In this document: positions 1 to 64,000 of the stretch, piece after piece
Position numbering within the stretch: the stretch's first letter is position 1
Layout: the number at the start of each line of letters is the position of its first letter
NCBI GenBank assembly: GCA_002269645.1
Contig: NIVC01000459.1
Coordinates: 124,001-188,000, forward strand
Length of the DNA stretch: 64,000 bases
Direction: 5' to 3'
DNA from: Macrostomum lignano
Taxonomy: Eukaryota
Notes under the pieces: model-generated
The model's database searches: none
Told to the model about the DNA's origin: nothing
Seen by the model: only the letters and a program-made list of their open reading frames with translations
Made by a program: the position numbers and the translations under genes

Positions 1-835
1 CATATCTTACCCATCTACATTACAACTCTCACCCATCAACATTACATATCTCACCCATCTACATTACATATCTCACCCATCTACATTACATATCTTACCC
101 ATCTACATTACAACTCTCACCCATCAACATTACATAATCTCACCCATCTACATTACATATCTCACCCATCTACATTACATCTCTCACCCATCAACATTAA
201 ATATCTTAACCATCTACATTACATATCTCACCCATCTACATTACATATCTCACTCATCTACATTCCATATCTCACTCATCTACATTCCATATCTCACTCA
301 TCTACATTCCATATCTCACTCATCTATATTACATATCTCACTCATCTACATTCCATATCTCACTCATCTACATTACATATCTCACTCATCTACATTCCAT
401 ATCTCACTCATCTACATTCCATATCTCACTTATCTACATTCCATATCTCACTCATCTACATTCCATATCTCACTCATCTACATTCCATATCTCACTCATC
501 TACATTTCTTATCTCACTTAACTACATTTCATATCTCACTCATCTACATTACATATCTTACCCACCTCATGAACTTTGCATATCTCACCGATCTACACTA
601 CATATCTCACTCATCTACACTACAAATCTCACCCATCTACATTACATATCTCACCCATCTACATTACATATCTTACCCATCTACATTACAACTCTCACCC
701 ATCAACATTACATATCTCACCCATCTACATTACATATCTCACTCATCCACACATATCTCACCCATCTACATTACATATCTCACTCATCCACACATATCTC
801 ACCCATCTACATTACATATCTCACCCATCTACACT
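1..835. repeat. 22-bp minisatellite (acattacatatctcacccatct)
   Basis: Direct tandem periodicity. Confidence 0.95.
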
Positions 836-983
836 TTCAGATCGTGAGCCGGAATTGCAATTACACAAAGGTCACAGCGCGGTTGAAGGAGTTTGACTGA
901 AATACTCATTAATCAATTCATTAAAATGCATTTAATTACAAGGCAACAACAGTTTGACGATATATTAAAAACAAATTATTTAC

Positions 984-3900
984 CTGAGTCTTGCGAATTC
1001 TCAAATCCGCCGATGATTTATTGCTTGTCTCTTCCTGTTCGATGTTCTGCTCGATCACTGCAAATCGACACAGGTTAATAGATAGGCTTGATTGGCAAGC
1101 TTTTAACGAAAAAGTCAATAAAAGTTTTATTTATCAAGCGTTATTTCTCAAGGCAGGATTTCGTACCAAAAAGCACCTTTGTTTTTGAGAATTCGTGCAA
1201 AATGGCACTTTGATCTTGGGGAATTTGCTCAAAATGGCATCTTGATCTTGGGGAATTTGCTCAAAATGGCACCTTGATTTTGGGGAATTTGCTCAAAATG
1301 GCACCTTGATTTTGGGGAATCTGCACAAAATGGCACCTTGATCTTGGGGAATTTGCTCAAAATGGCATCTTGATTTTGGGGAATTTGCACAAAATGGCAC
1401 ATTGATCTTGGGGAATTTGCTCAAAATGGCACCTTGATTTTAAGGAATTTGCACAAAATGGCACCTTGGTTTTGGGGAATTTGCTCAAAATGGCACCTTG
1501 ATCTTGGGGAATTTGCTAAAAATGGCACCTTGATCTTGGGGAATTTGCTCAAAATGGCACCTTGATTTTTGAAAATTTATGCAAAACGGCACCTTTATTC
1601 TTGGGAATTTCTGCAGAATGCTCAAAATGCTCAAAATGCTCAAAATCCCTGAATCCCATTGAGGTTACAATCCCTAAAAAAATCTGCTACAAGCCAGAGA
1701 GAGAGGTTCTATCTAGATCCCGCGCGCGCTGCGTGTTGACTTACTAGTTACATACCCGTCCTCCCCAACCCCCAACTCAATTTAAGCAACTCCCGCGTGG
1801 CGCCTGAGCCTGGCAAAATATTTTGATTGATATGGATACGCCTAACAAAAACAGCTGTCATTTATAACCGGATAAGAAAGTACATACCCGCTGTTCAGTC
1901 TCGATTTTATGTAACTTTTTTTTCTAAGAAGGAATGCTAAATTAGTACCCTGCTTTTTTCATTTTGGATATTATTTTAATACCTTTTTTATTAGTATCAA
2001 TAATTTATTAAACATCAGACTGTCTATTGTGGGAATGTTATAAGAATTTGTAGATGAATGAATGTTAAAAGACTTCTGCAACTTCTGCGGCAATGTAAAG
2101 GGGTAGGGTAGATTTTGCTATTATATTTGATTTTTTCACTCGTGTGACCGTCAAAAGGTGAAAAGACTGGCATTGCGACTCTTGTGTGTTAGGTTGAGAA
2201 AAACATAAACGTTAAAAAGCGAACAACTTGGTATGAGTGACCGTTTATTTGACTGTCACGTGACTGACCGCTTATTTGACTGTCACGTGACTGACCGCTT
2301 ATTTGACTGTCACGTGACTGACCGTTTATTTGACTGTCACGTGACTGACCGCTTATTTGACTGTCACGTGACTGACCGTTTATTTGACTGTCACATTTGA
2401 GGGTGACATTGACGGTCACGTGACTGACCATTTATTTGACGGTCACATGACTGACCGCTTATTTGACGGTCACGTGACTGACCGTTTATTTGACTGTCAC
2501 GTGACTGACCGCTTATTTGACTGTCACGTGACTGACCGCTTATTTGACTGTCACATTTGAGGGTGACATTGACGGTCACGTGACTGACCATTTATTTGAC
2601 GGTCACGTGACTGACCGTTTATTTGACTGTCACATAGGAGGGTCACATGCGATACCGTTGTTTGAGGGTCACAAAACGGTTAATATAGTCAAGTCAAAAT
2701 GCGACCGTCCCACTTTTATACGCGTGGAAGCTTTGAAATCTGAAGAATCTCAATAGTTATAATTATTTTAATCGAATAAAAATTTTTAGTCAATTAGAAT
2801 TCAGCTTGGAAAGAATACAGGGTGCCAATTCTGACGCTAGAGTTTAACAGACAACGGATTAGAGAATTGTAGATCATTGAATTCGAAACTACAAGTAAAC
2901 TATGAGATTAATATCATAATTGAAAAGCGCTATTTTTAAAAGTCAGACAGCCGGCCCCGCCCATATTACAGTCTAGCTGGCTAGGCAGGTACATGCGGGG
3001 TCCGGTTTATCTCTCCGCCCCCCCCCGTCACCACCCCCGCCCCCTGCCGAATAGGGACAGAAGCGGTGCAGAGGTTATGGAGAGCGCCGCGCATTCATTA
3101 GGCTTCAAGTGCACTTCCGTCAGACCCAACCGCTTCTCTCTCTCTCTTTCTTCTCTTCTCGCCTTTCAGTCCGCCTCCTCCTCCTCATCTACGCTGGCCT
3201 CCCTAAACCGAAAATATCCCCCCTTCAGCCCACGATCCTACCGACTCTCTCTCTCTCTCTCTCTTTGAGCTCGTGCTCACGTATCCCTCTGGTCCGCTCA
3301 GCAGCAGCAGCAGCAGCAGAAGCAGCAGACAGACTTGCCTCTCTGCCTTGCATTCTCATTGAGGCGCTGGCTCCCGCTTTTGCGGAGAAGGAACCGAAAG
3401 AGCTGAACAGAAAAAGAGAGAAGAGGGCAACAAAAGTGCGAAAAATGCCCCATCCCCAGACCAGCCTGTCAGATTAATCTACCGCTCATTGCTCTGCTGT
3501 CAATCTAGCCTTAATAATTCTTTTTAATAGTATCTGGCAATTTTTTCTCTTTTTTTGGCAACAAGCCAAGTAACATACAAGGACGAGTTCAATAATAAAA
3601 CAAATCAAAGTTATTAATCTAAATACGAGTAACTTAATGCATAAAATAAGAAAATTCCATCTTACCTTTGAGCTTGCCGCGAACCTTATTCGCCGCCTTC
3701 TTAATCTCCGACATGAGCTCTTCCAGTTCTTCTTTCATCTCTGCAAGGTTTGAGTTAATGGCATTGTTAGCCTGAGTGATTCAAGCTACGGTGAAGTTGA
3801 AATCTCACCTTCAGATCTCTACCCGAAATCTCACCTTCAGATCTCTACCCGAAATCTCACCTTCAGATCTCTACCCGAAATCTCACCTTCAGATCTCTAC

Positions 3901-6900
3901 CCGAAATCTCACCTTCAGATCTCTACCCGAAATCTCACCTTCAGATCTCTATCCGAAATCTCACCTTTAGATATCTACCCGAAACCTCACCTTCAGTTGC
4001 TAACCCGAAGTCTCACCTTGAGATCAATACCCCAAGTCTCATATCGAGATCAATACCCCAAGTCCCACCTTGAGATCAATACCCCAAGTCTCACCTTGAG
4101 ACCAATACCCCAAGTCTCACCTTGACATCAATACTCCAAGTCTCACCTTGACATCAATACCCCAAGTCTCACCTTGACATCAATACCCCAAGTCTCACCT
4201 TGACATCAATACCCCAAGTCTCACCTTGACATCAATACCCCAAGTCTCACCTTGACATCAATACCCCAAGTCTCACCTTGACATCAATACCCCAAGTCTC
4301 ACCTTGAGATCAATACCCCAAGTCTCATTTTGACATCAATACCCCAAGTCTCACCTTGAGATCAATACCCCAAGTCTCACCTTGACATCAATACCCCAAG
4401 TCTCACCTTGACATCAATACCCCAAGTCTCACCTTGACATCAATACCCCAAGTCTCACCTTGACATCAATACCCCAAGTCTCACCTTGAGATCAATACCC
4501 CAAGTCTCACCTTGACATCAATACCCCAAGTCTCACCTTGACATCAATACCCCAAGTCTCACCTTGAGACCAATACCCCAAGTCTCATCTTGACATCAAT
4601 ACCCCAAGTCTCACCTTGACATCAATACCCCAAGTCTCACCTTGACATCAATACCCCAAGTCTCACCTTGACATCAATACCCCAAGTCTCACCTTGACAT
4701 CAATACCCCAAGTCTCACCTTGACATCAATACCCCAAGTCTCACCTTGACATCAATACCCCAAGTCTCATCTTGACTACTTGACATCAATACCCCAAGTC
4801 TCACCTTGACATCAATACCCCAAGTCTCACCTTGACATCAATACCCCAAGTCTCATCTTGACATCAATACCCCAAGTCTCACCTTGACATCAATACCCCA
4901 AGTCTCACCTTGACATCAATACCCCAAGTCTCACCTTGACATCAATACCCCAAGTCTCACCTTGACATCAATACCCCAAGTCTCACCTTGACATCAATAC
5001 CCCAAGTCTCACCTTGACATCAATACCCCAAGTCTCACCTTGACATCAATACTCGAAATCTCAAACCTAGAAAGTCCATAACCAAAAGCTCAACTAAACT
5101 AAGCAAAGAATGTTTTCCCAGATAAGAGACCTTGGTCATCGCTAACAAATTCGTGGCTGACAGCACTCACTCTCATCCTGATTCGGCGAGGCCAGAATAG
5201 ACGAATGCTTCATCTTCACTTCGTTGACGTGCTCTTGAATTTTGTCAATCATCTCGCGGATGCCTTCGACTTGTTCGAAAAATTCGTCCATAAAACCGCC
5301 ACCGCGGTCCTCCATGGGAATTGAAGTCTGGTCTTCCACGCCCACATCCGAGTGGCCATCGTCGTGACCAGCCTAAGTTAAGGGTTTTGGATTTATTTAG
5401 ACTCATAAAATCTACTTCGACTTCTAGGAATTTCGTATATACTTGTATTTATCAAGGAAATAGTCAAAAGTTCAAATGTGTATAAAACAAATTTATAGTC
5501 TAAAGTATAATAGTAATGCAAAATAATACTTTCTACATGCACGCTAATTATGTTAATTATTGCATAGGTTTCTTTCATAGGTAGGGCCTAGCTTGTAAGT
5601 CGCTTTTTTGGTGAAAAAGTAAGTAGCACGGCCAGTGTAAATCAGTTTGCACATGTATACTTTCTACTGAAGGATGAACTAGATATATTCTAGCTGCAAG
5701 TTCATATTAAATTTGTGTCTAATTGAGATTTTTACTAAGCCAAGGCTTAAAATAGTGCATTCAATATACAAGTTCTACATTAATAAAAAAGCTAATGGAT
5801 TTCTGCTTTTTAAAATTTGTTAAATGGATTAAATATCACAATAGCTCAAATTAAGTTATCTACAAGATATGTGCAAAGCTGCTTCTATTATTGTAGTTAT
5901 ATTTGTGATTTATTGTTCTTTTGAGCTAAATTTATATTGAAGCCTAAGCAAAAATTAATGTAATTTTAGGTAAATGGCAAAAGTAACTATGACTATATTA
6001 TTAAGGCTAAGCGCCTCATCATCTAATTAGTTCTATGTCTATTTTTAAGGTGGCCATTTTTAGGACTTACTTTGGCTGGGCCCCTTACTAGCCAGCTGGA
6101 TTGTCTGGCTTGGCAGGGTTTAGTATATATATTGAAAATAATTTACTAATAATTTTTAACTGAAGTATTTAGGTCCTAAAAAATACTTTAGTTCATTAGT
6201 TAGCTCGTATACCCTATTTTGATAAAGAACATATTGTCAATCAAACATAAATAGCATTTTTGCTAAATTAAAACATTATTTAGTATCAAAGTTAACAAGT
6301 TCCTTATTGCCAAAAGGTCTAGCACTTTTGCAATTTTTTTATCCAAGGTCCAAATTTAAGATGGCAAAAATTTAAACTTCATGTCACAATGGATTTTGAC
6401 AAAATTTAAAGCTTAATCTTTAATTAATATCTACTTTTATGACATAGGCATGGCCACTTTGGTTTAAGATTTTATTAAAAATACTTTCCTTGGCACTGGT
6501 TTTTATGCAAATAAAAAATATTTTCTGCTTTTCCATGAACTATTTCTTTTTTGCTTTAAAATGTTGGTATTGCTCTGAGCAAAAATAGAGCTCTCTAGGA
6601 AAAACTTTAGATATTGCACTAGAATCTAGCAACTATGATTCTTTACTTTTTAATGCTAAATAGTTAAAAGAGAAAATTAAATATTTTATTTTATTTTTAA
6701 TAGCATTATTTTGTTTTATAATACTTACAACTAGTTCAATAATTAGTATCTCTCAGTGTTTTATGATGCCTTAAAACTTCAAATTAATAGGAATAGTGAT
6801 TAACACTATTTTCCTTTAGGCCTTGTCTCATTTTTATTTACTTCTGATTATTTTTAAACATTGACCTTTGATTTAGTCTATTTGATTTAAGCTATTTACT

Positions 6901-8588
6901 TATACATTATACATGCATAACCCTCCTGATTTATACTGGCCATGCAACTTTTTTTACCAAAAATGTGACTTATTTATGAAAGAAATCTAAAGGCAAAAAT
7001 TATTATAATTTTGGGTAAATTGCCAGAGTAACTATAACTATGTTGTTAAAGGAAAATGCCTTATTATTTAATTGGTACTACTTCTGTATTTTTTAGATAG
7101 GCACTTTTGCAATCTACCTTGGCTGGGCCCCTCATTAGCTAGCTAGATTAGCTAGGTTGGCTGGTTTCAACCCACCTTAGCAAAGGAATTTTTGGCAAAA
7201 GTCAATAATGACAAAAAAAATTTTGCAATGATCATTTTGTCTAAAGCTGGCCATTTTGGCAAACAATTTTTTTAAGATTCATCCAAGCTTTGGCAAGAAG
7301 TTTTTTTATATAAAAAAATATAAGCAAAAAACATAATTTTTAAAGACTATTTTATTATCACATGTTATTATTCTGTTGCAATTTTATTGTTTGATCAGTA
7401 AAATTGTTTTTATTAGGTGCCATTCAATTTACAAACTGCAAATAATTTGTAACAATGAATAATTTATTAAAAGCTTTAATCAACAATGTCCAAAGTGGTA
7501 TATTTGCAATGCAATTATAAGTAGCCTATCTTTTTGCCAAATTGGTCACTTTTTTTGCTGAAATGTTTATCTATGTAAACAAAAATTTCAATTTTGCCAA
7601 AGCATCTTTCACCAAAAATTCCTTTACTAAAATGGGCAGCACTAGTTGGCTGGGTATTATGTATATATATTATACATTGTAGTCAATTTAGACAAGACAT
7701 TACTTAACCTTTGTCTCATAATATATTCAATATATATTGTATAAGGGAGACTGCAAAATGAAAGTAAGGGGTGTTGGCCAATTGAACATCTTTCTTATAA
7801 ACTACATGCAGACTTCAATAGGTCTTCTGCCTGTTAACAAATATATTCATTTGTTTTGCTAATTAATTCTTTAATATTGATTGGAATAACATTTAAATAT
7901 AAACAAAAAACTGAGATTGGCATGTTTATTAGTAAATTAATGACAGTATATCATATATATCATTACTTTCATATGCAATATATATGATAACAAAACTTTT
8001 AATTAGGACATTATATTACAAAAGTGATTATAAAGGAGATTTAGGCCTATTCAATTCATTTCATAAAGTATTAAACTACAATTATGCTATGTTAGTAAAA
8101 CACAATCTAAAATTCATTTTTATGAATCATGATCTAGTTGACAAACTGGAATTAAATTAAAAACATGTGGTTTTGTTTTTTATTTACTTTCCACTTAATT
8201 TCACTGGGTTTCATACAACAATGTAAATTTTAGATATTGTAAAAAAAAGAATGTATTACTAATTTTTATACACATTGATATAGTCTTTATACTAGGCAAG
8301 AGAATAGAGATACCTAAGTCCTAAGATAAGAATTGTGAAAATTAGCTCTATTATAGTAAATCAGTTATCAGTAGGCCTATATTATTAAAATTAAAAAAAG
8401 AGCTATGGAAAACTAATTTCAGTCATTGAAATGCTTTGATAGAGTTTTATAAGAATATAATAAAATAAAAATTGGTAGCAATTAGTCCTAGATGTACTAA
8501 AAATTTTTGAAACTACAATCTTGATTTCATAACTTACATTTCCAAGGCCTCTGGCTTGTCTAAAATCTGCCAGCCTATCCTTCGTCAT
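984..8588 (-). CDS. STX1A: Syntaxin-1 (t-SNARE), 5' part: coding exons 8588-8538, 5372-5171, 3740-3666, 1057-984; remaining exons lie beyond the left edge
   Basis: The spliced exons (all GT-AG, phases 0/1/1/0) read [134 protein letters not shown]. This is the syntaxin-1 N-peptide plus Habc helices. Confidence 0.95.
1198..1600. repeat. 32-bp minisatellite (ttgatcttggggaatttgctcaaaatggcacc)
   Basis: Direct tandem periodicity. Confidence 0.95.
2232..2650. repeat. 27-bp minisatellite containing the palindrome GTCACGTGAC
   Basis: Direct tandem periodicity. Confidence 0.93.
3795..5060. repeat. 26-bp minisatellite with two sub-arrays (aaatctcaccttcagatctctacccg / aagtctcaccttgacatcaatacccc)
   Basis: Direct tandem periodicity. 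Confidence 0.95.
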
Positions 8589-10239
8589 TGTTTTGCTTAA
8601 ACAGGAGACAATGCAAATTAGTATTCACTTGTTGCAGAGGCAACGAGGTGGCAGTGTTTAAAATTGGAGCTGCAAGTCAAATTGAGAGCCTAAAGCAAAC
8701 ACTTTAAGCATTTCGCGCCGTTCCAAAAGATTTTTCCTAGAAAATAATTTTCAATTTATTGCTAAATTTTTCCAAGAAGTGAAACAAATTACGTTGTTTT
8801 TTGCACTTTTTTGGAGTTTTATTAAAAAACTTTGCCAAAAATGTCAGTTAAACTAAAACATTTAAGCATATAGCATGATTTTTAATGAGTCGAAAATTTT
8901 CAGAAAACTACTAAAGCCCACTGTTAAACTCTTTGAATTTATTGCAGAAAAAGAAAAGGGGTTTACGGGTCATTTCGTCAAGATAATTTATAGTCTATTT
9001 TATAGTCTAAAAGTTAAAATAAAGTTGACAGTTTCCAGCTTTTCACGCAAGTGTAAAAAAAACTGAGCGAAGATTGATTTCAATCTGTAACTACTTTAGT
9101 GCTTAATAGGTGATATGTGGTGATCCTGTCTCTCGAAATTTTTTAAAGTATTCTACTGATATGTGCTGTTGCGAATTGCGATGATATTCTACGTACTAGC
9201 TATTTCGGTGCACTTAAGATACTTTGGTGTGGGTTTGGCCTCATAATTTCACGAAAAAGGCAATATCGATCCGTGCATCACATTCTGTATATCAATTCTG
9301 TATATCATAAGAATGGACATATGAGCACGTGGACTCTATATGTATATCATGACCCTTGTTGCGATTCTATTTTTCGAACTTAGCCTCCATTGTGACTGTC
9401 ATGCAGATAAGACTAAGTCTACAAGGTATGAGTCTCTTTTTGTGAAGATAGAAAACACCACGGGGCAAGGGTGGGGTACGCAGAAACAACATTGAGAATC
9501 AACCTGCCTATAGCAGAGATTGCAAGCTATGACAGGACGGTCGATGATGCAGAGGCTCTAATTGTTGAGATGCCAATGCATTCGGCTGGAGATATGAAAG
9601 CTACAAATGCAAGCAATCCAAGCAGATTGAAGCTGGGCTCTTCTTTCCGGCACCATTCAGAGAGTAGCTAACTGATATACAATTTAAATGGCCCACCTGC
9701 AGCTTGATCTTTTCTTAATTTAAGCGGCAGTTAAATGTGCAGCGCCATTCGATTCAGGGGAGAGAGAGGCGGCAGGTCTCAGAAAGATGGTAGTACGTGT
9801 GTCTGGCACACGAGAAGAGCTCTCAATCATCTCACACAGAGCTTAACGCAGCTATCCATGCAGAACGCCATAGCTGTGTGATAAATTGCAATTGTTATTG
9901 ACAGAAATAAAAGTTCCATGCATTGTAACTGTGCCAATGTTTTGCTGAGAACAACAAAAATGAGTACTCGTGTACACTTGGCATTAGTAAAAGTACAGCA
10001 GAATATTTCCGATTCTTATTCTTATAAAATTATTACATGCATGTAATTGCTGCTCAGATTCAGAACCTTGGTATAGTCCTGTTTTAAAGTGTTGCGCATT
10101 CTTGTTTTTGCATTTTAATCCTTTTTTTCTAGACTCGTAGACCATCGTACACCATTGAGAATTATTTTAATTTTAATGTACCGTCAGTAATCCTCTAAGC
10201 CGCTTGAAATATTGACCCACTCGACCGGCGTCCTCTTGG

Positions 10240-10705
10240 TAAATGTACCGTAATCCAGGTAAAATCCAGGTAAGATTGACCCGGAACACACTCTTGGTGC
10301 AGGGGAAGTGATCCAGGTAAATCCGGTCAATTGACGCGGAACACACTCTTGATGCAGGGGAAGTGATCCAGGTAAATCCGATCAATTGACCCGGAACACA
10401 CTCTTGATGCAGGGGAAGTGATCCAGGTAAATCCGGTCAATTGACCCGGAACACACTCTTGATGCAGGGGAAGTGATCCAGGTAAATCCGGTCAATTGAC
10501 CCGGAACACACTCTTGATGCAGGGGAAGTGATCCAGGTAAATCCGGTCAATTGACCCGGAACACACTCTTGATGCAGGGGAAGTGATCCAGGTAAATCCG
10601 GTCAATTGACCCGGAACACACTCTTGATGCAGGGGAAGTGATCCAGGTAAATCCGGTCAATTGACCCGGAACACACTCTTGATGCAGGGGAAGTGATCCG
10701 GGTAC
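10240..10705. repeat. 55-bp minisatellite with an internal hairpin tccggtcaattgacccgga
   Basis: Direct tandem periodicity. Confidence 0.93.
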
Positions 10706-12229
10706 TAGTAAAATCCAGTTTTATTAAGTTTAATTGTTTCTGCTAACAAGTGACAGATATTAGACAACAGTTAAGAAAGCTTCTGACAAAAGTTTGCCAC
10801 AAAGATGGAAGTCCGCGGCACTCGAAATAGTTTCAGCTCTACTATTAGGTGCTTCAAGTGTGCTAAGGTGTCAATTTAAGTTTTCAAGCATTATTATTGA
10901 ACCAATTATTAACAGTCCTACGCTCGTATAAGTGTACTTTTGTGGCCCTTCTTGCGGCGTGGCGTTTAGGGAATATCTGTATTTTCTATTACTATAAAAT
11001 GTACTGGAAAAATTGTCGCGCACTAATTGTGTACGAGAGGTTCGACTCCCATTGGCACGTGTAGCCCCTTAAAACTGCTCCCCAACGGGGGGCGTAGATT
11101 GCTAGTTGGATTGTCTTATGTGTCATATGTTATTCTGATTGTAGAGTAGCCATCTCGGCTTGTGTGGGAAACTTTTGAATTCGAGTCACCACTTTTACCA
11201 TTGGTGGCTTTTGGGTTGATTTGCGCTATTATCCATGCAATGCGTGGCTTACTAAATTGCGTCTGGCAGATTAGGGCGTCAGACTGAGGCTGGGCCAGTT
11301 TTCCTATTACTAATTAATCGATCTTAAGGAAAACTTACGTATTCTACAATGCGCCTTCAGTCGAATTTGAAAATATTAACTTCACGAGATCTTGCATGAT
11401 TTTTAAAAAAATAACATTACAATGTCAGCTAGGGCATGCCCAGGCAGAAAAAATGCAACATCGATCCGTACCTATTACGCATGGACCTACTTTTGTACCT
11501 TCTTTGGATCTTCAAGGTCCCTAATAAGTACGCACGGACTTACCTTATTCAAACCTTTATAGGGTTGGACCTCACGTGCAATCGGACCCTAAGATGTATA
11601 TATGTACGGTGCGGACCTCCTCGTTCGGACCTTTGTTGGACCTCTTTTCGGACCTTTATGCATAACTGTGACTATCCCCACATGGGCTAATGCTGGTGCA
11701 TGCTCCACTGGGCATGGCTATTGTAGGCCAGCACACTGCAATGTCGATTTTTTCCATTTAAAGGAATTAAAAGAAAGTTGACATTTAGAAACTGATCATT
11801 CAGAGAACCAGACTGAATAGAGCAACGTTACTTAAGGAGTCTCATATTCATGTGTCCTCTATATACAAGCCACCAGGTCACTAAGCTAAACCAGAAAGTA
11901 AATTTATTATGTCGTGCGTCACTCCACAACATAAAAAATGTGCACACAAAGATGTTTATTACACTTGTTGCCTTGATCCCCTGACATTGTTGGGTAAGTT
12001 TGTATATGTAGGGTTTAGTTCTGGGTTCCCTAAGATGCTCAAAGATTGGGGTTAAAACCGAACAACAAAAAATGGCCATCCCGAACACCCCAGGTTCCAT
12101 GCGATCCGGTTGGGTGACCTGGATCTGAAAACTGTCGTAACGGTTCGGGATATTTAGCTGGATATATTTCGCAACGACTGAATGCGAAAGAATTTCAGGT
12201 TAAAGTCAAAAAGCCAGTCCGAGATTCTG

Positions 12230-12753
12230 GGGGGTCTTTCTCGAAAGCAACTTACGATCGACCATAGACGTAAGTTGGGTAAGCTACACTTACGGGTTGC
12301 TCGAAGGGCTCGCAAGTTAGCTATGCGTAAGATTGATCGCAACTTTACGAGTTCGTAACTTTGCGCAAAAGACTGTTTCTCGAAACGTTCGTATGTCTAT
12401 GGTCTTTCGTAAGGTTGATCTTAACCCTACGACTGCTCGGTATCAGTCGTAAGACGCACTTAAGCACTAATCGCATAGTACGTGAAGCTTTAGTCAAGCC
12501 AAGTCAAGTTAAACTTTATCGAAGGTGGGTCTTTCTCGAAAGCAACTTACGATAGACTAAGTAAAGATATTTGCAGATTTATGACCATAGACATGCAACT
12601 TTTCGTTTCAGATACGACTTACGAACAGCGTAAGCCACGCAAAGTCTAAGTGAGTTTTGAGAAAGTCTTACGAGCAAACTTACGCTACACGTAAATTTCT
12701 TTCTTACGATCTAACTTACCATAAAACTTACGTGAGTTTCGAGAAACACCCCC
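12230..12753. mobile_element. PIF/Harbinger-type MITE
   Basis: TIRs GGGGGT(C/G)TTTCTCGAAA flanked by a 3-bp CTG TSD (12227-12229, 12754-12756). Confidence 0.75.
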
Positions 12754-12781
12754 CTGGCCCATTTTACATGATAATGGTATA

Positions 12782-14487
<1,706 letters not shown>

Positions 14488-14756
14488 CATGATAATGGTA
14501 TAATAATAATTGATTGCACCTGCTCCAATTGGGCCAGTTGTACAACCGACAGCTCAGCCGCAGCTATTGCGCGGCGCATCTGAAGGCTGCGCACGGCTGT
14601 TCAGTCCAAGGACTGGGGTGTCGCCACACACCTTCAATTACCCCAGCTAATGCTGGCATCCATTTTACAGTGGGTGAGCTGAAGCAATGCAGAGTTAAGT
14701 GTCTTGATGAAGGACACAAATTGTTCCTGTGGGATCGGGAAGCGAACTCCCGACCA

Positions 14757-15007
14757 TCCAGGCTACAACCCCCACTAGGCTACAACCTCACTAGGCTACA
14801 ACCTCACTAGGCTACAACCTCACTAGGCTACAACCTCACTAGGCTACAACCTCACTAGGCTACAACCCCACTAGGCTACAACCTCACTAGGCTACAACCT
14901 CACTAGGCTACAACCTCACTAGGCTACAACCTCACTAGGCTACAACCTCACTAGGCTACAACTTCACTAGGCTACAACCCCACTAGGCTACAACTCCTAC
15001 TAGGCTA
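14757..15007. repeat. 16-bp minisatellite (ctaggctacaacctca)
   Basis: Direct tandem periodicity. Confidence 0.95.
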
Positions 15008-15741
15008 GTAGGCTCCATACGAGGTAATTAAATGCTCTGGTTGTGCTCTACCAGAGAGTGCGCATGCATCTCGAATTTTCTTATTAAGCGGTGGGTTAAG
15101 CCCAACTCTAGTTTAAAAAAATTTCTGCTAAAACGCCAGCTTATTCACGCTCGTACATATGACTGTCAAAAATACATAATGTTGTGTGCTGTCATGCGCG
15201 CTGAATCAAACAGTCTTCAACGGCATCTCATTGGTGCATAAACGTATTGAAACCCTGAGCCTATTCTCGTTCACCGCCGTCGCAACGTCAGCTACGTATC
15301 TCAGCCTCTGATAGCGTGATTAGAAGACTCTGCAAAGCTTTCTTAACAAGATGCACTGGCCACAGAATGCGATGCTAATCTATTAGTAAATAGCTACTAA
15401 AAGCAAGAAGAAAGATTTTTATTGTAAATTGGGGCACAAAGGTCCACTCTGTACCTATTTAGCCATCAAAACTGCCTATTGAAGAGAACAATGAAGCGAC
15501 TATAGTATTCTTCATCAAGTGTTCAGCAGCCCACGCCCCCAGGTTTACACCCATCGTGCCCAGCTCGGCAGAGTGTGGGGTTGACACCCAGGAGTGAGTG
15601 GCCGGAGTAGCCTGGGGTCAGCCCCAGAATCCAATAAATAGGAGAGTAGCAAGTTGAGTGCCGCGCCGCCCCTTCCAGCAGGCAGAACCGCGCATCTCTC
15701 AGAGCAAAGCAACTCTTAGCTGAGAACCCAGCACAGCCAAC

Positions 15742-16511
15742 ATGGAAGCCTTCAAGGAAGCCTGGCTTGCTATCGACACCCAGGCCAAGGGACAGATCTC
15801 GGCTCAAGAGCTGACAGCCTATATGAAGAGGCAAAACTATGACGACACCTTTGTCAAGGTAAATTTACGAATAACCGCATAAAGTATAAGTTCGAATTCG
15901 AATCTTACTTGGCACTTCGTCTTGTCATCCCGCAGAAATGGCTGGACCTGTTCGACAAAGACAAGTCTGGCACCATTGAGATCGAAGAGTACTGCGATGT
16001 GCTCGGACTCAATCACGCACAGCTGTAGGTTGTGAACTCTTAACATCTTACTTATTTTAATCACATAAGTTCTGAAACCATTCACACCTTCGCAGCATGT
16101 CCGAGGTCCGCGTGCGCGTATCGGGTGGCGGCCTTCCAGCCGGAGTGGTGTACATCTCCGGCGACATGGACCTCTCCTGGCAGATCAAGCTCGCTCAGCT
16201 CAGCCTGGAAGGACTTCGCTCCAGCGCCAACTTGAAGGTACGAGCGTATTTAGCAAGGTTAATGACAAGTAGCTATCATAATTATGCACCAGTAACTACG
16301 AGTAAGTGACAAAGGAAATCGACTGATATTCCATCCGCAGGACGTGCCCAAGTACATCAAGGCGCAGGCCGACAAGTTGTACGGCCAGCTTTGGCACGTT
16401 GTGATTGTAAACGGCCAGTTCTGGTGCTACTACGGCCACGAGCCAGGCTACTCGTTCGTGTTCCGCTACGAGAAGTACATCTTCGTCATCTTCAAGACAC
16501 CGATGTCTTAG
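15742..16511 (+). CDS. TAL-like protein 1 (two EF-hands + dynein light chain-like domain), 172 aa; exons 15742-15858, 15936-16024, 16096-16237, 16341-16511
   Basis: GT-AG introns give an open frame: MEAFKEAWLAIDTQAKGQISAQE...KWLDLFDKDKSGTIEIEEYCDVLG...ADKLYGQLWHVVIVNGQFWCYYGHEPGYSFVFRYEKYIFVIFKTP. It has an EF2 loop DKDKSGTIEIEE and the DLC-type motifs G-x-x-WH-V and F/W-K-T-P. Confidence 0.93.
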
Positions 16512-16939
16512 GCGTTAGTTTCTGCGCGAAGCGTCCAAGCGACTCCATTGAAACTCTACATCTAGATTGTATTGTATTGCAGCTAATACTTTCTATTGCG
16601 TATTCGGCGTATTCTATTTGGTTCAGCATTATTTTTAGAAATTCAATTGACAATTGACAGCGTCAAATTAATACGAGTATTTCCTGTATTCATTTTTTAT
16701 TATTATTCATTGCTACCCTCTAGCAAAATATACGAATAGAGTTGGACAAAGTGGGTTAACAGTACAACACTCTAACTAAGGATTGTCATCTAAATCAGTA
16801 AATCGATGTCTATATATTTTTTTTCTTCTTCTTGCCAAAGTGCTCATACTCGACTAAGATAGTCAAAACGGAGTAGTACAGTTACTCAGTCCTAAAGCCC
16901 CTCTCCATCGAGCAGCGCAAACACAGCAAAGGCTCTATT

Positions 16940-17273
16940 TTTTTCTATTAGAGGCAGGGGGCTGTGTGCACCCTGGCGCACTTTAAGCGACATAGGCTCA
17001 CAACCGGCGAGAGGTACTGCCCATTCCGCCACTCCCCTGAGCAGGCATACAAGCACGCGGATACGTACGCAGGCACACACTCACACAGGAGTATACAGCG
17101 GCCCTAACTTTATTTTATCGTTAGGCATGTACACTTCACTGCGCCTTGGGGGGTTGGCTCTCAAGGCCGTTAATTGCACGAGTAGAGCCAAGCCGAGATT
17201 CCAATTCAGCCCCAAATTAATGTGACTGCACTTGGAATCGACCGCTAGACCGCTGGGCTACGCCCCCCCCCCC
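16940..17273 (-). mobile_element. Second copy of the same SINE, with a deletion in the tRNA head
   Basis: Near-identical body to 22840-23201. 10-bp TSD aaggctctat at 16930-16939 and 17274-17283. Confidence 0.85.
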
Positions 17274-17439
17274 AAGGCTCTATACGAGTGTGAGTGAAGC
17301 AAGCTGCAGGGCAAGGTTCAACTAGTATTACCATGGACTACTTGGGTCCATCTTTCGGAAAAAAAGTTGCTCTGGTCTTAATCGCCGAGAAAAGCACATC
17401 GAGCCCTTCATGTTCCCAATCTGATGACCCTCAGATAGC

Positions 17440-17965
17440 TGTCGTTAAGCATTACAAGAACAAAAACAACAGAAGCAGCAACAACAACAACAAAAACAAA
17501 AACAACAGCAAGACTGTCAGCCAGTCAAGCGAGTCATGAGAGGCAAAGACAACGTCACAGGGCGCGTTTCAGGGCCTTGGCGCGAACGTAGGCCGCACCG
17601 TCAGCAGTGTCCGAGGCGCCGGCTTCAGCCAACAGGCAGTCGACGAGACGCCGAGTGCGCGCTTGTCCTCGCCGGTAGGGTGCCTGAAGCGTCAACAGCA
17701 GCACCTCTGCACCGGCAGCGGGCAGTAGGACTCGGCACGGATGATGCGGCCTACGATCTGCGCAACAGTTCGCTGTGAGGGGACAGGCCGGTGCGGCGAT
17801 ACGAGTAGAGTGCCGCGTTGGTGTCATGCTCGTAGCCGATCTTGAAGGTGGCGTGCAGCAGGCTAGCGTGCGCCGCATCGACCAGCTGTTCGAGCTAGTC
17901 TCTCAGGATCCAGGTCTAGGCGTTGTACAAAAGGACGGTTTCGAGCATGAGCTGATCTACTAATG
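17440..17965 (-). mobile_element. 3' fragment of an RTE-like non-LTR element
   Basis: Frameshifted peptide GRIIRAESYCPLPV/EVLLLTLQAPYRRGQARTRRLVDCLLAEAG...KRAL* followed by a TTG-rich tail. Confidence 0.5.
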
Positions 17966-18599
17966 CTGGTAAGACTGATGCTTCCCCATGATGGACCACC
18001 ACTTTGTTGGAAGTCCCAGGGAGCCCATGGCTGCAATCATGAAAGCCTAAGTTATCTAACTCAGTTATCTTTCAGTTATCTAAGTTATCTAAGTTATCTA
18101 AGAATAGAATAAGTCATTTGTTGGCATGGATGAACAATAGAGATGTTGCGTTGGTTTGTGACTGGTTCTGTCTATTCACTAACCAGTTTTAACCCTACTT
18201 GGCTCTGCGTGCGTGGGGTGTGGCCTGGTGGGGGTGGGCTTTAGCCTCGGTGACGTCGCCCTTTCATTTGCATCTCGCTCTGCTTGCTCAGCGTTTTTGG
18301 CTGCCTGCGTGAGCTCAAATTAATTTTCTACAAAGTTTTTCACCGTTTTCTTGGACCTCTGTTTGATTCGACCTGCCGAATACACTTTTAATTTGAGCTG
18401 TTGCTTTTACGTTGATTGCTACCGCGCTTCCTCTTTCGCGCCAATGCTGCTCTTGGATTTTAATTAGGTTTAAAATATTGTTATCTGCCAATATCCATCT
18501 TTAAAAGAGAATTGTTTACGCTCGAATGCCACCTCCAGCCAAACGCTTGAAACACCCTCTGAAACAGCATCTTTACTAACTTTAAAATAGTCACAGACG

Positions 18600-18810
18600 T
18601 ACAGAAGGCGCACAGCAGCTCCGCTGCAACGCATCCAACCCTCGTGGCAAAAGTTCCCGGATTCGATTCCGTAAGCAAGCCAATTCAGTTTGGGGCTGAT
18701 TAGCCTGGGGCTTGTTGTGCGATTTACTGATGATGACGGGAAGTCAGGGCTGCTGTACACCATGTGTGAGCGTGTGTATGCGTACGTAGCTCGTATTAAT
18801 GTGCACGTGC
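18600..18810 (+). mobile_element. Degenerate SINE copy (5' half)
   Basis: 'ttcgattcc...tttggggctga...agggctgctgtacacc.tgtgtgag' aligns with the SINE consensus. Confidence 0.55.
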
Positions 18811-19099
18811 GTGCTCCAAATTCCCAAGCAAGTTGGGACCGGGATCTTAAGTAGATAAGTCACAATTAGGTAAAATCCACAAAGATTGCCTAGACTAGAT
18901 CTTGAAGAATGGCAACCAGTTTGGCTTTATTGATTTTCAACTTCTAAATATTGTAGTAATATTGGATTCGGTTCTGTTAGGCTAAGTATCAGTTACCATA
19001 CGCAACACCTTAGGGCTTGTTCCTCTGTTCATAGGATATTACTATACTCCCTGCTCCGTGTGCACAACTGTGTCAACACCGTAAGCCGATAGGACTCTT

Positions 19100-19900
19100 T
19101 TAAGAGAAACCTCCGGGGTGCTCCAGGGGGATACTCTAGCACCGCCGTTCCCGTTTTGTTCTGGTGCTTGACTGCATGGGTGCTGCGGTTCATCTCACAC
19201 CTCCCAGTCCTTGACCAGAGGAGTCAGGCCGTGGGAGGCAAGGGTGGCTCTGTCATAGAGGTCTCTGTCAAAGAGGTCTCTATCAAAGAGGTCTCTGTCA
19301 AAGAGGTCTCTGTCAAAGAGGTCTCTGTCATAGAGGTCTCTGTCAAAGAGGTCTCTATCAAAGAGGTCTCTGTCAAAGAGGTCTCTGTCAAAGAGGTCTC
19401 TGTCAAAGAGGTCTCTGTCAAAGAAGTCCGATCTATGCTAACTTTGAGATGGGTAGGCAGGAATATAGCTGCCCTGGGGTTTTGACGGTCCTGAAAACAA
19501 TCAAAACTAGCAGGAATATTTGGAATCTGACCTTTCGTCGTTTTCAAACTTCGTCCCCTGCATCAGTTTGGTCGAGGCCGGAATGTCCACTCCAGGAATT
19601 CCACGGGTGATCCGCGCAGCTTCCTCCTGGCTCAGGGCGAGTTGTGCCGGAGAGCTGACCATTCCACTTTACTGATGGGCCCCAGTTCCATAGGCTCCTC
19701 CCGGGTGGTCTCCTTGGTCGAGGACGGGACCGCCACCGGGGCAGCATCCCTATTCTCTGCCCGGTTTTCCGAGGGATCTGCAGTGGTGAGCCAGGGCAGA
19801 GCGGATAGTGTTCTGGGCTGACTCAGCGCACTTCTACGCAGAGATCAAAGCACACTGCTACCAGTATTTCATTGCCCTCATGCTACTGAACTCTGCTATT
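19100..19900 (-). mobile_element. LINE fragment (ORF1 end / endonuclease start) related to the element at 24.8 kb, interrupted by a 15-bp tandem array
   Basis: Shares the 'ccacc(c)gggaggagcc(t)atggaactgg' segment with 24970-25000. The NPRAAIF peptide resembles the APE-region motif. Confidence 0.5.
19251..19425. repeat. 15-bp tandem repeat (gaggtctctgtcaaa)
   Basis: Direct tandem periodicity. Confidence 0.92.
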
Positions 19901-20916
19901 ACTCAGGAACTTCGTGCTGGAAGACGCTGGAGAGTATGAGCCAGCACTAAAGCTATGCGTAAAACTTTTTTGGCCTCTCTTTGACGCTGTACTCAGTGCG
20001 TGGAATAAAAAAACTGACGCAACTCTAGCACTGCCCGAAAAGCCCTGAACAAGGATGCCCATGACTACCAAGCCGCCCATGGTCTGCATTCGTCCGATTA
20101 TTAGTTCCAAGAAAACTTGCTTTAAAATTTCAATGAATGCCGCTTTTTATCACTCTTTTAATGCAGTTTAGAATGGAGATTGCCAGGCAGACTAAGCACT
20201 AAACTCGTGCCACTGTTGCGACAGCGTCTCTCTCCCTCTCGCTTTCATTCTTGCAGACAGTCAAGGTCTCTAAGAGCGTCAATTGTGCCCCAGTCTGGCC
20301 ACTGGCTGGGTCAGCGAGTGCTGCTGTTAGCCACCGACAGACAGACTGTCTCAAGAAAGGTAAGAGGTGGTTTAATCCAGTCTATTTTCTAAACATTTTT
20401 TCTGTGCGCCAGTTCAGGCGAACTGGATGACCCCAAATGGGGGCCGTCTCGCTTGTCACCTCTAGTCAGCACTAGAATCAGCTTGTTTGGTAGATCTATC
20501 GAATAGTTTATCAGCGATTTTGTCCAATGGATTTGATGTGAATATTGATGCCGCTAGTATAGGTGCTCCGTTTTGTCCAAGAGCTGAATTTGATTTTGCT
20601 TTATGCTTAAGATGCATCTATTTACTAGGAAACGCGTATTGGAGAAAACGCTATTGTGAGGAGACGAGAAGTGTCTAGACAAAAAATGTGAACCGCATCA
20701 CCTTAGCAGCCCACCCCAGCCATTTGAGGCTCACGAGCGAAAGTAAGCAAGAGCACTTTTGAGAGTCAACGCGTCCAAACCGGGTCCTGTCATTGGCTGG
20801 GAAAAATACATAAATACGAAGCGAAAGGCGCCGCAGATTCCCGCGGTCCATCGGCCAAGAAGCTTCCTTTACTATAAGTGGTCAACTGCGTAAAACCGAA
20901 CCCAAAAACAGCCAAC

Positions 20917-22023
20917 ATGGACGCCTTCAAGAATGCCTGGCTCGCCATTGACACCCAGGGCAAGGGTAAGATCTCGGCAGCGGAGCTGACCGCCTACATG
21001 AAGAAGAACAACTACGATGACGCTTTCGTTGCCGTGAGTTACGTACTTGCAAATTATTAAACCAGTGAGACGAAGTCAAGGCAGTTGGCACGAGAGGCGC
21101 AGGTTCGAGCCTGGCCCTATTGTACGAGTATTCGAGCGTATTTATTAACTTTTATTTACCGGACTTAAAAGCCAAATAAAAACCTTGGAGACTTAAAAGC
21201 GAGAAAAAAAATCAATACGCGCTTGGCGGGTCAGCGACAGCCCGCACCGTATTAAATAAACGCCACCCAGGCCGCGGGCACGTGGCCAAGGCCCGGCCCA
21301 CCACCCCCCGCACCAACGCACAAGAGCCACGCCCCACTGGTTTAACACCCAACCAAGCTACGCCCGGTCGGAACATTGAATAGTTGTTCACTCATAGAAC
21401 AGACGTTTTTAAAGATAATTCGCAAACTTGTACTTGACTGGCAGAAATGGCTCCGCCTGTTTGACAAAGACAACTCTGGCACTATCGAAGTTGAGGAGTA
21501 CTGCGACGTGCTCGGACTCAACTTCAGGCAGCTGTAAGTGCATCGTTTTTACATGCAAGGCCTGAGCGCGATCCGTATATCCAATACACAGTCGAATTAT
21601 CTGTCCTGTTCCAGCATGTCGGAGGTCCGCACCCGAGTCAGTGGCAGCAGCGTCACCAGCCTGCCGGCAGGTGTAGTTTACATCTCCGGCGATATGAGCA
21701 TCACGTGGCAGATCAAGATCGCCCAGCTCTGCATCGAGACACTGCGCTCGACAGGTGCAATGAAGGTTAGTCAATGTGCACTTTGAAGTCTTGGAAAAGG
21801 AGCAAACTAAGCTTTTAATTACATGCATTTGGACCATTTTAAATTAATCCAGGACGTGGCAAAGAACATCAAGGTTGCTGCTGATCGCATGTTCGGCGCC
21901 TTGTGGCATACTGTCATTGTGAACGGGCAGTTCTGGTGCTTCTACGGCCACGAGCCCGGCTCCTCGTTTGTGTTCCGCTTCGAGAAGTTCATCTTCATCG
22001 TGTGGAAGACGCCAGTTGAATAA
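20917..22023 (+). CDS. TAL-like protein 2, 175 aa; exons 20917-21033, 21445-21533, 21615-21765, 21853-22023
   Basis: Same exon layout (117/89/151/171 nt). Reads MDAFKNAWLAIDTQGKGKISAAE...DKDNSGTIEVEE...LWHTVIVNGQFWCFYGHEPGSSFVFRFEKFIFIVWKTPVE. Confidence 0.93.
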
Positions 22024-22329
22024 CTTAAAATATTCAGTGGAACTGGCCAATTTATCAAAAACATAAACTACTTGTACTATGCGTAATATCATCTGTTTTT
22101 TAATAATTAATTTTTAGCTAATTTTAAAGTTCTAGAAATATAATCTCCTCGAAATCAGGCGCATTGAAGTGAACAAGCCAAGAGTATATTTAGCAAAAAA
22201 TACAACTGACATGACAACAAAACTTAGCATACTCAACTTGTATGATCCAGTTCAAACAGTTTACGGATGAGAGTTCTTACATGTACATCCTCTTAGTCAC
22301 GGAACGTTGTTTCCAGCCGCCCATCTTCA

Positions 22330-23810
22330 ACGACAATAGACTTGACACCCAGACGACGCCCGTCTGTGGCTCGATCGGCGCCGACAATTCAGACAGACAG
22401 ACAATTCACCAGATGACGTCGAGACAGCGCCAGTTTGCTCAGACGATTCACCAGACGAGGCAGATGATCCAGACGAGACAGAAACGCTCTGCAGAACATC
22501 AGAGGCCAGTAGAGCAACTGTAGCTGATGGCCCAATGCAACGCTCTATCGCAGATGAAGAATGACCGGTAAAACGAGCAATTTCTGGCCTTGGCATCCCA
22601 GCATCCCGAAGTGTGGTGGCACAAGTCTTTCTAAGACTCTGATTCGTGTAGAGACCTGAATTTGGTTCAGGTAGACAACAACCAGATTCCGAACAACAGC
22701 TTCCAAACTGTGGAGACCAAGCGATTGATTTTGGTACCACTTGCCGGAGCGAATAGTGTCTTCCTTGCGGATGCACGATAGAAATAGCTGCGGCTTAGAG
22801 CAGTCTGGCGGACGATAGCCAACGTACTTATGCAGACACTTTTTTATTAGAGGCAGGGGAGTTGTGTGCACCCTGGCGCACTTTAGGCGACATAGGCACA
22901 CAACCGGCGAGAGGCATTACTGCCAATTCCGCCGACTCCCCTGAGCAGGCATACAAGCGCGCGGATACGTTACGCAGGCACACACTCACACAGGAGTGTA
23001 CAGCGGCCCTAACTTTATCAATTGTTAGGCATGTACACTTCACTGCGCCTTGGGGGGTTGGCTCTCAAGGCCGTTAATTGATTGCACAAGCGAGCCAAGC
23101 CGAAATTCCAATTCAGCCCCAAATTAATGTGACTGCACTTGGAATCGAGCCTGGGTCGCGGCACACCAGAGCAGCTGCGCTACCGCTGGGCTACGGCCCC
23201 CCTTATGCAGACACACTAGGCAACGAACATGACCGGGAGTGTGAAACACAGTGTTTTGCTTGAGCAGCCTATTAAATGTCTTCAAACCACAAGGCCTTGT
23301 CTTTGAAACGGAACTCTCTTTGTACACGAGAACCTCGTCCCTGCCCTCGATAGAAAGCTGCAGTTGCTTTTTTATTTCGAGTCTGTGTAACTCACTACCG
23401 CCTCGCAATCCGAAGACTTTACCGATCATGAATATTAGGGTGTTGAGTAGCACCTTCGGAGAATCATCTCCTAATGAACCTCGCTCCCATAAGATAGTCT
23501 CACTATCCGAAGCAATTGGTGCAGCTGCCCGTTCACCATTGAGTTGTCCTTCCCGGGCGGTCTCTCGCATGGCAGCATCTAGCGCACGTCGCGTTTCAGC
23601 GAACTCGTCGTCAGTCCAGATGGAAAGAGTCCGTTTAAGTCTGTAAACAAAGTGGTGTTGGATCATGGATACTACGCTCGTAGATCTTTGAGAGTGCCAG
23701 GTGGAAACTTTTCTCTGTTCTCTTTACGAACTTTGAACACAAAATACTGGACCAAATGATTCAGGTCGGATTTCGTGAAATCCTCGGTTGGCTTGAGAAC
23801 CATGAGTCCC
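22330..23810 (-). mobile_element. Degenerate Crypton-type tyrosine recombinase element (DUF3504/ZMYM-like), split by a SINE
   Basis: FVFKVRKENREKFPPGTL, LWERGSLGDDSPKVLLNTLIFMIGKVFGLRGGSELHRL, KWYQNQSLGLHSL and YTNQSLRKTCATTL...FTGH follow the R..H-x-x-R..GH order of Crypton recombinases. Confidence 0.8.
22840..23201 (-). mobile_element. tRNA-derived SINE, full-length copy (~362 bp)
   Basis: 5' end GGGGGGCCGTAGCCCAGCGG (A box) and GGCTCGATTCC (B box), with an A-rich tail. 13-bp TSD cttatgcagacac at 22827-22839 and 23202-23214. Confidence 0.88.
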
Positions 23811-24779
23811 TAACGGCGCCTTTAAAGCATGGGTATTAATGTACTATTAAACAGCGTTTATTATTTACATAATTCGAGCCATTATTGATAGAAATTGCAT
23901 ATCTACGCTTACACTTAATTTGCCTACGTAGGCCAAATTTTACGTGAGTAAGCAACGAGAATGAAGTAATTAACGAATTAATTAATTTTTGTAAAATGCT
24001 GAGAGTGAATCCCAAGAGCTGCTGTTGTTGCAATAAAAAGCAGTTTTCTAGATTCTAGACCCGTAAGCCCACGTTTTTGCAGCAACACGTTGCCTGCGGC
24101 CACTCCTCTCCCAGAGAGACTTCTGCCTCTCTTAGTTTAGAGTTTAGAGTGTTTATGACAACGGCAGGCCAGGGCAACGTATAATAGGGACAGAAGATAC
24201 AGACAGAGAAGGACTAGAGAGTGCCGAGATGAATAGAAATTCGTTGAATTGAGTTCAATGCTTTGCGCCTTGGAATCTCGTGCGTTGTGCACTGTCAGAA
24301 GCGGGCAGTCCCAGGTCTGAGAGCAGTCTAGCCCTAGATACACTTGCAAGACCCCTAATTGATTTACTTCTTTGCTGTTGCCGGCAGAATGCTTTTGTTG
24401 AATGCGAAATTACTCGAAAATAAGAGCAAAAAGTATGCGCAGCGAGAGAACCTACAAAGATATTGTATTGTATAGCACAGCAGCCCTGCATACAACAAGT
24501 GAATGCAAGAAAGTTTTTTCTGTCTTTGCCATTGCAAAAAAAGCAATTGCCGCTGCGCCCAGTTCAATGAGGAGCTACACAGTCAACAAGCTGCCATTAC
24601 TAACTGCTACCTGCCATTACAGTAGCTGAATATCAAACTACTTCTAGTGGTAGCGTATGTTTTCGTATGGCTCCGGTTATGTTCCTTTATTATGTACAGA
24701 ATTATCAAGAAATACGAGTAGATCCCTTGTGGTCTCTTGTACATGCATATTGATTATTCTATACATTTACCAGTGATAT

Positions 24780-26532
24780 TAGGGAAGGCCACTCAAGACA
24801 GCGCCAGAAAAGATACAGAAGCCCAAGGCTGCAGCGACAGGCGGACGTGGGAAGGGATGGAAACCCGCCCAGAACACTATGACGCCAAAGACCGAAACTG
24901 CAGCAACCCCCAGTCCAGTATCACCATTGCGACCGGGCCGAGCACGCGGGTGCTTCGCCCTCGATCAGGTAAACCACCAGGGAGGAGCCCATGGAACTGG
25001 AGCCATGGAAGAAGGTCGGCTATGCGGACGATGTTACCGCCACTGTGGCTGGACTATCCCCCGCAGTCTTCAGAGACCTCCAAGCTTTTCATCCACCGTA
25101 CTGAGAGCTGGGCGCACAGCTGCTGTCTCACATTCTCTGAGTCTAAAACCGTCTCTATCATGTTCACCAACCTCCGAAACAGGAGGATCGAACCGCTCTC
25201 CCTCTATGCCATGGGGAAACAAACCAGATGTCTGGGCGTCACCCTCGACCATAGTTCCAGCTGGAACCCACACGTCCAAACCAAAGCCCGCAAAGCTCCC
25301 ACGACTCTCGCGCAGATCCGCAGAGCTTTCGGCGCTACCTGAAGCCTCACCCCCGCCGCCTCTGGTGAGTTTACACTGCCATCGTGAGACCGGCAATCTC
25401 CTTCGCCGGCTACATTTGGAACAGTGCCCTAGAGGTGAAAGGGGTTCTTGAAGCTCTCAACAGGGTGCAAGGCCGCGCTTGTCGAGCTATCATGAGCGCG
25501 GCTCTTTCTACGCCCTTTGCTGGGATGAACTCCTTCCTGAACCTTCCACCACTTGATCCCTTTGTCAGAGGGGAGGCAATGAAGACCACCCGCCGTTTTG
25601 CTTGACGCGGGTGTCCTCATCAGAAAGCGGAACCTCCGTCTGCGCGACAATCTCAGCCTGCGAGACCTGGAAGCAGCGGGAGGCCAGCTGACCCTCTCGG
25701 TCGGTGAATCCCGTCCACGCTCTGCCCTTCGCTCAAATTCAAAACCAGCATTTCATCACTCCACAAAGCAAGGGACAACTGGAAACTCCGTGAAATCCAC
25801 TGCTTCATTGACGGGTCCCAAATAAACTCCGCCTCTGGCTACGGCTACTGCATCGTGTCTGGAGGGAGAACCGTGGCGAACTTTTCCCAGCACATCGGCA
25901 CCTGCTCCACCGTTTTCCAGCGCGTCTGGGGGAAGGGGATTACCCTCCACTCAGACAGTCAAGCGGCCTTTGAGCGCACCACCACCTGCTCGCGTACAAT
26001 CCTCGAATGCATCGGGCCACCCCAGCAAAGAGTTGGCCGATTGCCTGGCCAAGGCTGGCTTGACCGGGTCTTTTACTGGTCCCCTGCCCGTGTTCCTCAC
26101 CCCACCGCCGTTGTCACCACTCGGATCAACCAGTGGGTGGCTTCAAAAGCACAGGGAGAGGTAGACTAACGTCCCCGACTGCCGGCAATCCTGCGTAGCT
26201 GTTCCCTGTCCTTCCCCCGCCCTCCTCTGGGCCCTGCTTGGACTCAACCGCAGGGATAAGAGGGCGGTAACCATGACCCTTTCAGGCCATGGCTGTTTTG
26301 CTAGACATCCTTAACTCCATAGCGAGGAAAGCCCATTCCGCCTCGCCGGTGTTAAGAATGCGGAGCATTTCATCTGTGAATGCCCCGCCTTTACTCAGGA
26401 CAGGCTCACTTACCTCGGCCCAAACCCGGACCTCTTCGACATTTTCAGGCCCGAGAACCTCTGCTTAAGGGCTACCGGGCGAGCGACTATTCACCTCCTG
26501 AACTCTCCTCAGGGGCATCCGTCTAAATAAAA
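24780..26532 (+). mobile_element. Degenerate RNase-H LINE of the same group, internally deleted
   Basis: YADD at 25021-25032, LGVTLD, RVQGRACRAI, RNase H FIDGS and ELADCLAKAG. Multiple stops and frameshifts. Confidence 0.85.
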
Positions 26533-26566
26533 TTTTATTTTAGAACAACAAGAACTTGCATTTTAG

Positions 26567-26737
26567 GATGCACCCAAGAACATAAAGACTCAAGCTGACC
26601 AGCTTTATGGCGTTCCGTGGCACATTGTCATTTTGCAAGGCCAGCACAGGAGCTACTTTGGTCAAGAGCCGAAGTTCTCGATGTTGTATCGCTTCAAGAA
26701 GCACCTGTTCATCGCCTGGAAGACGCCTATGGTGTGA
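26567..26737 (+). CDS. Orphan TAL-like terminal exon (DLC C-terminal half); alternative last exon of TAL-2 or remnant of a disrupted paralogue
   Basis: A ttgcattttag acceptor is followed by a 171-nt open exon DAPKNIKTQADQLYGVPWHIVILQGQHRSYFGQEPKFSMLYRFKKHLFIAWKTPMV*, with the same length and phase as exon 4 of the other copies. No exons 1-3 were found upstream. Confidence 0.7.
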   Translation, partial: DAPKNIKTQADQLYGVPWHIVILQGQHRSYFGQEPKFSMLYRFKKHLFIAWKTPMV

Positions 26738-27834
26738 ATGTCACCAAAAGTGACTATTAAACTACAATATATTAAATCGTTGTTAGTTAGTCTAAAGCTG
26801 ACTATTCTACATGTATATCTACGAGCGTATAAAAGACTATTTAATCCTATCTGTCTATACATGTAGTACAAAAGCATAGCCATTTTATAATAGCGTGCTT
26901 CGGTCCTGAGCAGGATCAGATAGTAGACCGTTGTTTTAAAATAAACACTAATCCTTTAGAAAATACGCCAGACATGCCCTAAGTTAGTTTTAAAAATTCT
27001 TTTTAGCTCGTCGTTTCGTTTGACTTTGAAAAAAAATACTGTACTATCCAGTTGCGCAATACCTGATGAGTCATCCTAATCAATGTCAGATGTTGTTACT
27101 AGTAGGATGCCTAATTCTATCGCAAGCGTCGTGATATGCACCTGTGCTTACGTGGTGAAGTTAGATAGGGTGTAATTAAAGCAGCATTTAGCGCCGTCTT
27201 TGGTCCGCTGTTCGTGGGCCACTGCTCCTGACTTGCTTGACTTAGCTGCGGGGGGCTCCGGGCATCCGGATACAGCGAGGAGGCGTCGCTGCCCATTTAG
27301 CTAACCCCTGGCGACCACGGGCAGCTAGTGCTGTCCATCCAGAGGAGGTCCCCGTCTGAGGATGCGACCAAGCCGAAGATCATGTATACACAAGATGGGC
27401 CACTCTTAAACCTCTTGTGGTCATAGAAGCTAATGTAAAAAATGTGCAATTCGTGACAGCGCGAAAATCAACTACTAAACTCAATTTCGTCAGTAGTCTC
27501 TGCAGTGAATGCATCATTCTTAGTTTGATTGAGTCGCTTTTTATTTAATTCATGAGAACTTCTATCAAATTCTCAAAAAGGCGTCAATGTCCCTAAGCTA
27601 CTGAACTCAAAATTTAAGCAACCCATGCGGCTTTTTTCGCACAAGTGACGAAAAACAGCGGTCGCACTTTCCCTACAGCCGCAATACAAAGTGGCCTATC
27701 TAGGGAATATAAGATCTATAGTCCAAGCCATTCCGGCAGTGCCAACTTTATAAGAAATTGCTTTCTGCAGGCTTAATGTTCACCCCAAGTTCCTGAGGAA
27801 GCTGTGATTAAAGGATTAATTGGAATAATAATAA

Positions 27835-28477
27835 AATACTATTCATCACAGGAAAGCTGCGGACACCCTGGCGCAACGCCTTTGGCGACTTCGTCCCGCA
27901 ACTATACCGCTGAGAGAAGAGAAGAGAGGAGATGGGAGGAAGAAAAGAGAGGAGAGGAGATGGGAGAGAGGAGATGAGAGAGGAGAGGAGATGGGAAGGT
28001 AGAGGAGATGAGAGGGGAGAGAATAGAGAGGTGAGGAGATGAGAGGGAGAGAAGAGAGGAGAGGAGATGAGAGGGTAGAGGAGAGAGGAGAGGAAATAAG
28101 AGGGGAGAGCGGATGACGGGGGAGAGGAGAGGAGATGAGAGGGGAGAGGAGAGAGGAGAGGAAATAAGAGGGGAGAGCGGATGACGGGGGAGAGGAGAGG
28201 AGATGAGAGGGGAGAGGAGATAGGAGAGGAAATAAGAGGGGAGAGCGGATGACGGGGGAGAGGAGAGGAGATGAGAGGGGAGAGGAGATAGGAGAGGAAA
28301 TAAGAGGGGAGAGCGGATGACGGGGGAGAGGAGAGAAGATGAGAGGGGAGAGGAGAGGGGAGAGAAGAGACCTGAGAAGGGATATAAGCCCCAAATGAAC
28401 GTGACTGTGCACGGAATCGAACCAGAGTTCGCGGCGCTAGAGTCCGACGCGTTCACCGCTGAGCTGCACCTACCCCC
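27835..28477 (-). mobile_element. Related SINE subfamily copy whose middle is replaced by a CT/GA-rich low-complexity expansion
   Basis: tRNA-like head (GCAGCTCAGCGG; GGTTCGATTCC) at 28477-28400 and a 3' core 'gcgccagggtgtccgcagc' at ~27880-27860. GA-rich tract at 27910-28370. Confidence 0.65.
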
Positions 28478-28499
28478 ATGATTTCCCTTGCCTTCAGGC

Positions 28500-28720
28500 A
28501 CAGAGAGTGTACAATAACTGACGATTAGAAAATCAGGGCCGCTGTACACCCTGTGTGAGCATGAGCATGATTGCGTGCCTGAGTACAGTATTGTCGCGCT
28601 CAGGACTACTGTTTGTGCTCAGGAGTCAGTGGAATGGGCAGAATCGCCGTCAGCACGGGTTGTGGAACCATGTCGCGTTGCCCCCAGGGTGCCCGCAGCC
28701 CTCCTGAAAAAGTAGCTCCT
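28500..28720 (+). mobile_element. 3' half of a related SINE
   Basis: The segments 'agggccgctgtacacc-tgtgtgag', 'ggaatgggcag' and 'ccagggtgcccgcagccc' align with the SINE body. Confidence 0.6.
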
Positions 28721-29722
28721 ATTACTACTCAGGGAAAATCATCAATGGTGTTGTAAAACAGATCAAGCTATCCACTAGCTACATAACACTCTTTTGACTT
28801 TCTGCATCAAATAGAAGGCAATAGAGCAACTGGAAGGCTCTTTGCATTGTTCAACACAATCGTTGGGTGCTACCTCTGCATGGCGCCATACAGCAACTCG
28901 AACTTCTCAGTGCCTCGGGCATCAGGTGGACAGAGAGAGGCTGGAAATTGCCGAGGGGCATTCTGCTGCAGCAACGAGAGCCAGCCTAAGAATCCTATTC
29001 ATCTTTTCAGCGCGAGAAGGCTGCAAGGACAATGGATGAAATTTCAGCCCACGCTCAGATTTTCAGTCAGATTTTTGTCGCCAAAGAGGGTCTCTCACGA
29101 GCCTCATTTTTTTACCGAACCTTTTATAACTCTCTTTTACAGTGTCTGTCTCGGTCTCTACTCGTTCGCTTCTGGTTCGTGTCTTTATTAGAGTATAGGC
29201 ATTCTTTTTTGCAGTTTATTGTTTGGGCTGCTCACTCCAACTTGGCCTCAGTGTAGAGTGCAACGAAAATTAGCCAAGCCAACCCGGGGGGGGGGGGAAT
29301 CTCTAAGTTTACTCATTTATGCACAAGCACGTATAACACGAGCTAGTTGCGAAATTCTCTAAAAATTCCTGATGTAAAATAGCAAAACAAAGTTTCTGAT
29401 ATATACTGTATATTATGTGATAGATATTTTAATTTATTTATATTTAAAATGGTCGTTATAGAGGTGATGCAACATTCGCACTGAGAGAAACAATACTAAC
29501 AAACATTTAACAAATAATACTTTATCGTGCTCCAGGTTGGACTATAGCTTTTTAAACTATTAGTTGAAAAGTGCAGATTTAGATAAGATATTATTTTTTA
29601 ATTACCTATTAATTTAAGGAAGCTTAATTTAGCGCGTCAATGACAAACAGGAAGCATAGCGAATTGTTTAGTGCTAAACCTGGCGATTTCAGAATTAACC
29701 AATCATTATTCAGCGGGCCTCG

Positions 29723-30549
29723 TTAGATCATTGGCGTCTTCCAAATGATGAAGACGTACTTGTCATAGCGGAGCACGAAGGCATAGCCGGGCTCGTAGCT
29801 GAAGAAGCACCAGTGCTGGCCCTTCACGATGACGCAGTGCCACAGTCGGGTGAAGCGCTCGTCAGCAGTCTCCTTGATCCACTTCACCACTTTCTGCAAT
29901 GCAATGGACGACAGATGTTTATGTAAACATGTGCTCGAAAACGGAAGAAATTTAAACTAGGAATGACTTCTGTTCTCACATTCAAGTCCGCATCGAACCG
30001 AAGTCCTTCAAGACAGAGCCGCGCCACCCTCGCTTGCCACTCGAGTTCGGATGTCTGAGCTCCGAACAGTATCTGGACACCCTGCGGCAGACCGCTGCCG
30101 CCCTCGACGTTCACGCGCTGTTCAAACACAACGGTGGACACGCTGAAAGTTAAGAGTTGTTGTCACTAATTAAATTGCTTAGCTACATGTAATACAGATT
30201 GGTTCAGATGTACATGTATTATGCACATGTACTCACACTTCAATTTCGGTCATCCGTAGCACCCGGCAGAACTCCTCTAGAGTGATGCAGCCGTCGTTGT
30301 CTTTATCAAACGCGTTCATGTAGAGCTGCCAAATTGAGCGTCGAGGGCATCAAGTTGATTGAACGGAAAAATATACACTGTGAATAAAAATGGCATCGGA
30401 CTTACATCGAACTTCCTATCTTGGATGCCTATCTTTTTCAAGTAGACCCCTAGTTCCTGAGCTCTCACTCTACGTTCAGTTCCATTTGGATCCAGGCTCA
30501 TCCAGGCCTCCTTGAAGATGTTCATATCTTCCCGGTCAATGGCAGACAT
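29723..30549 (-). CDS. TAL-like protein (divergent), 188 aa; exons 30549-30406, 30325-30237, 30142-29980, 29893-29723
   Basis: GT-AG splicing gives MSAIDREDMNIFKEAWMSLDPNGTERRV...LYMNAFDKDNDGCITLEEFCRV...LWHCVIVKGQHWCFFSYEPGYAFVLRYDKYVFIIWKTPMI. Confidence 0.92.
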
Positions 30550-32744
30550 GATCTCGTCGACTGCACACTTAGGGACAGTGTAGAAAAGATTCTGAATACG
30601 AAAGCTGAGCGATGACTGTAGCAATTTCTAAGAAAGTTTTTATAGTGTTTCCTGTGTAGACGAAAAAATGGGCTTGGGGCTGCTGCAGCTTGCCTTGATG
30701 GTGTTGCCTGCCACAAACAACTGTAAGCAGCAACCTCAGCTTAGACTAAAAAGTAAAATGCAGGGCTTGAATAGCCAGATCAGCTACGCCAAACACCACC
30801 TCTCCGCTCCTTTACCCTGATACTGCTTAGGATTGTCAGATTCTCATTCCTCGCAGTACTCGCAGTATTCCTCGCTCAGACGTGGCTGGTACTGCTTTAG
30901 CTGAGAATCCTGCACAATGCGAAGCATAGATTGCAACTTTACTGACCCCTAGAAAGGAGAGGTGGGGAAGTTCGGTTTGGTAAGTTGCTATTTTCTGAGT
31001 CTGAGCACTGCCTTAACACGCCCCAGCTGCACTCACTGAACCGACAGACAGAAAACTAGTTTTCATTTTATTTGGTCGATTGAGACAGTGCTTTTTGATC
31101 TGGGCCGCTGCGAATGCAATTCTGCATCAGGTGAATTTCCAACCTCAAGCGTAGGCATTCCATAACGTTTTAAACGTGACAAAACTTTTTCATGCTCCAA
31201 CTTTCTGCCAACTTCCAACAGTGAGACAGTAAAAGAGCATCTCTATGGCCTCGCCAGTACTCTCTTCCAATTAAAGCAAGCCTTAGAGCGAGACTTCGAG
31301 CGGTTATAAAAAGTCGATCAATGCCATTGCATACCACCTAGGAATTTCAGTCGTAGGAGGAGCTACTCAGAGAGGAACCCAGACTCAGAGAGCGTCGACC
31401 AAGTGATTTTCTCTGCTAACTTTGAGAATTAGTTTTTTAGGATCAATTTTAGCATTTATGAATAAGAGAACAAAACTAAATCCATTACTTACAGGCTCAC
31501 TAAAGCATTGCGCTCTGGGTCTGTTGTATACAAGTGACTAGTTCGCATTGCAAGGATCGCACTTGTGTATTTACTCGACAAGTTACAAGTCACGGATAGC
31601 AAAAATTGTTGTCTATGGCCACTCTGGACTCAGAATCGACTGTAGGCCTGTTTTACAGTGTCTATAAATAAAAAGGCTTAGCTCTCTTCTTTCACTGGCG
31701 TTAACTTTTGGGGTTCTAAGATGACTCTTACAGATGCATTCAAATAATTTCTAGAATTCTCATCGTGCGACTCTTTGTAGAGCATGGTGGGAAGCAAGTC
31801 AATAGTGACGTCATGAATTTGGGACAATAGCAATTCACAAGTCCGAACGCAGTGTAAACGGATTCTATGCAACTTGTCACTGGCGACTAGCCGTGACAAT
31901 TGTGAGCGATCCCGCGGCGCTTTGTAAGCTACCGGGGTGCCGTCGTTTCAAATGTTCAACCAGTGATGGACATGCGTCGGTCATGGTGTGTCGCACAATC
32001 TTCAGATCACATATTGCACTTTATATTAGGCTTCCATTACTTGTGAGAACTGTCCCTTGTAACTTTTCAATATCGGATGTAAATATCCACTGCTAAGCTG
32101 GATACTCTCCCCCCACCTCGATTCCTTCCTTCGTCAATGTCATTAGACGAAATCGCATAGCAATGAATGATTACTGCACTTTTTCCTCCCTCCACACTCT
32201 CTGTGTACATTCTCTCTCCTCCCCATACATTTGCGTACAATTTTAAATAAATTGTTTGCGTGCAGGAACGGAGAGTGTCATTCCTGCACGATGTCCATGT
32301 GTAAAACAGTGGAGATTTGGCCATAGATTATTTAATTCCTGCACGACTGCCTTCATTGTCGGCTGATTTTCCATGCAAGAATGGCATTCTTGCACTCTGT
32401 TGCGTGCAGGAATGGATGTCTATGGTAAAATCTCACTGAAAAAGCATTAGGCGCAGAAATGCATTCCTGCACGGTATTGTGCATTCCTGCACGATGAATC
32501 ATCCGACAATGGAATTCCTTCACGTTCACTCGTGCGTGAAGGACATCGTGCACTCGTGACCGTGCAGGAATATATCATTGACATATGGCCAAGCATTCTT
32601 AAATTGCTGACACTATTCATTGTCTATGGCCAAAAAGCAATCCTTCACCAATAACGCGACTGTGCAGTAAATCCCAATCCGTGCTGTAAATTCCAACCAC
32701 CGTGCTGTAAATTCCCGCACGTATTCAACTTATTAAATTTATTT

Positions 32745-33205
32745 AGGTCTACCTGAGCTACTGGTCTAATTCTACCTGAGCTAATGAGCTATTCCTGCCT
32801 AAGCTACTGTCTCAGTACCTGAGCTACTGACCCAATTCTACCTGAGCTACTGACCCAATTCTACCTGAGCTAGTGAACCAATTCTACCTGAGCTACTGAA
32901 CCAATTCTACCTGAGCTACTGACCCAATTCTACCTGAGCTACTGAACCAATTCTACCTGAGCTACTGACCCAATTCTACCTGAGCTACTGACCCAATTCT
33001 ACCTGAGCTACTGACCCAATTCTACCTGAGCTACTGAACCAATTCTACCTGAGCTACTGAACCAATTCTGCCTGAGCTACTGAACCAATTCTGCCTGAGC
33101 TACTGAACCAATTCTGCCTGAGCTACTGAACCAATTCTGCCTGAGCTACTGAACCAATTCTACCTGAGCTACTGACCCAATTCTACCTAAGCTACTGAAC
33201 TAATT
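32745..33205. repeat. 23-bp minisatellite (ccaattctacctgagctactgaa/c)
   Basis: Direct tandem periodicity. Confidence 0.95.
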
Positions 33206-33473
33206 CTATCAGCCGAGGTACCGAAATTTAGGACTGAAACTTACATGTTCGCAGGCAAAAATATTTTCCATTGCTGTTGTCACTTAATTAAAATAAATTA
33301 TAAAGCCCTCTTATCCCTCTTATAGTCCATGCGTGCGGTAAATTCTTTTTAGCGACATCGATGGACGTTAGGGACGTTTGATTGCTATACGGGAATAGGC
33401 TTATTAATCGGCAGTAGAGGACTGAACCCAGCTAAACGTAAAATATCACGCGTTTCGGCTCGGATCCAACCAG

Positions 33474-34127
33474 GGGGGTGTTTCTCGAAACTCACGTAAG
33501 TTCTATGGTAAGTTAGATCGTAAGAAAGAAATTTACGTGTAGCGTAAGTTTGCTCGTAAGACGCTTTCTCAAAACTCACTTAGACTTTGCGTGGCTTACG
33601 CTGTTCGTAAGTCGTATCTGAAACGAAAAGTTGCATGTCTATGGTCATAAATCTGCAAATATCTTTACTTAGTCTATCGTAAGTTGCTTTCGAGAAAGAC
33701 CCACCTTCGATAAAGTTTAACTTGACTTGGCTTGACTAAAGCTTCACGCACTATGCGATTAGTGCTTAAGTGCGTCTTACGACTGATACCGAGCAGTCGT
33801 AGGGTTAAGATCAACCTTACGAAAGACCATAGACATACGAACATTTCGAGAAAATGTCTATGGTAAAATCTCACTGAAGAAGCATTAGGCGCAGAAATTC
33901 ATTCCTGCACGGTTTTGTGCATTCCTGCACGACGAATCATCCGACAATGGAATTCCTTCACGTTCACTCGTTCAAAAGTTCGTAACTTTTGCGCAAAGTT
34001 ACGAACTCGTAAAGTTGCGATCAATCTTACGCATAGCTAAATTGCGAGCCTTTCGAGCAACCCGTAAGTGTAGCTTATCCAACTTACGTCTATGGTCGAT
34101 CGTAAGTTGCTTTCGAGAAAGACCCCC
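33474..34127. mobile_element. Second, inverted copy of the Harbinger-type MITE carrying a ~130-bp insertion
   Basis: Reverse complement of 12230-12753 with a CAG TSD at 33471-33473 and 34128-34130. Confidence 0.78.
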
Positions 34128-34652
34128 CAGGCAGGCTACCCAGACGAGTGTTGCAGACGCAGCAAATCAATATCATTTTAGCCATAGACATCCTCATGGG
34201 CCTGATGTTCATTTCAAACTCGTTTTAACTCGCTTTGGGCCTTCTCAATATAACACAATATGGTCAGCTACCCTCAGTCTTTGTAGTCAAGCCACAAGTA
34301 CTTTCCAAGAAGTAAGAGCTGAGCAATCCGTTGCCCAAGAAAAATTTCTGCACCGCTGTAGCTTGAGTAAGTACGAGCGAAAATAGACAGACAGACAGCA
34401 AATTTCAGATAAGTAAATTGTGATCTTGTTGAATGTTGATATACTTCAAATATATTTGAAATAAATATTCCTAAACAGTGACGTATTTTCAAAAGAAAAA
34501 ATTACTTCCCAAGATGCGACAGTATTAAAATCTAATAGGTTTTTATAGAATCTATAAATGGATTTGATTTGGATTTGTATCTAATAATAAACATTATTCC
34601 CTAAGTACTTAATTATATGTAAATTTCGCCGCGGCATTCCCATGTTAGGCAT

Positions 34653-35472
34653 TCACATGGCTGGCGTCTTCCACACCACGAAGATATACTTCTCGAAGCT
34701 GAACACGAATGAATAGCCGGGCTCGTGACCGTAGTAGCACCAGAACTGGCCGTTCACCATGACAATGTGCCACAGATTGTTGAACATGCGATCAGCCGAG
34801 GTTTTGATGTTCCTGGGCACGTCCTGAAAATTTAATAGGTTAAACTAGTCAGCTAGTTCAATAACTAGGTACACAGAGACAGGACCGTTGCAATGCATCA
34901 GAACTGCAGCTCCACTAACTTTCAGGACGCTAGTGGAGCCCAGCGTCTCGATGCACAGCTGGGCGATCTTGATCTGCCAGGCGATGTCCATGTCACCGGA
35001 GATGTAGGTCACTCCTGCCGGCAGGCCGCTGGCCACCCGGCTGCGGGTCTCGTAGGTCACGGTCTGGCCCAGGCTGGAAGCACAACAGAAAAGAAAAGAA
35101 GAGTGTGATTGATCAATTGGGTGAATAAAAGCCATCATCAGTTAAACCTCGGTCGCCACTGCGGGTTACTCACACTTCGGCCCTGGACACGCTAAAAACC
35201 CGGCAGAACTCATCCAGGGTGATGTAGCCGTCATTGTCGTGGTCAAAGGTGTTCATGAACAGCTGCAAATGGTAAGTTATGGATTTTTTTGCAAAGCTAT
35301 AAGAAACAGGCACGGGCTGCTAGTAATAAGCTGAGCTTACGTTGATCTTGGCGTCCGGGATCCTGTTTCGCTTGAAGTAGGGCCACATCTGCTGGATGCT
35401 GATTTGGCCGGTGCCTAGAGGGTCCAGATCCACGAAGACATTCTTGAACAGTTCCAGGTCTCGCCTATCCAT
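34653..35472 (-). CDS. TAL-like protein, 181 aa; exons 35472-35341, 35262-35174, 35073-34920, 34823-34653
   Basis: Open after GT-AG splicing: MDRRDLELFKNVFVDLDPLGTGQISIQQ...LFMNTFDHDNDGYITLDEFCRV...LWHIVMVNGQFWCYYGHEPGYSFVFSFEKYIFVVWKTPAM. Confidence 0.93.
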
Positions 35473-35877
35473 TTTGTTCGGCGTTGGATGACAAAAAAGG
35501 ATTTAAACTGAGCTGCGCGCTGGAGCGGTGGAGAGGCGAGCAGGCCGCCGCCCCGAGGGGGTTTATTTATAGGGACGTCGGCGCCGCATGAGGGGGGGAG
35601 GTTGTTTTTTAGGCGCGTGCGAGGGCACCCGGTTGGGCCCGGCTTGATTTATAAACAGAGATTTGTGCGGGGCCCTAGCAGTTGGTTTTAACTGTTGCTA
35701 CGTCTGACCAGTGGGAATTCGAGTGCATTTCGCCACTCCCTCCCTCCTCCAGACTGTCTGCACCAGCTACACTCTATCAGGTTTCCAGTCTTATTGTGAG
35801 TTTTATGCAGCTAAATATGCACTGAGACTAACCAGCTCAGTTAGTAGCGGCTTCTGAAGCTCATTGTCCCAGTGAGA

Positions 35878-36745
<868 letters not shown>

Positions 36746-37865
36746 TTCTACATGTATCTCTAACTATCAGCAAATTTGCGTATTCTTTCTGTTGTTGCTT
36801 GCAGTACCCTACCTATACTACCTGGAATTGTGCTGCAGCTCAGTCTAGGCTGAATATATGAAAGCCCCACCTAGAAACAGCCAGACTTTTCAGAGGCTGC
36901 CAAAGGTTAGCAAACGCAGGCATTTTTCTATGGGTTGAGACCTGGCCACAAGCCCCACCCTTGGTCGCTTATTGCCGCGTAAAATGCAAGAAAAGCCAGC
37001 AGCGGCCTGAGTCGGAACAGGTCTGCTATCCAGGGGGAGGGGGCTATTCAAGTTGGTCGAAATTCCTCTGGAATCTGAGGATCTATAGGCAGTAACGCAC
37101 AGAAAAGCTACTGATGCATTCACGTAGCAATGGAAGTTCTGGCCTGGACTAGAGACGCGCAACCTGCAAGCAGACAACTCCCGGGGTCCATTGTGCGACT
37201 CCAATACAATGAGGGCGGCGGCTAATTTTTGGAGGCACCCAGTGACCCCTGGCTGCGTCTGAAGGTTCAGAGAGGGGGTGAGGGTGGGTTGAGTGAGGGG
37301 GCACTTGATGAACTCAGACGCAGCTCGGACCATGCACTAAATGCCTGAACTTGGCAACATTTATGAATGCTATTGAATAGACGCTGAATGAAATTAATAT
37401 AATTGCTGCAGTTGTTGTCTGGCGTTGAAAAACACAGTTTTTATATGCTAGCTTTGCAGACTTTCTGCACTTGTATGACACAACCAATATCGGTATATTT
37501 AACTGGAAGAAAACTGTGAAACAAGTCACATTCACTTGACAAATGGCAGTACAAATGTTAGTCTTGTAAGACAGTAAGACATCCAGGGACAATGCGAGAG
37601 TTTCTTCGCTGTCCAGCTTGCTTTTCGTTGACAAAATAGTCAGCGCATCCGAGGGAACGCCAGGCACTGTTACCTAATTTATAGTAAAACGGTCGATATA
37701 GATAGTTTCTGTCATTTTTGCTCGGTTCTTCTTCCCTTCAACTCCTTTCTCTCAAGCTTCTTGAATCTTGACTGGATTGACATGTCTTCTATTTTCGCTT
37801 CAGTACTCTGTCTATGGTTCAATCCTCTCTGACTAAATTCAATGGTGGGGTTCCATACGTTTTCT

Positions 37866-38563
37866 CAAGGACGACTTAAGTAGAAGGACGGGAAACCTCG
37901 TTTCTTAGAAAATTTTTGAAGGCACTTTTTCCCGAAAAAATACACTACGGAGATAGGAAATTTTCATTTTTTCAGCACAAAAATTGCTATTACTTTTGAT
38001 AGGAGGCAGATCCAGTGCTCATCTTTTGATATGTTGTGCCTTTTTTATTGCTCTATCGATATCTATAAAGCTTTTAGTTCGGAAAATTGGGATTCTATGT
38101 TAATTTTTTGTTCTCCGTATATTTTCGCGTGTCTTCTGCTTGAAATACATTGGAATGCCACGGCTCGGCTCTTTGGTTTTAGAAGTCTATTTTATCATTC
38201 TTAACTGACTGTTTAGCAAATATTCGTAACAGAGATGATAAAACAGGTTTATAAAAGCAAATATTGGAGCTGTGTCATGCATTTTTGTGATTTTCAGATA
38301 CAGGAAATGTACGTAGAATAAAAAATTGACATATAATCCTAATTTTCTGAACGAAAAGCTTTATAAATATCGATAGAGCAATAAAAAAGGCACAACATAT
38401 CAAAAGATGAGCACTGGATCTGCCTCCTATCAAAAGTAATAGCAATTTTTGTGCTGAAAAAATGAAAATTTCCTATCTCCGTAGTGTATTTTTTCGGGAA
38501 AAAGTGCCTTCAAAAATTTTCTAAGAAACGAGGTTTCCCGTTCTTCTACTTAAGTCGTCCTTG
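37866..38563. mobile_element. Foldback MITE with ~225-bp TIRs and an 8-bp TSD (P or hAT superfamily)
   Basis: Starts CAAGGACGACTTAAG and ends CTTAAGTCGTCCTTG, with long near-perfect inverted arms. TSD cgttttct at 37858-37865 and 38564-38571. Confidence 0.85.
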
Positions 38564-39897
38564 CGTTTTCTGTGCAGGAATGAATCAAACAACACTGACT
38601 TTGTCTATGGTCAAAGGACAATGCTATTCCTGAAAGCGCAGGAATATACCAGTAATACTCGTAAACGTCTATGGGTGCACGAACGCATTTGAACGAGGGC
38701 GAGTGCCGGTAGGCGCAAGCCATAGACAAATCATTATTCTATGGCCTACCCGAGCTTTAATGATTGTCCAAGGAACGTCATTATTCCAGGCTTCCAACGC
38801 GCATTTCAACCATAGACAAAACAGTTTATTTAACAGAAGTGACGATAAATACACTAGGCAATTGAGAACATGCTCGTACATACATGTAAATATAAAATAT
38901 GCGTATAACCTGGCCCTGCCTTAGAAAACAGACCCTTCAAAGAGTCTTTAGTCTAGGAAAACCATAGTCTATGGTCGAGCGTATACCCTCTAACTCTTCC
39001 CTTTAGTCTCTCTATCCAAGCTCTAAAATTGTCTATGGCCAATCCTTTAAGACAATTCTAAGCGGTACGCAATGAGAACATCTATGCGGTACGGAATGAT
39101 CGGTACGCAATGATCGCGGGACTCGTTTAGGCCATAAAATAATGAGCGTGTGTAGTATGTACTAGCCTTGAATAATTAATGATCGACTGCCACTCGAAGA
39201 ACACAATGACAGCGATCATTATTCAAGGCTAATACATACTACACAATCTACCATTATTCTGTCCCACTTTGTCAAGGACACAAATGTCTATGGCACAATA
39301 ATAGTAATGTATAATGTATAATGTATATTAATTATTGCGGTTTAAAAATGAATGAATCAACTTGGCGAAGAAGTTAGTCAGTGGACTGGTCTGGTCTAGA
39401 GACAGCAGCAGTTGACTGACGCAGAATTGTCCAATCCAAGCATTCTGAATGATCCCCCGAGCTTCTGCGGGAACTGACAGAAAAGGAAAAAAAGAGATTT
39501 AATTATTGATGAACTATTCAACCAGATGATCCTTGTGTGTTCCCGAACGTTATTTACTGAATTCTTTCGTTCATTCCTGTTGTGTATGCTATCGTTTTTC
39601 TCTCGTCATGCACTGCTGTAAGTAGGCAAGCAATCGAACGTTTTATATTTAGCAGGTTTTGAGCCTAAATGGCACGATTTGATCTTTACTTTGTATTTTG
39701 TTATTAATAATCGATTTGTGTTTGTGTTTGATATTTCATGATTAATTACTCTTAGCTCTAGTTACTTTGTGTTCTTCCAGCTTTGCTAACGAACCAACAA
39801 ATTTCACAGATAGTCCGCACTTACCACTAATTGTAACTTGTTGTAACATCTGATCACTAAAAACCTGATTTACCGTAGACCAAAGATTAGACAAAAG

Positions 39898-40283
39898 CAG
39901 GGGCGGATTTGAGGGGGTTGGGGGGGCGGCCGCCTCTTCCTTTGTAGCTGGCGATGATGTTACCCCTTTTCCTTTGGGCTAAAAAAGGTCCTCACCACCC
40001 TCAGTTTTCCCAGTATGGGGCCCCTCTTGTGTACATTAGGGCGCCCCGCTCGTGTATATTATGGCGCCCCTCTCGTGTACATTAGGGCGCCCCGCTCGTG
40101 TATATTATGGCGCCCCTCTCGTGTACATTAGGGCGCCCCGCTCGTGTATATTATGGCGCCCCTCTCGTGTACATTAGGGCGCCCCGCTCGTGTATATTAT
40201 GGCGCCCCTCTCGTGTACATTAGGGCGCCCCGCTCGTGTATATTATGGCGCCTCCACTATTATCGCTAAAATCCGCGCCCCCT
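39898..40283. mobile_element. Possible TIR element (CAGGGGCGGATTT ends) containing a 46-bp tandem array at 40020-40255
   Basis: Imperfect inverted ends. The internal unit is a dimer of two 23-bp variants. Confidence 0.4.
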
Positions 40284-40598
40284 CAGTTGAAATTATATTA
40301 TTTATTAATTTCACTTACAAATAAGCCGCTTTGTTGTTCCAGTTTAGAAAAGGATAAAATCATCGGATTGTGCATTTAAACAAAAAATTAAATTGTTTTA
40401 TGGCTGTCAGTTGTTTGTATTTGGTGGAATTGTTATAAATTTGATCATAGGTCTAGCTATAATTTTGATTGGGTAGATCTATGACTATTAATTATATTAG
40501 TAATCCTATTGGAAAAACGTTTAATATTTGGTGATTGAGTTTTGTTCTAAGTATGACAGTTCTACTGTTGAGTCCGGGACCAGGCCTCCTTAGTTCAG

Positions 40599-42450
40599 CT
40601 AGGGAAGGGGCGTCTTCCAGACCAGGAAGATGTGCTTCTCAAACTTGAAGATGAACGCGTGGCCGGGCGCGTAGCCGAAGTCGCACCAGAATTGGCCGTT
40701 CAGCAGCACCAGGTGCCAGAGGCGGCCGTACATTTCGTCAGCCTTCTTCTTAACCCAGATGGGGACGTCCTGTAATGATTTAAACAAATTTGTTATGATT
40801 TCATAACTATTTTTGATATGATTAGTAGTTTATAAGTTCAGTTATAGTTCGCAGGGGGCTTTGGGCTACTGAGTCCTCACAGAGATATCGGACATATGGG
40901 TACAGAGAGACAGGGAGTACGAGTACTTACATTTAGATACCAGCTTAACTGCTTGGTCTACGCATTGTAAAAAGATTTGATTAAAAAGAAAAGAAAAGAT
41001 AAAATTTTCAATATTTGGGTAAGAGTGAAGTCAGTAAAAGTGTAAAAAAAGAAGGTTGGTGTAAATGAGAGACAATTTGAATGCTGGAATCAAAATGCTG
41101 AGTAAATGACGGTTCTTTGCGACCTATAGGACATTGGTCATAGTTAACCCTGCACTTGATCCAGCTAGTTGATATTTAGTTTGTTAGAGGGTAGAGGATG
41201 GTTAGTTGACTAGAAATCCTGACATCCGATAGATGGATTGGATTTGATATCATGAAATGGTTATTTCATGCCAAATTTGGCCAAACCCAGAGAGGATGGC
41301 ATGTAAACCTGCCTAAGTGCCCTGAGGGGTTGGCTGACCCATATCCAATGTACCCGCTACGAAAAAATCGATCTCAGGAACTTCAGTTACGAGAATTGGA
41401 CGCATTACCACTCTACGAATCTCTAATTATAATACGAACCTTAGTTTTTTTATTGACGCGCAGTCCTTCTAGGCAGAGCTGAGCGATCTTAATCTGCCAG
41501 GATATTTCCATCTCAGCGTAGACGACAACCACACCGTCGGGCATGCCGCCGCTGGCCGCTTTCTCGCGGACTTCACTCATCCTGGAATCGGGTTCGTTTG
41601 GGTTTACTCATTTTTTCGGTTTCGGGGAACACAAAACCGGACGAGAAACAATATTTAGCTATTATTATTGATATTCTAGATTTCTAGTTTTCCAACATAT
41701 ATTCAAGTTTTTACTCGAACTTAAAACCTGATAATGAAGAATTAATTCCGGCATGAAACACTAGGTAAACTCGAACCGGATCACCTGACCTCGAAACCGA
41801 ATGACTGACCTTGAACCCGATTCACCTGACCTCGAAACCGAATGACTGACCTTGAACCCGATTCACCTGACCTTGAACCGATCACCTGACCTTGAAACCG
41901 AATGCCTGACCTTGAACCTGATCACCTGACCTTGAACCGATCACCTGACCTCGAAACCGAATGCCTGACCTTGAACCTGATCACCTGACCTCGAACCCGA
42001 TCACCTGACCTCAACCCGATCACCTGACCTCGAACCCGATCACCTGAACTCGAACCCGATCACCTGACCTCGAACCCGATTACCTGACCTCCAATAAGAA
42101 GCCAGAACCTCTAACCCATTTGAACCCCAGAAGTGGACCGTATCTTTATAGTTCTCACGTCTCCTTATAGTTGAGTCCGAGCACATCGCAGAACTCTTCC
42201 AGCTCAATGGTGCCCGATTTGTCCTCGTCGAACAGGTTCAACCATTTCTGCAATGTGCGATGAGCAGCTCTAGTAATAGGCTTTGGCTGTTTCTGGCCAT
42301 CTATTGGACCCTGAGGCCACCCGAGCAACTCACATTCACGAAGCTTTCATCGTAGTTGTTCTTCTGCATATAGGCTTGCAGATCTTCTGCGCTGATTTGC
42401 AGCTTGCCCTGAGTGTCAATGGCGAACCAGGCTTCCTTGAAGGCTTCCAT
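40599..42450 (-). CDS. TAL-like protein, 172 aa; exons 42450-42334, 42247-42159, 41581-41440, 40769-40599
   Basis: Open after GT-AG splicing: MEAFKEAWFAIDTQGKLQISAED...KWLNLFDEDKSGTIELEEFCDVLG...LWHLVLLNGQFWCDFGYAPGHAFIFKFEKHIFLVWKTPLP. Confidence 0.93.
41770..42095. repeat. ~19-21-bp degenerate minisatellite (cctgaccttgaacccgatca) in TAL intron 2
   Basis: Direct tandem periodicity. Confidence 0.9.
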
Positions 42451-44219
42451 TGCGTCAGTATAGCTATAGTTGACCTGACTATCAGATGCTGGCAGCTGGA
42501 TCCCTTCTGAGAGACAATTAAGATCACTCGTCACCTGTGGCGTATAGCTCGTGCAGAATGGTCTGCAGGCCGGGCAGGTGTGTTATTTATGGCTGCTCCA
42601 GCTAAATGAAGCTGGGTGGATAGTGAGATGAGGTTGGTTGGCTGTCAGGTATGAGGTAGAAGCATTTTATTTAAAAGGTTTATGGCATTTCAGCGGCTAC
42701 TGTAAACCTCCTTTCAGCTTGAATGAAGCTGAACACTATGCTGTTACGTACGTATGAACATAAAAAAAACTGAGCCTTGCCTTTTGAGTAGCTCATAGTT
42801 GAGTTAGCAAAACTTGATGCGCTTTGTGCCCCCCCTTGCCTTGTCCTATAAATTTTGTCCTACTTCAGTGACTCGATTTGAGTGAGATTCGCAAGTGTGT
42901 GCCCGGGGTTCCACTGGACTTCAGGGTAGATATAAAGTTTCCAATTACATTGTATTATAGAGAGGAGAGAGGAGAGGGAAGAGAGACGAGAAGAGAGGAG
43001 AGAGGAGACGGGGGGAGAGGAGAGGAGTGAGAGGAGAGGAGAGATGAGACAGGAGATGAAAAAAAGAAGAGACACAAAACCTGAGCGGGCCGGATTGCTA
43101 TTGTGACGTTTCAAAGGACCGGAGGGTCAGTGGGCTGGAGTTGCCGACCCCCTGTTCCAAACCAACCCAAACAGTTCTGGCATTCTAGCTGCTGGCTCGT
43201 AGCCTGACATTGCTGCTATATTCCTTATTGTCTGCAACAAGCCTAAATAGAACTGCAAATTTTTTCTTTGCCTGGGGGCTAGCATAATTTTCCGCCTCAG
43301 TTCGCTTGAGTTTGTCCGTTTCTTATGCAGCTGGACAATTGAGTCTCACATAAAACTGCATCTGTTTATGTGAGAAAGAAAAATGCTGAATCACTCACTC
43401 GTCAGGGACTGCAGAAAACGGCCAAAATGAAAGCAGAATCGCGCAGACCCATCGCAAGCTTACTAAACGGCGCCACCCTGGTCACATTTTATTGTAAAGC
43501 GTTGTCTTACCTAAACCATTCAATTAGCACAGAAAAACTGTTGAAGCCAGACTGCTCTGTCTCACAGTGTAAATTTGGACAGCAGTTTTGCTTAGCCTAG
43601 CTAGAGAGCCACTGTAAATTTTGCAATAGCCATTAGAGTTGCAAATATCCAGTCTAGCTCTTTACTGTGGCAGCTATAGCAATCAGACAAAACTGTAAGA
43701 TAATAACTGCATAGCAACTGTAATAATGGTACAAATCGCTTGTTTTGTTATTTTGCACCTCAATTTGATTTGATTTGAATCAGACCATATGAAAGACTGG
43801 TATCGCACAGGAGCTTCGCTTGACCTCAGTGTGTATTTCTCCGTAGTTCATTTTGCTTACAAAAATGTACTTTAATTCTTTAAAGCAGTTTCTGTTTCGC
43901 GTGTTTTGACTGAGCGCAGCCCTGAGAAAATAAAACACGCAAGCTTCTGAAGATGCAAATTAGTACTTTACAATTACTACTACTCCATTTCTCCCCGATT
44001 GTACATGTATAGCTACGAGCGTAAATGTAGGAAAGGTCTAGAGGTATTGGTGTGCATTGAGAATATGGAAAACTCTCGTTGAGTGAACGCGTTTTTGAGT
44101 GAATGAAGCACAACGATGCCGTCCAGTTGAGAGCACTGACTGAAGCCTCATCGGAGTGAAGCAAAACAACTCTTTGACTGTAAATACTTTTATCATTTCG
44201 GTGCATAGACAGCACACGT

Positions 44220-45330
44220 ACGCTGGCTACGTATGCTTATTAAGTTCCCGGAAAGTGCAGCTTAAAAATGCGAAAATCAAACGAAACTTAACCAGCAGTG
44301 GGTTGGATGTTCTACGTTTGCTTGTAAAATTTCAGCTTTATCTGTCGTAATGATGCGCCGCAGTGGCTAAAGTTTGGCTGGAAAAAGTACCTCCCCCCTG
44401 CCATAGCTGACTGACCGCGACAGGCGAGTGGCGAACCTGGTCCTGTTTCGGTTGGGCAGCTCTGCCCATGTTTGGCCGTGTCCGACGGAATCGTTGCTGC
44501 TGTTCGACGCCACGTGGACGAAGATCAGCGAGTGACGATTCGCTGGTTGGAGCAGCTCGTCGGGGTGTCGGATTCCACCATCATTACGATCCTGCACCAG
44601 CACCTCGGCATGAGGAAGCTGTCCGCTCGCTGGGTGCCCCACCAGCGTTGACCAGATGCCTTCGCCGACCTCGCCGACCTCATGGCGGCCAGGTTTGACG
44701 GAGGCCGCTCAAAGTTGGTGGATAACATCCTCACTGGTGACGAAACCTGGGTCTACTTCTACGACCCAGAGACCAAGGAGCAGAGTCGGCAGTGGGTCAC
44801 CAACGAGGAAGATGCTCCTCTCAAATTTCGTCGCGAGCGCAGCGTCGGCAAAGTGATGGCGGCCATTTTCTTCCGACGCAGCGGCATCTTGCCGCCAGTG
44901 CTGCTGCAGCAAGGCGCCACAATGACGGCAGAATGGTACAGCACCGTCTGCTTGCCTCAGGTTCTGCAGGCGCTTGCACAGCAGTGGCCGAAGACGCTCG
45001 ACAAAGGCATCTTCCTCCATCAGAAGAACGCTTCGGCGCACCGGGCACGAGTGACCCAGGAGTTTCTTCAGGCGACCCACCTCGTCCAACTGCCGCCTCC
45101 GGCATATTTGCCGGACCAGGTGCCTGCCGACTTCTCCTCTTTACCAGGATGAAAAAAATCTAAAGGGGAAGCGCTTCGACTCGAGGGAGGAGCTGGTTGT
45201 TGCGCTGCAAGCTGAGCTGGACAGCGTCACCAAAGCTGATCTCAGCGGTGCTTCGACGCATGGGTTCCAGCGCCTGCAGAAGTGCTCCAATTTGGGTGGA
45301 AATTATGTTGAGAAGTTATAATAGACTGTA
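44220..45330 (+). mobile_element. Degenerate mariner (DD34D) transposase
   Basis: LGMRKLSARWVPH, ILTGDETWVYFYDPETKEQSRQW, and degraded HDNA/YSPDLAP motifs (HQKNA, YLPDQVPAD). Frameshifts are present and no right TIR was seen. Confidence 0.85.
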
Positions 45331-46545
45331 ATAAAATTATAAATTGTCGAATGCCGAAATGGTATGAAAATTAAGGATTTTAATGTTTACTTTATATTTA
45401 AAGGTTGCTCTTTCATACATGTGCACTATAATACGGGAGAAATGCAACAAGCGTAAGTACCGGATAGGGATGGGCATCTTCAACGTTAAAATGTGTCTTT
45501 TATATAATAGTACTCTAGAGTAATACAGCACTCTACTGACAGTAGAGCGTCAGGAAAATTTTACTGGACCAAAAGATATTTTTGTCTGATTTCGCTTCCT
45601 CGATGATCGGTATGATTATTGACACTAGCTTTGTATTACCGCCTAATGACGCGTAACGGCTTTAGAACCAAGAAATTCTGACTGAAAACTGGGCCGAACA
45701 AATATTTTTTACCTGATTAGATAAACTTTTATTTCTCTCATGGCAGCTCTGTAGCTAAACTTACGAGTGTACTACTAGTAAGTAAGTATTGAAAGACTAA
45801 AAACTATGATGGACCTAATGTTCTTTTCAGTGGCGTACACAGAAACTTTAATCAAGGGATTATCCTGGAATGGCGATAGTGCTTACTTTTCAAAACTTAT
45901 AGTACCCTACACACTACAAATGGGGTATAGCTAGTAGTGAATGTATAATATAAACTTTCTGACAATCGTGTGGTGGATATATACCTGTTTCCCCTTATTT
46001 GCGCCGCTGGTTTCTTTACACAAAATAGCCTAAAAATTTTCTGACTTCATAGAAAGATGCGCATGGCAAATCGTTTTTTTCTAACGTTGAATTCTCAATT
46101 TATCGTACTTTTTTTATCAATTATCATTACCAGCATTGAAATTTGGCTTTGGCTTTGGCTTTTGAGTCTTTCTTCTTACTCAATTCATTAATGTTGAATG
46201 TTAAATGTAATCCTAACATTTTTCGTAGTGTCGGTTATACTAAGCACCAAGAAATAGCGACCAACTGCAGGGCTGGATCAAACTTTAGTAGGCCTCATAG
46301 TAGGCCTCATATAGGTCGAATTCCAAGTCAATTAGCTGTTGTGGTTTTTGCGCTGCTTCAGTGACATCCTGCTGCATGCGCCTCTTCGCATCAACGTTTG
46401 GTCGTGATTCATAGGAGTGGCCGCTCCGCGCACTAAAGGCGCCGGATATTTCAACTGCCGACCTCGCACACGGACGGCCCGCCGGCCGTTTCACACAGCG
46501 CCAGTGTGTTCGATCTTGTCGGGTGACGTTTGGACCCAAAACATA

Positions 46546-47913
46546 CGAGGGGAAGTAAAAAGTAATGATAATTTTGTTCTCACGAGTGTCAAACTTCAAA
46601 TGGGAATCTACTTTTCTACATAGTCCCCCTCCAGGGTCAGGCACTTCTCCATGCGGTATCGCCATCTCTCCAGGCCGTTTGCGTAGAACTCAGGAGGCTG
46701 TACAGCAAGCCACAGTACAGTAGCCTTTTTGGCAGCCTCTTTGTCCTCATGTTGGACTCCTTTGATTGCTTCCTTTAGCTTGGGAAACAAAAAAGTCCGA
46801 AGGAGTCAAATCAGGGCTATATGGAGGATGCTGGAGGATTTCCCAGCGGAAATCTCGCAGGACTTCACGGCAGAGCCGAGAAGTGTGGGCTGGTGCACAA
46901 GGACCACTAGGAACACTTCGTTATTACTTAGTCTAGTAGTCCTTGCTGGTGCATTGTCGTAGTAAAAGAGAATCCCACGGTGCAGCTTGCCAGGTCGCTT
47001 TTTGACCAGTTCGGAGCGGAGCTTTCACAGAAGCAACTCATATAATAGGTGGCATTGATGGTCTTCTGGCTTTCCAAGAAGTCCACCATCACCACTCCCT
47101 CAACATCCCAGAAGATGGTCGTCAAGACCTTCGCTGCAGACCGTTCTGCGCGGAACTCTTGGGGCCCGCTGAACCTTGTGGCAGCCACTCCTTGAATTGG
47201 ACCTTGGACTCGGGATTGTACTGAAATATCCATGTTTCATCCCCGGTTACTAAGCGCAGGTAAAAGTTTTCTGAATCAGCGTCCAAGTGGTTCAGCAGGT
47301 TGATGGCGCACTCAGTGCGCCGAACCCGGTGTGCAAGCCGCAACAGCCGCGGGACCCAGCGGGCACTCAGCTTGCTCAGACCAAGACAGTCCGTCACAAT
47401 GGAGTGAGCACTGCCATGAGAGATGCTCACTTGGTCAGAAATATCGCCTATGGTCACGCGCCGATCCTGCTCAAGTACCTGCTGCACAGCTGCCACATTT
47501 TCCTCTGTGCGCGATGTTGTGGGCCTTCCAGACTGCTGAGCGTCTTCCACAGACTCTCGGCCTTCCTTAAAAGCCTGAATCCATCGGTAAATGGTCGGAT
47601 CTGGTGGAGCAATGTCCCCGTAGACCTTCTTCAAATCGTCAATGATTTCGGTCGGCTTCCAACCAAGTTTCACAAGAAACTTCATGTTAGTGCAAGCTTC
47701 GATTTTTTGAATTTTCTATTTCTCAAAGGGTATACTGTGATTACAGTGTCACCATGCAGAAATCAATCACTTTAGAAGAACCAAAACTGTCAAATAAAGA
47801 ACAAAAATGTTTTTTTTTTCAAATGAAACAAGTTGCAGTTCAATACCTCTTATATTACGAGCTATTAGCCGTTACAACAAAATTATCATTACTTTTTTAC
47901 TTCGATCCCCTCG
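46546..47913 (-). mobile_element. Full-length but frameshifted mariner element (1368 bp)
   Basis: TIRs CGAGGGGA..AGTAAAAAGTAATGATAATTTTGTT at both ends with a TA TSD (46544-45, 47914-15). Transposase motifs: LSARWVP, VTGDETW, YDNAPAH, HPPYSPDLTPSDF. Confidence 0.92.
46898..46945. mobile_element. 48-bp minimal TIR element inside the mariner
   Basis: 13-bp TIRs CAAGGACCACTAG / CTAGTAGTCCTTG and an 8-bp TSD ctggtgca at 46890-46897 and 46946-46953. Confidence 0.82.
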
Positions 47914-49199
47914 TACTCCCCTTGGCCAGTACGCTGAAGGAGGTCCTTCCCCTTCTCGCTGGCGCCAGGAAGGAGTTCGAATGAATTATCCCTGTCCCCT
48001 TTATCAACGTAAACCCCCCTAAAAGTGTAAAGCATTTCTACCCTTTCATTCATACCCTTTAAAAATACTCTCATACTCTCTCAATACTCTCACTCTCAAA
48101 AAACCTAAATTTCAATCGCTTCGAGTTTGATCTCATGCTGGGCACCATCTGGTTGGACACCTGGTTGGACACCGTCTGGCTGGACTGCACCATCTGGTTG
48201 GACACCGTCTGGTTGGACTGCAACATCAGGATTGCAGGTACATGTACATGTAGTAGCTATAGTCACTTCCAGGCAAATGTCTCCCTCTTCCGAAGCTTCC
48301 TGTATGTCTCGAGTGACATTTTTGCTGCCCTAAAATGCAAATACTACTGTCTTGTTAAAGCGTTAAATAAACATTCAATTCATATACCATGTACATGTAA
48401 ATGTGTACATGCGCTGGTCGTTACCTTTTAGGCAAACTCGCGATGTACCCATTGATAGCAACCATCACAGAGAAGCCCATGTTTACGAGGTCGTACCACT
48501 GTTTTGCAGATGGCACACAAGTCAGCCATACTGATAAGTGCGAGAGCAAAAAGTTATTAACAAATCACCCAGTTTATAAATTGGGGGGTATACATCTCAG
48601 CCCCATAATACTTCAATACAATGGGTGGTGCATGGGTGCAATTGTAATTGTAACAAAGCATATGCAGCACACAAGCTGCAAGACCCCGGCAGACTCTGGA
48701 TATACATGTACTCTGCCTTATTTGTTGACGAATTCGCTCAGCTTGTTTTAACTGTTGACGAATTCGATTTCCTCGAAATTTCTCACATTATAGGTCTCTG
48801 TTGATGATGAATTATTAGATGTTGACGAATTTGGTGTAACCCTAGGATGGGTGACGGATTTTAGGTTAGGCCTCTATGATAATTACACTGTCACTGTCAG
48901 CCTTTGACCATCTAAAGTTACTTTTTCAATCAAGTTTTCTGTAAATATTGGACAATAGTTCACCTACGAGGGAGCTACGAGTCCGACCTACCTTATTTAG
49001 GTCTAGGAGTGGACTTGTAACTTCTGTCTGTTATTTTTATCAGTGTAAATCTAGACTCTAGGCCTATAATATATTGGCTAGAATAGGCACAGGGCAATCG
49101 GCAACCCCTGAAAGCCAATTTTTTCAAGGGCTCAGGGGTCCAGGGGCTAATAATATAAATAAGTAAAAACTAGGCCTAGGGGCCTACCGCTGCATCATG

Positions 49200-51050
49200 G
49201 TCAGTGTGAACAAAAGAAGAAGTTTCTCTCTGCCCTTTTGTTGATCATCTTGGTATTCCAGATGTTCCACATCTTAGATGCTAAAGAAATAAACATTATA
49301 GTGCCAGCGTGCATGGTATAAGACCAAGATGGCCACACACCAAGATGGCCACAACATTGAATCTCTTTGGCTCTGCTCTCTTTTTATCATTAATTAGCAA
49401 CATAGTAGCTATTGTTATATTAATTATTATGTTTAATCAATCATATTCATAATACTGATGCAATAGGCCTAATAGATTTTAAACTAATTACTTATAGGGC
49501 CTAATACAAAAACTTTAATCTTTTTCAGTGTTTATGCCAATTTATTCCCTATCATTACATCTATCAAATCTATCACTTATTTTCTATCACCTATCATTAA
49601 ATCTATCAATAATCTGTTTATTAAGAAACCACTGCTACTAGTAATGCTATACAAAATTAAGATAAATATACAATAAGGCAAGGTATTTATTTTGTGTTAG
49701 GCTACTTGCTTGGTGTAATGAATAATATATATAGGTCAAGCTATAATAAAAGCTAAAGCCAAAGGAATGACTATAATATAAGGGCCTAATATAATATAAT
49801 TCCAATATAATATATTTTTAGCATCTATTTCTCTAATTATTACCAATAGGAAATAAGTGAAATATATAGACCTAGGCTTATGTATGCTTATTATTATCTA
49901 TTTAGACACTTAGAGCTGTGGCCATCTTGGTCATGCGCCGCGTGCATAGCCTATTATAAAACTTCAAAGTAGCAATAGTGCTTTCATTGAAGATAGCAGC
50001 TGCAAGGCTTACATTTGTCTTTTTGATATCAGTTGGATCAAGAACTATTTTGCTCAACAATGGGCTAGGCCTATTCTTACTGGATTTCCCTTCAGAGTGC
50101 AGCCTACAAATGACAAAAATCAGTTATGATTGTGATCAATTTGTTTGGGCCAAAGGTGGCAATACTCTAAAAATCTAGAAACTCAAAGATGCCTCAACTG
50201 ATCTAGTTGTAGTAAATATTCCTAAAGTTGTGTATTGGATCAACTAGCAAAAAAAATGGTTCCCTAGTTTTTAGGTTTAGAATGTGTGACTTTATCTGCT
50301 ATCCTCCATAGAGCATAGGCCCTAGCCTACAAAAAAGCTTACAATTGGGACTATTGTTGTTGTCAGCACTAGAATAGACTGATTTAAGTCTAGCTGTTGA
50401 CAAGTTTAGCTTTTTGACATTAAGAGAGCTAATAGGGATCATTTAGACTGTCTTGATAGCCTGATTGAAGTGATCATATCATGAATGCTAGAACAGTTTT
50501 AGCCTACTGATCTGACTCTATCAACACTATGTATAAAGCTTTCCTCCTACAAATTCAATCTTTTTGGCAGCATGCACCTCATCTACCATTAAAACAACAT
50601 GCTTTGTTATCTTGCTTAGGGACTCCATCCTTGTTCTCAGGTACTTTAAGCCTATTATCAATTCTGCAGAATTTTCTATGCTAAAGGTAGATGCCAATCT
50701 CTAAAGATGACAAATGCTTAATAGTTCAATAGTGGAAAAGTCCAGCAACAACTTGTATGCTGACAAGCTGTGGCTTTGCAGCAAACAGGCAAATGTAAAA
50801 GTTGAATGTGAGTATTCCTTTGATTTTCTAAGAGCTAGGTATAATTGCTCCAATAGAAATTCTAAGTGCTTTTGCTTTTCATTGACATCACAAAGTTTAA
50901 CTGTAGCCTAGATATGATAATAAGCCATACCTAAATGATCTTTATCTGAAAGACTATTGAAGCCACCTTCAAGTCTATTCTTGTTGCTGACAAGCAGATT
51001 TTCTAACTGTCTGAATAATTCTAGGCCCCTAATTTACTGATTGAAATCTG
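49200..51050 (-). pseudogene. Fossil P-element (THAP9-like) transposase
   Basis: My translation gives FLLEQL..YS..SAYKLL, HVVLMVDEVH (~50580), AKTVLAFMI, PFFLLVDPIHNFRNIY (50230-50241), VLDPTDIKKTNVSLAAAIFNEST and MWNIWNTK, in P-transposase order. Several stops and frameshifts. Confidence 0.78.
49315..49939. mobile_element. AT-rich MITE with GG termini and an 8-bp TSD (Merlin-like) inserted in the P fossil
   Basis: Inverted ends GG.....GACCAAGATGGCCAC. TSD gcgtgcat at 49307-49314 and 49940-49947. Confidence 0.65.
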
Positions 51051-54000
51051 TGCTGTGCATGTTCTTTAAATTTTAATTATGAGTCTGATTGACTCATTCA
51101 TCCAAAAATTCACACACATTTATATAGTGTGAGCCTTTTGTACAGTGTGCTTCTTAATGTCATTTCCTATCTTCCACAGCATTTCTTCTCTTTGTGAGAT
51201 CTACCTCCTTTGACCCCTCCCATTATTAATAGTCAAATGCACATATATATACAGATAGCTGTACCAGCATAGTTTATAGCTAGCATTTCTATAAACCATC
51301 TTTCCCAGCCTCCTCATTCTTCCTTTTTTAAGAGATTAACCTCAAATTGTCAAGCCCCGAAATGAGTGTCATGTCCCCCTAAGCAAAGCGAGCCCAAGAG
51401 TCCCTGGCTAGATGCAATGTTAGATCATCAAGGGCCTTGGTGGCCAGATTGGATTGGAAGGCTTAGGGGGGCTAGACTGGGGACTCTTGTCTAGGCTGAC
51501 CCCTGGATTAGACTAGAACTTAGAAGTATAACTAAGGCCTAGTCTAAATAACTCAGACCTAATTCTTATTATTAATATTAATTTTATTATTAGTTTGTCT
51601 TCATTTGTAGCAGTCATTATTTGCATGGTACTATATAAATATTGCTAGTGTTATTTACACAATAACTAAAATAAATAGGGCCCCTTATAAATAATTATCT
51701 TATAAACCAGGGACTACTCATTATTTGTCCTTGTATCTTTTATTTTTATAACAAGATTAAACTAACTAAAGCCAGTAAATGGAGTTTAGGTATGATTTAT
51801 GTGTTTATGTTAAGGCCTAACATTTTTTATTAGCTTGTACTGTTAAAAATGCAAAGTAAAAGGGTGTTTCAAAAGAAATGAACTAAAATACACTTTATTT
51901 GCCTTCAAAAAGATGGATTTTTGTCAAATGTAACTAGAACATAGCCATAGCCCCTTATAAGTGCTATACAATCTATAAAACTAGTTTTTTTTTAGTTACC
52001 ATATAAATAATGATAGTAATATTTATACAATATCATGAAAATACAAACAAGTGCCTCAATTTATTAAAATACTCATATTCTAGGACTAATTTCACTATTA
52101 TTATAGTATAATATATGTAGGTCATAGTATATAACATAAGTGGGACATAAGATAAAAGATACAACATATAATTAGAATCTATTTTGTCTAGGCCTAATTA
52201 ATATATATTATATCAACCAAATCGAGGTAGTGCTTGTATTTTTAAAGTAAGAAATAATAGCCTATTTTTGTATACACATTTAATACGTTACATTTTTGCT
52301 ACACTTTCTTAAAAATATGCACATTTAAATTTGCACAAATTTTGTTTGAATGTTGTTGAAGAAAATATTAACTTTTGTTTAAAACCATTCCAAAACATGA
52401 TATAAATAGAAGCCCAGAGTGGGCCAAAAAAGGCAACTTGAGCAACTCGAGCATTAGACTTGCTGCGTGCACCTATGGAAGCAATTGAAATCTTTAAGCA
52501 ATTGTTCAAATTGGCTTATTTATTTATTGAGAACTAAGAAATTCCAAATTGGGAGAATTGAGAACCGCTAAAAGTGGGAATTACTCAGTAGTCTAAGGAA
52601 GATTGCCTTAGAAGGTAGAACACCTACCAAAGGGTAGATAATCCAGACTCAGAGTCTGAGAGACCCACCTCAGGGAAAATATAGAAGTAGATAGAGAAGT
52701 AGATACGCTACCTCCCTGTGCAACCTCCCTGATTTACACTGGCTATGCAACTTACTTTTTAACCAAAGATGTATTTTACCTGTAAGCAAAAATTAATTTA
52801 ATTTTGGGTAAATGGTAGGAGTAACTTGATTGTCTTATTAAGGCTGAATGCATTGTCATCTAATTAGTACTTGTCTGTTTTTTTGGGTAGGCATTTTTTG
52901 ACTTAACCCTGGTCCACCACAATTTATGGTGGCCAGGTCGGCCAAGAGTTGCACATGTATGAGTGTGATTAATATTATTTTGCTAACAATGCATTTTAGA
53001 CTTAGTTAAGACCCTAGTCAAATTGTCAACTGGTGTTTTGTCAACTAGGGAGCATTGCCCACAGGTCATTTTGTCAATTGGCCAATCAATAAACTTTTGA
53101 ACTTGGTCATCTCATCAATTTCCAAGTGCAAGATGATTAAATATTAACCTTTAAAAACCACAAATAAACAATTATAAACAAATACTCAATGCTTTATATG
53201 CATTTAGCACCAAAGTAACCTTTCACCAAAATGGATAAGTCCTTCAAAATGATTGTCACAAAACTGACTATTGCCAAAGTATGACTCGTAACTATTATTC
53301 AAAAAAATGAATAAACTGAAGCATCTTGTCAGTAGTCATTGAAGTTTAGCAAATAAGCAAAGAGTTTATTTGTTAAGCATAGGTCTTTATATGCAACCCA
53401 TAGTCAGGAAGATGCACTATGTATGCTAGAATAAATTTCCCCAAAAATTTTTCCTCATGCACCAAAACTATTTTGCACCAGCATTTGGGTTTGTCATATT
53501 TCAAAAACAATGTTAAAAAAGCTATTTGTATAATAATAGTAAATAGCAAATAGCAAATTAAGTTTGATCTTTGAGCCGTCTTTCATGTTCATAATAAAAT
53601 TATAATTGTTGTTAAAGTTAATACAATTATAACAAATTAACTTCCAAAAAGCAAATTCTTATATTAATTACTGATCATGGAATCTATGCCATGCACCAAA
53701 TGTGCCAAGTGTGCTGGAGGAATAGCCTATTTGCATCAGAAAACTTGGTAAACTCTACTGCCTTCCTGACTATATACACCATCAGCTATTGAGCTAGCTG
53801 GCTAGGAAAAAACCTACCTAGCAGCCAGGTATACAGGAGCATAGGATACAAGTAGGTCCCATTCTTAGCCATGCACTGGTCTGACTGCCACAAGACCCTA
53901 TTAATCATTTGTATATATACTAAAAATTATATTATACAGTTTTATAATGCAAATGTTCATACACTGCTTCTTTTGAGCTTTGTGCCTTTATAATATTTTG

Positions 54001-54130
54001 ATATTTTTTATGGGAAGTGCAGTTTCTGTAATGTGGGTCTGTTAGACCAGACAGTTTGTGGCAATAGTTTCATCTGGTGATGTTAAATAAACTGCCAATG
54101 CACTTCTGAATCTTTAAACAAGCCCAGACA

Positions 54131-54436
54131 ATGGAGAAGCAGCTGAAGTCTCAGCTAGACACTGTTATGAACACCGAAGGCGTTGTTGCCGTACTGGCAG
54201 TGGACTCTCGAGGCCTGCCTCTGGCTAGTAAAGGCGCCGTGTCTGGCGATATTTCTGGCGCCGTGAAAAGCTTGGCCGACCATGCAACGGCACTGGCTAG
54301 GGAGGCATCCAGCTCTAGCAGTGGGCCGCGGGTTACTGCTGTGTCTGTTAACACGGACAGCATGTGCATGCTTGTGTCACAAGCGCCTGATGTTGGCAGC
54401 GGGGTTACAACTGCCGTGTTTAAATTTAACACTTGA
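54131..54436 (+). CDS. LAMTOR5: Ragulator complex subunit LAMTOR5 (HBXIP), single exon, 101 aa
   Basis: MEKQLKSQLDTVMNTEGVVAVLAVDSRGLPLASKGAVSGDISGAVKSLADHATAL...VTTAVFK matches the roadblock-fold HBXIP pattern (ME..L...L...M....VVGVL..D..GL.L...G). Confidence 0.85.
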   Translation: MEKQLKSQLDTVMNTEGVVAVLAVDSRGLPLASKGAVSGDISGAVKSLADHATALAREASSSSSGPRVTAVSVNTDSMCMLVSQAPDVGSGVTTAVFKFNT

Positions 54437-54502
54437 GTCTGCTTTAATAGCACTGCAGTGTGGATTCTGATGGGTGCCTGTAATTAAGTAAGTGTATTAC
54501 TG

Positions 54503-56135
54503 TGTCAGATAGAGTTCAGTAATCTGTCAGATAGAGTTCAGTAATCTGTCAGATAGAGTTCAGTAATCTGTCAGATTGAGTTTAGTAATCTGTCAGATAG
54601 AGTTTAGTAATCTGTCAGATAGAGTTTAGTAATCTGTCAGATAGAGTTTAGTAATCTGTCAGATAGAGTTCAGTAATCTGTCAGATTGAGTTCAGTAATC
54701 TGTCAGATTGAGTTCAGTAATCTGTTAGATAGAGTTCAGTAATCTGTCAGATAGAATTTAGTAATCTGTCAGATTGAGTTTAGTAATCTGTCAGATTGAG
54801 TTCAGTAATCTGTCAGATAGAGTTCAGTAATCTGTCAGATAGAGTTTAGTAATGTCATATAGAGTTCAGTAATCTGTCAGATAGAGTTCAGTAATCTGTC
54901 AGATAGAGTTTAGTAATCTGTCAGATAGAGTTTAGTAATCTGTCAGATAGAGTTCAGTAATCTGTGACCTGTCAGATAGAGTTCAGTAATCTGTCAGATA
55001 GAGTTCAGTAATCTGTCAGATAGAGTTTAGTAATCTGTCAGATAGAGTCTAGTAATCTGTCAGATAGAGTTTAGTAATCTGTCAGATAGTCTAGTAATCT
55101 GTCAGATAGAGTTTAGTAATCTGTCAGATAGAGTTCAGTAATCTGTCAGATAGAGTTCAGTAATCTGTCAGATAGAGTTCAGTAATCTGTCAGATAGAGT
55201 TCAGTTATCTGTCAGATAGAGTCTAGTAATCTGTCAGATAGAGTTCAGTAATCTGTCAGATAGAGTCTAGTAATCTGTCAGATTGAGTTTAGTAATCTGT
55301 CAGATAGAGTTCAGTAATCTGTCAGATAGAGTTTAGTAATCTGTCAGATTGAGTTTAGTAATCTGTCAGATAGAGTTCAGTAATCTGTCAGATAGAGTTT
55401 AGTAATCTGTCAGATTGAGTCTAGTAATCTGTCAGATAGAGTTCAGTAATCTGTCAGATTGAGTTTAGTAATCTGTCAGATAGAGTTTAGTAATCTGTCA
55501 GATAGAGTTTAGTAATCTGTCAGATAGAGTTTAGTAATCTGTCAGATAGAGTTCAGTAATCTGTCAGATTGAGTTCAGTAATCTGTCAGATTGAGTTCAG
55601 TAATCTGTTAGATAGAGTTCAGTAATCTGTCAGATAGAATTTAGCAATCTGTCAGATTGAGTTTAGTAATCTGTCAGATTGAGTTCAGTAATCTGTCAGA
55701 TTGAGTTCAGTAATCTGTCAGATTGAGTTCAGTAATCTGTTAGATAGAGTTCAGTAATATGTCAGATAGAATTTAGTAATCTGTCAGATTGAGTCTAGTA
55801 ATGTCAGATAGAGTTCAGTAATCTGTCAGATAGAGTTCAGTAATCTGTCAGATAGAGTTTAGTAATCTGTCAGATAGAGTTTAGTAATCTGTCAGATAGA
55901 GTTCAGTAATCTGTCAGATAGAGTTCAGTAATCTGTCAGATAGAGTTCAGTAATCTGTCAGATAGAGTTCAGTAATCTGTCAGATTGAGTTCAGTAATCT
56001 GTCAGATAGAGTTCAGTAATCTGTCAGATAGAGTTCAGTAATCTGTCAGATAGAGTTCAGTAATCTGTCAGATAGAGTTTTGAAATCTCAGATAGTCTAG
56101 TAATCTACGAGTATCAGATAGAGTTTAGTTATCCG
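54503..56135. repeat. 22-bp minisatellite (taatctgtcagatagagttcag)
   Basis: Direct tandem periodicity over ~1.6 kb. Confidence 0.97.
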
Positions 56136-56699
56136 TCAGGTAGTCTAGAAAGTTTTCTTAAATGTAAATAATAAATATCTGCCAACCAGTAATACACAGA
56201 CTGAGTTGTCATGAAGTCACATACGAGTATGTGCTCACTTATTCCGGTCAGGCATAGTAAAGGTGTATGATTACCTTCTCTAAGACTACTATTGAGAATT
56301 TCTTGTCTTACTTTTCTCTCAATATTGCCTGTTAATTGATCATCCAATTCTACTCAAATATTTAGTATTGTATTGGAGGTTTCGATTATTCTTATATTGT
56401 AAATTCAAATTATGTAACTCCACTCCAAATTTGATTTCACTTTGATGTGCATACACTACTACTATTTTCATTAAATTGTATTCTCTTTCGCGAAATTTCT
56501 GTCCGCCTGTATTAAATAAAAAAATCGCGATTGCTTAAATTTTATGCTTTCATTAGAAAACTTTGATGAACTTAAATCTGTGTTAAAGGCCTGTTGTTTT
56601 GATCAATGTTTTCTTCATTTACGCATTTGAACTTCCTTCAGCTGTACCATCCACAAAGTTTTCAATTAATAAGTATCCAATAATGTATGCCATCGCTCC

Positions 56700-56830
56700 C
56701 AGCCAATCAAAAGCATCCAATCCAATAGTCTCCTTTCTCAGCCAATCAGAAGCATCCAATCTAGTAGCCCCCTCTCTCAGCCAATCAGAAGAATCCAATC
56801 CAGAAGTCTCCTCTCTTAGCCAATCAGAAC
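56700..56830 (+). promoter_or_regulatory. Array of four AGCCAATCA (CCAAT/NF-Y) boxes at exact 39-bp spacing upstream of RBM8A
   Basis: CCAAT at 56703, 56742, 56781 and 56820, ending ~50 bp before the ATG. Confidence 0.6.
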
Positions 56831-56877
56831 CTCACTCGCTTATTGCCTATTAAAGCTCAACAGACCGCATCGCTAGC

Positions 56878-58857
56878 ATGGCCGACACCAGAGACATAAT
56901 TCGCATCACGGAGGACACCGAAGATGATTTTGAACAGGTCGTTGGCGGCGGCGGCGGCGACGAAGGCGTCCGCTTGGTTAAAGAGAGCGCCAAAAGTCGC
57001 AAAGGTCGCGGCTTCGAATCCGAGCAGGATCGCGACGATACGATGGAATTTGACGCTGTCGGCATTGACGACGGAGACACTGCCGGTCCGCAGCGCTCAG
57101 TGGAGGGCTGGATTCTGTTCGTGCGCAACCTGCACGAGGAGACCACCGAGGACGATCTGATGGACAAGTTCAACGAGTACGGCGAGGTGAAGAGCCTTCA
57201 TTTAAATTTGAACCGGCGAACCGGCTACATCAAAGGCTACGCGCTGGTTGAGTTTGAGCACTACAAGGAGGCGTCAACAGCTCAGAACAAGCTGAATGGC
57301 GCCGATCTCAATGGCCAGCGAATGCAGGTGTGTAAAGTGTTGCGTTTTATGAGGTTGAGGTGGGCAAAGTAGCAGCACCATGAGGGCCAAGCTCCAAGAC
57401 GCAGTGTGCGTGTACACTGCCTTACAATGAGACAGTCCGGCCCCTGACCCATTGAAAACGTTACCGTGACAAAAAATCGCTTGCCCTAGTAATAAAAAAT
57501 CATTTAAATAACGAGGTTCACTGAAAGGGCGTCTTCTAGAAATAACGGAATCGGAGTCGTGTGCCCCTATCTGTTACTCTAGGCCGCTAGGATACCAAAG
57601 TCAATCAATCCTGTGGATCCTATCCAATCATTTAGAAATAGGGAGTCCTCTAATTCTAGAACTCAATAGAAATCAACTGATCAGTAACGGCCGGCAATGA
57701 CTCAGCTCTCGATAATTAATCAAATAACAAAGACTGCAACAAAGGCTTACTGATCGGTATTCACTTCTTTCAGAGATGTAACCTCGTTTTGATAGCAGTT
57801 CTTGATAAGTCTCAAGTTCTCCCGAGGCTGCTCCTCTTTTTCAAACAACCGGTGGTGGTATTTAAAATTTGTGTTTTGCATATTTTTATCTTACTACTTC
57901 TAGTAGTCTGCTTATAATATATTTTGGAGATTTCTACATAGAAGTAGACTGAGTTCGGGGTTAGGTGTTCGGGTTTTCGGGGTTTTCGGGTTCAAAGGAA
58001 AAATGAACTGTAAAAAAATAAATTTCTAGCCGCTATGTAACGCTTTTAGGCATACGCTCGTAAAAAAGAGCGAATATTTAAGCTTCGAAAATCCGAAAAT
58101 AATGCTTGAATTTAAGTTTTCAATTACATATTGTATTTTGGGTTCTACGGATGAAATCTATGAATCTATCGATTCTGGCTAGCCGCTGGACTGCTTGTGA
58201 ATTTCAAAAATCCCTTTATTTATAATTGCAAACATTTTATTAAACACATGAATTAAGGATGTCAGGGTGTTTAACCTTTATTTTACAATTCTTTATTAAG
58301 CTACACCCGGATGTTGCACTAACAATGACAACTTAAAGCCAAGTTGGTAAACATTTGGATAAGCGGATGTTAAAGTCAATGCTAAGATCTTAAGAATGAG
58401 GAGTCAAATTATAGGGAGGAGAGTAAGGATCTGAGATTGCCAGCTGGTGACTAGAAATAGGAGTTAAGGAGCCAGGACTGCAAATGAGAACGATAAGTAG
58501 ACTACCAGAGGTACATGTACCTCAGGACGAGTAACTCCCTTCAGTCGTCACTCTTGGGGAAAAGGATCATCACGGAAAGTCTGAGATAAAGCATTCTCCT
58601 TTCAGGAAAGTTCGGGTCGGGTCGGGTTTCGGGTTCGGGGTTCCCGGAAAAATGGAAACCCGAACACCCCTAGTTTCAATTCAGTCAGAACCAAAGTGTC
58701 TATTGGCTGTTGACCCTCTGCTATTTATGAAACTTCATTTCAGGTTGACTGGGCGTTCACGCGCGGCCCGTCGGGCGGCGGCGGCGGCGGGCGCAAGTCG
58801 CGACGCCAGCGGGACACCAAGCCGCAGCAGCGTAGCGAGCGTAGCAGGAGTCGATAA
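56878..58857 (+). CDS. RBM8A: RNA-binding protein 8A (Y14/tsunagi, exon junction complex), 187 aa; exons 56878-57327 and 58744-58857
   Basis: The signature [25 protein letters not shown]...[20 protein letters not shown] is present. The CAG|gtgtgt donor and atttcag| acceptor restore the VDWAFTRGP end. AATAAA at 58977. Confidence 0.96.
57950..58675. mobile_element. Probable hAT-like MITE in the RBM8A intron
   Basis: Imperfect inverted ends (TAGG(GG)TGTTCGGGTTT) with TTCGGG subterminal repeats. No clear TSD. Confidence 0.4.
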
Positions 58858-59037
58858 GCTCAGCTGTCTGCCTGTTAGCCTTTGTAGTTTATTAATTACT
58901 AATTACTCCATTTCTTGTTGCTTTTTTTAAATACGAAGCTTTGTCACATCAGTGAAATTATCACGTGTCGTATTCTAATAAAATTATCTGCAAGTTTCAA
59001 CGTCATCTGATAAGTTAGGTTGAAATGATATATTCCA

Positions 59038-59680
59038 GGTAGATTCCGTGTTTAATGGGTAGATTCGGTGTTTAATGGGTAGATTCGGTGTTTAATGGGT
59101 AGATTCCGTGTTTAATTGGTAGATTCGGTGTTTAATGGGTAGATTCGGTGTTTAATGGGTAGATTCCGTGTTTAATTGGTAGATTCGGTGTTTAATGGGT
59201 AGATTCGGTGTTTAATGGGTAGATTCGGTGTTTAATTGGTAGATTCGGTGTTTAATGGGTAGATTCCGTGTTTAATTGGTAGATTCGGTGTTTAATGGGT
59301 AGATTCGGTGTTTAATGGGTAGATTCGTTGTTTAATGGGTAGATTCGTTGTTTAATTGGTAGATTCGGTGTTTAATGGGTAGATTCGGTGTTTAATGGGT
59401 AGATTCGGTGTTTAATGGGTAGATTCGGTGTTTAATGGGTAGATTCGGTGTTTAATGGGTAGATTCGGTGTTTAATGGGTAGATTCCGTGTTTAATTGGT
59501 AGATTTGGTGCTTAATGAGTAGATTCGGTGTTTAATTGGTAGATTCCGTGTTTAATTGGTAGATTCGGTGTTTAATTGGTAGATTTGGTGTTTAATGGGT
59601 AGATTTGATGTTCCATGGGTAGATTCTGTGTTTAATGGGTAGATTTGATGTTCAATGGGTAGATTCGGTGTTTAAAGGCC
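59038..59680. repeat. 20-bp minisatellite (agattcggtgtttaatgggt)
   Basis: Direct tandem periodicity. Confidence 0.96.
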
Positions 59681-60214
59681 AGATCCTAAGCAGATCCCGT
59701 GTGAGTGGATTTGTATATTAGCCCCCCCCCAAAAAAAATGATTTCGCTCTCTGCAGGCTTTGCAGATTCCAAAACATTTGCGCAAGTGCATTTGCTTATT
59801 ATTTTGCTTGCGTCCCTGTCTGTCCGCCTGTCCCGCATTGATGAATTATCAATAATAACTGTTGCTGCTCCTTAAAACCCCGGTTCCTCGCCCCAAGTAC
59901 TCTTACTCTATCTTGTTGTATACCTGTCTGTTCGTTTCAGTTTTTTATTATCCACTTTGTCCTTACTCTACGTATGCTTAAGTAGTTATCGCCTGATGTT
60001 AAACTTCATTTTGCCCTAATTTTTTAAACTTCAGAAGGGGGGTTCATTTGTTACGAGTGCTTAATGGTGTTTAATGTTTTTATAATACAGCATGAATGAA
60101 ATATTGCAAAGCAATAAAAATTGTTACTTCTAACGTATCATGTTTGTTCTGCTTTTATCAATTTTAAGCATTAAAAAATGTTGCTTGGGTCATCATAGTA
60201 GGATAACATAAGAG

Positions 60215-60765
60215 TCATAGTGAGACAGCATGAGGGTCATAGTGCCAATTTGAGGGTCATAATGCCAGTCTGAGGGTCACAATGCCAGTCTGAGGGTCAT
60301 AGTGCCAGCCTGAGTATTGCATATTGTTGGTGTCAGCCTTATGGTCATAATGCCAGTCTAATGGTCATAAGGCCTGGATGAGGGTCATAGTGCCATCATG
60401 AGGGTCATAGTGCCAATCTGAGGGTCATAATGGCAGTCTAAGGGTCATAGTGAGACAGCATGAGAGTCATATTGCCAATCTGGGGGTCATAGTGAGACTG
60501 CATGAGGTTCATATTGCCAATCTGGGGGTCATAGTGAGACTGCATGAGGGTCATAGTGCCAATCTGAGGGTCACAATACCAGTCTGAGGGTCATAATGCC
60601 AATCTGATAGTCATAATGGCAGTCTAAGGGTCATGTGAGACAGCATGAGGGTCATAGTGCCAATCTGAGGGTCATAATGGCAGTCTAAGGGTCATAGTGA
60701 GACAGCATGAGGGTCATAGTGCCAATCTGAGGATCATAGTGCCAGCCTGAGGGTCATAGTACCAT
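60215..60765. repeat. ~19-20-bp degenerate minisatellite (gagggtcatagtgccaatct)
   Basis: Direct tandem periodicity. Confidence 0.9.
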
Positions 60766-60838
60766 ATGTACTTTATTAGCGCATCCCCTACAATGCCCAC
60801 TGCCAGCCCTAGTCGGTCCCGCCGCCGCCACCCGTCAG

Positions 60839-61702
60839 CGGCTGCAGTGGCTGTTGCAGTGCCGCCAATTTCTATCGCCATCAGTCCTTCGCCATGGCCA
60901 TCGCGGCATTCGCAGCGGCGGCATCGGCCAGCAGGCACCGAAGAACAATGACAACTCGACGCCTCCCGAGCCGCAGTTCAGTCACGAGTACTGGTTGAAC
61001 CGGTGGCAGTCGCTGACTCCGCCCGATGCTGACGGCGGGCCCGGGGCGGCAGCTTGGCCTCGCTGGCACCGGCCGCAGGTGCATCCGTTCCTAGTGCGGC
61101 ACTGGGCAGCGCTGCGTTCGGGCTTGAAGCCGAAGGAAGAGGCGGCAGAGCAGCAGCAGCAGGTGCTCGTGCCGCTATGCGGTGCCAGCCTAGACCTAAC
61201 CTGGCTCTCGGAGCAGCCTGGCGTCTCCGGCGTTGTTGGCGTCGACCTCGGCGGCGAGTCGGTGTTCCGCCGTCTGCATCTGCAGCCTCCGCCTGGCCGC
61301 ACAGACCTGTGCCCGGGCCTGCACCGGGTCCGGTCTGGCATTGTCCGGCTGTACGGCGGGGATCTGTTCCATCCGGCTCTGAGACGGCTGGAAGCTGGCC
61401 AGTCAGACCTGGTGTGGGACCGCGGCTCCCTGGTGGTGATCAACTCGGCGGATAGGCGAGCCTACGTGGCACTGTTGCACTCTCTGTGCCGGCCTAGCCA
61501 TCGGATCCTCCTGGAGACCACCGTGTTTCCCAGGGCGCTGCATCCCGGCCCCCCGTTCTGCGTCGATGATGATCAGGTGAAGGCGCTGTACAGCGACCTG
61601 TACGACATCCAGCTGCTGGAGGCGTTCAGAGACGAGGAGCGTCGGCTGCTGTACAATTTGCCCGAACTCTTCTATCACTATTATCTGTTGACAGCTAAAT
61701 GA
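60839..61702 (+). CDS. TPMT: Thiopurine S-methyltransferase-like SAM-dependent methyltransferase; no in-frame ATG, true start unresolved
   Basis: Intronless open frame with EYWLNRWQ, VLVPLCG, DLVWDRGSLVVIN and HPGPPFCV, all TPMT-family motifs. Stop TGA at 61700-61702 and AATAAA at 61736. Confidence 0.85.
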   Translation, partial: RLQWLLQCRQFLSPSVLRHGHRGIRSGGIGQQAPKNNDNSTPPEPQFSHEYWLNRWQSLTPPDADGGPGAAAWPRWHRPQVHPFLVRHWAALRSGLKPKEEAAEQQQQVLVPLCGASLDLTWLSEQPGVSGVVGVDLGGESVFRRLHLQPPPGRTDLCPGLHRVRSGIVRLYGGDLFHPALRRLEAGQSDLVWDRGSLVVINSADRRAYVALLHSLCRPSHRILLETTVFPRALHPGPPFCVDDDQVKALYSDLYDIQLLEAFRDEERRLLYNLPELFYHYYLLTAK

Positions 61703-61919
61703 TTTATGACTGCTTTCTGTTGCTGAGGGCCTCAAAATAAATATGCATAAATTTTACCTATCCGGTGCTAATCGTGCTTCTTGATTATAAACAATTTCGC
61801 TGCACCTTTAAAAGCATGTCACGTTTAATTAATTGCTTTTGAATCTTTTAATTCTACAGTCCGTGCTGCTTTCAGTGCTAATATAAGCTGAAGCTTTTCT
61901 AGGGTCCACTAACCCTTCT

Positions 61920-64000
61920 TTGAGTAGCTTTTCCTTCAGTAGCTTTTCTCTCAGTAGCTTTTCCCTCAGTAGCTTTTCCCTCAGTAGCTTTTTCCTTAGT
62001 AGCTTTTCCCTCAGTAGCTTTTCCCTCAGTAGCTTTTCCCTCAGTAGCTTTTCCCTCAGTAGGTTTTTCCTCAGTAGCTTTTCCCTCAGTAGCTTTCCCT
62101 TAGTAGCTTTTTCCTCAGTAGCTTTTCCCTCAGTAGCTTTCCCTTAGTAGTTTTTCCCTCAGTAGCTTTTCCCTCAGTAGCTTTCCCTCAGTAGCTTTTC
62201 CCTCAGTAGCTTTCCCTCAGTAGGTTTTTCCTCAGTAGCTTTTCCCTCAGTAGCTTTCCCTTAGTAGCTTTCCCTTAGTAGCTTTTCCCTCAGTAGCTTT
62301 TCCCTCAGTAGGTTTTTCCTCAGTAGCTTTTCCCTCAGTAGCTTTCCCTTAGTAGCTTTTTCCTCAGTAGCTTTTCCCTCAGTAGCTTTTCCCTCAGTAG
62401 CCTTTCCCTCAGTAGCTTTCCCTTAGTAGCTTTCCCTCAGTAGCTTTTCCCTCAGTAGCTTTCCCTCAGTAGGTTTTTCCTCAGTAGCTTTTCCCTCAGT
62501 AGCTTTCCCTTAGTAGCTTTTCCCTCAGTAGCTTTTCCCTCGGTAGCTTTTCCCTCAGTAGCCTTTCCCTCAGTAGCTTTTCCCTTAGTAGCTTTCCCTC
62601 AGTAGCTTTTCCCTCAGTAGCTTTTTCCTCAGTAGCTTTTTCCTCAGTAGCTTTTTCCTCAGTAGCTTTTCCCTCAGTAGCTTTTTCCTCAGTAGCTTTC
62701 CCTTAGTAGCTTTTCCCTCAGTAGCTTTTTCCTCAGTAGCTTTTCCCTCAGTAGCTTTTCCCTCAGTAGCTTTCCCTCAGTAGCTTTTCCCTCAGTAGCT
62801 TTTCCCTCAGTAGCTTTTCCCTCAGTAGCTTTCCCTCAGTAGCTTTTCCCTCAGTAGCTTTTCCCTCAGTAGCTTTCCCTCAGTAGCTTTTCCCTCAGTA
62901 GCTTTCCCTTAGTAGCTTTTCTCTCAGTAGCTTTCCCTTAGTAGCTTTTCCCTCAGTAGCTTTTCCCTCAGTAGCTTTTCCCTCAGTAGCTTTTCCCTCA
63001 GTAGCTTTTCCCTCAGTAGCTTTCCCTTAGTAGCTTTTCCCTCAGTAGCTTTTCCCTCAGTAGCTTTCCTTTCAGTAGCTTTTCCCTCAGTAGCTTTCCC
63101 TTAGTAGCTTTTCCCTCAGTAGCTTTTCCCTCAATAGCTTTCCCTCAGTAGCTTTTCCCTCAGTAGCTTTCCCTTAGTAGCTTTCCCTCAGTAGCTTTTC
63201 CCTCAGTAGCTTTTCCCTCAGTAGCTTTCCCTTAGTAGCTTTCCCTCAGTAGCTTTTCCCTCAGTAGCTTTTTCCTCAGTAGCTTTTCCCTCAGTAGCTT
63301 TTTCCTCAGTAGCTTTTTCCTCAGTAGCTTTTTCCTCAGTAGCTTTTCCCTCAGTAGCTTTTTCCTCAGTAGCTTTCCCTTAGTAGCTTTTCCCTCAGTA
63401 GCTTTTTCCTCAGTAGCTTTTCCCTCAGTAGCTTTTCCCTCAGTAGCTTTCCCTTAGTAGCTTTTCCCTCAGTAGCTTTTCCCTCAGTAGCTTTCCCTCA
63501 GTAGCTTTTCCCTCAGTAGCTTTCCCTTAGTAGCTTTTCTCTCAGTAGCTTTCCCTTAGTAGCTTTTTCCTCAGTAGCTTTTCCCTCAGTAGCTTTCCCT
63601 TAGTAGCTTTTCCCTCAGTAGCTTTCCCTCAGTAGCTTTTCCCTCAGTAGCTTTTTCCTCAGTAGCTTTCCCTTAGTAGCTTTTCCCTCAGTAGCTTTTT
63701 CCTCAGTAGCTTTTTCCTCAGTAGCTTCTCCCTCAGTAGCTTTTCCCTCAGTAGCTTTCCCTTAGTAGCTTTCCCTCAGTAGCTTTTCCCTCAGTAGCTT
63801 TTTCCTCAGTAGCTTTTCCCTCAGTAGCTTTCCCTTAGTAGCTTTTCTCTCAGTAGCTTTCCCTTAGTAGCTTTTCCCTCAGTAGCTTTTCCCTCAGTAG
63901 CTTTCCCTTAGTAGTTTTTCCCTCAGTAGCTTTTCCCTCAGTAGCTTTCCCTCAGTAGCTTTTCCCTTAGTAGCTTTTTCCTCAGTAGCTTTTTCCTCAG
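61920..64000. repeat. 15-17-bp satellite (cagtagcttttccct), runs off the window end
   Basis: Direct tandem periodicity over >2 kb. Confidence 0.97.

What the first reader, a model, noticed from the sequence alone, without database searches (positions are those of the whole stretch)
60839..61702. TPMT-like ORF with no methionine codon: candidate for initiation at the spliced-leader AUG
Seen: the frame is open from 60740 to 61702 with no ATG, and the nearby ATGs (60766, 60793, 60895) are out of frame. Three CAG acceptors (ending 60838, 60847, 60859) all leave the downstream sequence in frame 0. Established: flatworm spliced leaders end in AUG, and that AUG can serve as the initiator Met. Inference: trans-splicing would give e.g. 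MRLQWLLQCRQFLSPSVLRHGHRGIRS..., an Arg-rich, acid-free N-terminus resembling a mitochondrial presequence, whereas vertebrate TPMT is cytosolic.
Basis: partly seen in the sequence, partly recalled or inferred. Interest (0 to 1): 0.7.

Follow-up and report, generated by a model that had tools for sequence, protein, structure and literature searches.

The report
Flatworm TPMT gene copy lacking ATG
This is one of two near-identical copies of an ordinary animal-type thiopurine methyltransferase gene in the flatworm Macrostomum lignano; it has no start codon because one base reads CTG where the sister copy reads ATG, so borrowing the start codon from the spliced leader is possible but not needed to explain it and is untested.

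Summary
The frame 60740-61702 is open, encodes a TPMT domain (Pfam PF05724, 114 bits) and has no in-frame ATG. The window is Macrostomum lignano (Mlig_3_7, contig NIVC01000459.1), whose spliced leader does end in ATG.

- The three in-frame CAG "acceptors" are Gln codons. Ten of 14 AGs in this stretch are in frame for the same reason.
- The Arg-rich, acid-poor N-terminus appears in all six frames of this GC-rich DNA.

The main new fact is the sister copy on NIVC01000042.1. It is colinear, with 7 differences in 963 nt and no indels, and it has an in-frame ATG exactly where the window has CTG (60800-60802). Both published RNA-seq-based gene models start at the next codon (60803). That is upstream of the proposed acceptors and does not follow an AG.

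My weights:
- About 0.4: a one-base start-codon difference between recent duplicates, most likely a loss in this copy.
- About 0.33: spliced-leader AUG initiation at 60848 or 60860, which match the published YTNCAG motif. The gene sits in an operon-like cluster.

No M. lignano RNA data could be reached, so this stays open. Interest is low to moderate.

The parts
60740..61702 (+). Stop-to-stop open frame (320 sense codons plus TAA) with no ATG. It encodes the TPMT homologue.
   Evidence: translation and ATG frames; PF05724, 114 bits.
60800..60802 (+). In-frame CTG codon. The homologous codon in the sister copy (L001:9998-10000) is ATG. Its context, cccaCTGc, is weak (pyrimidine at -3, C at +4).
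60803..61702 (+). CDS as annotated in GenBank for this contig: protein P0040, 299 aa, of the same gene family as BOX15_Mlig018277g1, 'hypothetical protein, partial'. It is a single exon. The model's 5' end (60801-60803) does not follow an AG.
   Evidence: The locus L002 offset gives window 60803-61702.
60992..61699 (+). Conserved TPMT methyltransferase domain, running from the W..RW motif to the C-terminal YLLTAK. The family motifs PLCG, GVD, DRG and GPPF are all present.
   Evidence: alignment to human TPMT 2bzg; invariant columns W85, W89, P145, G148, D208, D227, R228, P271, P272.
60803..60991 (+). N-terminal extension, up to 63 codons, with no counterpart in single-domain TPMTs. It is Arg-rich and acid-poor, but so are the other five frames of this DNA.
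60842..60847 (+). CTGCAG, a candidate SL acceptor (exon start 60848, in frame). It matches [T/C]TNCAG and is identical in the sister copy.
   Evidence: motif from PMC8629364.
60854..60859 (+). TTGCAG, a candidate SL acceptor (exon start 60860, in frame). It matches [T/C]TNCAG and is identical in the sister copy.
60833..60838 (+). It does not match the motif.
60766..60951 (+). Out-of-frame (frame 2) 61-codon ORF opened by ATG 60766, with a second ATG at 60793. It overlaps the start of the TPMT frame and would act as an inhibitory upstream ORF if it lies in the mRNA.
61736..61741 (+). AATAAA polyadenylation signal, 34 nt after the stop codon.
60231..60764 (.). Tandem array (20/42-bp unit, about 26 copies) that ends 36 nt before the CTG codon. 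It carries eight CCAAT motifs, all on the + strand, the last at 60722.
56857..58857 (+). Upstream same-strand gene, RBM8A/Y14 (BOX15_Mlig016668g4, 194 aa, two exons). Its AATAAA is at 58977.
54110..54436 (+). First gene of the same-strand cluster, LAMTOR5 (108 aa as annotated; ATG at 54131).

Best explanation
This is one of two recently duplicated (homeologous) copies of an intronless, animal-type thiopurine S-methyltransferase gene of Macrostomum lignano. The frame has no Met because of one base: codon 60800-60802 is CTG here and ATG in the sister copy.

The most likely reading is that ATG is the family's own start codon and this copy has lost it by an A-to-C change. The protein would then start at MPALVGPA..., giving 300 aa with a roughly 60-residue N-terminal extension.

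On that reading the window copy makes little or no TPMT by ordinary scanning. At best it gets weak CUG initiation in a poor context, or rescue if the mRNA happens to be trans-spliced in frame. The sister copy carries the function.

Shown: the ATG/CTG difference, the colinearity of the two copies, the intact domain and the position of the gene models. Inferred: the direction of the change (loss rather than gain) and the consequence for translation.
For: - The sister locus L001 (NIVC01000042.1) is syntenic (RBM8A, repeats, TPMT, repeats). Over the 963-nt frame it differs at 7 positions with no indel, and one of those positions is 60800 C/A, which makes an in-frame ATG.
- The GC-rich, coding-like composition (GC1 0.84, GC2 0.58, GC3 0.79 for 60803-60859, against GC3 0.38 for 60740-60802) begins at about 60780-60800. 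That is at this codon, not at the proposed acceptors.
- Both GenBank models begin at the very next codon, and neither is cut at 60839, 60848 or 60860. The pipeline cuts at SL peaks when it sees them.
- M. lignano is described as a hidden polyploid (abstract of PMC10468722). Unique flanks of the two copies differ by 1.4-1.9% and the CDS by 0.67%. Five of the 7 differences change an amino acid, which is compatible with relaxed constraint on a redundant copy.
- Most genes use their own ATG. SL-AUG-dependent mRNAs are a minority even in Schistosoma: more than 40 cDNAs according to Cheng et al. 2006, as cited in PMC9851317.
Against: - The ATG of the sister copy sits in a weak context (C at -3, C at +4).
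- It lies 7 nt after an out-of-frame ATG in a better context (60793).
- It lies outside, or at the very edge of, the annotated transcript: P0001 is 'partial' and begins with Pro, so the model starts 0-2 nt before 60803. If that 5' end is the true transcription start, the ATG is not in the mRNA of either copy and is an accident.
- The direction of change cannot be polarised. No third copy or orthologue from another Macrostomum species is in the collections.
- Two of the 7 differences lie in the 108 nt upstream of 60848, a density of 1.9% that resembles non-coding flanks.
Confidence: 0.4

Rival explanations
1. Spliced-leader AUG initiation, the reader's hypothesis, applying to both copies. The primary transcript starts near 60800 or is part of a LAMTOR5-RBM8A-TPMT polycistron. 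The SL (...TTGCATG) is trans-spliced to the in-frame acceptor at 60847|60848 or 60859|60860, and the SL AUG starts translation as MWLLQCRQF... or MCRQFLSPS.... The ATG in the sister copy then lies in the outron and is irrelevant.
For: - The M. lignano SL ends in ATG, its acceptor motif is [T/C]TNCAG, and 30-39% of genes are trans-spliced.
- CTGCAG|60848 and TTGCAG|60860 match the motif and are identical in both copies.
- Trans-splicing there would remove both out-of-frame upstream ATGs (60766 and 60793).
- All three genes are on one strand, with repeat-adjusted gaps of 709 and 773 nt. That is under the 1-kb threshold used to call operons in this species.
- The model's 5' end at 60801-60803 excludes the sister copy's ATG.
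- The mechanism itself is established in Schistosoma (Cheng et al. 2006, cited).
Against: - No SL-joined RNA was seen or could be looked for here.
- Gene models built with SL-peak cutting start upstream of these sites.
- In-frame AGs are trivial here, 10 of 14, and the motif count is 3 against 1.66 expected.
- The would-be outron, 60803-60847, is the most GC-rich and most coding-like piece of the locus, at 0.80 GC.
- An in-frame ATG appearing by chance in the sister copy, right at the edge of the GC-rich frame, needs a specific substitution at one of only two near-cognate codons (60764 ATA, 60800 CTG).
Confidence: 0.33
2. Non-AUG initiation. The mRNA is not trans-spliced and TPMT is made from the CUG at 60800, or from another in-frame near-cognate codon (CUG 60842, CUG 60851, UUG 60854), at low efficiency.
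For: CUG is the most efficient near-cognate start codon in eukaryotes (general knowledge). The CTG sits exactly where the sister copy has ATG.
Against: All candidate codons have a pyrimidine at -3 and none has G at +4. If the 5' end is at 60801-60803, the CTG at 60800 is not in the mRNA. The first AUG a scanning ribosome would meet is 60894, which is out of frame and in a strong context (gccATGg).
Confidence: 0.1
3. Consensus or assembly error, or a low-frequency variant. The true base at 60800 is A and the copy has a normal ATG.
For: The assembly is long-read based, and the two copies are about 99% identical, which complicates polishing (describes the assembly and annotation in general terms).
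Against: Mis-polishing between copies would homogenise them, not create a private C. Long-read errors are mostly indels, and this stretch has none between the copies. Six other substitutions show that the two loci were resolved as distinct.
Confidence: 0.07
4. An unannotated upstream cis-spliced exon supplies the ATG and joins one of the in-frame acceptors.
For: The acceptor-like sites exist. An older automatic prediction (P0002, UniProt A0A1I8JQ51) fused RBM8A to TPMT.
Against: - Both RNA-seq-based models are single-exon.
- The 1.9 kb upstream consists of two tandem arrays plus 37%-GC unique sequence with no coding-like segment.
- The P0002 fusion reads the last RBM8A exon in the wrong frame and carries frameshifts in the TPMT part, so it is an artefact of an indel-rich earlier assembly.
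Confidence: 0.05

Closest known systems
SL-AUG-initiated mRNAs of Schistosoma mansoni (Cheng, Cohen, Ndegwa and Davis 2006, J Biol Chem 281:733; 'slORFs' in PMC9851317)
   Same: Both are flatworms whose SL ends in AUG. The recipient ORF has no in-frame AUG of its own in this copy, and in-frame AG acceptors lie near its 5' end.
   Different: For the schistosome cases, SL-joined cDNAs exist and use of the SL AUG was tested. Here no SL-joined RNA is known, the published gene model is not cut at the candidate sites, and a sister copy has its own in-frame ATG.
Vertebrate thiopurine S-methyltransferase (human TPMT, PDB 2bzg/2h11; mouse 2gb4)
   Same: It shares the Pfam family PF05724. It aligns from the W..W N-terminal motif to the C-terminal YLLT.K, and the PLCG, DRG and GPPF motifs are conserved. 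The nearest relatives outside Macrostomum are animal TPMTs from Owenia, Branchiostoma, Tigriopus, Clavelina and Tubulanus.
   Different: The gene is intronless. The protein has a 45-63-residue N-terminal extension and a 17-residue insert (LTPPDADGGPGAAAWPR) after the first Trp motif. Identity is only about 30-37%, and this copy has no ATG.
Start-codon loss in one member of a recently duplicated gene pair (early non-functionalisation of homeologs in polyploids)
   Same: There are two syntenic copies about 1-2% diverged in a species described as a hidden polyploid (PMC10468722 abstract). One has ATG and the other CTG, and the rest of the ORF is still intact.
   Different: The direction of the change is not established, and the ATG-bearing copy has an unfavourable start context.
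Downstream genes of M. lignano operons (Ustyantsev and Berezikov 2021, PMC8629364)
   Same: The orientation matches the upstream gene, repeats fill the intergenic space, and the repeat-adjusted distance of 773 nt is under 1 kb.
   Different: The published definition also requires that the downstream gene be SL trans-spliced, which is unknown here. CCAAT-bearing repeats directly upstream could equally form the gene's own promoter.

Membership tests
Thiopurine S-methyltransferase family (Pfam PF05724) | Match to the family profile above the curated threshold | tested here: met
   114 bits against a cut-off of 26, E=1e-32, profile positions 17-191 of 218.
Thiopurine S-methyltransferase family (Pfam PF05724) | Conserved SAM-binding and active-site motifs (PLCG, acidic residue after beta-2, D in the G-D-x-F motif, DRG, GPPF) and N-terminal Trp residues | tested here: met
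   alignment to human 2bzg; invariant W85, W89, P145, G148, D152, D208, D227, R228, P271, P272.
Thiopurine S-methyltransferase family (Pfam PF05724) | S-methyltransferase activity on thiopurines or other thiol or selenium substrates | not testable with these tools
   Needs an enzyme assay of the expressed protein.
SL-AUG-initiated mRNA (flatworm slORF) | The species' spliced leader ends in AUG | tested here: met
   PMC8629364: the SL is CGGTCTCTTACTGCGAAGACTCAATTTATTGCATG. No SL RNA gene lies in the window itself.
SL-AUG-initiated mRNA (flatworm slORF) | The mRNA is SL trans-spliced (SL-joined reads or cDNA at a defined acceptor) | not testable with these tools
   No M. lignano RNA-derived sequences are in the collections, not even for RBM8A. 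The indirect evidence goes against it: both gene models start at 60803, not after an AG.
SL-AUG-initiated mRNA (flatworm slORF) | The acceptor leaves the SL AUG in frame with the ORF, with no intervening stop | tested here: met
   exon starts 60839, 60848 and 60860, and 7 more in-frame AGs up to 61010. The feature is trivial here because the AGs are the ends of CAG, GAG and AAG codons.
SL-AUG-initiated mRNA (flatworm slORF) | No genomic in-frame AUG is available to start the protein | tested here: inconclusive
   Met for this copy. The sister copy has an in-frame ATG at the position homologous to 60800, but that ATG may lie outside the transcript.
Mitochondrial matrix-targeting presequence | N-terminus rich in Arg/Lys and free of acidic residues | tested here: inconclusive
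   frame 0 has 7 R+K and 2 D+E over 60803-60982, but the other five frames have 7-9 R+K and 0-7 D+E. The composition follows from the 66% GC content.
Mitochondrial matrix-targeting presequence | Amphipathic helix | tested here: inconclusive
   the maximum 18-residue hydrophobic moment is 0.54 (QFLSPSVLRHGHRGIRSG), reached by 6-21% of shuffles of the same residues.
Mitochondrial matrix-targeting presequence | Prediction by a trained classifier (TargetP, MitoFates), or localisation shown by experiment | not testable with these tools
   No such predictor is available here.
M. lignano operon, downstream gene | Same strand as the upstream gene, with a repeat-adjusted intergenic distance under 1 kb | tested here: met
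   1945 nt minus 638 and 534 nt of tandem repeats leaves 773 nt.
M. lignano operon, downstream gene | The downstream gene is SL trans-spliced | not testable with these tools
   As above, no RNA data are available.

The most novel reading that the evidence does not exclude
Both M. lignano TPMT copies produce primary transcripts without any usable in-frame AUG. They depend on the AUG donated by the spliced leader at 60848 or 60860, giving a TPMT with an N-terminal extension that sends it to mitochondria. This would be the first documented SL-AUG-dependent gene in a free-living flatworm, and an organelle-targeted TPMT.
Probability: 0.25. Interest if true: 0.45.

Novelty: new member of a known kind. 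Interest (0 to 1): 0.27.

Why it matters
If the start codon was simply lost in one homeolog, this is a small, ordinary example of early decay of duplicated genes in a polyploid flatworm. It is also a caution for annotators, because both GenBank entries are 'partial' proteins whose true start is unresolved.

If the SL AUG is used, it would extend a mechanism shown in schistosomes to a transgenic model flatworm, where it could be dissected with reporters. Either way, the case shows that a Met-less ORF in a trans-splicing species should be compared with its paralogues before the SL is invoked.

Tried and rejected
- **RNA evidence through the protein collections.** The TPMT cluster holds only the two GenBank proteins. 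Even the housekeeping neighbour RBM8A has no RNA-assembly-derived member from M. lignano. The collections therefore hold no M. lignano transcript assemblies, and exact look-ups of hypothetical SL-initiated products would be pointless.
- **A third copy to polarise ATG against CTG.** Look-ups with TPMT, RBM8A and LAMTOR5 returned only the two contigs. The full-library HMMER search found no other Macrostomum or flatworm orthologue.
- **Literature and supplements.** A search for the gene id or for TPMT in M. lignano papers found nothing. Cheng et al. 2006 is not held.
- **Horizontal transfer from bacteria.** I considered this because the gene is intronless and GC-rich, and the first word-based search listed mostly prokaryote-type hits. 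I rejected it because the best full-library hits are animal TPMTs and the C-terminus is of the animal type.
- **The RBM8A-TPMT fusion protein P0002.** I rejected it as an artefact of an indel-rich older assembly.
- **An assembly indel putting ATG 60793 or 60766 in frame.** This is unlikely. Two independent loci agree base for base in length over 963 nt, and no homopolymer longer than 3 lies between 60796 and 60950.
- **An SL RNA gene, tRNA or Rfam family in the window.** None was found.

Full report
**What the sequence shows**

The frame that begins at 60740, after TGA at 60737-60739, runs to TAA at 61700-61702 without a stop and without a single ATG. The neighbouring ATGs are out of frame:
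- 60766 and 60793 are in frame 2 and open a 61-codon ORF ending at 60951.
- 60894 is in frame 1.

AGs end at 60838, 60847 and 60859, and each leaves the downstream sequence in frame. The product is a genuine TPMT homologue. Pfam PF05724 scores 114 bits against a cut-off of 26. Human TPMT aligns at E=6e-22 right to the C-terminal LLT.K, and the family's invariant residues are present.

**Where the window comes from**

The closest database protein (99% identity) is GenBank PAA92640.1, 'hypothetical protein BOX15_Mlig018277g1, partial' of Macrostomum lignano. The window's own protein, P0040, is annotated on contig NIVC01000459.1 of assembly GCA_002269645.1 as a 299-aa single-exon CDS at window 60803-61702.

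It is the third gene of a same-strand cluster: LAMTOR5 (54110-54436), RBM8A/Y14 (56857-58857) and TPMT. The spacers are mostly tandem arrays. After subtracting them the gaps are 709 and 773 nt.

The gene is GC-rich, at 65% against 35-37% in unique flanks. It is intronless and has an AATAAA 34 nt after the stop.

**How much of the oddity is chance**

An internal-Met-free TPMT body is not unusual. Ten of 184 homologues have none, and the family's internal Met frequency is 1.6%. What is unusual is only the missing initiator.

The three in-frame CAGs carry no information. They are the Gln codons of ...R-Q|R-L-Q|W-L-L-Q|C.... Ten of the 14 AGs between 60813 and 61010 are in frame, simply because CAG, GAG and AAG codons end in AG. 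The published SL acceptor motif [T/C]TNCAG occurs 3 times in the ORF against 1.66 expected from base composition.

The Arg-rich, acid-free N-terminus is likewise weak evidence. Over 60803-60982, frame 0 has 7 R+K and 2 D+E, while the other five frames have 7-9 R+K and 0-7 D+E. The best 18-residue hydrophobic moment, 0.54, is reached by 6-21% of shuffles.

**The key new fact**

The second annotated copy (locus L001, contig NIVC01000042.1) is syntenic and colinear. Over the 963-nt frame it differs at 7 positions with no indel. One of the seven is 60800. The window reads cccaCTGcca and the sister copy reads cccaATGcca, and that ATG is in frame.

So the Met-less state of the window ORF is a single-base difference from a copy that does have an in-frame ATG. 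That ATG would give MPALVGPATATRQRLQW..., 300 aa.

Unique non-coding flanks of the two copies differ by 1.4-1.9% plus small indels, and the CDS by 0.67%. Five of the 7 differences are non-synonymous, counting the start codon. The numbers are too small to separate purifying from relaxed selection.

**What the published gene models add**

The Mlig_3_7 annotation was built from RNA-seq with StringTie and TACO. A step called TBONE then cuts transcripts at peaks of SL-trimmed reads and at poly(A) sites, and TransDecoder follows (PMC5730564).

Both TPMT models are '5' partial' and begin with Pro at 60803. TransDecoder would have reported a complete, Met-initiated ORF for the sister copy had its ATG been in the transcript. 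The modelled 5' ends must therefore lie at 60801-60803.

None of those positions follows an AG, so the end is not an SL-defined boundary. The models were also not cut at 60839, 60848 or 60860.

The same 5' end cuts the other way too. If it is the true transcription start, the sister copy's ATG is outside the mRNA and neither copy has a usable in-frame AUG.

Other context is ambiguous:
- The ATG context is weak (C at -3, C at +4), and a better-context out-of-frame ATG lies 7 nt upstream.
- The GC-rich, codon-periodic composition starts at about 60780-60800, that is at this codon rather than at the proposed acceptors.

**Background on the mechanism**

The M. lignano SL is CGGTCTCTTACTGCGAAGACTCAATTTATTGCATG. 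About 30% of genes are trans-spliced, the acceptor motif is [T/C]TNCAG, and operons are called when the repeat-adjusted distance is under 1 kb and the downstream gene is SL trans-spliced (PMC8629364).

All reported flatworm SLs end in ATG, which can supply a start codon (PMC12582326). In S. mansoni the SL AUG is in frame in 28% of trans-spliced transcripts, and more than 40 cDNAs need it (Cheng et al. 2006, as summarised in PMC9851317). The sites at 60848 (CTGCAG|) and 60860 (TTGCAG|) fit the motif and are conserved in both copies, while 60839 (CGTCAG|) does not fit.

**Weighing the explanations**

Two readings remain close.

(a) ATG at the 60800 position is the family's start codon and this copy has lost it.
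- In favour: it needs only the ordinary prior that genes have their own ATG, plus one neutral hit in a redundant homeolog.
- Against: it must accept a poor start context and a transcript model that just misses the ATG.

(b) Both copies rely on the SL AUG.
- In favour: it explains the missing ATG, the removal of the upstream out-of-frame ATGs and the operon-like setting.
- Against: it starts from a lower prior, needs an accidental in-frame ATG in the sister copy at one of only two near-cognate codons, requires a very GC-rich 46-58-nt outron, and needs SL reads to have been missed by the annotation.

My rough odds are 0.40 for (a) and 0.33 for (b). The remainder is shared by near-cognate initiation (0.10), a consensus error at 60800 (0.07) and an unannotated upstream exon (0.05). 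Readings (a) and (b) are not exclusive, because a copy that lost its ATG could still be rescued by in-frame trans-splicing.

**Origin of the gene**

The word-based search listed mainly prokaryote-type TPMTs at 30-36% identity. The exhaustive HMMER search instead ranks animal proteins first: Owenia fusiformis, Branchiostoma lanceolatum and B. belcheri, Tigriopus californicus, Clavelina lepadiformis and Tubulanus polymorphus. The C-terminus is of the animal type. It is therefore an animal TPMT, not a bacterial transfer.

Single-domain relatives start 10-20 residues before the W..RW motif. The M. lignano protein has 43-63 extra residues, depending on the start. One amphioxus TPMT model (P0042) also has an Arg-rich, acid-free extension of about 55 residues. 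An organelle-targeted TPMT is thus not excluded, but the evidence here is compositional only.

**What could not be done**

No M. lignano RNA-derived sequences are reachable. Even RBM8A has only GenBank and UniProt members. No third gene copy or Macrostomum orthologue is available. The gene is not mentioned in the held literature or supplements. The decisive tests are SL-read mapping, 5'-end mapping, read support for the C at 60800, outgroup sequences and initiation-site profiling. They are listed under next steps.

**Verdict**

It is a new instance of a known kind of thing under either reading, and interest is low to moderate.

Noticed in passing
window 54110-61702 (+): Three unrelated genes lie head-to-tail on one strand: LAMTOR5, RBM8A/Y14 and TPMT. 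Their spacers are filled by tandem arrays, and the repeat-adjusted gaps are 709 and 773 nt. This matches the published operon criterion for M. lignano if the downstream genes are trans-spliced.
   Followed up: partly
window 56854-56879: The RBM8A gene model starts at 56856-56857, right after an AG (56854-56855). An SL AUG joined there would open a 7-codon upstream ORF that stops 2 nt before the real ATG (56879). A second AG at 56862-56863 would instead put the SL AUG in frame, 5 codons upstream of that ATG.
   Followed up: no
window 56696-56829 and 60231-60764: Both RBM8A and TPMT are directly preceded by tandem repeats whose units carry CCAAT motifs, all on the coding strand. There are nine upstream of RBM8A and eight upstream of TPMT, the last 81 nt before 60803. 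These may be repeat-built NF-Y-type promoters, which would argue for a separate promoter for each gene.
   Followed up: partly
window 54503-56079, 59038-59675, 61923-64000: There are long, well-conserved microsatellite or minisatellite arrays: a 22-bp unit in 72 copies, a 20-bp unit in 32 copies, and a 15-bp unit in at least 141 copies that runs off the window end. The same arrays occur at the sister locus with different copy numbers.
   Followed up: partly
L001:1446-8059 compared with window 56857-58857: The RBM8A gene spans 6.6 kb in the sister locus but 2.0 kb here, so its single intron carries a roughly 4.6-kb insertion or deletion difference between the homeologs.
   Followed up: no
protein P0002 (UniProt A0A1I8JQ51): The UniProt entry 'RRM domain-containing protein' (405 aa) is a chimera of RBM8A and a frameshifted TPMT. 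It comes from an older, indel-rich assembly and should not be used as a paralogue.
   Followed up: yes
proteins P0041, P0042, P0043, P0044, P0046: In several invertebrates (Owenia, Branchiostoma, Tigriopus, Clavelina, Tubulanus) the best TPMT hits are proteins with two or three tandem TPMT domains. The Branchiostoma lanceolatum model also has an Arg-rich, acid-free N-terminal extension of about 55 residues.
   Followed up: no
window 60992-61060: The M. lignano TPMT has a 17-residue Pro/Gly/Ala-rich insert (LTPPDADGGPGAAAWPR) between the two conserved N-terminal Trp motifs. It is absent from all aligned homologues.
   Followed up: no
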